From: Podarcis liolepis
Taxonomy: Eukaryota
NCBI GenBank assembly: GCA_965112155.1
Contig: OZ218098.1
Strand: one strand, 5' to 3'
DNA length: 64,000 nucleotides
Shown piece after piece: positions 1 through 64,000 of this stretch; position 1 is the first letter of the stretch; the number at the start of each line of letters is the position of its first letter. Both the position numbers and the translations under genes were made by a program. The notes below the pieces were generated by a model. It made no database searches and was not told where the DNA came from. It saw nothing but the letters and a program-made list of their open reading frames with translations.

Positions 1-764
1 GCAGCGTTGTGCTCCTGACGAGCCATCATTCTTGATCCTTTTTCCTTACAAAGGGCAGTGAATGACACAGAGGTGGTATAACTCTGCATGCCCATTTGGC
101 ACGGTGTGTCTTCTGCTTGCCAATGTTCTGAAGCAGGAGAGGTTAACTACTGGTGCCTCTTCTTTCTAGAACCTTGAGGGCAAGCAATTCAGCCTCATTA
201 TCCAAATTGTTGATCAATTCCATCAACCTCCTTTTCCAGAGTCAACCTCTGCTCACATCTACTTTGCCTTTTTACTAACAAGTTTTGTTGTGCTATGCTC
301 CTTGGGGCTGGCATGCAGCCTCCTTCACCTTGGGTGTGAAGGGCATAAGTGCCCAACACTAAGGTTTCCTTCGGATGTAATAGAGCACACCCAGAAGGGA
401 ACTGCCTATGTTCCCCATAAGGAACACCTGATTCCACAATCAGGTGTGCAGATAGTACCCTGTGAAATGAGGCATACGTTTCCCACTGAATATCCCCATG
501 TTCATCATAGCCAACCAGCTGTGTGGTCCAGTAGAAGAGCAGAATAGGCTGAAGCAGGCTGTGCAGCTGCACTATGAGATCTAAAAATAGGTGTAAGTGC
601 AAGGCTTTGCCATGCTGCCCTATAGCAAAGGCAAGCTGGGATGCTTATTCATACAGCCGAGGAGGAGACAGGTGAAAGGGTAAAGAAAGGAAATTTTATA
701 AAAATATGTGGTTTTGCTCCACCCAGGGAATTTAATCTCAATGGTGCTTACTCCCAAGGAAGTA

Positions 765-990
765 CAGTGGTATCTCAGGTTAAGTACTTAATTCGTTTCG
801 GAGGTCTGTTCTTAACCTGAAACTGTTCTTAACCTGAAGCACCACTTTAGCTAATGGGGCCTCCTGCTGCTGCCGCGCCGCCGGAGCACGATTTCTGTTC
901 TCATCCTGAAGCAAAGTTCTTAACCCAGGGTACTATTTCTGGGTTAGCAGAGTCTGTAACCTGAAGCGTATGTAACCCGAGGTACCACTG
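765..990 (+). mobile_element. Tc1/mariner (Tigger/pogo-like) MITE, copy 1
   Basis: TA-flanked CAGTGGTA(T/C)CTC...GAGGTACCACTG TIRs; internal TAACCTGAAG repeats; near-identical to copies at 17246, 24123 and 30437. Confidence 0.9.
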
Positions 991-3654
991 TATACACACT
1001 TATGTGACAGCAAATCCCTCTGCATTCAGTAGGCTTTTCTCACAGGTAAGTGTGTATTGTATTGCAGGCTTCTGGTTGCCATCATCTTTTATATCGGTCA
1101 TGCTTATTTGCCAATGGCATGTAGAAATTAAGCAGGTTAAGCTACACGTCAGGCCGAAGAGCACAGCTAACAGCAACAACAAAGAGAGTCTGGCAACCCT
1201 TGTCAGGTATGCCTCGCTCTTTTTGACATGCTGGGTTTTAAATCCTTGCTACCAGCCTTACGAAACAGAAAAGCAAGGAGGCAAGCTTTTAGCTCATGAC
1301 GTATAGACCTTGTTGTCTCCCACACAGCCTGCTGCCCTTCTTCCGAAGAGCCCAGGTACAGTCTATTCAGTTCAGCAGCCATCCTTTCACAATAGACCCT
1401 CCCCTCCGGCTCTCTATTTGTGGGTAGCCCTCAGCAGCTGGATTGCTTTTTAGTGTTTGTTCTTGCTTTCCCTTCCCCCATTTTATTATTTTGTAGCAAA
1501 GAATGGTAATTCAAGCGATTAATCAAATGCTAGGCCCAGCTGGAGCCATCTGTGGAGTCCTCATAATCTCCCTCCTCCCCTTGCATGTGTGCACACGGCT
1601 CATTGCAATTGGCTAGCAGTGACATCACCCCTGCTTGGATGTGGGGAGCGTGGAGTGTGTGTGTGTGTGTGTGGTGGGGGGGGGGATACTTCTTGCCTCC
1701 AGCCTGCTTTACTGACGCTTCAAGGGAACGTTACAGAGAAAGGTTCCTGAATGGCTTTTTAAAGCACTACGAAGAACACCGAATAATATACAGCATTATC
1801 TCTTTTTGTTCTTAACTGCTTAGGGAGCTGTAGGGGTGGGGGTGTGTGTGTCTGTCACTGCTGCCGTGCTTAAAAGCTAAACGCAATTCTGAGAGAGCTT
1901 CTTGACCTAGAATAACTTGCTAGCTATTCCCAAATACTGTACAGGGAAATTGACTTGCCATCTGGTAACTGTTGCAAGGAGAGCAAGAAATGAGTTAAGG
2001 AGCTGCTCTCAAATGAGACAGCTCAGAAGGCATCTGCAGACATACCTGTATTCCATGATTCTGTATTCCATGCAGGTACCACATAAGCATGGGCAGTGTC
2101 CTGAGGACCATAGCTCTGCACTTAAACAAAACCCAAACCCCAGCCAAACCTACAACAGGCTTTGAGCTCTTTTGATTACACACGATAGGCTTTCAGTGCG
2201 CATGTGACCTGGTCAAAGGTATATGTTGAACTGGATTTTTAGTGATCATTGTAGAAAGGCAGAAAAAAATGGTATGATAAGCCAAAGTTACACACATTTC
2301 TTCATTTAGATCCTTCATGCATGTTGAAGAACTGGTCTCTTTGGGAGCCAGATTTTGGGTTACATACGTGTAGAAGTTTGATCTTGCTTTTATTTTTTAG
2401 TGGAGGGTGGCCCAAACACCCAGACAATTAGTTGGTGATTGTGGAATGAATGCAAGCTTCTTCTCTCCCTGCTCTCCAAAGGTGAAGAGTTGGAGTAGGG
2501 GGCCTGATTTAAACAACACCTCTCCTATACCTCATGCCAGTGCCCTGATCCAGATTGGGCCTCCCAAAGCTGCCATTTATTTTTAAAACTCCATTCACAC
2601 AATTGCTAACTGTGTGATGGCTATCTCATCTATAGATTTTGGCCCTAAATCTTCTCCCCAGAAATTATTTTTGCCAGTTAAAATTTTTAATTAGATGGTT
2701 TAAGAAAAAATAACTTGAGTTGAAAGGCATTTTTTTTAAATTTAGAAATATTTCTGTTTTTGCTTTATGGTTTTCAAATGCTACAGTTTACAGGTTTTGA
2801 TTTCATATAACTACTAAAATAGCAAATATGAATATCTATAGGGGAAAGAACTGGAGTTAAAATGCAACAACAGTAAAGGAACTTGGGGGAATTTTCATGG
2901 TGACTTTCACAGGAACAAAACATTTATTGATTCAAATGATGTAATCAAAAACTTGCACAGGTCTTTTGTATTCATCATGCTAGATTTCTCAATGTAAATA
3001 ATAGTACTGCATCTGTTGTATTGTTAATCATCATGTGTAGATATGGGTATACAGTGTTTGATTCGTAGATAAATTCTGCAGCCTGAACAAACTATCCCAA
3101 TCTGACAAATTTGCTTATTTTGCTTATTCTTACATAATTTACTCTGCTTCAGAGACTCTTAGCCCTATCCTTTCTGAATCCTTTTTAAAGCTGTCTGGCA
3201 GTCATCATATCATGTGAGAGTGACTTCTACAAAGTAATTATACATCATATGAAAAAAAATTCAATGGAATACCCACCATTGTTTTCAATGGGAGTCAGTC
3301 AAGATACCTGAAACCTGCGCCTAAATTCCATTGATTTCAACAAAAGGGCATTAACGAGAAGGTACATTGAAGATGTAAATCATGTAACAGCAGCAGGTTC
3401 CTAGCTCTAGGTGTTTGGTGATCTGTTGAAAGTGGGGTGAGCAATTTTGCATGGTTGGGTTTTTTTGTTTTCACAAGATTTGGAGAAGAGGTGACAGCAA
3501 AGGAAGAATGCCTTGTGAGATTTTGGGTGCTAGTTAATTGTCTCTCTTGGGAAATGAGGCAATTCCAGGTGGAGATTTCTGCTATAGGATTTGTTTATTT
3601 TGTCACATTCCTGCGAAGGCGAATACATTGAGCTATCCATGTATGTTGTTCTTG

Positions 3655-3775
3655 TAATGAATCTCTGAGGTGGGTTAGGCTGAGAGTGGCAAGACTTACC
3701 AAGTGAACTTCATTCTTCAAGAGCTTAAGTAGGGATTTGAACCCAGGTCTCTTTAGTCCACATTAAACACTACTA
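3655..3775 (-). mobile_element. Degenerate CORE-type SINE fragment
   Basis: GGGATTTGAACCCAGGTCTC (reverse B-box) and GGTTAGGCTGAGAG, reverse complement of the 4338 family. Confidence 0.55.
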
Positions 3776-4009
3776 TATACATTACATCTGATTTAGGCAC
3801 TGTATCCTTCTGTCAAGGACATAGCAACTCTGTCTAAAGGAAAGCAATCCTGGCCCTCTAACAACATATTGTTTGCATATTTGCTCTGAAGTAAGCATCA
3901 TTGTATTCAATGGGATCTACTGACTTGTATGTCTGCATAGAATTATACAATTAATAAAACATATTATGTAGGACTCGGTATATAAACACACCACATTATT
4001 CACAGTAGT

Positions 4010-4312
4010 ATGACCAGTTTTGAATCCCCGTGACGGGGTGAGCTCCTGTTGCTCGGTCCCTCTCCTGCCAACCTAGCAGTTCGAAAGCACATCGAAGTGC
4101 AAGTAGATAAATAGGTACCACTCCGGCGGGAAGGTAACTGGCGTTTCCGTGCGCTGCTCTGGTTCGCCAGAAGCGGCTTAGTCATGCTGGCCACATGACC
4201 CGGAAGCTGTCTGCATACAAATGCTGGCTCCCTCGGCCTATAGAGCAAGATTAGAGCGCAACTCCAGAGTCGTCTCAACTGGACCTTACGGTCAGGGGTA
4301 CCTTTACCTTTT
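4010..4312 (+). mobile_element. Sauria SINE, 5'-truncated
   Basis: Degenerate B-box (ttgaatcccc), CCAACCTAGCAGTTCGAAAGCAC...GCAAGTAGATAAATAGGTACC core, GCTGGCCACATGACCCGGAAG, (ACCTTT)n tail. Confidence 0.88.
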
Positions 4313-4337
4313 TATGGCCAGTTTACTGTCAACTTAC

Positions 4338-4560
4338 AGCCAGTGTTGTGTAGTGGTTAAAATAGGACTTGGGAGACCAGGGTTCAAGTTGCCCCTGGCC
4401 ATGAAGCTCACTGGGTGACCTTGGGTGAGTCACTGTCTTTCAGCCTAGCCTACCTCACAGGGTTGTTGTGAGGAGAAACTAGGGGAGGATACCATGTATG
4501 CCACCTTGAGCCCCTTGGAGTAAAGGTGGGATATAAATGTAAGTGACATAAATAAATAAA
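4338..4560 (+). mobile_element. tRNA-derived CORE-type SINE (Squam3/MIR-like)
   Basis: A-box TGTAGTGGTTAA, B-box GGTTCAAGT, GTGACCTTGGG core, CCTACCTCACAGGGTTGTTGTGAGG, (TAAA)n tail. Confidence 0.8.
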
Positions 4561-5234
4561 TTTCACATGCACAGAACAGGATTCCGTGCCAACGTGACCC
4601 AAGTTCAGTTGTAAAAAAAAATTGTATTCTGCAGCAGCAATAAATTATGCATATCTAGCAAATTTGCATGCACTGCTTGTTTTCCATGTTCTGCTGCTTC
4701 TGGTCATGAGCATAGACTAGGAGCTGTGCAGGATGGCGAAGCTTTGCATAGCTTTGCATAGCTAGAAATGCTATGCAGCTACTCTCTGGCTCTTGATCTT
4801 TGGCCACTGTGTGTGAACAGCAGGGTGATGGTGAGGGTATGGCCAGGTTCAGGAGGCCAGCACAGTGGCCAAAGATCAGAAGAGGGGAGCCTGCTCTACA
4901 CACATAGCCACCCCACCCCCATGATCTAGAACCCTGTGATATCAGGGTTCTAAGTCCACCAGGGAGCCCCCATGCATAGAGTAGGCCCCTTTCCTGAGAC
5001 CTTACCCTCAGTGCATGGACAGCAGTCGGGGCATTCAGCCAGGATAGGGTGCAGAGTCAGAAGCATGGCCTTGATCTCCTTATGCAGCTGTAATCACGCA
5101 AGGGGTAAGTGCCCAAACAGAGCTTATATGTTGTCAAGATGCTTGTAATAAAGGACATTCGTAAATTATAGCTGTAAGCCTTTGGGGTTCTGGGACTAAG
5201 GGGCTTTAGTTGTTGTTAGAGGTAAGTTCAGAGG

Positions 5235-5240
<6 letters not shown>

Positions 5241-5286
<46 letters not shown>
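5241..5286. repeat. (AG)n microsatellite
   Basis: Read directly. Confidence 0.98.
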
Positions 5287-5289
<3 letters not shown>

Positions 5290-8200
5290 CAAATCCCTTT
5301 CAGGATGTTGATTATTGCACCCTTATCTTCTCAGTTGCTCATGTAACAACTGCATGAAATACAACTAGTTCTTCTTTAGCTTTTTTTAAAAAAACAAACA
5401 AACAAACAAACAAACCAATATTAATTGAACATGTGTTTGCTGTCCTTGTGGTCAGAGAGGAAAAACTTGGGAGGACTGCCAGTCCATTCATGAAGTTGCA
5501 ACCTCTCCCTTTAACTTGCAGCCACTGAGTCAGTCCCTTGTGTGGCTTCTGGTGGGTCGACGGGAGCCTCCTTAAGCTTAGTTCAGGTAGTATTGAGTGA
5601 AGCATTGAGTCAGAAGAATCTGAGAGCAGGGCAGATCCCTACTACATGCCTCGATCACTCGCCTGCAACCCAGGGTCACTATTTTGGGGACAGTAAAAAA
5701 CCCCAAACCAATTACATTTAAATTGTGAGTTTTGGCCTTCTTTTGTAACCGGTGATGCTTCTTCAAATTCTCCTGAGATGAGAATGGACACGTGGAGGGC
5801 AGCAGTGTTGTGAATTACCCTCATGTTATTATGTGGGGTCTTTTTGTTTCTAATGGGGGAGGGGGCAGGGGGTGAGTGGAGCTGCTGCTGAGTAGCAGAT
5901 GGCAGGAAGGGTGACATCATAGGCACAATTGTCCTGCCCCATTATTCTTCCTGACAAGCTCCTGCCCTCCTTTTTGGTTTCCTGCTGACAGAATTTGAAA
6001 TTGTGTGTGTGTGTGTGCTGGGAGGCAGCCAGAGGTCCTCCCAAATTCCTCCCTTTTGGGTAAATTATGTTTATCTAGTACTAGTAGTATTTTATTATTG
6101 CTTCTAAAACAGTCAGGTACTGACCATAAAGACAGGCCCTCCTCCCAATTTGCAACTGTAGGGAATGGAAAGAGTAAGAGGAGATCAGTATGGCCTATAT
6201 AATTTGGGTTGGTATGTGAGACAGGAAGGTTATGTTTTTACACATGCGCACAGGCCAGACGTGGACATGCTTTCCCAGGATCAGGTTCCTGTGAGTTCAT
6301 TGTGACTTACTAGAGATTTAGGATTGCAGCCTTGGACTTGTCAGCTCCAGGCTCTACAAGGTCTCCTGTTTCTTTATGGTTTAAGAGAAGGAAGATAATG
6401 TGCTGTGTGTTGTCCCACCTCCCGGCAATTGTCATTCCAGTAATGTGATGGGGAAAATGCATTGGGAAAATATGCCCTTCCCTGTAGCCAAGGCTGGCAT
6501 CAAGACTCTGCAATCCATTGCTCATTCCAAGGCCTCTGCAGTGTGCCTGGCACTAGCCTCTGGCCCTGGTATTGCCCCTCCTTGCTATGGCTAACTTTTC
6601 ACCTTCCCTCTCTGAATGAGCAGGTTGGGACAGGATTAGGAGCAGCATCCTCTGCCTACCTCACCCTCTGGACCAATATGCAGGTTGAGCCCACAGAAGG
6701 AGGGCAAGTGAATGGGGCATTCACTTCTTCTTTGGTGATCACTCGTAGCCAAGTAAGATTTTAAGAGGAGGTTTTAAGAGGAGGTGGTCCCATTCAAGCA
6801 GATGGCTTGCTAAGGCCATTTTGCCCAACGACCCCTCCATACACACAGTAACAATACAGGAGACTTCTCTAGTTTTGAATGTCACTCTTAGTCTGTGTCC
6901 CTTGCTACTGGGTTGGCAAATTTGCATGATCACATGTGTGGGTTCCTTCATTAGCAACACTAAAGGGGGGGTAGGATCCTTTTATTGTAGCAAACCAGTT
7001 TATACTTAGGGATTGATTTGTTACTCTGCAGCTTGAAACACGCTTGATGTGGAAGGTGATTTCCATGGCATTTATATTTTCATGCAAATGTGCTTAGGAT
7101 CGCAACCTTTTGAATGAGGAAGAATCAACATTGCTGCAGTTAAGCTTGATTATTTGATTGCAGGTTTTGCTTTGATGCTACGGGCTCATTCAGCCAATGA
7201 TGCAGCATTGTATAACCCAGGTATAAGTTTGTTTAGAAGCTCATCCCTTTTCCATGCCTCTTCTGTCATTCTCACAAGTCAGGATGAGGTAGTAGGTGAT
7301 GAAGCCTGAGCTGGAGACAAGGTAGAAGGCTTTGGTTATGACAAGTGGAAACTGCATAGGGTCTGGTCAGGGAAGCATTCTGGGGGCAAAGAAATGAAGA
7401 AATGGTTTGGGAACCCTGTGCAAGCAGGCACTAACAGTTGAGGCTTTTAAACATAGATCCATGTCAGCCGTCACTCAACACTTTTATAGTTGAAGGAAAC
7501 GCAATCCCGTTTAGCCAAAATGTATTTGAAACATCCACACCCCTTCCCGCTATTCCCCAGTTCTGAACTCAGTCCAGGCAATACCATGTTTACTCGATGT
7601 GGCTTGCTTCTGTGCTGCCAGTGCTTGTCTGGGATTTCTATTGCCTGAAACCTTATAACTTTAATAAGATATAAACCGTGTCGCATCCATCTGCCGTTGC
7701 TCAGCAACCCGTCAGTAATGCCCAAAACAAAGCTCCCCATGTGGAAGGAACACTAAATCCTACTGTGGGATAATTCTGCTTCCAAAGCTGTTGTTTCCTT
7801 CGCTGCTAACAGCCCTGTCCTGGTAGCGAATCCTCCCACCTGTGGCAGCAGTGCACACTGCGCATGAGTGACTCTCCTGTCACCTTTGCCCCTGTGGCCA
7901 GGGCTGGAGGGATTACTGTGCTTGCCATGCTAGATGTGCTTAGGTTATGTCACAAGAATAAATGTCTGCTGTTATTTTTAAAAATCGCAGGGCACTTGTA
8001 TTCACATCCTGCATTAAATTTTCCAATACAAGCCAGGAAATACACTGTTGTTGTTCTTTGTTTGTTTGTTTTTTAAGTCAGAAAGGCCAATGAAGTGTAT
8101 CCTTTGGTGCTTCTCAGCTAGATCAATAACTCAATTTCTCAGTATTCCTCTCAGGTGCAAAATGATCGTTGCAACACTGCATGTCACATGCATTTTCTTA

Positions 8201-8920
8201 GCAGGTTATTCATGCTGAAGCTTTGGAATTGGTGTTAATGTGCGTGTTGCAGGGGAAATTAAAACAGGAATGGGCCACTCAGTATCTTTTGGATTCTGAT
8301 CACAGGGTTTCGGAATATGTACTAGGGAAAATGGCAGGCAGTGAGTATAAAAGATGTGGCATGAGTATATATGTGTGAGGGTGCAGGTGAAGGCAGGATC
8401 AGCCAAAGAACCAGGCTCACTTCTTCTGAGAACCTCTCCATTAGAGCATAAAAATGGGAATTCTCCCCCTCTCCTTTTCCAGCCGTAATGTCCCACAGTC
8501 CTTCTGCTGCTTAACTCCCACCCCTCTTGAGTTTCAGATACTACAGACAAAACCAAATATCCATTTCCACTGGAAATATTTAGTGAGGCATGACATGCTT
8601 GGCATTTATTTATGCTACTCTCTTATAGTGGTTTGTTTTGACAGTCATAATTGAGGGCTAAATTAGCATCAATAGCATCCCTCAAGTTTCATGCTGGCAG
8701 CCAGACACGAGTCAATCAGCAAGGGATGTGTTGAAAGTTGCCAGGCAACTACACATGGTTAAACAGGTCCAGTGAACTCAAAACAACTTGGAATATAATC
8801 TGTTTTCTCTGTGGATTTGCAAGTTGGTTTTGCACACTCTTCTATGTCCAGAGGAAGGTGCGTGGGATGTAGCTTTTTGTTCATCTTGTTTCGGCTTGCA
8901 TGAGCTTCTCAAGTGGCTAA

Positions 8921-9053
8921 CATAGAATCATAGACTTGGAAGGTTCCCCAAGGGCCATCTAGTTCAACCCCCTGCAATGCAGGAATCTCAACTAGATTGT
9001 ACATGACAGATGGCCATCCAACCTCTGCTTTGAAACCTCCAAGGAAGGAGACT
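8921..9053 (-). mobile_element. CR1 LINE 3' end fragment
   Basis: CATAGAATCATAG tail and reverse complement of the CR1 3'UTR also seen at 36100-36212. Confidence 0.85.
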
Positions 9054-10956
9054 GCAATTAAACAAAAATCTGGTGTGACCTCTAGGGATTCCTCCCCTAG
9101 CTTTTTGAGGACACAGTCTTTTGTTCCCCACCCCAGATTTGTTAGTATAAAGGGAGAAATGTGAGAGATTGGTGTGGCATAAAAAGGGTCAGCCATAAGG
9201 GCTCCATAGGCTGCATCTGACTGTGTTAAACCAGACCTAGTGATATTAATGGATCTAATATAGCCATGTCCATCCATTGAGTGGGCATCCTTGTAGTACT
9301 CTCACAAAAGTGGTCTCATATAGGGATGGGTGGTACGGTTCCCATGGCAATTGCACACCTGACATGCACTGCATGGCTGGACTCTTTCTGCCATCTGGGC
9401 TAGTGGTAGTCTGCATGGGCACTGACATGCCAGACACTTGAAAACCAGTTGTGCACAGAAGCAGCATTAGCTTCTACCCACAGATAGGTTTTCTTATTTT
9501 CATGCATCTAATTAACTAGGCTAGTGCAAAGGAATTTGAAGGTAAAAAGGAAGTGAAAGGAAATTTGGAGTTATTAGCATTACAGCAAGCCCTAAAAGCT
9601 GCAGTCAGAAGTCTCTCCCATCCTGATCCAGAGATGCCAGAAATAGAGCCAAGAAACTTCTGCAAATAAACTAGATGCTCTATCATTGAGCCATGACACT
9701 TCTCCGCATTGTGACTGTATGTTTCCCCACCTTTTTTTGCTAATAGCAGCTCTGGAAAGGGTTAGGATAGAAGCTGTGGGGATGGGGGAGAGAAAGGGTT
9801 AGGGGACCCCCCCCCCCTGCTTTGCACACAAGTTCTACGGTTTTATAAAAAGAAATTTACTGATGCAATCACCAATTGGCTTCATGTCTATTTGAGTGCA
9901 TAGGCTTGTGCCAGAGATTTAGTAACTCCCTCTCCTCAGGGCCTGAGTTAGGAATCTGAAACAAAGAATTCTCAGAGTTCTCAGCAAACTACAATTCCCA
10001 GCATTCTTTAGGAGAAGGTATGTGCTTTTGGTTTTGTTACCAGGGCATGTATGCTATCCACTGCTCTTCCTCGGTCTGATACACTGAACAGCGGGATGGC
10101 TGCATATGAAAGCGAACTTGATTTTAAGTGTCTTTCAAAGCTGACCAAACACATACTCAGAGACTATCTGGAATGTAATGGAAAGAGCTGTTTAGTCCTT
10201 TCCCCCATTTGGCTAGCGCCCTCTCTCTTTCTATCCGTCCGTCTGTCTGTCTGTCTCTCTGGCTTTGCTTCACCACAGCTGCTGTTCTCTGACAGCAGAA
10301 TGATAGATGTGCTTTGCGCCAGAGGGAGGAAGGCCGCCAGCTCAGAAGGCCGGCGTATGCCACCCATCAGCCTATTCAGTGGATGCACTGAGCCATGGCA
10401 CTGTGAGGATTTTATCGGCCTTTAATGCATTAACCTTTCATTAGGCACGGCAGCCCCTGACTGTGCCTCGCACTCTCCGCCTCTGCTCCTGCCATGGCCT
10501 AGGTACGCCACGGAGGCTTGTCATCGGAGGGAAACCCCTTTTGTCCCTACTCAGGGATCAAATGATACATTCTCGCAAACCCGCTGAACCTCACGCCTTC
10601 TTTTCTGCACATGCACAAAGTTCCAGACTTGGGTCTGCTTCCTTGTGCTGGTGTAGAGAAAATCGTTTACCTTCCCACCGCAGCTCCCTCGGCCTGCAAC
10701 AAGATGAGTGCCACACCCCATAGACGCCTTTGAATGGACTTAACTTTTTTTTTTTTTTTACTTAGAGAAAATTGTGCTAGAGAAATCGTCCTCCGACATT
10801 CTTCTCTGCTCTAATCTGCATGCACCCCCACCCCCACATGGCATTTTGTGCCATGGAGAAATCCTGTTAGAATCTGAGAGAATACAACTGATTGCAGGCC
10901 AGATGGCAAAGAACAGCTTATTCTGATTCTGGGAATGGGAGTAGATGTGTTTCCTG

Positions 10957-11069
10957 CAGCCTTTGCTAACCTAGTGCCCTCCAGATGTTTTGTACTGTGA
11001 CTCCCAGCCAGCACGGCCATTGGGAGTTGCAGTCAAAACACCTGGACGGAACCAGGTTGGCAAAGGCTG
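10957..11069. mobile_element. Palindromic hAT-type MITE
   Basis: CAGCCTTTGCTAACCT...AGGTTGGCAAAGGCTG inverted ends; ACTCCCA/TGGGAGT inner arms. Confidence 0.7.
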
Positions 11070-12632
11070 CCTTAGGAGGTGTGTGCTTTCTGCCCTTGTT
11101 CTGAAAGGGGGCTTAGCTTAGCTGATGAAGGCTGAGGTCTAACCCTAGCCCCCTTTTAAGGGCACTCACAAACACTTGATTCCCCCTGCTTCCTGACAAC
11201 TCCCACCCAATTCATCAGAAACGATACCACTGCTATTGGGGTGGATGGTTAGGAAATGGGTGGTACAGGATGGAAGTATGAAAATGTGGGGTGAAGAGAA
11301 AGAGTACGCATTTCCACCCTGGTTGTCCAGCTTTAATTTCTGTGTTTGGGTGGGTGGAGTTAGCATAGTGGCTTTGACCCCCCCCCCAAAAAAAACCCCA
11401 CTGTCGAGAGGAAGCCTCTTTTCATGCTTTGTCTGAAACATATGCAATGGGACTTTGCACGCCTTCTTTGCAGAGAGAGAAGTGTGAGCTCCACACAGAT
11501 CTGTAATTACTGTATCTCCCCACAGATGCAGTGTGCAGATTCCCACTTCACACCTTCGCAGGAAGTGTGAAAGAAAGTGTGGGTCATTTGTACTTCATCT
11601 GCTCCTGCTTATTGCTAACATCTGTAGTAGTCCTCAGCCTTGTGGTGGCGGTTGTGTTCTTCATAGCGGATGTATCCCTGCCCATAATTAGTTCCCTGTC
11701 CTCATCTATCAAATGACTCCTATTCCTTTAAAAAACAAAACAAAACAAAACAACCTCTGCTTTTTCTTCCTTCCCTGAAATTTCCTCCAGAGCACGTATA
11801 TGACACCACTTCTCCAGATCACTCCTCTTCTTCTGTGAGGCTGCTGGCTTAGCCCAGCTTCCTCCAACCTTCAAAGTACCCATTAGCCATTAGTCCTTGT
11901 CTCGTTTGGAAACCAGTAACCGAAATGAATGCTGTGAGCTGCCTCCATTTTCTTACCCTCCTTTTTTGTCTCCTCTGTTGTCAAATTTTGGTTTATAAGC
12001 TTCTTAGCAGGGATCTGACTTTCATTTTGCAAAGCAGCGCACACATTTTAGTGTTGCTTTGTAAATAATCGCTGAATGCATGGGATGCTAATAGCACAGA
12101 GACAGGGGTGGTTGATGACAAATTGGCTGAGTTAGTACTTCTGCTATAAACATCCATTATCATTTGTGTTATTTGTTCTGCGAAGGTGCTGAGAGGACCT
12201 CTTCTCCCTCTCCTGGCCTCCACAAACTTCAGATAACTGAGCACTGCACTGTACTGTACAGTTCCTGAATACAATTTGTGCATTTTCGGAGCTGTGTTAC
12301 CTGCTACGTTCTGGCATGGCTTGACCACCCTTTGCTAGCATAGGTGGATAACAGAGTTTCTGTATTTTACATATGCCAGAATAATAAACTCTGTTAACTC
12401 TTTCTGCAACCACTAACAACAGCTTTCTCACACGAGTCCTGCTCTCTCCTGCTTTCCTTCAAAGCATTTATAAATGAAGAGAGATCATACAAAGGAGTGG
12501 GGCAAACCATTGTCCCCCTGGGTGGGGACAGTAAAGAGATCCACTCAGTTTTCTTTGTTTTGAAAGCTGTAGCAATTTAACATTTATGGGTTATGGAATA
12601 ATGTTTGTCTTCTTGTGGCACTTCTCTTGCAG

Positions 12633-12771
12633 GTAGAAGCAGAAGACCACCAAGATGTGGTGGTCTATGACCAGAGCACACGGGATGCCAATGGACTGGC
12701 GTCTGACAGTTTTCTCTCCATCCTCCTAGGCAAGCTGGACAGCTGCTTCCACAATGTCTCCATCCTCACAG
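12633..12771 (+). CDS. DUSP8: DUSP8 internal coding exon (C-terminal part of rhodanese/MAPK-binding domain)
   Basis: cttctcttgcag acceptor and ag|gtagga donor; 139 bp; translates VEAEDHQDVVVYDQSTRDANGLASDSFLSILLGKLDSCFHNVSILT(G), matching recalled DUSP8 VEATEPQDVVVYDQSTRDASVLAADSFLSILLSKLDGCF. Confidence 0.95.
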
Positions 12772-13369
12772 GTAGGAATTGGTGGCAGCCATAGTGAAAG
12801 GCCAAGATTTTGCCTGTTAAGTGTATGGGAAAGAAGCACTTCAGAGGACAAAGAGCGGCGGTAGAAAGCCACAGACTACTCTGTCTTGCCGTTTAGTGTT
12901 CTTTCCATGTGATTTATGTTGGACACAAGCCCCAGATGTGATGTTTGCTGTAACTAATAGAGCTGCATTGGTGGACCGAGGGTCGAATAGCTTCCCCCTC
13001 CATCTTTTGTGTCACTCCTGAATTTAATTGCACAGCTACGAAGAAGGGAACTTTACCAAGGGGTTGGATGATGTGTCATGGCATCAAGATGGATGCTAGA
13101 GTGTGAGAGAGGAATCAATGGTAAGCCTTTAATGCAATACCTTTCTAGGTCTCGAGTACCTTGTGGCCTAAATAGCAACCTGTATTCCTGAAAGTGCTTT
13201 ACTGCAGCCACGTCACAGTTTTGTTTTGTTTTTGTTTTGTAAACCCTCCTCTTCGGGAACAGTAACATTATCTGAAGTGGAATGTGCATGCTGATATAAT
13301 TTTGGGAAGGGAGCTTGTGACCCTAAATGTTGCTGGACTATAAATCCCACCATTGGCCATGCTGGCTGA

Positions 13370-13790
13370 GGCCTTAAATGGCTCAGGACCACAATATCTC
13401 AAGGACCGCCTCTTTCCACATGAACCTACCCGGTCGCTGAGATCATCTTCTGAGGCCCTTCTTCATGTGCCTCTTCCTTGAGAGGTCCAGAGGGTGGCAA
13501 CATGAGAACAGGCCTTCTCTGCAGTGGCTTCCCATTTGTGGAATGCTGTCCCAGGGAGGCTCGCCTGGCGCCTTCATTATACACCTTTAAGTGCCAGGCA
13601 AAAACATTCTTTTTTAACCAGGCCTTTGGTTGATTTGATTTATATCCTATGCCCTTTTGAAATGTGTTTTTTTGGGGGGGGGCTATTGGGTTGTTGTTTT
13701 TATTTTTATTAGGTATTTTGTGGTTTTATATCTTGATTTTATTCTGTGAATTGCCCTGAGACCCCAGGGTATAGGGTGGTATATAAATTC

Positions 13791-13840
<50 letters not shown>
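13370..13840 (+). mobile_element. L2 LINE 3' fragment with (TAA)n tail, inserted into a palindromic MITE
   Basis: L2-like ORF end (GCCTTCTCTGCAGTGGC...TGGAAT), 3'UTR ...GGTATATAAATT, (TAA)n 13791-13840; MITE halves on either side (~13305-13369 and ~13841-13893). Confidence 0.8.
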
Positions 13841-16800
13841 TATAATGGGATTCAGTCCAACAACATCTCCAGGACCACATTCTTCCCACTCCTATGATAC
13901 TAGATACCTTGACTGCCTTGAGCAGGGATTCAGCTAGGATTCAGGAACTTTCAGACCCATGAAAGGGACTTTAAAGTGACCATCCTGCCTGATGCCTGGT
14001 GCGGGTGCCTGATGATGCCACTGAGCTTAAAGTATCAGATCGAGAAAATAGACTGTGTTCCTACAAAACTCAAGCACTCATATGATTGTACCTTCTAGGG
14101 CTTCTTTGCCATATACCTTTATTCCCAAGTTCTAGTTGCCTTGCTTAACTCTGTTAAGCTATTGTGTGAGAGCAAGATTCATGGACTTCTCATTTGCCCT
14201 CTTATATTGGACAGGAATTGATGTTAAATATGGATATGTGTTGTGGACTCAGTTAGGGACTCTAAGGATACGGCTTGTTCCATATATTAAGATTATCTTG
14301 TGATTTTTATTCAGTTGCTAATTGTTATGATGACCCTTTGGGGTTTTGTAATCTGTTCCTCTACTTAGAGATGTAACGTATCCAGGAATATAAAAGCCTA
14401 GAGAGAAAAATGTTTTTGGAGGTGAGGGGAATGGAAATTGAGGGAGGGGGAAATAATGGAAATATACAGCATTTTTATCCAACCAAACTTAAGTTAGGAA
14501 CGTGAAATCCATTATGTATAATGTAGGTAGCGGGGAAAAGTGTGGTGTTTGGCATTTTTATGGAATGTGAAAATATAAGTTCTTAATTTTAATTCAAGCA
14601 ATAAATAGAAATATTCTGCTTCTGTGAGCTTTTACACCCTAATGTGCCTGAAGAATTGTCTGCTACAAAATGTTGCAATGGGAGCGATGTAAATAGCTTT
14701 ACAGGGGTATAAGTCAAAGGCATAAGCACGTAGGCCCATCAATGGCTAGTAGTCATGGTGGCTAGATAGAACCTCGCATGTTCAGATGTAGTGCACCTTT
14801 GAATATTGGGGAACACCATTGGAAGAGAAGGCTGCCTGATTTTGGCCACGGACTGGTTGAATAATATGTTCTGAAGGAAGCAGGAGTAACTATAGACACC
14901 TATTCCACTGGCATGTTCCACTTAGCATGGAAAAGTTCTGTATGCTGTGCTGGGGGTGGGCAGAAGGATTGCTGCATCAATGCTCCACAAATCCCATTTT
15001 GCCCAGTAGAGGGGAGTGTTGCACATCTGCAGGAATCAGCCTGAGCCAGTCTGTGGCAGCGAGCCCAGGCTTACTGAACATGAGCGCATTGTCGTGCCAC
15101 TGCAAAGCTTTCTTCTTTCTGTGCCTTTCCCTCTTACCTGTGCCATAACTGCTGGCATAGATCTTGCATCTTGGCTCTTGTTTGGCATCATTTCCATGAA
15201 ACTAGTAACCAACAGGGTTTGCAGAACTGGACAATCAAAGTAGAAAAGTAGGTAGGATTTCAGGGAGTCAACAAATCTTCCCCGCTAACCTTGTGAGTAT
15301 TTACAGAGTGAATGAATGAGCAGGGCTCTTTTCCAGAACACTTAAAAAAAATAATCAATGGATTCATTCGGAAAGAGGAAAAGGAGGGTGGTGGCGGGGG
15401 GTTTGTTGCAATGAATCAGGGTCCCTGAGGGACTCTTATCCCAAACCACAGCCCATATGGTAAAGTGGCTAAGTAAGCATGATATTCTAATTATAGCTTT
15501 CTGCAGAGTGCTTACAGTTACAGTGCTAGTGAGCTCCAAAGGAAAGGCATGTGAATGAATGAAATCTCCCAAGTGGACAAAGAAAGGAAAAGGCAGATGA
15601 AGATTAAACCCACTTATTCATTCCATAACTCTGGGAGCCAGATCTACTGCTTATATTGTTACCTAGCACTCTGGGCCAAGCGACACATGGCATTTTGAGT
15701 GCAACCCTTATTTTTTCCAAAGACTGCCGTCCTGCCCCCTCCCCCCACCACAATATGGGTTCAGATCCTAGCATAGGAATTAGGGAGCTTTAACACATGC
15801 AGCTTCCAATATCAAGAATAAAATTTTCATCCCTCCTGTGCAAATTGTAGAAGAAAAACTTGTGGTGCTCAGAATCCCTTTGAAAATAACAGGCAAAACA
15901 TCTGTTCTCCCCCCAAAGAAATAAAACACAGATAAGGAAATCAAGCAATCAACACCCTCCAAAACAGAAAGCACCCACAGCAACTATCCAAAGAGGCCCC
16001 CCAATCTCAGTTTTAAAATCGTTAAATTTGGGAGGAACAGGGAACCCTGGCAGATGCCAAAGGGGCTGTCTGAGAGTGCCACATGCCTTGATACACAGGG
16101 TGCCGAAATAGACACCCCAGGACTAAAGTCCTTTCTCCGTTCAGCTAACTTTTCCACATTTATGTCTGGCATTAAAGTCAAGCAAATTAGTTACAATATA
16201 GCACGTGAAATGTTTCTGTTTTAGCCCTTGCATTATAATGTGTACTGCCACCATAGATTGAACAGAGCTGCTGTTTATATTGCTTTGTTTATATAGTTTG
16301 TTTATCCAGAAATGTCACTTGTAGTACCAGGTTTGTGCCATGATGGTTGTTTTGTGAAATGTTGCATTTATCTGGATGCCTTGAATGCATAACTGCTTTA
16401 AGTGGCGTACACATTTGATGATGGTGATGATGATGATAATGATAATGTCACAGGTGCAGAGAGGGGGTAGAATTTCTTTAGATGTGGGATCACAGGAACA
16501 AGCATGTGATGCAAGGAGAATCGCTTGGAAGCAATGTGAATAAAAATCTCAGAAATACAGTCAGGGTGTCTTCACTGCAGGATTTTAGTCCGTTCCCAAG
16601 CGTATATTTGATCTCTGGAGAATAGTTCTTACCATGAGCTTGCTGTATGCTATTGACAAGTTGAATAATCTTTTGTCCAACACCTATAAAATGGAGAATG
16701 CAAATGTCAGTGTCTTATCTGTTGGTGCCGGAGTCCTTCTGGGCAGAGACTGTTGCTCAGCAACAAACAGCATTTGGCATAGCAGAGCTCTGATGTTATA

Positions 16801-17245
16801 TTGGCTAAAGATGCTTACACTCGCTACAGTATATAGCCGTAAAATAATCGCTAGCTTAGGAAGATAGTATCTGTAATGATGGCTTTAGAGTCTGCTGCCC
16901 ATGCCCTGCACTGCCTTAGGTTTGATTGTTACAGAACACAAGCAGTGGGGAGAGGAGGAAGGTGGTGATTCAGCCAAGTGTATTTGCTGTGCTCTGAACA
17001 ATTTTCACATGACAGCAATTCCCCATGGAAGGAGAACGGATGTAGGCAAGGCAGACTGTGTGCCACGGTTGCAAGGTCACTGTGGTATAAATCAAGGACA
17101 AGCAGCCCCTGCACAAATTACATAATTCTGGGTCTTCCGTGAGCACATCCAGAGTATTTGTAATTTACCCTGAACTCCCAGAAATCCCTTCTGCTTTCCT
17201 GGGAGTAGAGTCTGTAAAACAGCTCACTGGTCATACATTTCAGTA

Positions 17246-17490
17246 CAGTGGTACCTCGGGTTAAGTACTTAATTCGTTCTTGAGGTCTGTTCTTAACCTG
17301 AAACTGTTCTTAATCTGAAGCACCACTTTAGCTAATGGGGCCTCCTGCTGCTGCCGCCGCGCCGCCGGAGCCCGGTTTCTGTTCTTATCCTGAAGCAAAG
17401 TTCTTAACCTGAAGCACTATTTCTGGCTTAGTGGAGTGTGTAACCTGAAGCATATGTAACTTGAAGCGTATGTAACCTGAGGTACTACTG
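17246..17490 (+). mobile_element. Tc1/mariner MITE, copy 2
   Basis: TA TSD, CAGTGGTACCTCGGGTTA TIR, same body as 765-990. Confidence 0.9.
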
Positions 17491-17707
17491 TATCTCCTAG
17501 GCACAACTACAAATAAAGAGCAGCCTTTTTACCCTGGAGTCTTGCTGCCCAAGTTGTAGCTGTTTATTTCCAATCAGTATGTGAACTTCATCCTCTCTCG
17601 TGTCCCTGCAGTCCCTGACCATGTTTGCCTTCCCTCTCTGCCCATTCTCACTCCCAGTATGTTTAGGAATACAGGAAGCTGCCTTATGTAGCGTCTGTCC
17701 AGTTCAG

Positions 17708-17985
17708 TTTTGTGTACACTGACTGGCCAAACCGTGGCTTATCACAAGCATATGGGTTCCTGGACAGAAGACTGTAGCCAGAGCACTCTTCCCCCAGCCT
17801 CCTTGTACTGTTTGACTGAGTTTGTTGACCAAGCCACAAGCAGTAACCCAGGTTTGTTCTTGGGTTTACATCTTGTTGTTTGTCTGGATGAGACAAACTG
17901 AGGGAGGAGCGCAGTGGCCAGGATCTCTATGGCAGCTTGCGGGTTCATGGTAAGCCATGGTTTGGCTTAGTTTAATGTGCAAACC
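17708..17985. mobile_element. Degenerate long-inverted-repeat MITE (possibly PIF/Harbinger-like)
   Basis: GCCAAACCGTGGCTTA at ~17726 pairs with TAAGCCATGGTTTGGC at ~17951; family assignment tentative. Confidence 0.5.
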
Positions 17986-19388
17986 AACTCACTATCACAT
18001 TCCCCCTGTAGGTGTGGACAGGCAGGAGGCCTGCAGGATCATTTAATTTTTACTCAACCCCTGAGGTCCTCCAGCCAGAGCAAGCTGCAAAATAGTGGCT
18101 TAAGGGAACAGAGACAAATGCAAAATGATGGCTTGGGGACAAAGCCAGTTACTTGCATATAAAATTAGCTTACCTACATCTGAGTTATTACTGAGACAGG
18201 ATTCTAACAACCCAGTTTAACAGCAGAAGATAGGCAGTTTTGCTATTAACACTGTTAAACATTTGAGAGTCAGAAACCTTTGACAATCTAACTGAAAATA
18301 TGCCAGGAGATCCTGATCTAATTCCATCCACCTGACCCCAGTGTAAGGGATTGGATGTTGGGCTTGGATTTGGGATTAACAGGTTCAATGCTTAATCAAG
18401 CACACGGCAGAATTATGAGGATAAAATGAGCTGCCTTGAGCTCCTTAGAGAATAAGCATGATAAAAAACCTCATTTTTAAACTAAAAAATCAGTATAAGT
18501 GTCTTGTAAATGTTCTCTCAGCGTTCTCCAATACAATCCTTTGTGTATTTTGCAGAACCTTTGCCATTGAAGAAAAAATGGCTTATCAGACTCCATATAC
18601 GTTTCTGTTTCACATTCACATATCCCAACTTGCACATATATTCGGTTTCTCAGGCGTGTGCATGCACACCCACCCCATTACATTCAGGGAGGGGAGTGAG
18701 CCCGTTCCCAGAAGTTGCTGGTAATTTCCTTCCTGAGGTTTTGGCAAAGATTCTTATGTGTGTTTTTGCTGTGGCGTCATGAACTGCATGCCCTGGCGCC
18801 TGCCAATTCACTAATGTCAAACACAGACCACTAATGTGCTGGGTGGAGGAGAGGAACTGAAATGTAGAACACTGGGTCACGGCTGCTGAGTTTTATGTGG
18901 AAAGCATGACTCAAAATAAGAAAAAGGCTGCTGAAAACTTAAAAGAGGAAGGCAGAGCAGATTTCTAACACACACACACACAAAATTTCCTCTTTGGTCT
19001 AATGTACAGGCTATTAATTTAGACTAAATGGTTCAGTGCCTGGGTGGTCTGAAGCTTACTTTGGTGTCAATTTCCAAAGGTATACCTGCCCAAACATGCA
19101 AACATCTATTTTAAGATATAACATTGTAACATACATCCATGACTACCAGGAAAGGTTCATATTCTTCACATTTGTTTCTTTACAGAAGTTTTCCTGTGCA
19201 AATGTATTGTTTTTCTGTGGTCCTGTTTTCTAACATTTTATGTTTCAAGAGAGTGAGCATGTCTTACGTTGAGAAGTGGATATAAGGGGAATATTTCATA
19301 GAATCTGTTGAAACTGTAATGGATTCAGTTATTAAAATTTCAATTGAACAGCCATTAAATGCTACAATTGGCATACATAGGGGTAATC

Positions 19389-19854
19389 CATGAGTAGGCA
19401 AACTAAGGCCCAGGGGCTGGATCCGGCCCAATCGCCTTCTAAATCTGGCCTGCAGACGGTCCGGGAATCAGCGTGTTTTTACATGAGTAGAATGTGTGCT
19501 TTTATTTAAAATGCATCTCTCTGTTATTTGGAATTCATTCTTCCCCCCCCCAAAAAAATATATATATATACCAATCCGTAGGCATGCCACCCGTAGGCAT
19601 TCCCTCCATAACACGCACAGATATTTCCCCTTACTTTTTAGGAGGAAAAAAGTGAGTGTTATGGNNNNNNNNNNNNNNNNNNNNNNNNNNNNNNNNNNNN
19701 NNNNNNNNNNNNNNNNNNNNNNNNNNNNNNNNNNNNNNNNNNNNNNNNNNNNNNNNNNNNNNNNNNNNNNNNNNNNNNNNNNNNNNNNNNNNNNNNNNNN
19801 NAGGTCTGAGGGACAGTGGACCTGCCCCCTGCCGAAAAAGTTTGCTTATCCCTG
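19389..19854 (+). mobile_element. hAT MITE (CATGGGTAGGCAAAC family) spanning an assembly gap
   Basis: 8-bp TSD GGGTAATC at 19381-19388 and 19855-19862; body shared with copies at 27453, 37314 and 51200. Confidence 0.85.
19665..19801. other. Assembly gap (137 N)
   Basis: Run of N. Confidence 1.
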
Positions 19855-22202
19855 GGGTAATCCATCACCTCCTCCAGGTGTTTTCCTCTTATGTAATCAG
19901 GGTTCCAGATGACAGGGAGAGCCCACATGCATTTGGCAGGCTTGCTGGTTGCAGACATTTTCCTGGTGAATGGGTGTTGTCCCAGTGCAAGGATGTGTGG
20001 TCTGCTGGTGTGGCCCTGTTCTCCCTCTCAAGTAATTTAATTACATGAGCAGGGACACAGGAAGGGGGCTTACTTCTCTGGTATGAGAAATGTGGGAGGA
20101 TTGTAGAAAACTTCACAGTGAGGGAAGTGACATCCAGTACCTGCACTTACACCCAAGTAATCATGCATAGGATTGTTCTGAAAGCACCCACAATTCATTG
20201 GCCCACCAAATTCAGTGGGACTTATAGGAAACCTGTTTAGACAACTTGTCTGCCAGGTAGTACCAATAATGTCAATATAGTGTAATCATCACTACATCAG
20301 TAAGATCATCATCATCACCATCATCTCATAACTGATTTTGTTGTATTCTGGTATGGGGGCCCCCATGATGAGTGCATGTGGGGACAATTGGATATGAAGG
20401 CAGCATCCATGCATTTTTTCAGGCATGCAGTTTCCATACATACATGTCAGGAGAGACCCAGTTTGTCCCTGACCATTGCTCACTTATATTTTAAATTCAG
20501 GTAGGTAGCCATGTTGGTCTGAAGAGGGCCATAGCATGCATTGATGGGTGCTTCCTTCATACTGGATGGGCTGTACCTGTGTATGGTACTTTTATTGGGA
20601 AGTCATATCTCAGTAGAAAGAGGAGGAGGAGGAGGCCTTTAAGAATCTTTGTGCTAGCATTTCTTCTAGGGCACAAAAAATGAAAGAAAACATCTGAGCC
20701 AAAATTGTGTTTTTAAAATCTTCTAGGTAACTTTTTTTATTTAAAAATCTCATTAATCAGATGAATATGTGCAAATGTGACTATGTTTTCATCGGCAAGA
20801 AGCAATAGCCAAAGCCCAGATGGTTAAGCCCATAGATAAAGATCTGTTTCAGATAGACTAGTCTTCATACCTATATAGAAAACCAGCAGAAAGGCTGCTG
20901 GTAAGCAGCAGTATCCTCTTTTACCCTTGATATCTTGTGGTAAGGATACAAAGCACTCCCACTGGCCTCAGAAACCCCATTTGGAATTTCCCTGCCACTG
21001 ACAGCCATTAAAATCTATTGGCTTATGCAACCGGGTGAGCTTGCTGCAGTGAGAATTCCCCACTTGTAGCAAGAGTTCAATCACTGCTACAGCTCCACAG
21101 TCAGCAGGGCTAGGACTCCAGGCTGTCTTACCCTTGATGGTGCTGCTTGCTTGCTGGGATGCCTTGGGCACACACACCTGCTGTATGGCTCTGCTTTGCT
21201 GTCTTTCATAATGCTTTTATCATACCTCATACCTCTGCATGTAGCGACTTGGTGCCCATGTTACCTGCAGGGAATATAGCAGCTCATAGTGCCAGAGGAT
21301 TGACATGGGGTAGAAGGGATTCCTCCTGCAGCCCCAGCTCTCAGCAAGCAGGTATAGGTGGGAGGATGCGAGATGGGAAGGAGGAGGAGAGTTCTTCTTC
21401 TTCATTTCTCAGGCAGTAGGTAGGTTGCCAGTACTGCTTTGCAAGTACATGTAAACAGCCCTGCCTGCTGCCCACCCTTTGCAGGAGGAGCAAGCCTGTT
21501 GATTTAGATGGATTTCCTGACGTCACAAGAAGCGGTGAAGAAGTGAATGGAGCCAACATTTTTTCTGCATTACGTACCCCCTCTCCCTCCCAGCGCTGCT
21601 ATTCCTGCAGGAGCCTGACTGTTCTTTAACCTCTGCTGATTCCAGAGCAACATCTGCAGCCCCTCCCTCAACACCTCTGTGCTTTTATTATAATTGGCTT
21701 ATCAAGCATGTTGCCTGAAAGTCCTCTTAAGTTCATGCTGTCAGCAAGGATGGTGTTGGGCTGGAGGAGGCAAGGGAGCCCTCACCAGCCTCTTTCCCCT
21801 TTTATGTTTGCTTACAGGGGTGGTGAAGAGTTGGCATGTGCCGGACCCAAGTGCTGACACCGAAGCTGCCTTTGGTGCTTCTGTGCAGCTCGGCAGGGGC
21901 CACCTACTCCGCTCTGGAGAGAGGACCAGGCGTGCATTGTTTGATTGCTAATAGGAATGGGAGAGACAGATTTCCTGGGGAGGGTGGGGCAGAGCTAGTC
22001 AAGAATAGGATCGTGCTTCAGCATCAATGGCACAAATCACAACTTACGTCACTGGTGCTTGAAACAGTTTATGGAATTGGTTATTTAAAGTCTGAGTCAA
22101 GTAGCTCTTTTGAGACAGTTGGCAGCAGTGTTTTCCCTTGTTTCCTCCTCTAACAAAAAATGGGTGCTATGAGCTGGGGTGTACCATGATGAGGGCCAGC
22201 AC

Positions 22203-22312
22203 CATGGGCATAGCCAGGATTTTTTATGTGGGAGCAGAACCTCATATTTGTATTGATTTGAATTGATTTAGGGGGCAGCTGCCCCCCTATCCCCCCCTTG
22301 GCTATGCCCATG
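22203..22312. mobile_element. Short hAT-type MITE
   Basis: Perfect TIR CATGGGCATAGCCA / TGGCTATGCCCATG; degenerate 8-bp TSD (GCCAGCAC / ACCAGTGC). Confidence 0.75.
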
Positions 22313-24122
22313 ACCAGTGCACTTACTAATAGTAGAACCATTAGCATTATCATGTCACACTAGCTTGAAAGATGCTCCAAATAGTGCGTGATCAGTTGCG
22401 CACAGTACCTGTGGCTCTGTTACTACCTGACTCTAGTGATAAATGAAACTAACAACACATGATGTATCTCTGTAAGACTTACTTATACTTCCTCACAGTG
22501 CTAAGTCAGTGCTAAGTCAGATGTATTCACCTCAGGTGGTGGCCCAGAAGGCCTGTTATTTAAAAACAAACAAACCCTAATTTCCAACTAGAGGCCTCTT
22601 TCTGTGTTATCCTGAAGCAAGCAAACCAGATCCTCAGCTTTGCCCTGAATATACAAGACAAGGTTGTGGGTGCTGAATCTGTCTGATGCTAGCAGAGGGG
22701 AAGTTACAGATTGGGCCCTGGCTTGGTGGAGACCAAAGGACTTGCTGAAAGTATGACTCTGCTCTCAGTTTCCCATAGCTCTGAAGTAGCTCTTGCTTGA
22801 AAATTAGGGAGCATAATTTGGTGGTAGCCTACTTAGGACTAAAATGCACAAATCCTGCCTGGTTCTGCATCACAGGACTGATGGGGTGGTTCTGACGGTT
22901 GGCTTTTCAAGTGCAGCATCCTTTATGCTTTCATAGATGCAGCCTGGGAGTGTGGAATAGCCACATCTTTCTCATGGGAGGTACACTGCAGGCACATGAG
23001 GAGTAACCTAGGGCAATTCATGTGAGAAGCCTAAGGCCATTCACAAGAGAAGTGGATGTGTGCACAGCCTAGAAAAATAAAACAGTTAACACTAAGAGTT
23101 GTGTGGAATTAGACTTTGAAGTAAAATAAAATAGAGGACTAAATTCAGCCTGCATTTGAGCACAGGATGAATAGTTCACAACAGTTCAAGACATAGGTTA
23201 TAAAGAATTCAGTATTCTGCAACTGAATGAGCTACTTCTGAAGCTCTGACTGAGTCCCTCCCACACCCACACTCTTGGTCACCAAGCTGTGCTAAAGCCT
23301 TTTGTACCTTTTCTCAAGCCAGTAGCTTTTCATCTGGCCGGGTATACATGTGAGCTCATCAGCCATCTTCTTCCCCACTCTAGAGCTTGTACCAGTTCTG
23401 TGAAGAATGTTTAGATTTTTCCATCCCTCTTTTTTTTCTAAATTTAGAGCACCCATTTAACACTCATGATTTGGAAAGAATGTGGCATGGTAATAATTGA
23501 TGAGTGATCTCTCCATCCCCCAGCTCTTCAGCAAACACATTGCCTTTGACAGGTCTGGCCATACTCCCAGACCACTTGCAAACCTGCAGTGCTATGGAGA
23601 GCCTGCGTCTTTCAGAGGCATATCATACATGCCCATTTCTCCTCCACTCCTATTTCCCCAAACTCAGTAGATCCGTTTATTTTCTTTACCTCCTGTGGGA
23701 TATATATATCAGGAAGGGTTGAAAGCACATTAGCAGCTGTGAAGAAATACTTCTATATTCACCTGACAAGTCAGGAGCCAATATTTGTGTCGGCCCATTT
23801 AATTTCCCCCCCATTTGTTTATGTGGGGTTGTTTAATGGTGCCTGGTAAATGAAGCAAAACAGGACCCCAATATTTACAAGTATGTGCAAAGGAAATGGT
23901 CAAACCAGTAGCATAGACGTATATAGTTTATTTGAACTTCCTAAATGGGCCTATAGATGTCCTTCTCTGGAATCTATTAAAAAGGGTAAGTATCATAGAG
24001 GTAAGATCTAAAAGTTTAGTAATGGGTTAGAAATTGGCTAAGCACTAAAAAGTAAAACAGAAGAGAAGGGTCAGATGCTTAGAGCAGAAAGTTATCAGTG
24101 GGAAAGGCCTGTAATTCTGATA

Positions 24123-24337
24123 CAGTGGTACCTCAGGTTACAGATGCTTCAGGTTACAGGCTCCGCTAACCCAGAAATAGTACCGCAGGTTAAGAACTTT
24201 ACTTCAGGATGAGAACAGAAATCGTGCGGTGGCAGTGGGAGGCCCCATTAGCTAAAGTGGTACCTCAGGTTGAGAACAGTTTCAGGTTAAGAATGGACCT
24301 CCAGAACGAATTAAGTTCTTAACCCGAGGTACCACTG
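24123..24337 (-). mobile_element. Tc1/mariner MITE, copy 3 (inverted)
   Basis: TA TSD, same TIRs, reverse complement of the family body. Confidence 0.9.
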
Positions 24338-27300
24338 TACAGCTTTCAAAAGATGTACTAATTGTTGATCACATGGCAGCACATAAAGATAACAAAACAA
24401 CTTTCCCCTGCATCAAACTATACTGTTTGAGATGTTCTTTAAAAAGAAACAAAACAAAAAAAGCTTTTTCAAATCCATTCACTTTTCAGATACTTGGAAA
24501 GTTTGTTTTTTTTAAAAAAAAAAGTTTAGCACTGTGAAGTGGTCCATTGCTGCTGTATACATGATAACTGAACATCTAAGCTTTTATCTTACCTTGGGCC
24601 AGCAATAAGTAGAATGTGACAGTGAAAGAGGTATAGACAGGGTTTGGGGGTTTTTTAACTGCAACTTTTTAATTAAATCTTAGTAAAGCTGCCAACACAA
24701 ACTTGATAAACTGCTCTTTCAACTGGCAGAGTCATTGTGTTGACTTGAGATGTTGGTGTTTCTTTTTCATGCACTGCTTAATTGGCTAACTTGTATGTCC
24801 AGCTTTTGATCTTCCTTGCAGCCATCATGCTTTAGGGCAGTGATACATGTTGTGTATCAGTCTTAATGGATAAGATACTTTCAAGGCAAGTGATTGAGGA
24901 GGTGGCACTCAGTACCCCATTAATGCTGGAGAGCATTGTGTTGTGAGTCCAAATATGGTGTGCAGAAAGGGAGAGCTTTGAAACTTGGCATCCTAATTTA
25001 ATTCCATCTTGTTTTAATATGCTGCCAATCCATGTTCTCTGCACTGAATTCCATTCTAGCTAATGTTTGGTGACAGATTATATCATGCCTTTAGATATGG
25101 TTTGTTAAGGGATTTGGCATTTCCAGTTCGCTACATTTTCCACAGGACCGGCCTGTAAGGAAACTACAGGAACGTGGACAAAGATATTTTGAAAACATGT
25201 AAATACTGTACTTGGGAGCCACAAGGCATTATTGGAAATTTTACAGAAGAAAACTTCTAGGCTTGGTTTGGATTTGTCTAATAAATCAGTTTCCAGCAAA
25301 AACAGTGAAGCACGTTTTGCATAGTGAAATAGTGAACGTTCCCTATGACATAAGCTTTCATGAACAAGATCCCACTTTATCGAATGCATGATAATAGATA
25401 AAAGTTCAGGGGTTTGTCGGATATGACCATTAAGGTATCAGTTAAGTTTTCTAAAGGAATTATCCTTTGTGCATCCATGTTTCACACTTACGTTAACTCT
25501 CAGGACAGGAGTGGTTCATCATTGACATGACTACTTACTGTACTGAGATAGAAACAGTAGTTTGTGCATAAATGGTGGGGAAGAGAATGGGAATATGTTC
25601 TTGGGTTGGCCCAGAAGCTGAGGTTGCAGCTGCTGTCTGCTTAGGCGGCAGCCTCCTTAAAAGCTTGTTAACAGCAGGTGTTAATGAAGTGCTAATGAAG
25701 CAGTTTGCCAGAAGCAAACCAAAGGCGCTCACTAGCCTCTTCATCTCAACAGGAACCTCAATGGTCCCCTAGTACAAACTGGTTTATTAGATGGAGTCAA
25801 ATAACCTGTAACAGATGCAGCTTTTACTTCTGGAAAGTGGGTTAGCAACACACTGATCATTTGTAGTTGCCTAGCGACTGTTACACACACACACACACCA
25901 ATGGAATACTGTCCCAACGCAAGCAGTACTGATACTTGCACAATTCTATTTTCCAGTGAAATTCCAATAGAGATTATTCCAAGTGATCTTGTTCAATATC
26001 ACTGAGTATCCACAAAGAATCATAGTTGGTGGTGATGGCTTTTAGTTTAATACTGAAAGTTCAGGTGATTGCTTCCACATTGGGCATGTACTGTGGTGTT
26101 GCCATACTTTGTTTACCCACTTTTTATGGGGCATCTACATGATCTCATGTACAAAACCCTCCCTCTTAGTCCTGTTCAGCTTGGTTCCCCCCGACCAAGT
26201 TCAGAAAATGGTTGTTGTTTTTAGAGCAATGACATAGCAGCACAATTTCCCCTTATGTACACAGCATATCGTGCTCCTATGCTGTTCAGTTGTGGTGTAT
26301 ATTTCTGCTTGTGGGTGGGCGCCATTCAGCCAGTTATGTGGCATCTGTGATGGGGATTAATGTGGACCTAGTGGCATTAGTCACAGTGGCATGGAGGTAT
26401 GGCCTTTGGTCCATTGAAGCAGAGACAGAAAGTCTTCCAAAGCATACCCTATCTGTTCACAGTCAAACAATAGATTATCTTTGTCTTGAACAAGCATGTG
26501 TAAGTGAAATGTTTCATTGCCGCACAGCACCCTGATATTGCAGTATATAAATGGTGGCATATAATTACTTTTAAATAAAACTAAAGGTGAAATGTGTAGT
26601 ACTAATGCCCAGCAACTTGGAAGAAGAACTAATTTTCAGCTCTGTACAGAGAATTATGATTTTAGTGTTTTTCCCCTGCTGCCCCCCCCCTTTAAAGTAA
26701 GCTCAGGAATATGCTGCAAGCTCAAGGCTTGGTAGCGTGGCCTTTTCAAGGCTGGACCCACAACGGTAGAAAACCCTTATGCCAAAAAAGGAAGAAGAAG
26801 GAAAAAAACCACCAGTCCCACTTGGCTGTCCTCCTTTTTTGGAGAGCTGTAAATACTTTTCTCTTTTCTTTTCTTTTCTTTTGGACGCTCTCTCCAGTCA
26901 GTCGGTGGTTGGGAGTTGTCATTGTGACCTCCAATTTTACGTGGAAATTGATTTGAACTTCTTATAGGTTTACATTCATAATTCCTTTATTCATTTGGAT
27001 TAGAAATTCCATAATATTTTGTTATGCTTTGAGGTTATAAATGCATACATGTCAGTAAAAGCCAGTGGCTTCACAGTGGAAGCCTTAACCAGTCAGGTAT
27101 CAAAACGGCACATGAAAAGCCCCTGTCTTTGCCTGTCCTGTCTAGCCCCCTGAAACACAGCTTGTAAACTACAGGTCCTGCATGCAGAATCTTGAAGCTC
27201 TGACAAAGACTGTGTTAGCTCCCAATCTGCCAGTTCTGCTCTCTTCCCCCCACCCTCTTTCCTCTTATGCTTCCTGAAACAACTCAGAATGGGGTGCCTG

Positions 27301-27452
27301 TGTGAGCACACCCTGATCAGTCCCTTCAAGGAAAGGGAATGGATTAAGGTGAGATGCAGCAGGAAGAGGGATGTCTTCCCTGGTTTTTTCTTTTCTCTTT
27401 TCTTCTAGAAACATCATACAGAAGATAGGAGAATGGTGGCTATGTTTGCTGT

Positions 27453-27693
27453 CAGGGGCCAGCAAACCTTTTCAGCAGGGGGCCAGTCCACTGTCCCTCA
27501 GACCTTGTGGGGGGGGGCAGACTATATTTTGAAAAAAATACAAATGCCCCACAAATAGCCCAGAGATGCATTTTAAATAAAAGCACACATTCTACTCATG
27601 TAAAAACACGCTGATTCCCGGACCGTCCACAGGCCAGATTTAGAAGGCGATTGGGCCAGATCCGGCCCCCAGGCCTTAGGTTGCCTACCCATG
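27453..27693 (-). mobile_element. hAT MITE (CATGGGTAGGCAAAC family)
   Basis: Reverse complement of the 51200-51524 body; TSD not evident. Confidence 0.85.
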
Positions 27694-30017
27694 GGCTAGC
27701 CTGTCCTTCACTCCTGTACAAAGTGGCCCCAGTGGAAATGTAATCACCAGCCAGAATCTTAGATGTTTCTGGGTGCTTCATTCAGAGAGGGAGACTGAGC
27801 CAGGTCACATGGCTGAGTGAATTGTATTCCAAGCCTGTGTTCTATAACATTCTGTTTAGCAATGTCATCATCAGAAGACTTGTTTTCCTGATTCTATAAT
27901 TATTCTTTGGAATGCACTCCCACCCACTGTCTTCCCTCCCCCCACACTGCCAAGACAGCTTTTGTAACAATTGGACCAAGAGCAAGAAACTCATTGTGTG
28001 GGGCTGCTGGGGGTGGGCGGGGACAGGAGAGGCATTCAGCAAATTTCTACATACAAAAATGGCAAAAGTACTGTGTCACGTCATAATTCAATGCTTGCAA
28101 ATAGAAAAGAGGTGTGTGTATAACATAAGAGCCTGTTCCCAGTTAATATTTATTTCCTTTTAAGAAAACTTATTATTATTATTTTTCTGACAGAGCTACC
28201 TAAAGAAGTCATGCAATGGAAAGGTGGGAAGTTTCCATTGTTGTAGATCACAGGAATCCTGTGAACTGCAACTCCCATCACTCTGAACCAGCATGGCCAA
28301 TAGTCTGAGGTGGTGGAAGTTGTAGTCCAACAACATCTGGAGTGTCAGAAGTTCCTCACCCCTGTTGTAGATGTTCCTTCTCACCAGCTGGAGCTTTTGA
28401 TAAACCGAATGCTGAAGTACAAAGTGCTTTCAGTATTGCAGACACTTCTTGATTGCTTTCACAAATTGTGTTGTGCCAGTCAGTGTCGACGTTGCAGGGA
28501 GCAGCTGCTGTAATATTTGCATGGGCCCTGGTTGTCTGCATGCTAGGAGGACTTGCACTGCAAATGTGCAACAAAAGATGCTTATTTTTCTTAAAGTACC
28601 CGCAGGATTCACCCAAGTGCTAAAGAGAGAGCATAGGAAGTCCTGACAAGAAGCAGCGTCTACTGTCCAAGGGGCTTGCTCAGCTGCGACAAGCCAAGGA
28701 GTGAATTAAATAACATTAAAAGATAAGAAACTGAGCTCGTACATCTCAGTGTAGTGACCTCTCCATTGATAAATGGTATATTTATGGTACCTCAGTTCTA
28801 AACCAGGTCTTTAAACACATTATCAACCTTTTGCTTGATTGTTGGGAGGTGGAGGTTTTTTTTTAATTGGAGGAAGGTCCAATTAAAAATGGGAGGAAGG
28901 TCAATTTTGAGCAGTTCAACTGGGCAGAGAATACATACATATTGAACTGAAAATGATAGACTATAGTATGTTATAAAATATGACCTGATTTTTCATTAAG
29001 AAACTCCAATCGTAATGCAGAGGGGACATGGCTGCATAGGGTACTTACTCCCCCTCCTAAAAATAGTTTCAGGAAGCAGTGTTCAGAAATAGAGTAAATA
29101 ACAGGTTTGCTTGGCTAAACCTACTTTACCCAGTGAAAATGTTACGCAGTTTCAGGAAACAGTTCTAAATGCTAGGAAAGCAAATGCGATTGTCCTCTAA
29201 AGTTATGTTCTTCTACCCCAGTTTTGCTGCAGTACACTGGCATGATACATTGACCGGGGCTCAAGCGATATGTTCTGAGGGCTAACAGGAGCAGCATTCA
29301 GCGTACTGCCTCTGTTTAAACACTGCCCCTCTTCTTCAGTGTAGTTTCATTGTACTTCTCTAAACTCCAACCCACATATGATAATAATCAACCCCATATT
29401 TGTTACAATAACAAGTCTCATTAGAACACTGGTTCCAATCATGGAGCGGCGGGTGGGAGGGAGGGTTTATTTAATGCTGGTGACTTCATCTGGAGTGATG
29501 TCACTGTTAAGGAAAAACACTGAACACCCATGAAACAGTTCAGCCTTGGAGTCCTTGCCCTTGTAAATCATTGGCTTTAAAGAGACAAAGCATCCCATCC
29601 AGCCCATCTAATCCTGGATGGTTTTCCATAGAACTAGGAACCATTCAGTCCATGAACAGACTTAGAAAGCATCAGGGCATAAAGGCAATTAAAGAATACT
29701 GAGTATGTGCTTGTCCAGTGTCCTTGTCACAGCAGAACAAACATTAGGCCCCACTGCCTTATCAAGCTCTCCTCTGTCAGCAGGGTGGAGTACCCTTGCC
29801 ACAGTCCACACAAGTTCAGGAACTAGGAGCCAGGCCTCAATATCAGCTTCTTCCACTTCTCCCTTTATGATTGTTGCACTGGTGTCAAAAAGCATGAAAT
29901 GTAAAGGAGAGCAGAGCAGAGTGCAAAGGCCATGGAAGCTGGGTGCAGAAAGGGTGGCAGTCTGTGGAGCAGGAGATTTGGGTGATGGATATGTTCAGGC
30001 CAACGGGTTAGGAAACT

Positions 30018-30168
30018 AGGAAGGTGCCGCACACTGAGTCAGGCCCATTGGTCCATCTAGCTCAGTATTGTCTACACTGACTGGCAGTGCTCTCTGGGGT
30101 TTCAAATGACATTCCCAGTGCTACATGCAGATGGCAAGGATTGAAATTGGGATGTTGTGCATGCAAAT
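30018..30168 (-). mobile_element. tRNA-derived SINE fragment (LF-SINE/Squam2-like)
   Basis: GGTCCATCTAGCTCAGTATTGTCTACACTGACTGGCAG and degenerate reverse B-box GGATTGAAATTGGGA; related remnant near 9600-9700. Confidence 0.6.
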
Positions 30169-30436
30169 GGGGGCTGGAGGGCCAGCAGTGGCAAGTGGCA
30201 AAGAGCTTACACGTTGGAGAGTAGAACATGCAGTGGGGTGCTCACACCACCAGGGCAACTGGGGATGGCAGCAGTGCCATATTTTAAGAGGCAAAATGTG
30301 AGAAGGTGACACACTGGGGTTTGATAGCAAGAGGATTTTTTTCTGAATTAACCGCTGGCCTTGCAAAACCTTCCTTGCCCTCATAAAAATGGATAACTTT
30401 GCTGGCACAATTAATTTCATTTAAATTGTTCCCTGG

Positions 30437-30629
30437 CTTAATTCGTTCCGGAGGTCCATTCTTAGCCTGAAACTGTTCTTAACTTGAGGTACCACTTTAG
30501 CTAATGGGGCCTTCTGCTGCTGCCGTGCGATTTCTGTTCTCATCCTGAAGCAAAGTTTTTAACCCGAGGTACTATTTCTGGGTTAGCGGAGTCTGTAACC
30601 TGAAGCGTCTGTAACCTGAGGTACCACTG
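30437..30629 (+). mobile_element. Tc1/mariner MITE, copy 4 (left TIR lost)
   Basis: Same body and right TIR GAGGTACCACTG-TA. Confidence 0.85.
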
Positions 30630-32204
30630 TACTTGTGTGTATTCTGTTATATGCGTTGTGTGGTTGGTGTTGGGATGAAAAGGTGTTGGGAGGCAAAGTC
30701 TAGTTGAGCCCTGGTTCCAGTTTAACAAATGGGAAAATGCCGTGGTGCAGATTTGCTGTGAAAAACAATGCTTTCATGATGGAGCAGGAGCTGGGCAATG
30801 GCCAGAAATAAGGACAGCTTGGGACTCCTGTCCAGAACAGTCTTTAATGAGATGCATAGTTTTCCCCTGGGTGTGGAGGTGGTGGAGAGGTGAAGTTCAA
30901 AGAGTTGCAGGAAGAGGATGTAATGTACCGCACTGCCACCCCTGATCACAAGGGAGATGCAGTGGATTGTGCAGGAAACTGCTGGCTCAGATGTTAGCTG
31001 TTCTGGCTAGTACTCTGCCCACTATACCACACTTCCTCCTGCTTTCTGTTGGTGCTTTGGGACCAAGCTTGTATCAAATGGATGAGCAGGGCTGCACAGC
31101 CTTCTAAAGCTTCAGTTTGCTGTGCAGATATATTGACTTGCAAAAACAAAAGGCACCAGAGCTGTTTCTTTTACCCCTGCCGCCTGCCGTTCACTAGGGT
31201 GGTTGGAGGAAGCAGGGAAAGGGATGTTGTCCCTTTAAGCAGCTGAGCGAACCATATGCCAGTAGCGTAGCCCTTGAGTTAAACTGCATGTCTGTGTGCT
31301 GAGTAAGGAATGCGGTTGCATGCCTGACCCGTTAGCTATGACTGCTCCTTAGTGGATCAGCACGGCTGTTGCTCATGTGCTGATCTCATTCAGCCTCATT
31401 GGAGCTGGCGCTGCACATACACAAGGAGTGGAGAGAGGGGGAGTATCGTTCTGCTGAGAAGGAGCAGGAATATTCCTATCCTGCTCCCTCTCTCCCCTTT
31501 TTTATTTCTCCAAGAAGCTGGATCTAGGGGTGTTTCGGGCTCCCCTACTTTTTTTGGAAAATAGGAGGTTTCCACCCACCCACCTCTGGCAATTGTTGTT
31601 TTGCGAGGGCAGGAGGTAGCTCTTGGAGAGAGACGCAGCGCAGCTGCCTGGATGCCTTTGGATGTTATGATTGCTCCCTCTGAGGACCAGTTCTGGCCAG
31701 ACATGCACAAAGAGCAGATGAAGCTGAAAATCAGGGTGAGACGGATGAAGGAGAGCAGGGAGATGCGAGGTTGGTTCCCTGGATTTCCCATCCTTTTAGA
31801 TGGGTGTGTGTGCATGAGAAGTGAATGGGGATGGGACTGGAGTGTGTGCTTGGGGGTGCGGGGGGGGGGAGGAGGGATAGAGGAATAGAATCTGTTGCCT
31901 GAACCATGTCTCCTGCCTCCCGAGTGTGCTGAGTGGGGAGGGGGTTGGCAGCTGGCATCATGCCATCACAGGACTGGGACAAGTTTAAAATTCTGGCGGC
32001 AGGAGGGGGAGAATGCCCATCATTTCTCCAGCCTTCGCAGATGCAGGACACAACAGGCAGCAATCCAGAGCACGCGAATGAAAATCTCATTTGTGAGACT
32101 TACTTCTGAGTCAACATGTTCAGAATTGGGCTGTTGGAATGTGACAGAGTAACACTCCCCCTTGCCCAGAATAATCAGAAAATGTGCTGCTCTTTCAGTG
32201 TAGG

Positions 32205-32206
<2 letters not shown>

Positions 32207-32250
<44 letters not shown>
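32207..32250. repeat. (CT)n microsatellite
   Basis: Read directly. Confidence 0.98.
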
Positions 32251-32254
<4 letters not shown>

Positions 32255-34839
32255 ACTGCAAGAAGATGGGCATTGGGTGATGCTTGCCTTGAGTCCCTCT
32301 GTGTTCCTGCATGTGCAGTGCTGCAGCACACATCTAGAAAAAAGAGTTGCTTCCCCTTTAACAGGGTCTGGCTTTTTAAAAAAACGGATGAGGGGGGGAC
32401 TTAATTTCACAATGAACTGGGATCGTTAAAACTGGAATATAATGGGAAACTCAGAGGAGTGAGGCAGATTCTTCCTTTCTTATGTAACTCACCACATGCT
32501 CCAGGGCAGAAGGGTAGGGAGCTATGGAAATTTCCTGGGGACATCTCCATGCATGAGAAAGCATCTTGCATTCACTGCTACCTTCTTTAGAGGTCACTTT
32601 CTATCAAGTGGATGTGCAGATGGAAGGAAAGGAAGGAAAGGGGGAATTACCTTCCAGAAAGGCAAAATAAAAGAAGAGGCATTGAGGAAGGTGGGGGCAC
32701 TATGCTGTCCCTAGCTTTAGATCTTGTGCATTTGCTTTGCTGCTCAATATGCCTGACTGCATTTCTGTACTGAGAATGACTCCTTTATTGAAAAGGCATC
32801 CATAGTGGTTTATTACTTGCAGGGCTAGCCCGAGAGGTGAGAAGAGAAATGAAAAGCAGCTTTAAAAAAGTAGAATGACCTACTTTTACCAAACGATGGA
32901 ACCATGAAACTTTCCCACAGCCCTTGCACTCTTTACAAAATCAGAATTTTCCTGCAGCGCTTGGAAGCCCTTTTGTGTCATGAGATGCATAGCCCAGCGA
33001 TTGTGTCATTAGTAATAAGTCATTTATGGAAATGACACATTTTTCTTTACTTAGAACCAGTAGAGCTGGTCCTGGTGAGGCACATTTACCAGAGGAAAAT
33101 CTAGACCGGCAACTCAGGAGGGCTGATTCTTTCAAGGGTGTTATTGCCCAATGCTTTTTTTAATAGAAAAATATTGGTGTTAATGGTTGCTTTCCTATTT
33201 ACGTAAGGTCTTGCACCTTGGAGAAATATAGCAGTTGGCAAAGATTCAAAAAATGAAGCATGACTGACTTGAGGACAGGGAATGTGGAATTTCCCCCCAT
33301 TCTCCCTTATGGATTCTTCTTTCTGTTGTACACGCAACCCAAAACTGCCTGCCCAACAGATGTTAGTTAGCTCAGTAAAAGCAAGAACCATACTTACTTC
33401 TAGCCTCTGGTACTAGTATAGACAATCAGAACTGGCTATATGCTGCAAATAACATGCCTAAAACATTTTTGTTTTTTGTGGCTGGGGGAGCATGGAATGG
33501 GTAGAAGTGTGCATAGAGGTTTGGGTCTTTGTATGGTGGTGAACTAAGGTTCCTGTTCCTTCAGCTAGGAAGAATTTAGATGTGATAGTCTTTCATCTGA
33601 CAAATTATTGAGCTTCCTCACACAATGGCGGTGTCAAAATTGTCTGAATTGGGGGGAACAGAAATCGATCACCCCAGAGTTAAAGATACCTGATGATGAT
33701 GAAGATGATGCCACCAGCAAAAGTGCCACCAGCCATGATGACAATGGCATGAAAACAGAGATTACTTGATGCAGCACAGGAAGATGGTGAGAGTCAATAT
33801 AGCAGGGGGCTGTGAGGGGAACAGCTGCAAAGACCAACCGAGCCCTTTCACTGCAGTAATAGAATTTAAATAGGAACTTGATGAGGTAAGATCCTAAAGC
33901 CATTTAAAATGAGGGATCAGGGGAGGCAGTCTCCAGAGACCTAAGAGAGAGTGTCGATTCTTTTTTTCCCCTTTCCAGAAAGCTGCTTTAACTGCCATTT
34001 TAGAAGCCGGTGTTTGGCTCTGGCGAAACAGCAAATGTTGCCCTTGCAAAAGGGGCCAGTGAGGCTGCATTGAAAAAATGTGCTGAACATTCCATCCGCT
34101 TTGATACATACGAAAAGGGGCTTTATGTGGAATTGGCCAATGTCCAGCAATGGGTGAGATAATTGAGCCGATATAAGGAGTAGAACACCATTTGTTACTT
34201 GAGGAAGGAAGTCAGAACTGACTTTTGCTAATCCTAGAAGGGGTGGGGGTGGGGAATGCAGCCAAGTGTCCTTTCCTCGTGAATTTCAGAGACTATTTTG
34301 CTGTTTCAGGTCTTGATATATCCCGCCCACACTCTTCAGTTATGACAGCTCTCCCTTACTTACCCTAATAAGAACAGAGGCCAAATTCCCATAGAAATAT
34401 AGTGTGATCTACCTCTGTCACTTGCTTGTTCTGCTGTTTCTCCATACTCAAAAAACGCATACCTGTGCATGGGAGTGAAGGTGTGAAGTAGCCCTGGAAG
34501 CGGTGTCACCGCTCTCCTCCTACTTATTTAGCTATGTTGAGAGAGTAGCAATGCTCCAGTGTGACAGCTAAGCAGGGTTTCGTATGTGACCAAAACATAT
34601 AGCTCATGCTGGAGAACTCTGCTTTGTGTGGGAACAAAAGAACCAAAATCAGGGCTGTTGTCTTGCACGTAAAGGCAAGACAGCAGAGCAGACCATCTAG
34701 CTGCAAAAAGGAAGTAATGGTTGTGAAAGCCAAGGAATTTTCTATGGCAGGACTGAGTAAGATTTTCAAGTGCTGTGATTTCATCATTGGCGAGGCTTGT
34801 AATGGAAGCCATCCTTAAGCAAAAGTACCAGACATTGAA

Positions 34840-36212
34840 CCGTATATATTGAATTCAGTAAGCCTTTAGACAAAGCCCCCCATTATATTATTGGGGAGAA
34901 GCTGGTAATATATGTGCTGGACAAGGTCACTGTTAGGTGGATTTGTAGCTAACTGAACCCCAAGAGTGCTCACTAATGGTTCCTCATCATCTTGGAAAAA
35001 AGGGACAAGTGGGTGCTGCAGGGTTCTGTCCTAGGCCCATTGTTGTTCAGCATCTTTATAAATAACTTGGATGAATGAACTGAGGGGATGCTCATGAAAT
35101 TTGCAGACAACGCCAAGCTGGGAGGGGTAGCCAATGCCTCGGAAGACAGAATCAGGATTCAAAATGACCTTAATAGATTGGGAAACTGGGCCAAAACTAA
35201 CTAAATGAATTACAATAGGGAGAAATATCAGGTTCTATACTTAGGCAGGAAGAACCAGCTGCACAAATATAAGATGCTGGGCACCTGGATTGCCAGTAGT
35301 ACACGTAAAAAGAATCTAGGGGTCTTAGTAGATCACAATTTGAACACGAGTCAACAGTGTGATGCAGCAACAAAAAGGCTAATGCTGTTCTATGCTGTGT
35401 CAACAGAAGTACAGTGGGACCTCCAGTTGAGAACGGGATCCGTTCCGGAGCTCCGGTCACATCCCGAGGAATTTGCAACTGGAGGTGATGCTTCTGTGCA
35501 TGCGCATGACGCGGTTTAGCACTTCTTTGCATGTGCGCAGCACCTAGAGCACTTCTGTGCATGCGTGCGGGGCAAAACCCGGCAAAATACTTCTGCGTTT
35601 GCCGCATACGTATACTGAGGGATACATAACCGGAGGTGAACGCAAGTAGAGGTACCACTGTATAGTGTTCCAATCAAGGGAAGTTATAGTACCACTCTAT
35701 TCTGCCTTTGGCAGACCACACCTGCAGTACTGTTCTGGGCACCACAATTTAAGAAGGATATTGAGGAACATGTGTAGAGGAGGGTAACCAAGATGATAAA
35801 GGGTGTGGAAACCAAGCCTTATGAGGAATGGTTGCAGGAATTGGGTATGTTTAGCCTGGAAAAGAGGAGACTAAGAGGAGATATAATGGCCATCTTCAAC
35901 TATCTAAAGGGCTGTCACATAATATATGGAACAAGCTTGTTTTCTCCTGCTCTGGAGTGTAGAACCCGAACCAATGGCTTCAAGTTAAAAGAAAGGAGAT
36001 TCCAACTAAACCTCAGGAAGAACTTTCCAACAGTAAGAGCTGTTTGACAGTGGAATGGACATCCTCAGGTGGTGGCAGACTCTCCATTTAATAGTTTCAA
36101 GCAATGGTTGGATGGTCATTTGTCATGGATGCTTTAGTTGAGATTCCTGCATTGTAGGGAGTTGGACTCGGTGAATGTCAGGATCCCTTCCAACCCTACA
36201 ATGCTATGATTC
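34840..36212 (+). mobile_element. CR1 LINE 3' portion (decayed RT and C-terminus)
   Basis: Remnants of DFSKAFDK, QGSVLGP, KFADxxKL, YEEWLQELGMFSLEKRRLRGD; 3' end CCCTTCCAAC...CTATGATTC. Confidence 0.92.
35412..35660. mobile_element. Tc1/mariner MITE (second family) nested in CR1
   Basis: TA-CAGTGGGACCTC...GAGGTACCACTG-TA; removing it rejoins CR1 (caacagaagTA|tagtg); three internal CTTCT(G/T)TGCATG repeats. Confidence 0.85.
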
Positions 36213-36374
36213 GCCAGTCTGAGCTGCCTTTAGTGCTCTTCAGTATTTTATATTTTTTTCTAAAGTTATATTCAAGGGCTTAATGTGTTGGAATAGTTAG
36301 AAAATTCATTTTAAAACCGACAGACTTCATTTTCTTCATTGTAGATGAGCAATTAAGGGACAGATATTCTAAAA

Positions 36375-36510
36375 CAGGCATAGGCAAACTCGGCACTCCA
36401 GATGTTTTGGGACTACAACTCCCATCATCCCTGACCACTGGTCCTGTTAGCTAGGGAAGATGGGAGTTGTAGTCCCAAAACATCTGGAGGGCCGAGTTTG
36501 CCTATGCCTG
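36375..36510. mobile_element. Palindromic hAT MITE
   Basis: TIR CAGGCATAGGCAAACTCGGC; TSD TTCTAAAA / TTCTAACA; GGACTACAACTCCCATC inverted arms. Confidence 0.9.
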
Positions 36511-37313
36511 TTCTAACACCACATACATAGCATGATACATACCTTTGTACTTCGTATCAGTCAATATTCAAGAATTACCACCCTGATTTCATATGTAGTA
36601 TCACTAAAGTTGATTAGAATCCCCATCTCACCCACACTCATGCACTGAAAACGTGCAGGCTGGGGGAAGTGTACCTTTTCACAAATCTTACTCTGACAAT
36701 GGTAGGGTGGTATAAGGACTTTATAAGGAACTGAGTTCAAGTGATTTTAAGTAGATGCATTTTGTCATTCTGTTCACCCGTGGCTTAAATGGGGGGGGGG
36801 TGATCTCAGGGTCCTAGCTAGGCAGTGTAGACTTCTTTATTTCCTCTTAAGTAATAATGTTTAGTTTTGGCTTAGGGTAAAGGAGGGTTTTCAGCAGTAC
36901 TCTTGGAAGAACTTTCATGAGTCCACCCAGCAGACTGCTAGTCCATTGTTGATGCTGGCAAGCGCGTCAGGAATTGACACCAGCACTAAAGTGCAACTAC
37001 GACTGAAAGTCTTAACAGTGTGCATTGTTTTCATGTTCATGCAAGGAACTGTGGCAATAGCAAATTGTGGGATAACTGCTGCAGAATGGCGAGAAATCGA
37101 AATTACACTGCAAGGTCATAGGGTGCCATTGAGATAATGTGAATGTGTGTGCGCGTGCGCACACTAATGTGTGTGTGTGTGCATGCGTGCACACACATAC
37201 ACAGTTCCATATATCCCTTAAGTACCTTTTCAAGAATATCGTTCTCTGCAGGAGCTGCAGAAAACGTTGCACATTGACAGCTCTGTGCTGGGGGATGGAA
37301 GTTGATTCTAAAT

Positions 37314-37562
37314 CAGGGGTCAGAAACCTTTTTCAGCTATGGGCCAGTCCACCATCCCTCATACCATGTGGTGGGCCGGACTATATTGTGAAGGGAAAAA
37401 ATGAACAAATTCCTATGCCCCACAAATAACCCGAGGTGCATTTTAAATAAAAGCACACATTCTACTCCTGTAAAACATGCTGATTCCCGGACCATCCACC
37501 GGCCGGATTGAGAACGTGATTGGGCCGCATCCAGCCCCTGGGCCTTAGGTTGCCTACCCCTG
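37314..37562 (-). mobile_element. hAT MITE (CATGGGTAGGCAAAC family)
   Basis: TSD TTCTAAAT / GTCTAAAT; family body. Confidence 0.88.
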
Positions 37563-40500
37563 GTCTAAATCTTACCCTAGAGTAGGTGCCCAAATCTCTA
37601 GTCACAGGTAGTTTTAAATGCTTTATCAACCAGACTTGCCTAGCAGATGGCTTCAAGCTCTATTGTCTGAGGGGATCACATATCCTTAAAGTACATAAGA
37701 TGGAAGATGATAGACCACTAGCTACAGTTAAACAAATACAAGGCCCTGAATCATTTGACATCCTTTTACAGTTGCCTAGTCTTTGCTGTCCAAGAGAAGC
37801 CGCAAGATACATTATTTCTGAGCTAGTTACTAAAGCCAAAGCTGAACTTGTCTCAGAACCTGTTTGCTCGGGAGATCTTTCTCCACTCGTTGATAGGCAG
37901 CTGGCTGGTTGCAGTAGCTTTTTCACCTAAAGAATAGTGTCAAAATGCATGTGCACCACAAAGAAAGCGAAGGCTGCATCTGCTCCCTCCACTGCCACCA
38001 CACTGACATGGCAAAAAACATGAGGGGTTTGGAGGTATATTGTTCTCTAGATAATGGACTGTGAAGTGCAGGCCTCATTCAAGAGTTCCGTACAGATGCT
38101 GGCACAATGATTGCATCAATAGCTGAGCCAGCCTTTTGTCCAGATCCTGTGGCTTGGTTTTAAATTGGTGCAGGAGTGACGTACAATCGATCAATGCCAC
38201 AATGCAGATTGCAAGGGCTGGTTGCACATCAGCGCATAATGATGTTAAACTAACCTGCTGCTTTGTTCCTGTGTAAAAACAGCTAGGAAAAAAAAGATGA
38301 ATTGTGAATAATCAGTGGAGTTATCTTGGATGCTGTGATTGCTGGCCATTATTCCTGTATTTTTAAGGGATATTTCAATGCTTGTTCCTGGTTTCATAAA
38401 CCAGGGATTCAGATATGCTTTATGCAAACGAGCCCAATATATTTTAATTGTTATAGCAGCCAAATAATAATGTTTGCTTGTTCAAGAAATACATTAATTC
38501 AAAGTGAGTATCCTTATTGAAATCACTGATTTAAGACTGTCTTTTTATTGGTGATGTAATTCATGTTTTTAACAGCCTTAATTTAAATCAATCCACCTAT
38601 GGGGGGGAGAGGACATTTAAGCATGGAATCCAATTGTAAAAGAGTAAAGAACAGAGGGCAGGGGAAAGAAATGTTTAAGATTAAGGAAGCAAATATTTAG
38701 AAACCTAAGAAAGATGTTCAGTCTCAAAAAAGGGAAGGAAGAGCAAGGAAAGAAAATATAACAAGAGGAGCATGAGTGAGATAAGTTGAAGGAACAAGAG
38801 AAAATTAAAGTAACACATTTGTCAAAGTAGGAGCAGTTAGCAGCTGTTGCATGGCAGATAGATTCCACCAAAATAGGAGACAACATCATTAGGAGGCAAG
38901 TTGGCACGGCAGAGTTAGGAGATGAATAAAGAGAAATAATATTTGACAAAAGGTGGTAAGGATTAGACAATGAGCAAAAAATTGGGGTGTGGGGGGGAGA
39001 AGCAGAAAGAAAAATAAATATTTTGTGACCAAATATTCAAACGTGATCACTGGAAACCAAGAGAAATCAAGACCTGTTGCCAAAGGAGATCAGTGGACAG
39101 GTTAGAAGAAAAGTGAAGGAAAATAATGAGTTGTAAATGAACTGACTGTTCTGCAAGGGAACACAGAAGAATAGGTGGGGAAAGAAATCAAGGGCAGAAG
39201 AATAGATTAGGAAGAAGAAGAAAAAGAATCCAAATCAATACAAAACTAAGCAGGGGAGTAGTTGAATTTAGAAGTAGAAATCACAGAGGTAATTAAAATG
39301 TAGTTAGGAAGAGGAAGACAGAATTGCAAAGACAGCACTACAAAGTAATATCTAAATCAAGAGCAATCTTGGGGAACTAGGGAATTTCCATGGAACTGTA
39401 GGGAAGCCAGTATGTGCCAATATTTACAAAAGCGGACAATCTTTGGTGTAGAGGAATAATAGATTGGCTTCCGCATGATCAAAAAGATGCTAAGTGCTTA
39501 AAACATAAATAGCCACCAGGCACCACATTATGGTGGAAACTAGTTCTTTTCCAGCAAATAGACTTTTTGATACTTTGATGATGGTGATGATATTTCTTTC
39601 ACATTTCTGGTTTTCATACTATGGTTATTACAGAAGAGAAGGCTTTCTTAGTGATCAGGCACTAACCTGGGGCTTGCAAGTCTAGCTTTGTTGACTTCAG
39701 TCTCATGGATGGAAAAGACAGCATCTGCCTGAACTCTGGGGACTTTCTTCAGAGTTTTCCCAGGCAGCTGCTACCAGCTGGGCTCACAAGGCTGAGAAAG
39801 TGATAAACCACGAATGAGTTAGTTGGGTGTTGTGTCTAGAGAAAACCTTTTCCGTGTGTTCTTTGGGAGTGCAGCCATTAGCTGCTGTGCCACAGATTTC
39901 CTGTGTGGCCTTGGAAAAACCTGCTCTGTGTAACATGTGAGACGAAAGTAACATTTCCACCTCACTCTAATGCTATGAACAGTGATATGTTCAGGACTGC
40001 AGGTGTTCTTCTCCTGCCCACCCCCTAATATTCTTAAGAGGGTCTCTTCTCCAGTCTTCAGAGAGTAGCTGGAAGTGGCGAGGCAGAAAAAGGTCCTCCT
40101 TTCCTTCTACACTGCAGTTTTTATCTGAAAACTTAGGCGCAGTACTGCTGCCAGAGCTCAGAAACCACTCGCGCTAATGAAATTCCCTGTTGCAAAATGC
40201 ACCTAGAACAATGGGAGTGTCTAACACTGCACTTGACCCTATGCAAATTGCCATAACAAACCTTCTTTATGTAGCTTGAGAGAGAAAGTGCAAAATTTCC
40301 AACTGTACCCGTGGTCCAGCAAATTTCCAACAAATCATTTGCAATGAGCATGGGGTAGAGTACAGACTGGGAGAAATGATGTTGGTTGCACAAAGAATGA
40401 CTGGGTGAATCAAGCCTCTCTAATGGCCTAAACAAGACAAGGATTAAGAAAGCTGTCTACTGTGTCATTTAAAAGCATGCTCTTATTTCTCTTGGATGGT

Positions 40501-41206
40501 GTGAGGTGGGATTATTTAATGTCTTCAAGATGCTTCAAGATGCTTAAATAGAAAGGTTGATTCATGAGTAGTTTGATTGCTAAAACGGGGACTGCATGTG
40601 GAGTAGTCCTAACCCTTTTCTGCTGACACCCAGGTGGTGCCCCTGTGACGTCCTAATCACTTGTAACCTTTATATCATATGTTTTAAAAAAGTGAGAGAG
40701 GCAGGTGCCAAGTGTTCTCTCCATATTGGATTCCATATCTACTCTCAGGTTATAGGACACTTTACTATGCAGGTAGACAGCATTTGCGTTTGATGAAGCA
40801 ACACTTTCCTTCTCACAGACACTGCAGGCTGAAGGCTTGTTCACTCACAAGTTGCTATCAGAGGTGAAATGAAGGGATGACGAGCATTCTAGTGCTTGCA
40901 AACGAGACATTTCAGGCACCCACCTGGGCCATTCAGAAAGCTTTTTGTGCAGTATCTGCAGAACTGTGAACCCCATTCATCACAGAGAGCAACCGTGTTC
41001 TTGATTATATAACTCCTAGATGAAAGAGGAGCCAGGGAAGAAAATCCTTTTTGAGCTTTCCAGTGGCCATGGATTGCTTTTCATCTCATTTCATCCACTG
41101 ATGTGTTTTGGGGACATGTAAACACATTCAAGGTTGATACATACCCAGTTATTGTTATTTTTTAATTATGCATTAAATTTGTATACCGCCCTATACTTGC
41201 AGGTCT

Positions 41207-41940
41207 CAGTTCTGGTCACCACAGTTTAAGCAGGATATTAAAAAGTTGGAAGGTGTGCAGAGGAGGGTGACCAAGATGATAAGGGGTCTGGAAACCAAGC
41301 CTTATGAGGAATGGTTGAGGGAGTTGGGTATGTTTAGCCTGAAGAAGAGGAGGCTGAGAGGTGATATGAGGGCCATCTTCAAATATCTGAAGAAGGAGCA
41401 AACTTGCTTTCTGCTGCTCCAGAGGGGAGGACTCAAACCAACAGAGTTGAATGACTAGATAGGAGATTCCAACTAAACATTAGGACATGCTTTCTGACAG
41501 GAAGAGCTGTTCAAAAGTGGATTGAACCAGCTCAGAAGGTGGTGGACTCTTCTTCTTTAAAAAGAGGTTGGATATAGATAGATATACCAGGGATTCTGTA
41601 GTTGTAATTCCTGCATTTAGTAGTATAACAAATCAGGGTGGGGTGTGCAGGCTGCACCGGGTTTGTGGGGGACTTAGGCCGGTACAGTGGCCTGTAGTGC
41701 GGCACAAAAGCTACTGCATGTCAGGGATTGGGATTCTGTGTGGCAGGGGAGTTTGTGGGCGGCATGGTGGTTCCTGGAGTTTTGGGTGCTCTGCAGTTCC
41801 TGAAAAAAGTGGCTGCCCTAAAAAAAAGCTCAACAACTTTGATTTCCCCCTGAAAGCTCCAAGCCACTGCTTGCATTACCAGAGTTTGGACTAGATAGCC
41901 CTTGTGGTCCCTTCCATCTCTATAGTTATATCATTCTGTG
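41207..41940 (+). mobile_element. CR1 LINE 3' fragment, interrupted at 41618-41869
   Basis: [40 protein letters not shown]; 3'UTR resumes TTGGACTAGAT...GGTCCCTTCCA after the insertion. Confidence 0.88.
41618..41869. mobile_element. Older hAT-like insertion inside CR1
   Basis: Flanked by near-duplicate 8-mers CCTGCATT / CTTGCATT; right end GCCACTG, left end decayed (TAGTAGT). Confidence 0.55.
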
Positions 41941-44569
41941 CTTGGTAATCTTGTCGAAACCCTCCAGGAAATCTACAGCTCTGGCCGGCCTCAGGATTTT
42001 CGACAGGGCAAGGTATCCTCTCTTGAAGCCTCAACCAGATCTCCTATTGGAGAGAGCACTTATAAGTAATCTGAGAACTCTTTCCGCCCACGCTGTCCCG
42101 CATACAGATGCACTCCCTCTCTTAATTCCACTCATGCCAAGATAATACCACTCCTAGGCCATATAGCTTGACAAATAAAAGAACCACAACTGTACAAGGC
42201 CAGGACTTTTGTTATTCCCTTACCCCTCCCTTGCTTGATCTGATGCTAATTGATCTGATTAGCATGTGTTAATAGCAAAGCCAACCCAATCATCAGTCAT
42301 GTCTGGAACCCTGCTTGTGGCCTTTGCATTTTTTGCATTAAGCTATGTTGACTTCTTAAGGTTAAAAGAGGTTTTAAGGCCACTATTGTGGCTGAGAGGT
42401 CTGTCCGTCCCCCCCTCATTCCTTTGAAGGATTGCTCAAATCCCCATTTAGATTAAGGAAATTAACTATTTAATTGGATATTTAACCCCCACCCCTGTTC
42501 CAATGGGACCCAGGCAGACTTAATGTTTCTTTATTCTATCCAATAAATTAGCTTATACAGCCTTTGCAAGATCATGCTCATAATGAGGCTGTATCTCTGA
42601 AACAAAAGCTTGTTGGGATAGGAGGACGTGTGCCAAGAGTAATATCAGATGCTGGGCCCGCCTTCCCTCAATGAATCCCCACTGGCATTCTTAATAGACC
42701 CTGCATGCTTGCTTGCATTTTCCTGAACAAAACTAGCAGTGAATCTGCTGACAGTTAAATTCCCTCTGCCTGCATTTTCTAGTAAGGCTGTTACAGATAA
42801 GAGCAGCCTGGGTCTGAGCAGATTTCTCAGTGCCCCAATTCCTCCCAGTTGAAAATGGGCATAATAGGCAAGTAAATGAATGGCAGGTTTCTCCATCTGC
42901 AAAGATTCTAAAACCTCAAGGGGAACGTTTTTGCTGAAATGAATGGGAGCTGTGCAAGAGCTTAGCAGTGCCCAGTGGACTGAGCCCTAAGACAGAGCTA
43001 ATGCTCCAACATGGCAAGAGGGTATTACTTAAATTAGGAAGGGGTAGGGCACAACCCTGCATTACATGACCTCCTTCCTATGACACCCTACAGCATAGTG
43101 ACAACTGGCAACCGCATCACTCTGCAATACAGATTACAACTGGGCAAGAAGAATCTATTGGGAGACAAAAAAGCAAGCAAAAAACAACAACCACCCCCCC
43201 TCCCTGCCTGACACGCTGAGTGCTGGCTATTCTTAGCTTTTCTTCTGAGTATTCAGAAAAACACATTAGGGAAGGAGGAAATTATAGCTCAATAGCATGC
43301 GTAAGGGTGCCAGGCTCAGTTTCTGACATCTTCAGTTAAAAGATCATGAGCAGAATAGATCTGATGGCAGCAGACCTGTATGCTTAAATGTGGCTCTACC
43401 CCCAACCACATGGAAGAAGGAAGGGGTTGTTTTTTAGGGACAAATACATGGCAACCCGGTGTTCACAGCTTACCTGTCCACAGTTTCTGTGATGGTTCTC
43501 TCCTTCTCAGCTAAACTCCAATAGCAAGAGTGTGCTCAGCTGAGAAAAGTGCTTGAAGAGTAAGGACTACAGGGACATAAGCTACAAGCAAGGGGAGGAT
43601 TCTGTACCCATTTTGCTGTTAGAAACAGACCATTCACTCCCTCTTTCTGCAGTTCTGTCTTGAGGGGGTTGAGTGGAGAGATCTATCTCTAAATGCACAG
43701 AGCTGCCAGAGCTAGTTTGAACCTTAGCCTTAGAGGGCCTCTACCACTCAGAATACACAGTTCTGTCCTCTAGATGGACCAGTTGACTCAACTCGGCATA
43801 ACACTGCTTCATCCATTTGCAGCAATACAACAAGTTGTGTAGAGGATGACTTCTTTTGTCTAGTCTTTCCAGATGCCCAGGTCTTGACTCCTGGATTATC
43901 CGCCAACACCCTCAGACCAAGAAAAAATAGAGAATTACATATGCTTACATACACACTTCCCAACCCCGTAATTTATGCTTCATGGTGAAATTGATGCAAT
44001 TGTGGTGCGGGGGGGGGTGAGGGAGGCAGCTAGGAGCAGGGGCGCCGACTTATAAAAAATATTGGGGGGGCCCATACCGGGGTCCTGCCGCTGGTTCGCT
44101 CGGGTAGCCGGGAGAACGCAGTTCGAGGTGGCGGTGTTGGGGAGAGACCCTCGCTCAGGGCGCCACTAGACTTGGCGGCCGGCGGCCTATCTGGGGGGTT
44201 TTGGAGTGTATTTCGGCGGAGCGATTGGGGAGGAGGGGGCTTGTTGTCGGATTCTTCAGCTGAGCCGGAGATCCGCTGCTGGGGGTCCCTGGGCCGAGTT
44301 GTGAGCACGGCCTGCTGAAGGGAGATCCAGCCGATTGCGCGACGGGGACGGCCGGGGCTCTCCGGCTAGGGCGCGCGGCTGGCTGGCTGGCGAGGGAGCA
44401 GGTGGGGAGGAGGCGGGGGTCCTCACTCTCTTAGGAAACACTCCCGCGCGCCCGATTGCCACGAAGTCCGAAGGGTGCGTGTGTGGAATTAAAAAGCAAA
44501 AACGAGATACGGGCAGGGCAGGCAAAGAGTTTTCTGCAAGAGGATGGAGGGCAGGTTGAAGAGAAAATC

Positions 44570-45582
44570 ACTCAGGATGAGACAGTCAAATCAGCCATGA
44601 TAAAATGGGCTCAGGATATTGGGTATAACATCATGTTTGAGGACTGGGAAAGGTTATGGACCACCGGAATGAAATTCACGGCATGTAATGCCTTGAAGGA
44701 AAATATTATGAAAATGATTTATAGGTGGTACATGACCCCAGTCAAGCTTGCAAAAATATATCACCTGTCTGATAATAAATGTTGGAAATGTAAGGAGGCT
44801 GAAGGGACATTCTTTCACCTCTGGTGGACTTGTCCAAAAGTGAAGGCCTTCTGGGAAATGATCTATAATGAGTTAAAAAAGGTATTTAAGTATACCTTTC
44901 CCAAGAAACCAGAGGCCTTCCTCTTGGGCATTGTTGGCCAGAAAGTGTTAAAGAAGGATAGAACTTTCTTTATGTATGCAACTACAGCAGCAAGAATACT
45001 TATCGCAAAATATTGGAAGACACAAGATTTGCCCACACTGGAAGAGTGGCAGACGCAATTGATGGACTACATGGAACTGGCTGAAATGACTGGCAGAATC
45101 CGAGATTTGGGAGAAGAAACAACGGAAGAGGACTGGAAAAAATTTAAGGACTATTTACAAAAACAATATAAGTTGTATGAATGTTAAAAATTTACACGAT
45201 TCGGAAACTATAGCTTCAGCAATTAGATTTGGGAAACAGGAAATTATATTTTAAGTAAGAAAAGGTCAAAATCTAAGGTAATACTATGTTTAATTTAAGA
45301 TATAAGTAACTGATGAAAAGTATGTTAAATTTAGAGGTATAGTATTTGAAAAGTACAAAATAAGGTACGAAACAAGGTAATAATTTGCTGATATCTTTAT
45401 TATAAAGAATGCAGGGTAAGGGAGATGCGAGGAAGTCCAGTTAGTTATATAAAAAATGTGTTGAATGGTTGGTTTTCTTTTCTTCTTTTTCTTTTTTTCT
45501 TTTTCTTGTTCTTTTACTTTTTTCTTCAGTGTATGTTTCTAACTTTGTATTTGAAAACTTAATAAAATATTTATAAAAAAAA
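44570..45582 (+). mobile_element. 5'-truncated L1-clade LINE nested in element A
   Basis: Open ORF2 C-terminus with zinc knuckle CWKC-x7-H-x4-C, stop at 45187; AT-rich 3'UTR; AATAAA at 45561; A8 tail; 12-bp TSD GAAGAGAAAATC at 44558-44569 and 45583-45594. Confidence 0.92.
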
Positions 45583-46036
45583 GAAGAGAAAATCCTTTCG
45601 CTTTTCTGGGGCGCAGGGAAGTCTCAGAGCCGGAGGTTGGGGAAGGGACCGCCTTTGCTCTGCCCTCTTCTCCCGTCTTAGATTCGCATGGGGGTCCCCG
45701 CCCGAGCTTGCCTGGCCACCGGGCCACACAAGGGCCGCGCTCTACGCGGCGCACCTTGCTAGCCGCGCAGCTGTCCTCCGCGGCTGCGGAGCGGCCCTGC
45801 GCCGGTGCCCAGCCCCTCTGGGCGCCCGCTGCGCTGCCAATGACAAGCGGGCGACGTCGCAGGCGGGGAAGGCGTCGCTTTCTTTCCCGATCCTTCATCC
45901 TCCCAGTCTTCCAGCCCTTTTTTGGGTTGGAAGCTCGTCTCGTTCGCCCTTCTCCTTTCTTCACCCTGCGCGCAATTTTCCTCCCTCGTCTCCCTCCCCA
46001 TTTCTCCTTCCTTCCTTCCTGACTGACTGACTGACG

Positions 46037-46108
46037 GGCTTGGGCTCGGGCTCGGGCTTTGGCTCGGGCTTTGGCTTTGGCTCGGGCTCAGGCTTAGGCT
46101 CGGGCTCA
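46037..46108 (+). repeat. 12 x GGCTYN hexamer repeat, in frame (Gly-Ser/Phe/Leu)n with the TAL1 fragment
   Basis: Units read directly: GGCTCG, GGCTTT, GGCTCA, GGCTTA, GGCTTG. Confidence 0.9.
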
Positions 46109-46312
46109 GGCAGCCACAGCGTCGGCGGTATTGGCGATCGGCGGCGCGGGGGGATGGCCCTCCCGGGGGAGCCGGCGCTGCTCAATGGGGTTGCCAAGGA
46201 GACAGGCCGGCCGCCCCCCTCCCCCGGCCCGGCGCCCCCCGCCGCGCCGGTGCCCGTTATCGAGCTGGTGCGCGCCGGGCGCCCTATAAAAGCCGCGGAC
46301 GCGCCCACCGCC
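46037..46312 (+). pseudogene. TAL1: Captured TAL1/SCL N-terminal coding fragment (no bHLH domain)
   Basis: RRRGGMALPGEPALLNGVAKETGRPPPSPGPAPPAAPVPVIELVR matches recalled human LLNGVAKET...PVIEL and chicken RGGMEPPAEPQLLLNGAAKEAGRPSPGPPAAAVPVIELVR; cut off by the transposon right end. Confidence 0.85.
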
Positions 46313-48247
46313 GCCCGAGATTATTGGGGGGGCTGAGCCCCCCCAAACGAATTTTTGAGGGGGCTCGGGCCCCCTCAGGCCCCATGGAGTCGGCGCCTAT
46401 GGCTAGGAGTAACCAGAGCTCATGTGCACCTGTGCTAATCTTGTTTCGTTCATTCTGATTTAATATCCCAGTTGAGGGGTGATGTCATGTCACAAAGAGC
46501 CACAGAGGAAGTGGTGTTGCAAAGTGCATTTAACTCCTCACATCCCGAATGGACAAGACTTGGTGATTTTTTTTAAAAAAAAAAATTCTAGTATTTATCT
46601 GGCAGCAGAAATAGTGTTGTTCACAAATATTATTAGTGTTTAGGGATTGGGTTTTTTTTCTTGTTTAGTCAGTTGCCAGATTCTGCAGGGAAAGCAAAAA
46701 ATATACCCTGTGAAGCATTAGATCAGAAGGCTGTCTCAAGGAAGATGCTTGCGTGGACTGTATGGTCAGGGTTTACCTTCTGATAAGAGTAGCCAGGAAC
46801 AGTATTTTACGTAAAAGGTGGCTTTTCAATTGTGCCTGCCACAGGGGTGGAAAACACAAGTCCTTTGTAAAACAATTTTTTGTCAAACTGTATTATAAAT
46901 TGGTGCTTAAGCAAATATTTCCTCCTACTGAACCTTTGTAGCTTTTTCCAATTTAGTTGTGTCAATCCAATATAAGATGTGCAATTTGGAAAGTAAACTT
47001 CACAGAATCTCGCTACTAAACATCAGTATTTCAGAAGAAGCCATTATCGCCGATATGTCCTTGCTGCTCAGTTTTGGGAAGCTGATCAGAACAAGAACAA
47101 GCCTGAAGCTCTAAGTTAGAACAAGATCTGTTTGATTCAGGTGCTGCTTGCTATGCCATGTTCTGCAACGTCTGGAAAAAAATAAATCACTGTGATCTGT
47201 TCAGAAATGAGATCCTACCATCTATCTCAGCCGCCCACCCAGTATATGGGCTCGCTTTCCTAATTAGTATTGTACACGGGGCCGCTTTATCGGCCATCCA
47301 CTGGGGCATGAAATAGAAAAGAGCTCTGTGTGCATGCGTGGGAGCCACAAAGAGAGAGGCAGACTACTGAAATGCAGCATGACTTTGACGTAGGTCTGTT
47401 TCAAGTACAAAGGCCTGCAGCTATGTATGCTGTGATTCAGCTGGAGATTACGGATGATGGACCGGGGGTGGGGGGTGGACAGGGATCTACCAGTAACAGA
47501 CCGGCGCAGTCAAAGGATCCTAGGAGTGATTTCCTAAGCCACTGATTTTCAGAGTGTTCCAGAGGGAACACTAGGGTGAGGATCCTCAATGAGAAGATCA
47601 CTCAGGGCTTTCCTGAAAGGCTGCTTTTACCCAATGTCACAATTCTTCCCTCTGAATAGGCGGCTTCAGCAAAGTCTTGGGTGTGTTTGAGGTCTGTAGT
47701 CTTCAATCTTAATAGATCCAGGTCCTATCTTTAAATGAAATGTACCTTGGGGGCATGTCCTGCTTCTTAATTATTATTTTTTAACATATACTTGTATGGT
47801 GGCAGTGCCGTTGGTGCAACCCAACTTAGTATCCTAGGTCACATTCTGATTTCACTCGGGGAGACCCAACACCTCCAGCCACTGCCCTGAAGGAACTGAG
47901 GGTGTGCTCTAGAAAATGCCCTAAATTTGTCTATAGCACACTGGGTTATCCCGGCAGCCATAGCAAGGCTTCCTTGGCAGAGAGGTCAACACAGAAAATG
48001 TACCAAAAGGTAGGCAATTTGAAGAAACACTGCTCTGGGCAATGCTTTTCCCTCAGTCACTTCTAAACCTATAACAACACCACTGGCAACTGCCTGTTCT
48101 CAGATGACAAGCGTTGCTCACATGTGGCTGCTAAAGATCCCAGGGGGGCTATTTATAAAAGAGGAGTAAAATTAGCCCATAGCATCCTGGCCAAATTCCA
48201 GTGCAGGTAATTTATTTCCTGTCTTCCTAGAATTACATGCATACACA

Positions 48248-48281
<34 letters not shown>

Positions 48282-49796
48282 TACTCCACCCCCACCCCCT
48301 GCAGATTCAATTTATTTTATTTAGCATGGTGTGTTTATCTGCTGCTCTCCCGTCACTAAGATACTTGGTTGCTTTGTAATCATTTAAAAATCTGCAGGCT
48401 GGAAGCAGCCTATGCTGCTTGCTCATGCAGCTGGGAGGTGACAGCCTACTAAAACATTAAAGGGTAATGTGAAAAATAGTTTATCCTGTTGGTGAGTTAT
48501 TGGGGATTGACAGTAGACAGCACATGTGAATCGGCTGGTGCCCCCCCCCCCAAAAAAAAACCAGTACTGAAAGAGATGCACAGTGATCGGAAGAGAAATG
48601 GTGAATGGTGAATCCACCCTCTGTTTACTATTATAGTAAAGGCTGAAAGAATGAAGCGATTAATGGATATGATAAATGAGCTGATTCATTAAACTCAGAT
48701 TTAAAATGTGGGGTTTTTATTGGAACGTGCAGCACACTCGATTTGGTGCTCAGTGCTGATGACAGCACTGTTGAAAGCATTGCATGTCTCAGGATTTTGG
48801 CAGTGCGTTTATTTCCCGAAGGGAAAACGATGCGATGTTGTTGGTTAGTCCACAGAATTGTTCGCCTTCATTTCAATATCCACAAAACAGCACACTTCTT
48901 TGAGTATGTTAATATTTATTTCAGCCAGTTGATTAGCTAACCTAGTAATAGGTGGAGAGCCCTAGCCCTTTGCAGAGAGACCACACACAATGCTTCATGC
49001 ACCAAGGGATGGGGGCAGACGTCAGGACTGCAACAAAGGAGTGAGCCAAGTGTGACAAGGGAGGCGGGTTTAAAAGCCTTTAAAAGCAGGGGTGGGAATG
49101 CTGATGATGGACTCCGGTACCATCAGCCCCAGCCAGTGTGACCAGTGGTCAGGAATGATGGGAGTTATAGTGCAACACCACCGGGAAGGGTCACAGGTTC
49201 TCTAACCTTTCATTAGATACCAGTGAAACGCCTGTCTTTGTAATAGGTAAGTGAGCAGGGAAGTTTATAGATTCTAGGGACTAATCATAAAAAGATGAAT
49301 TTTACACACCCAGACAATCTGTGTCGTCAGAGGTCCAGTGTTATCCCCAAGAGTGTTGCTTTATTTTTATTTTTGCTAATGAATAGAATTGTTGCCTTTC
49401 CCGTCCTCTAGAGCAGTGTTTCCCAACCTTTTTTGGGTAAAGGCACACTTGTTTCATGAAAAAAATCTCGAGGCACACCACCATTACAGCCCCGTGACAT
49501 TAGCAGCAGCGTCACGCCGGGAGGGACGCACGAAAATGTAAGATTCAATTTTTTCCCCTCCCCCTTGCCTTCCTTCTGTGCCAACCGCCAAAAACCCAAG
49601 AATCGCGGGACCGCTGGAGGAGGGGGGGAGGGCGAGCGGAGGCAGCGGCGAGCCCTGTTCCTCCCCATCCGCCCCATTCCGTGCAAGGAGCGCGAACAGG
49701 TGTGAGAAGGGGGTCAAACCTGCGGGTCGGCGCCGGGGAACCTCCAAGCTTTGGGGGTGGGGGGGGAGGAGGCAGCAAAGCGAGGCAGGAAGGAGT

Positions 49797-49916
49797 GCGC
49801 GGCTTGGCGAAGTACTCAGCGGTGAAGGCCAGCAGGTCCGGCGGCCGGTGCCGCAGCACCTCCACCGTGTAGCCCTGCAGCAGCTCAGTCAGACCCGGCG
49901 GGATCTCGATGCTCAT
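49797..49916 (-). pseudogene. PRKAR2A: Captured PKA type II regulatory subunit exon-1 fragment (dimerisation/docking domain), PRKAR2A-like
   Basis: aagATG at 49916; [40 protein letters not shown]; PPG, GY, PPD and EYF residues favour RII-alpha over RII-beta; similarity stops after ~40 codons. Confidence 0.88.
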
Positions 49917-50420
49917 CTTGTAGCCGAGGCGTGCGGGAGACTCAACGGACGGGCCCGGGAGAGAGAGAGAGAGAGACACGACGGAGAGAGAGCGGGAGTC
50001 CCTGCTCGCCGTCGCCACCGCTACAACTACTGTGGCGGTTGGTCTTGGTCGCTGCCGCCGCCGCCGCCCACCTCTATCTATCTCTCCCCCTCAGCTTTCT
50101 ACGCGGGCCTCGAGCCGGAGGTGGGGGGTGGCCGCTGCCGCTTTCTCCACCTCCACGTCCTGCCTCCTCCTCCTCGAGCCCTCCGTCAGCCCTGAGGGAA
50201 CCGCCACGCTCGCGCCGCCGCTCTCTGACACGCGAGAAAGAGAAAGGAACGGAGCGGCGGGGTAGTCGGGGGAAGGAGGGGCCGGAATGGAAGCGCGAGG
50301 CGAGCTGCGCATGCCCAGCAGGAAGCGGCGGAGAACGCCACAGAGAGAGAGAGAGAAGCAAGGGAGGGCGGGGAGTGGGCGGGAACACGCTTCATGCGTC
50401 ACAATAACGGACAAGAGGCG
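49917..50420 (-). promoter_or_regulatory. Captured CpG-island 5'UTR/promoter-like sequence upstream of the RII ATG
   Basis: Dense CpG; NRF1-like TGCGCATGCCCA 50306-50317; GGAAG ETS-like cores; tandem GC boxes at ~50364-50384; directly upstream of the ATG on the minus strand. Confidence 0.55.
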
Positions 50421-50908
50421 CTCGAGGGATAGATTAGGACCTAATTTGACTTTTACAAAAAAAATAAAAATCTTTCGAATTTTCCCCACGGCACACCAGG
50501 CAACATCTCGCGGCACACTAGTGTGCCGCAGAACAGTGGTTGGGAAACACTGCTCTAGAGGACAGAAGGGGACATGGCACCAGAAGCCCATCGTGTGTAA
50601 CCAAGGCAAACGGCGAAGGAGCTTGCTTTTATATGCATCTAGTATCTAATGCTCTTGTGGGAGCTTAGGGTCTTAATATGTAACATTATGCATTTATATT
50701 ATGCAAGAATAGAATATAAGATTTCTCTTCAGTGTGGAAGAATGGGGTTTAATTGTCCTCTTTACCACAGGGTCATTATTTGACTTTGGGACTTTGCATC
50801 CAGTTCTCTGATTCAGTTTCCTATCTGCAGAATTTTCATAAAAATCAGTTTGTGGGGAAATAGGGATAGTTGATCAGTAACCTTATTCCCTCCACTCTCT
50901 TTCTCCAG

Positions 50909-51075
50909 GGGGCTTTGCCACCTTCTCATCTTGCTTCCCAGGACTCTGCGAAGGGAAACCTACTGCGATCCTGCCAATGAGCATCTCCCAGCCGTGCATG
51001 CCAGTGGCCAATGTTGGCCCAACTCGCATCTTGCCTCATCTCTACCTAGGCTCCCAGAAAGATGTCTTAAATAAG
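50909..51075 (+). CDS. DUSP8: DUSP8 coding exon (linker and start of phosphatase domain)
   Basis: ttctccag acceptor, aag|gtacat donor; 167 bp; phase fits the previous exon; (G)GFATFSSCFPGLCEGKPTAILPMSISQPCMPVANVGPTRILPHLYLGSQKDVLNK. Confidence 0.96.
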
Positions 51076-51199
51076 GTACATCATGTAAAGAAGAAGAAGA
51101 AGTAGTGGGGAGGGGAGGGAGAGGTAGCTTGCCTTAAAGAAACCCTTCCCCTTAAGACTTGGGAGAGCAGGTGGGTCACCTGTGTGGGAAACTGTATAT

Positions 51200-51524
51200 C
51201 ATGGGTAGGCAAACTAATGTCTGGGGGCTGGATCCAGCCCAATCGCCTTCTCAATCCGGCCCGCAGATGGTCTGGGAATCAGCGTGTTTTTACATGAGTA
51301 GAATGTGTCCTTTTACTTAAAATGCATCTCTGGGTTATTTGTGGGGCCTGCCTGGTGTTTTTACATGAGTTTTTACATGTGTGCTTTTATTTAAATCGCA
51401 TCTCTGGGTTATTTGTGGGGCATAGGAATTCGTCCATTATTTTTTTTCAATATATAGTCCGGCCCCCCACAATGTCTGGGGGACAGTGGACCGGCCCCCC
51501 ACTGAAAAAGTTTGCTGACCCCTG
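51200..51524 (+). mobile_element. hAT MITE (CATGGGTAGGCAAAC family)
   Basis: TSD CTGTATAT / CTCTATAT; ends CATGGGTAGGCAAACT / AGTTTGCTGACCCCTG; internal duplication. Confidence 0.88.
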
Positions 51525-52674
51525 CTCTATATTGCCTGATCAGGACAGCGGTAGGCCATTTTTGAATTGTGCAGCAAAACAGAGCTATAGAAGTGAGCTC
51601 CCTTTTGAAGAGCTAAGGACATTAGCAGCAGGAGCATCAAAACTGCAACGTTGACCCTGAGAGATCTTTATGACAGGGGAGCCAGCTGTTTCTTGCCAGA
51701 GCCCAGTGCCAGCCAAGCTAAAGAATAACACTGACCTCAACTCTTCCATGTCCAGCCTCAGAGCCAGAGGATGAGGTATTAAGCTTGGCATTCAACAGTG
51801 ACTGATGTTGAGGTGAGGGCAAGGGAGAGTGTAGGGAACGGCAGCCCACATCTGCAAGCAAAGAACCCTTTGAGCAGGCCCCAAAATGGACAAAGATCTG
51901 CTTTGGGAATTGGAGAGGGGAGGGAACAGGCAGCATCCTTTCAAAGGACACCAGAATGCTTGGGCTATGATATCACATCGGGGAAGAGAATTTCATTGAA
52001 AGAAAAAATAATACAAGTTAGAAGAAGAAAGAAGACACAGTTGTTGTGAACATACCAGTGGGCACATATCCTGGGCAGGAGGGAGCCAGTTGGGCATTCC
52101 TGCCTTGGGGGGAGGGTTAGGTAGAAGCGCCTGAACTAGAAACACTGAGAGGGGAAGGGGAAACATTTTACACAGGGAGTAGAAGGAAATGGGGGAGAAA
52201 AATGCCAGGAATGTGAGCTTGGGAGGTGAGAGTTATTACACAGAGACTACTTGGAAAATGGAGCCACAGAGCTCTAGGGGGGCATAGCATTGGGCATCAG
52301 TGGCTGAAAACAGGAGGAATGGAATATGAGCTGGAACCCCAAAGAACTTTGCTCTGGGTATTTTCTGTAAAACTCTGCTTTTAGAAGTGAGTCTTGGCTT
52401 CCCTACAGAAGTCCTGCTTTTTTTCATTGTGGCAGCAGCCAGTGGTTTTTACTGAATCTTCATTGACCTCAGGCAACAGTGCCCAGCTGGCGGCCCAGAC
52501 AGCCCCCCTCTGTGATAGCACAGCCATACATTGCAGGCTGGGCAGCCTAGTAGCCAATGGAGGAGAAAGAAGAGGAGGCAATGACATCCTCAGGGGCTCT
52601 GGAAGAGTGGGTGAAAACATCCTGCACTGGACTGCCAAACATCCATTGCTTCTCTCTTCCTCTCTCTCTCTCAG

Positions 52675-52834
52675 GACCTGATGACCCAGAATGGGATAAG
52701 CTATGTCCTCAACGCCAGCAACTCCTGTCCCAAGCCAGATTTCATATGTGACAGTCACTTCATGCGCATTCCAGTCAATGACAATTACTGTGAGAAGCTT
52801 CTACCCTGGCTGGACAAGTCCATTGAATTCATTG
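52675..52834 (+). CDS. DUSP8: DUSP8 coding exon (phosphatase domain)
   Basis: (ct)n-cag acceptor, g|gtaaga donor; 160 bp; DLMTQNGISYVLNASNSCPKPDFICDSHFMRIPVNDNYCEKLLPWLDKSIEFI. Confidence 0.96.
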
Positions 52835-53851
52835 GTAAGACTGCGGATCAACCATATTTGGGGGAGTTCATTACTTCTTCTGGGCTGTAACCTTGGTTGC
52901 TGCAAAAGGCATCTGGGCAATAGTTCCTGGGTGGTTCAATTTCCCCCCATGCACATGCACAGACTTCTGGTTTTTGTTTTTTGTTTAACTCTGATGTGTT
53001 CAAAACACTCAGTCTGCCCTTGGGAGGCACACTTTCTCCCTTTGTACAAAACAACCATCCTGTCCCCAGACAACAAAGCTACCAAGACCGTTGTAAACCC
53101 ATAGCATCACCTGAGGAATAGCTAACACCACTTGGGAGAACAGTTGCTGCTACAGAAATGTCTCTTGCTCTATGAAGGTGCTTTTCTTTATCAACAACAA
53201 CTATGCTCTTTCTGGTTCCAGAGATGATTGATTAAATGAGACTGGGAGTTCAAATAGTAAATTTATTCCTATCAAATAGAGAGGGTGGGGGAAATACCCC
53301 CAAAAAGTCTCTTTAAAGCATTGCATATACTAGTGAATGGTGTTTTGTTTTGTTTGTTTGTTTTAAAAAAGAATAATAATCTGGTGCTTTATTAGCAACC
53401 CATTGCAGGCCAGGAAGTCCCTCCACTATTTCTCATCAGATAAAACAGCAACATTATTGACAAGCCAAGAAGCCAAATAAACAAGTCATGGTTTTCTAGC
53501 TTCCACTTCTTGGTTGCACATATTTGACTTACTTAAACCATTTAGATTTGTGTTTTTCCTCTTTATTTACTCTTCCAATTTTGGTAAAAAGCGTCTTCCT
53601 TCAGAGCCATTTCCAGAGAGGTAGCTGTGTTAGCATGCAACAGGAAAAACAACCAAGACACTTGTGGCACCTTAAAAGACTGACAGATTTATTACGTTCA
53701 AGCTTTGGTGAAGGGGATTCTGGTCCACAAAAGCTTATGCTGACATAAATTTGTGAGCCTTCAAGGCACTGCAAGTCTCTTTGTTGTTCAGAACAACTTA
53801 GATAGTAGAGTCCCAGAATATTGACCTGAAGGCTGTTTTCTCCTGCTGCAG

Positions 53852-53975
53852 ACAAGGCCAAGGTGTCCAGCTGCCAGGTGATCGTTCACTGCTTGGCAGG
53901 GATCTCCCGATCGGCCACCATTGCCATTGCATACATCATGAAGACCATGGGAATGTCTTCAGATGATGCCTACAG
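53852..53975 (+). CDS. DUSP8: DUSP8 coding exon containing the catalytic HCxxGxSRS motif
   Basis: ctgcag acceptor, ag|gtaggt donor; 124 bp; (D)KAKVSSCQVIVHCLAGISRSATIAIAYIMKTMGMSSDDAY(R); catalytic Cys codon at 53890-53892. Confidence 0.97.
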
Positions 53976-54809
53976 GTAGGTTGCCTTCTGAAAGAGAGGC
54001 ACTAATGTTTTTCTTTGCATTTGACTTTGGGGTGTGGCTTTTTTGTTTTTTAAGTGGTGCTGTTTATCATGAAGCATACTTACAGTGTGTCTCGCTCAAG
54101 AGTACTGGCTAATAAGCATGAAAGAACATAGTGCCATATACATTATAGGGTTGATTCCAATCATAGTCCTACCAGGAGTAAATCCATGGAAATCAATGGA
54201 CGTGACTATCTCAGGTCCATTAACTTCAGTAGGTCTAGTCTGATAATACCTTAATTAGATACCTCCCATAATCTACCTGTGCTGTGTTTTCAGTTACTCG
54301 TTTGCCAGTTTCTTCAGTGTAAGCTAACAGGCTGGTTTGCATGACTGTCAGGCTTGTAGTTGCCACTTGAATCTCATCTGCAGGTTGGCTCCCAGCCTGT
54401 TGCCAGCTGGTCCCCATGCATGTGCCAGCAGGCTCACAGCAGACATAAGTGTTTAGCTGTTAGTGGCAACATGCAAAAAAAGAAGAAAAAGAAAGAAAAG
54501 AAGCACCTTGGTGTGACATGTGGCAGTGGCAGTATGGGGACAAGGAGCCAACATCCACAGACAGATCCTATGGCTACTGCCGTGAGTCTGAAGGTTGTCC
54601 AAAATGACCATTACATAAACAAGGAGTGATCTTTAAAGCGTCACATTACACTCCTACTCCTTGATGTCCCAGGGCGTGTGGGGGAAACAGATCCAGCCGA
54701 TTTCCAGTGCTGCATTGAATCATACAATTTTTGCAGCGCCCCGCACCCAAATCCTTAGAAGTAAGAAAGGGCCCAGTAACAACTGCAGCTGTCTTGTTTG
54801 CCCCAACAG

Positions 54810-55923
54810 GTTTGTAAAAGACCGGCGTCCCTCCATCTCGCCCAACTTCAACTTCCTGGGCCAGCTCCTAGAGTATGAGAGAAGCCTGAAGCGGCTCAAG
54901 GCTCTGAAGGCCCAAGGGGAGAAGGGCAAAGGGGAATCCCAGCAAGACCAGCCAGAAGCCCCTGAAGGCTGCAGGCACCAGATTCTGTCTACCTCAGAAA
55001 AGGCTGAGGAGCTTTTCAGAAGCACAACCTCGGAGACCTCCTCGCTTGACTCCGAGAAGCCAGCGGGAGTCTCCAAGGTTGTCTCGCCTACAGCACTGCA
55101 GCAAGGGCTCCGTGGCCTCCACTTGTCTTCAGAGCGCATCCAAGACACCAACCGGCTGAAGCGTTCCTTCTCCCTGGACATCAAGTCAGCCTACACCCCT
55201 AGCCGGAGGCAGCAGGATCCCCCAGGTCCAACAGAGGCAGGAGAAACCCCCAAGCTGTGCAAGCTGGACAGCCCATCAGGTCCCAACGGCACATGCCAGT
55301 TCTCCCCTGTCCCAGACAGCCCGGACTGGCCCAGCGGGCCCGACTTCCTCCTCGAGGCCAAAGTACGGCAGAGACGGAAGCACAGGCACCAAGCCGGCTC
55401 CCCTGCCCACGGGCTGAGCCTTAACTTCAGTGGGGTGTGCGCCATGCACAAGAGCGCCAGCGTGGAGGACAGCCTCAAGCAGACCCTTCGGGCGGGCCTC
55501 CCCGGTGTGGGGCAGCAGCCGACCGCCACCCCGGCCCCCACTGGCACTTGGGGGGTGCACTTGGAGTCCCCCGGCACCCCTTCCTCCGAAAACCCCTGGT
55601 ACTTCAGCACAGACTCGGCGGCGGGCGGCAAAGGCAGCGGGAGCGGGGCTCTGTTTGCCGGCACGGCCACCTACTCCTCGTTCAGCTGCAGCACAATCCA
55701 GGCGAGCTGCGAGATCAGGCTGAGGGACAAGCAGCGGGGCGAGGCGCGGGACGTGCGGCACAGCTGGCACGAGGACACCGCGGCCGAGAAGCAGTTCAAG
55801 CGCAGGAGCTGCCAGATGGAGTTCGAGGAGACCCTCTCGGAGAGCAGGTCTCGGGAAGACCTGGGCAAAATCAGCAAACAGTCTAGCTTTTCGGGCAGCA
55901 TGGAAATCATTGAGGTGTCCTGA
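54810..55923 (+). CDS. DUSP8: DUSP8 terminal coding exon (end of catalytic domain plus long Ser/Pro-rich C-terminal tail)
   Basis: ccccaacag acceptor; FVKDRRPSISPNFNFLGQLLEYERSLK...LQQGLRGLHLSS...NRLKRSFSLDIKSAY...PKLCKLDSPSG...QFKRRSCQMEFEE...SFSGSMEIIEVS-TGA; the GLRGLHLSS and PKLCKLDSP motifs match DUSP8 better than DUSP16. Confidence 0.96.
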
Positions 55924-57032
55924 CACTCACCTTGTGAGATCTGAGAGCAAGTTGCGTGTGCATCAGTGGTTGGGTGGGGAGTGGGAAGGCTGGCGAGATA
56001 TTTAAGTAGGGAGAGGGAAGGGGGAGGGGAGGGTATTATTTATATGCCTGTGTGCGTTTCCAAAGGGCACACATGCTGAAGCAAGGCAAAGCTAAATGAA
56101 TCCAAAGTCAAGAAACATAATGGTGCATGCTTGGTGCCCTCCCCTTTATCTTCCTACCTCCACCACCAAGGCAAAACCACACCGCATTCCCTTTTTTGGC
56201 TGGTGGAGGGTGTATTAACTCTTTAAAGCCTGGATTCCTTCCTTTCGCATGTAGTGCTCTCTCTGCCCACCCGCCCGCCCCCCCCCCAAACATGGCAGGG
56301 GGAAGGGGAGAGCTGAGGTGTAACTTCAAAGGTGGGGTGAAAGAGAAACAGGGGAGATATTAACATTGTAAAGACTTCCACTGATGTAAAAGCTTTTTTT
56401 TTTCCTTGAAAGAAGATTATTGTTGTTTGATCTGCAGGTTTGCAGTGGGGGAAGTCTAAAGGGAAGCAGGTTCTTTTCTTGTGAAAGTACAATAGCAACT
56501 GTTGATATTACCCACCCACTCCCATTACAGGGGGAGAGCTTCCCTCCCGTTCCATCAGGGTTGGACCTTATCTGTGGGTGGCTCCTACCCAGATTGGGCT
56601 GCAGAAACCTGGAGGGGCTAAATTTCAATAGCTTCCCTAGGTGTGTGTCCCCCTTCCCATACTGAGCATGCTCCTCTTGTGTTTCTCTGGCTAGAATTCT
56701 TAAATGCTGCACTGCGGCAGCCCTATACATATATAAATATATATTATATATAATATAAGAGAGAGAGAAACACAAAGAAAAAAGTTTAAATGGTTTTACT
56801 ACAGTTTTTATTGAGACAAATAATATTTCAACTTTTCTTTTTAATTTATTTGAAGCTGTTCATTCTGGCAATGATTTTCAGACAATGTAGGGGCGGTACT
56901 TATCAGCTCTATTTTTACTGTGTATGGTATTTAAATCTGAAACACGAGTTTCAAAGCAATATCCTAGGCCTGCGGCTCCTTCTGTAACTCACGTCAGTGA
57001 CGCAGACACCCCAAAAAGTGGGATGAGAAATC

Positions 57033-57096
<64 letters not shown>

Positions 57097-59830
57097 CATG
57101 TGCGTGCACTTTTATTTAAAAAGAAAAGTGAGAAAATGTTCAACACAAACTGAGCCAGGAATCCTTCTTAATGCTTCTTTACTTCCTACACCTGTCGCAT
57201 CTGCAATCAAAGCCATAAAACCTTTCTCTTCCTGGGTCTGGGTGGAGTATCACGGGGTTCCTTTATAAGAGAAGGAGAGTCCTGTTCTAAAGTCAGGAAG
57301 GGTCATCAAGAGAGCTTGATGAGTATTGGGTTTTCTTTTTAATTTTCTCTCTAGAGGAAATGTATTGGAGCTGGGGGTTAAATTCCCAGAGGATGAGTCC
57401 CTTTCCAGCAGTCCAGGATATCGCCCAGATGAATGATGGTGACAATAGGCCATTCCCTACCCTTCCAAAGGAGGGTGGATTATGGCGAATGGCCATTCAG
57501 ATGCTGCTCTTTTCAAACAGTGTTCAACCCAGTCTCCATCAGGTTTTGTGGAAGGGGTTAGGGAGATGCTTGATGCCTAAAACCTTGGCAATGGATGGCT
57601 TTAGCCAGCTGAATGCATTCTGTTATTGTGGTACTAGAGGGGGGGAAATCATTGAAGGTTCTTAGGGATCCATTCCACAGTAAGGAAGTGTCCACTTACT
57701 GCTGCAAGCAGGAATTTCTTCCCAGCTTCAGTTCTCCATCATAAATTTGTGCCTACTCTGAAGTACATGTTCACTTTCTATCAGGGAGCTGCTGCCATAC
57801 AGAGACTTCATAACGAATGCAAATCATCCAATGACAAAACAGTCCAAAGACAAATATATAAACCAGTAAAAGACCAAACTGAACAGCCTTTTGAGAAAGG
57901 AAGTTCTAGGAAAGATAGAAAGTATTTCAGCTGTAGTGCAAAGGACCCACTGATCCATTCCCAGCTCTCCCACCTTCAGCAGTCATCTTCCAACTGATGC
58001 GTTCACAAGGAGATTAGCTTGGCTATAGAACCTATTTGTCTTATCATTGAGAAATCATGTTCATTGGCTGTGATATTACCCACAAAAGAAACCTAGTCCT
58101 GAGATCCCCACCGGCATACTTCATGGGGGAATGGTTGGCTGTAAGAAATCCTCCTGCACAGGATTTCTTTTCCTTTTTTCAGAGATAGGGAAGAAAGATT
58201 CTCCCGACACCTTTCTAAAGATATACACCAAAAGACAGAGAAGAGGACAGGGTTAACCCAGGGTATTTTGACCCTTGAAATGGATAATCCATATCTTCCC
58301 ACCTCATCCCAGTGGTAAAAAGTATAAGAATAAAGTACACCACTTATGTCACTCTTTAATGGCAGAAATCTCCTGCCCGAAGTGGCTGCTTCGTTCCGTT
58401 TCATATTGGGGCTGGCCCTGGATGAGGATGAGCTGGAGTCTGTTCCCCCTAGTTGAACTAAGGCAGCCTTGCCCACCCTAGGGTTCCCAGGTCTTGTTGG
58501 GATGATGAGAGATGTAATCCAACAACACCTGGGGTCAGGGGAAGGCTGAACCTAAGAGCAGGTTGAAACATGGTGGTCTTTTTTTGTGTAGTTGCTAGGA
58601 AGATTGCAGTGCAGTGAAGGCTCTCTACAGAGGTGGTAACATTTGTAAATCACCAACTGTGCAGATGGGCCCAATCGCATGGAGAGTCGATCCCCAGCGA
58701 ATCACGTTCATGGTTGCCATCTGTCCATGTGATTGGACTGATCTGTGTGGTATGTAGCTGTGAAATATTACCATTCTTGCACAATGCTGCTGCACGAAGT
58801 ATTTTTTGGAGGCCACATTGTTCGCATTGGTCTCTTGTTCTGCTCCAAGTGATGGCCTCAGCAGTACGGTCACTCCAACCCACAAGGCAAAGGTCCAGGT
58901 TCCAGCAGGTACTAAGCTGGCAAGGCAAGGTCTAGGTTCTGGCAAGACGAGAGCTCCCTGGACAGCAGGCTGGAGACTCAGAGCAGAGCTCAGATGTTGT
59001 CTCGGCACTATTCAGCCTCATGCTGAACCTTATATAGGAGCTGCAGCTCTGTTTAACCAACTCTTCTTTGGGTGAGAGGATTCTCATTTAAAGGGGCCCT
59101 TCCTGCTTTGACAGGCAATGGATCCAATGGAGTTAGGGAGACTCTAGTTGCATGAGGGCTTCTAGAGTCCATGGAGTCAGAGGAGGGCACTGTGATCATC
59201 TTGGGCCAAAAAGGTGCTGGAACAACGGGCTTCTGCTGCACCAGTGTTTCTGGTTAGTGTGGACATTTGCAGCTGACCAAGGGTCGATCCCTCTCACATT
59301 CTGAATATTTGGCCTCATCCCCCAAAGTTTGGGAGTCTGACCCTGGGGGCTTGAGCAGGAGAATGAGTTAGCAAATCAGTAGAGTGTTGATAATTCAGCT
59401 AATAGGGCAAAGGTTCCCAGTCAAAAACACAAAAGTGGGAGGGAAGAACATTTTCACTCTTTGGCCACACTGGTCTTCTTCCCTTTTGAGGAGTAGCAAC
59501 ACATTCCCCCAACAGCTCCTGGCAGAGGCACTGCAATGCTGCTTCCTTCTTTTGGAACACAGGCCTAGAGCCATCTCTCTTAAAGCCGAAAGCACATTTT
59601 TCTCTTTGTGTAACTGATTTTGCATTTGCTCCTTTCTTATCACATGCTGGTTTTTTGAGCCAATACCTCAGGGTTGTTTGTGTAGCTTTTAAATGAGAAA
59701 AAAAATTATTTGAGATAAAAGCAACTTCATTTCTTTTCCCATTTTCTTTCTTGTTGAAATGTGATTTTTTTACAAAAATAAAAAATCCTACACAAGACAA
59801 AAAATAAATAAAAATCTCAGGTTCAGAGCT
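55924..59830 (+). other. DUSP8: Probable DUSP8 3' UTR
   Basis: Follows the stop codon; AU-rich blocks at ~56700-56960 and ~59590-59810; clustered AATAAA at 59777 and 59803-59812; 3' end is inferred. Confidence 0.5.
57033..57092. repeat. Compound (TG)n(AG)n microsatellite
   Basis: Read directly. Confidence 0.98.
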
Positions 59831-60262
59831 TACCAACACAAACCACAGGGAGCAGCAATATGATGTTTTCATCAGATTGTCTGTTTCCTGACTGTAACAA
59901 TTGCTGTCTGTACTCTACCAAGACATAAGGTAGAGACCTCATGATACTTATTTTACCAAAATATTTTCATATTAGATGCTGCAAGCTCAGAAGTGATCCG
60001 ACTGACCTGCATAGTATTTTGAAAGTATCTTGACAGAGTAGTGGGGGCTGGCGGAAGTGGAATAGGGTAAACATGGGTTACCTAGGTTGAGAATTTCTTT
60101 TTGATCCCTCTTCACATCTTCAACCATAATTTAATGTATCTGGGTGCTTAATGTATATTGATGCTTTCAGATGCTTTAAGTTCAGAATCCTCATTTCCTC
60201 CAGTAGATTGCATCCAAAGGGTGGATTAACCCTTTAGCAGCATGAAACTCCATGTTTTAAAC

Positions 60263-60372
60263 CAGTGTTTCTCAAACTTTGGTCCCCAGCTGTTGTTGGA
60301 CTTCAACTCCCATCATCCCTGACCGCTGGTCCTGCTAGCTAGGGATGATGGGGACCCAAATTTGAGAAACAC
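60263..60372. mobile_element. Palindromic hAT (Charlie-like) MITE
   Basis: CAGTGTTTCTCAAA...TTTGAGAAACACT ends; same core as 36375. Confidence 0.8.
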
Positions 60373-61598
60373 TTAATCCTGTGCCTCTTTTCCTGTGGGA
60401 CCAACAGGAGAATAGCATTCAGACATGCAGGTGATCAGAGCAGATATTGCTGCAGGGCAGAACAGTTCATAATGGAGCCCTGCTTTCATAAATGGTAAGC
60501 AGTAGACATGAAGGATGAAATCTATAAGGCTGTTAAGCAATCCAGTCTTCAGCAGTCACTCCGCAGCATCTCTGCTTTTCACAACTAAATTGCTGTCCTA
60601 GGTTGGTTGTTGTTGTTTTTGCAAAAAGTCCACAAGGAATTAAAAACAGTCACTTGGAAAGTTCACAGATCATTGGCACTGCAGTGTTCAGCATGTCCCT
60701 TGGGAATATTTACAGGGATGACCTGGAAAATCCTATCTCTTTTCAATGTCGGCTGCCATCTTTGCTGTGACACAATGTGCTACTTGCATTCTGTGAATAC
60801 CAAGGGCCCTTGAGATCTGTTCTGTGTTACAAGTGTAGCAGTGTTTGGTGCAGAAAATACCACAAGGACAAATTCGTGACAGCTACCGAACACTTGAAAT
60901 TTATACAAAAGTGCTGCAGTCCATTCTGCCAGACGGAAACTTTCTCAATTCACAATCTGATTTCAGCCAGTGCTGCAAAGTCAATCCTTACAGTATATTT
61001 TAGCAACTAATAGCATCAGTGGGGAAGGACAAAAAGGAATGGTTGCTTGCTCTGAAGAGCTGCCACCTGCTGTCATTTCAGAGCAATCACTCCTCCAGAA
61101 TGAAAAGATGGGGAAGAATATGTGGGTATTCAGGCTAGCATTCCCAGCAAGCTACAAAATTGCCAACAATTCCCTTCAGCAGGAAAAAAAATGGGCCAAT
61201 CTGAGTGGGGGGAGGAATTTTTAGGACAATTGGTGGAGATTGAGGTGAAAATCTGGGGATTTTCTCAAATGAAGAGAATATCAGGAAAAGAAGGGCAATT
61301 TAAAATGGTGAAAGACACAGTCTTAATCTTCACCCTTCTTATGAAAATCAAATTTGCATTTTCTATTTCCTTTCTAACCTTGTTAGAAGCCATATTTGGG
61401 CTATTTTCTATAGCCCTATGTGGAATGTAACCTGCAGGAAATAATCTACCATTGCCTTCTATTGAAAACATCAGAAGAATGCCATTATGCTTGTCTTAGT
61501 TGAACTCAAAAGGCATCTTTGTCTTGTCTTTATTGGGATCAGGTTAAGCCCACAGGTGACCTAGAACAGCTTTTCCTAAAAATATTAGCTGTTTAACT

Positions 61599-61776
61599 AA
61601 GGGTTGCCATATTTCAAAAAATGAAAATCCAGCTACAAAAGTTGTTGAGCTTCTTTTGCTAAATTTCAAGCTTTTTTTAAGGAAATTCACCAAAATCTAC
61701 ATGCCCAACATGGGCTGCCATATGGCCGGCCAAATCCCAGCTATGTCTGGAAAATTCTGGACGTATGGCAACCCTA
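61599..61776. mobile_element. hAT (Tip100-like) MITE
   Basis: TIR AGGGTTGCCATA / TATGGCAACCCT; TSD GTTTAACT / GTTGAACT. Confidence 0.8.
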
Positions 61777-62694
61777 GTTGAACTCGCCAATTCTTGTCAA
61801 CTAGGAAATTGCTCCAGGGGACCTCCGACTCCAATTCTAATCTGATGTTCATGCTTCAACTACACAGTTATCTGCCACAGAATTATTGCCAACTCAGTAG
61901 CAGCATGCGGGAGAACCAAAGCCCCCATGTGGTAACTCAGAAGTAGGAATCTAGGGACTGCAAATAGGTTCTGCTCACGGACAATCAGAATTATATGAAA
62001 ACATTTGATTTGCTGTGAGACAAGTGTCTTCCGGGATGCAAATAAGGTCTTTAAGATTTATCGAAAAGGTAAGGCAAAACAAAACAACCACCCTCAGACA
62101 CAACAACCTGGCCTTGCGTACGATGCCAATGAAATATCCCAGGAACCTTTAAAAAAATTCCTCATAAATCCAAGCTCTAGTGTTTGTGGGACAATGCAGT
62201 CTCATTGAGTTCGTAATGCAAATCTTGAAGTCCAGGACCAACCTTACCATGAGGCAGTTTGCTTTCATGGCAGATTCTGGAGAAGTATCTTTTTCCTGCC
62301 TCTTAACCCTCAAGCTTAAAAAACAAAAAGTGGTGGAGATGTGCTCACTTGAGGTGCAAAACACTAAGGCTGGCACCACCCAGGTCTATGGTGAATTTCT
62401 GACTTGCAGCACCTTCTCTTTGCAACAGCAACAAAAATAGGTTGAGTTTCCCTCCCGCTTTGTATGTCTGTGCTATGTTTCTTTGACCCTCCCCCTCTTT
62501 TCTCATCTGCGCTCTCTGGTTTTATTTATTTTTCCTTTTCCCTGTGTTTCTTCTTGTAGCCATATGCTCTTGTTCTGTCTCCTCTCCTGGATGCCATCCC
62601 TTTAAAAGGAGGTATTTTCTGCCTTCCTCCTGATCCTAATGCTAATGATAAGCTATCAATGTTGTAATTGCAATGTATGAATTATAGATTTAAG

Positions 62695-62697
<3 letters not shown>

Positions 62698-62737
<40 letters not shown>
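62698..62737. repeat. (TTA)n microsatellite
   Basis: Read directly. Confidence 0.98.
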
Positions 62738-63056
62738 GTAATTTTACTTCTATGTACGTTGATCTTTGTTTCTCTGTTGTGAGTATATGCAGAACTTTTC
62801 CATCTCCAACTGCCCTTTTGCCTTCCCTGACTCCTTGTATGTAGTGGCTGGTCAGTACTATGGCACATCAGGTCGTTAGATGTCGTAAGGAGGAACAGAT
62901 CAGTTCTTGTGGAGTTTGGAAAGGTGTGGAGTAGCTATCTCTATTCCATGGAAGTTTCTAGGGAGCAACAGAAGAGTTCCAAAATGATTTCAAATTATTA
63001 AGTAGTACTTTAGAAGATACAGAATCAACATATTCCACATTTTCTTTATCCTAGAG

Positions 63057-63192
63057 CAGTGATGGGCAAACGTGGCCCTCCAGCTGTTTTGGGACTACAA
63101 TTCCCATCATCCCTAGCTAACAGGACCAGTGGTCAGGGATGACGGGAATTGTAGTCCCAAAACAGCTGGCAGGCCAAGTTTGACCATCACTG
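63057..63192. mobile_element. Palindromic hAT MITE
   Basis: TIR CAGTGATGG; perfect TSD TCCTAGAG at 63049-63056 and 63193-63200. Confidence 0.9.
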
Positions 63193-64000
63193 TCCTAGAG
63201 CTTGTCTGCACTGCAAAAAACGTTTCAGTGCAATGTCTTCCCAAACCCTAACCCCCCCCACAAGTAGCCCTAAGAATTATAGTGCAATGACCACATTTCA
63301 GTAATCCAGATTTCTCCCTAGAGATATAAAAAACAAACAAACCTGCATCTGTGCCCAATGATGAAGTGTTTAGTTTCCAAATCCTATCATAAGAACTCTG
63401 AGTTTGACGGCACTGTGCTCTAGAATTTTCAGCCACCTCAAGAACTGGGATTACGTTAGTCCAAACAGACCGGAAGAGATTTAAATGCTTATGATTTACT
63501 TAGAAGTAAGGATATTTCCACACAAGAATCTTAAAGGAGTTCTTGCTTCAGTTGCTTTGTTATGCTAACGCAAAATTCTCCCTCTTCCACTTTAATAGTG
63601 ATCAGAGATTCACATCACTAATGAGAAAGTTCAAAGGTGAATTAAGATTAAATTATTACTGGAATTATTGTCCTAGTAAAACTAAAACCACAATATAATT
63701 TATACAAAGTTCCAGGTCATGAACAAGTCTCCAAAACACCCCGATAAATGTGCTGAGGCCTGTTCCTGTATGAGAAAGAACTGTCCATGTTCCGTCACAA
63801 ATTTCTCAAGGAATTTAGGATGACAGAAACTATCAGGCACAACTCCTGTGTGTTTAGGTATCATCTGGTGACTCATGTCTCAACATTCCCATATTGCTAA
63901 ACACATTTTCCTTCCCGGCATTGGAAAGAAATGTCAGTATTACTGAAAACTCCAGTGAACAAAAAGACTTATTTGCCTCCTGTAAAAACACCTCTGTGCC

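What the first reader, a model, noticed from the sequence alone, without database searches (positions are those of the whole stretch)
44037..50552. Pack-MULE-like gene capture by hAT transposons in a lizard: two independent elements carry CpG-island 5' ends of other genes
Seen: two elements 3,012 bp apart with different TIRs (CAGGGGCGCCGACT and CAGTGTTTCCCAACC), each with a perfect 8-bp TSD and no transposase. Their interiors are CpG-dense host-like DNA in an otherwise CpG-poor intron, and encode recognisable N-termini of TAL1 and PKA RII. Established: 8-bp TSDs mark hAT elements; plant Pack-MULEs capture GC-rich 5' gene fragments; such pack elements are much less documented in vertebrates. 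Inference: two captures by two families in one 7-kb stretch suggest capture of promoter/first-exon CpG islands is frequent genome-wide in this lineage, scattering portable CpG islands and N-terminal exon pieces. I cannot confirm novelty without a literature and database check.
Basis: partly seen in the sequence, partly recalled or inferred. Interest (0 to 1): 0.92.

Follow-up and report, generated by a model that had tools for sequence, protein, structure and literature searches.

The report
Lizard hAT transposons carrying host-gene fragments
Two small transposase-less hAT transposons sitting 3 kb apart in an intron of a lizard DUSP8-like gene each carry about 1 kb of CpG-island DNA copied from other genes (a piece of TAL1; the start of a PKA RII gene), a vertebrate example of the "Pack" type of gene-fragment capture that is already documented in animals but may be unusually common in this genome.

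Summary
E1 (44037-46401) has 12/14 TIRs and a perfect 8-bp TSD. E2 (49414-50552) has 15/15 TIRs and a perfect 8-bp TSD. Neither encodes a transposase. Their interiors have CpG o/e 0.86-0.93, against 0.17-0.30 in the flanks.

E2 carries, on the minus strand, the start codon and about 40 codons of a PKA RII docking/dimerisation domain (Pfam RIIa, E 6.8e-13), with about 500 bp of upstream CpG-island DNA.

E1 carries 75 codons that are 95% identical, without gaps, to Podarcis TAL1 residues 35-109. This is an internal exon piece, not the gene's 5' end. E1 also holds about 930 bp of unidentified CpG-island-like DNA and a nested L1 fragment.

Both are therefore Pack-type hAT elements (transduplication). 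The kind is known: Tan et al. 2021 list 208 Pack-hATs among 370 animal Pack-TIRs.

I could not test whether these copies transposed with their cargo, or how common capture is in this genome.

The scan's first readers noted similar elements on other pieces of this genome. These include two more RII-cargo copies (1133 and 1139 nt) and one more TAL1-cargo copy (2349 nt). They are unchecked leads.

The parts
44029..44036 (.). E1 left target-site duplication, GCTAGGAG
   Evidence: It is identical to 46402-46409.
44037..46401 (+). E1: non-autonomous hAT-like element. It is 2,365 bp long, or about 1,340 bp without the nested L1.
   Evidence: The TIRs are CAGGGGCGCCGACT and, reverse-complemented, CATAGGCGCCGACT (12/14), with an 8/8 TSD. 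No transposase ORF was found.
44070..44557 (.). E1 cargo segment A, left part: CpG-island-like DNA of unidentified source. The boundary with the TE end is approximate.
   Evidence: GC is 0.65 and CpG o/e 0.93. It has no Pfam hit and no TAL1 match.
44570..45582 (+). Nested 5'-truncated L1: the ORF2 C-terminal part, the 3'UTR and a short A-tail. It is flanked by the 12-bp TSD GAAGAGAAAATC at 44558-44569 and 45583-45594.
   Evidence: The TSD was located. The ORF 44456-45187 contains a CWKC...HLWWTCP zinc-knuckle region, with a weak zf-RVT hit (E 0.11). GC is 0.35.
45595..46025 (.). E1 cargo segment A, right part: CpG-island-like DNA that continues the left part across the L1 insertion site. It contains CCAAT-like and CRE-like motifs.
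   Evidence: GC is 0.69 and CpG o/e 0.86 over 45596-46403. It shows no TAL1 aa 1-34 homology. The motifs were read directly.
46025..46110 (+). Hexanucleotide microsatellite (GGGCTC/GGCTTT)n at the 5' edge of the TAL1 fragment.
   Evidence: the repeat finder family D1. TAL1 identity begins inside it.
46094..46318 (+). TAL1 exon fragment: 75 codons, corresponding to Podarcis TAL1 aa 35-109.
   Evidence: tblastn gives 71/75 identity with no gaps and E 1e-46 to P0008-P0010 (70/75 to P0011; P. muralis / P. raffonei TAL1, all with the HLH domain PF00010). Identity is 71-76% to the other squamate TAL1s aligned over the comparable stretch (Rhineura, a snake, a gecko, Pogona). The whole-library phmmer search gave E 2.6e-19 and 2.2e-5, the latter to an NCBI-named TAL1.
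46319..46401 (.). E1 right subterminal region and TIR.
   Evidence: TAL1 homology stops at 46318. G7/C7 palindromic motifs are shared with the left end.
46402..46409 (.). E1 right target-site duplication, GCTAGGAG
49406..49413 (.). E2 left target-site duplication, CTCTAGAG (palindromic; fits the hAT nTnTAnAn pattern).
   Evidence: (I3)
49414..50552 (-). E2: non-autonomous hAT element of 1,139 bp. The cargo gene fragment reads on the minus strand.
   Evidence: The TIR is 15/15 and the TSD 8/8. Subterminal GGCACAC/GTGTGCC motifs lie at 49442, 49472, 50490, 50512 and 50521. The same terminal 23-mer ends MITEs with 8-bp TSDs in other DNA.
49795..49918 (-). PKA RII (RII-alpha-like) start codon (ATG at 49916-49918, minus strand) and docking/dimerisation domain, about 40 codons. 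It is the start of an open 123-codon frame running down to 49545.
   Evidence: Pfam RIIa scored E 6.8e-13 over ORF residues 42-72. PDB RII-alpha D/D chains scored E 3e-14 and RII-beta 1.8e-10, and similarity ends near RII residue 44.
49919..50420 (-). About 500 bp upstream of the RII start codon: CpG-island DNA, presumed to be the 5'UTR and promoter of the parental gene. This is an inference.
   Evidence: CpG o/e is 0.87 over 49480-50420. No protein homologue was found for its 158-aa ORF.
50553..50560 (.). E2 right target-site duplication, CTCTAGAG

Best explanation
Both elements are Pack-type hAT transposons (transduplicates). Each is a non-autonomous hAT element that keeps only its TIRs and about 50-130 bp of subterminal transposase-binding sequence. 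Its interior has been replaced by host DNA copied at the DNA level from CpG-island regions of other genes.

**Shown**
- The TIR, TSD and no-transposase anatomy of both elements.
- The host-gene identity of the cargo: E2 holds the PKA RII start plus upstream DNA; E1 holds TAL1 aa 35-109 plus unidentified CpG-rich DNA.
- The two elements belong to two unrelated TIR families.
- The TAL1 capture is recent on a lacertid timescale: 95% aa identity to Podarcis TAL1, against 71-76% to the other squamate TAL1s aligned over the comparable stretch.

**Inferred**
- The cargo was acquired elsewhere, by template switching during double-strand-gap repair of a hAT copy. The repair used an ectopic, open-chromatin CpG-island template.
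- In E1's lineage an L1 then inserted into the cargo.
- The cargo-bearing elements were mobilised in trans by autonomous hAT transposases and inserted into the last intron of the DUSP8-like gene, creating the 8-bp TSDs.
- They are probably members of small multicopy families.

The gene pieces are too short to give TAL1 or RII function. The likeliest biological effect is scattering of CpG islands and possible promoters and short N-terminal ORFs.
For: **hAT anatomy**
- TIRs and TSDs.
- E2's terminal 23-mer ends bona fide MITEs (176-511 bp) with 8-bp TA-centred TSDs and the same kind of GGCAC(A/C)C subterminal motif in 50 independent contigs. It is therefore a real hAT-type end.
- No transposase domain was found in any ORF of either element.

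**Cargo**
- RII.
- TAL1.
- The TAL1 fragment stops exactly where E1's terminal region starts (46318/46319) and lacks aa 1-34 and everything after aa 109. It cannot be the functional gene, which in Podarcis encodes 376-394 aa with a bHLH.
- CpG o/e is about 0.9 inside against about 0.2 outside.

**Precedent**
- Pack-hATs are known in animals, with microhomology at breakpoints and a frog example that captured a 5'UTR and transposed (PMC8277862).
- hAT TcBuster favours TSS and CpG-island regions (PMC3499496).
- Anolis hAT/hobo elements incorporate extraneous DNA (PMC3014272).

**Leads for multicopy status (unchecked first-reader notes)**
- RII-cargo elements of 1133 and 1139 nt, and a TAL1-cargo element of 2349 nt, on other pieces of this genome.
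Against: - Protein-collection searches with cargo ORFs were blank, and the by-sequence look-up was blank (said to mean nothing).
- In Tan et al. only 4 of 370 animal Pack-TIRs were multicopy, and most arose in situ without transposition.
- No autonomous partner with either TIR was found.
- The source of about 930 bp of E1's cargo is unknown. It could be family-specific TE sequence rather than host DNA.
- Promoter activity and transcription were not tested.
Confidence: 0.65

Rival explanations
1. In-situ gap filling. Two ordinary hAT MITEs inserted here first. Later each suffered an internal break that was repaired from an ectopic template (the TAL1 and PKA RII loci). Under this model the cargo never moved and each Pack element is single-copy.
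For: This is the majority route for animal Pack-TIRs in Tan et al. 2021, where 366 of 370 are single-copy. Intact TSDs and TIRs fit it equally well. I saw no second copy myself.
Against: - It needs two independent ectopic repairs in two unrelated elements 3 kb apart.
- In Tan et al. such cases sit in old, degenerate TEs (median 18% divergence) and show a bias toward nearby templates. E2 has perfect TIRs and TSD.
- First-reader notes (unchecked) report same-cargo elements of nearly identical length elsewhere in the genome.
- The near-equal length of the other TAL1-cargo element (2349 against 2365 nt) suggests it also holds the L1. In-situ filling would not predict that.
Confidence: 0.15
2. Macrotransposition, a composite element. 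Two hAT copies, or one copy plus a stray end, landed in or beside a CpG-island promoter, a favoured hAT target. The transposase then used the outer ends and mobilised the intervening host DNA. The outcome is the same Pack element but the capture step differs, with no template switching.
For: hAT elements favour TSS and CpG-island regions, which would explain a 5'-end and CpG-island bias directly. The cargo sizes (about 0.9-1.3 kb) are larger than the 224-bp median for gap-filled animal Pack-TIRs.
Against: E1's cargo looks composite: unidentified CpG-rich DNA, then a microsatellite, then an internal TAL1 exon piece without the adjoining aa 1-34. That fits template switching better than a single contiguous genomic segment. 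No parental locus was available for comparison.
Confidence: 0.15
3. Assembly chimera or collapsed repeat. Under this reading the GC-rich interiors were mis-joined between hAT ends by the assembler.
For: GC-rich, repeat-flanked segments are error-prone. I obtained no read-level support.
Against: - Each element is bounded by an exact 8-bp TSD and matching TIRs. A mis-join would not create that.
- The L1 inside E1 has its own 12-bp TSD.
- Twenty runs from 10 studies and 5 organism labels hold 20-70% of the stretch's 31-mers, although it is not known which parts they hold.
Confidence: 0.02

Closest known systems
Animal Pack-TIRs, in particular Pack-hATs (Tan et al. 2021, Nat Commun 12:4280; e.g. 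Pack-hAT-N8_XT of Xenopus tropicalis)
   Same: A non-autonomous hAT with intact TIRs and 8-bp TSD, whose interior is replaced by a host gene fragment. The frog case also captured a 5'UTR and transposed. Exonic cargo is over-represented.
   Different: The cargo here is about 4-5 times larger than the 224-bp median and is whole CpG-island sized. Two unrelated families sit 3 kb apart. Lizards are not mentioned in the main text of that paper. Multicopy status here is only a lead, and multicopy cases were very rare there (4 of 370).
Rice and maize Pack-MULEs
   Same: Capture of GC-rich 5' gene fragments by a TIR transposon, often with several fragments per element, yielding chimeric ORFs and portable promoters.
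   Different: These belong to a different superfamily. MULEs have long TIRs (about 100-200 bp or more) and 9-10 bp TSDs, whereas here the TIRs are 14-15 bp and the TSDs 8 bp. No Pack-MULE was found in animal reference genomes. This is an analogy of outcome, not membership.
Anolis carolinensis hobo_AC and other non-autonomous hAT families (Novick et al. 2011, PMC3014272)
   Same: Squamate hAT elements that incorporate extraneous 'filler' DNA, including fragments of other TEs, as with the L1 in E1.
   Different: The filler reported there is mostly other transposons. Host exons and CpG islands do not appear in that text.
Helitron gene capture in vespertilionid bats and Xenopus (PMC4224331, PMC12001565)
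   Same: Vertebrate DNA transposons that capture promoters, 5'UTRs and first exons and amplify them.
   Different: Helitrons use a rolling-circle mechanism and have no TIRs or TSDs. The elements here are cut-and-paste hAT.

Membership tests
hAT superfamily (non-autonomous element) | 8-bp target-site duplication | tested here: met
   E1 has GCTAGGAG on both sides and E2 has CTCTAGAG on both sides, both 8/8.
hAT superfamily (non-autonomous element) | Short TIRs (about 10-25 bp) beginning YARNG | tested here: met
   E2 begins CAGTG on both ends, with a 15/15 TIR. E1 begins CAGGG on the left and CATAG on the right, with a 12/14 TIR.
hAT superfamily (non-autonomous element) | Target consensus nTnnnnAn (often nTCTAGAn) | tested here: inconclusive
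   E2's CTCTAGAG fits fully. E1's GCTAGGAG fits at position 7 but not at position 2. Two sites are too few to judge.
hAT superfamily (non-autonomous element) | The same ends occur on other elements with hAT-type TSDs | tested here: met
   This was tested for E2 only. Its 23-nt terminus is exact in 50 metagenome contigs. Complete 176-511 bp elements there have 8-bp TSDs such as CCTTAGGG and GGTTACAG, and similar GGCACCC subterminal motifs. It was not tested for E1.
hAT superfamily (non-autonomous element) | An autonomous partner encoding a hAT transposase (BED finger, hAT dimerisation domain) with matching TIRs | tested here: inconclusive
   There is none in the window's two elements. The only long ORFs in the 50 related contigs are CCDC93 and a reverse transcriptase. 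The lizard genome itself could not be searched.
Pack-TIR / Pack-hAT (transduplication) | Intact TIR and TSD frame without a transposase | tested here: met
Pack-TIR / Pack-hAT (transduplication) | The interior is homologous to a host gene that lives elsewhere | tested here: met
   TAL1: 71/75 aa to Podarcis TAL1, a 376-394 aa bHLH protein. PKA RII: Pfam RIIa E 6.8e-13. Both fragments are truncated at the TE ends, so neither can be the functional gene.
Pack-TIR / Pack-hAT (transduplication) | The parental copy is identified at a separate locus of the same genome, with defined breakpoints | not testable with these tools
Pack-TIR / Pack-hAT (transduplication) | Multicopy with different TSDs, as proof that the cargo transposes | not tested
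   There are only unchecked first-reader notes of same-cargo elements on other pieces of this genome: 1133 and 1139 nt for RII and 2349 nt for TAL1.
Pack-MULE | Mutator-type long TIRs and 9-10 bp TSD | tested here: not met
   The TIRs are 14-15 bp and the TSDs 8 bp. These elements work like a Pack-MULE but are not members.

The most novel reading that the evidence does not exclude
This lacertid genome may have undergone a burst in which several hAT families repeatedly captured CpG-island promoters and first-exon pieces of many genes and then amplified them. That would scatter hundreds of portable CpG islands and short N-terminal ORFs, such as a stand-alone RII docking domain, through introns. 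It would be a vertebrate counterpart of the rice Pack-MULE phenomenon, far above the roughly 4 Pack-TIRs per genome and 1% multicopy rate reported for animals.
Probability: 0.45. Interest if true: 0.8.

Novelty: new member of a known kind. Interest (0 to 1): 0.55.

Why it matters
Pack-type capture is a main route to exon shuffling and promoter dispersal in plants. In animals it has been seen as rare, small and mostly immobile.

Here two young hAT elements of different families each carry about 1 kb of CpG-island DNA with recognisable coding starts or exon pieces, side by side in one intron.

If the same-cargo copies noted elsewhere in this genome are real, lacertid lizards would offer a natural system for three questions:
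- how cut-and-paste transposons acquire promoter regions;
- whether transposed CpG islands stay unmethylated and active;
- whether the resulting mini-ORFs, for example an isolated AKAP-binding RII domain, are ever used.

If they are single-copy, they are two more entries in a known catalogue.

Tried and rejected
**1. Read-level check.**
- I therefore have no depth, junction, empty-site or RNA evidence.
- For the same reason I made no Podarcis PRKAR2A comparison and no fold or complex prediction of the RII mini-ORF.

**3. Protein-collection searches with cargo ORFs.** E1's 98-aa ORF and E2's 158-aa upstream ORF gave nothing. The length window and the sparse lizard ORF content of the collection make these blanks uninformative.

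**4. Metagenome scan for E2's terminus.**
- It returned 50 contigs, but they look invertebrate (CpG o/e about 1; a single-ORF CCDC93).
- They carry only MITEs, not lizard copies.
- No hAT transposase lies next to the ends.

**5. Findings look-ups.** The look-up by TIR words was not accepted and the look-up by sequence was blank.

**6. Other copies in the window.** A search for other copies of either family found none. The hits at 60263 and 55392 are an unrelated MITE and a chance match inside an exon.

**7. Retrocopy origin rejected.** The cargo has no poly(A) and no downstream exons, and it includes about 500 bp upstream of the ATG.

**8. True gene locus rejected.** The TAL1 piece lacks aa 1-34 and everything after aa 109, and it abuts TE ends.

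Full report
**1. Observation**

E1
- The sequence at 43.8-50.8 kb shows E1 starting at 44037 with CAGGGGCGCCGACT.
- E1 ends at 46401. The reverse complement of that end reads CATAGGCGCCGACT, a 12/14 match.
- The 8-mer GCTAGGAG flanks it on both sides, at 44029-36 and 46402-09.

E2
- E2 runs from 49414 to 50552 with a perfect 15-nt TIR, CAGTGTTTCCCAACC.
- It is flanked by the palindromic TSD CTCTAGAG.

Chance and composition
- Either TIR pattern is expected about 0.2 times per window at up to 2 mismatches.
- CpG o/e is 0.86-0.93 inside the elements and 0.17-0.30 outside.
- A window-wide scan finds six CpG-rich patches. Three are these cargos and one is a true exon.
- No ORF in either element has a transposase domain.

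**2. Cargo of E2**

- The minus-strand ORF 49545-50018 contains an ATG at 49916-49918, followed by a PKA type-II regulatory-subunit docking/dimerisation domain.
- Pfam RIIa scores E 6.8e-13, above the gathering score.
- PDB RII-alpha D/D chains score E 3e-14 and RII-beta 1.8e-10. The alignment starts at the protein's own N-terminus and ends near residue 44.
- About 500 bp of CpG-island DNA lies upstream of the ATG inside the element. I take it to be 5'UTR and promoter, but this is an inference.
- GGCACAC/GTGTGCC motifs cluster in the first ~65 and last ~65 bp, as expected for transposase-binding subterminal repeats.

**3. Cargo of E1**

- A whole-library phmmer search with the 60-aa ORF piece gave three hits (E 2.6e-19, 2.2e-5, 7.8e-4). 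One is named by NCBI as TAL1 of Pelodiscus.
- Using the best hit as bait recovered squamate TAL1 proteins, all with the HLH domain.
- tblastn of these against E1 shows that 46094-46318 encodes 75 residues with no gaps.
- Those residues are 71/75 identical to P. muralis and P. raffonei TAL1 residues 35-109.
- Identity is only 71-76% to the other squamate TAL1s aligned over the comparable stretch (Rhineura, a snake, a gecko and Pogona).
- The capture therefore happened in the lacertid lineage, well after the split from amphisbaenians. The window is from a Podarcis-like lizard.
- TAL1 residues 1-34 are absent. Upstream lies a hexanucleotide microsatellite (D1) and about 930 bp of CpG-island-like DNA with no identified source.
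- Homology stops at 46318, exactly where the G/C-palindrome-rich terminal region begins.
- E1 also holds a 5'-truncated L1 (44570-45582) with an A-tail and its own 12-bp TSD. Without it the element is about 1.34 kb.
- So E1 carries an internal exon fragment, probably together with DNA from another locus. It does not carry the 5' end of TAL1.

**4. Setting**

- The elements lie in the intron before the last exon of a DUSP8-like gene.
- That ORF spans 54661-55923. The end of a DSPc domain was detected by Pfam, and the best PDB match is DUSP8 entry 4jmk at E 2.5e-12.
- The TAL1 piece is in the sense orientation relative to the host gene, and the RII piece is antisense.

**5. Are the ends really hAT?**

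- The 8-bp TSDs and CAG-type TIRs meet the defining features.
- E2's terminal 23-mer is exact in 50 JGI metagenome contigs.
- There it ends 176-511-bp MITEs with 8-bp, TA-centred TSDs and GGCACCC subterminal motifs.
- Those contigs look invertebrate: CpG o/e is about 1, and one has a single-ORF CCDC93.
- They say nothing about lizard copy number. They do show that the end is a genuine, widespread hAT terminus.
- No transposase lies next to those ends.

**6. What could not be tested**

- The look-up of sequencing runs found 20 holders from 10 studies and 5 coded organisms.
The cap then blocked a second try.
- Protein searches with cargo ORFs were blank.
- As a result, copy number, parental loci in this assembly, empty sites, assembly support and expression remain open.

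**7. Leads from the scan's own notes (unchecked)**

- First readers reported many 'Pack-hAT' candidates with CpG-island cargo on other pieces of this genome.
- Two more have PRKAR2A-type cargo, at 1133 and 1139 nt. The second is the same length as E2 and is said to lie in RBM20 intron 1.
- One more has TAL1 cargo, at 2349 nt against 2365 nt here.
- If those notes are right, both elements belong to multicopy families that transposed with their cargo.
- The L1 would then have entered E1's lineage before amplification.
- I could not verify any of this. The by-sequence look-up was blank.

**8. Mechanism**

Most likely (0.65):
- The cargo was captured by template switching during gap repair of a hAT copy.
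- The element was then mobilised in trans to this intron.
- This agrees with the composite look of E1 and with the breakpoint microhomology reported for animal Pack-TIRs.

Rivals:
- In-situ gap filling without transposition (0.15). This is the commonest route in Tan et al..
- Macrotransposition of a CpG-island segment between two hAT ends (0.15). It is attractive because hAT elements such as TcBuster favour TSS and CpG-island regions.
- Assembly artefact (0.02).

**9. Comparison and novelty**

- Pack-hATs are documented in animals. Of 370 Pack-TIRs, 208 are hAT; the median cargo is 224 bp; 13.4% are exonic; four are multicopy.
- Anolis hAT elements are known to take up extraneous DNA.
- I found no paper on Pack-hATs in lizards.
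- What is verified here is therefore a new member of a known kind.
- It is notable for its large CpG-island-sized cargo and for two families lying side by side.
- The genome-wide burst reading remains open (probability about 0.45) and would be much more interesting.

Noticed in passing
window 54661-55923 (+): This is the last coding exon of a DUSP8-like dual-specificity phosphatase. It holds the end of the DSPc domain and a long C-terminal tail ending ...SFSGSMEIIEVS. The best PDB match is DUSP8 entry 4jmk (E 2.5e-12). The two Pack elements lie in the intron just upstream of it.
   Followed up: partly
L001-L050 (JGI metagenome contigs); window 49414-49436: E2's terminal 23-mer CAGTGTTTCCCAACCTTTTTTGG is exact in 50 contigs. 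These look like an invertebrate host (CpG o/e about 1; a single-ORF CCDC93 in L038). There it ends 176-511-bp MITEs with 8-bp TSDs and similar GGCAC(A/C)C subterminal repeats. This could reflect a deeply conserved hAT terminus or horizontal transfer between an invertebrate and lizards.
   Followed up: partly
window 63057-63192: A 136-bp hAT-type MITE with 13/14 TIRs (CAGTGATGGGCAAA) and the 8-bp TSD TCCTAGAG. It has no cargo.
   Followed up: no
window 60263-60375 and 49090-49200: MITE-like repeats of about 110 bp. The first has TIR-like ends CAGTGTTTCTCAAAC...GTTTGAGAAACACT. They share a GGGAGTT(A/G)TAGT-type core and are unrelated to E2 despite the similar first bases.
   Followed up: no
window 35421-35620: A 200-bp CpG-rich patch (o/e 0.99) with repeated GCATGCGC-like motifs. 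It is embedded in what looks like a LINE/CR1-type repeat, and no TIR/TSD frame was seen around it.
   Followed up: no
window 44000-50600: Six small assemblies labelled 'RNA? (a guess)' hold 20-38% of the stretch's 31-mers. This hints that parts of this intronic region, possibly the cargos, are transcribed.
   Followed up: no
window 19665-19801: A run of 137 N (an assembly gap or masked stretch).
   Followed up: no
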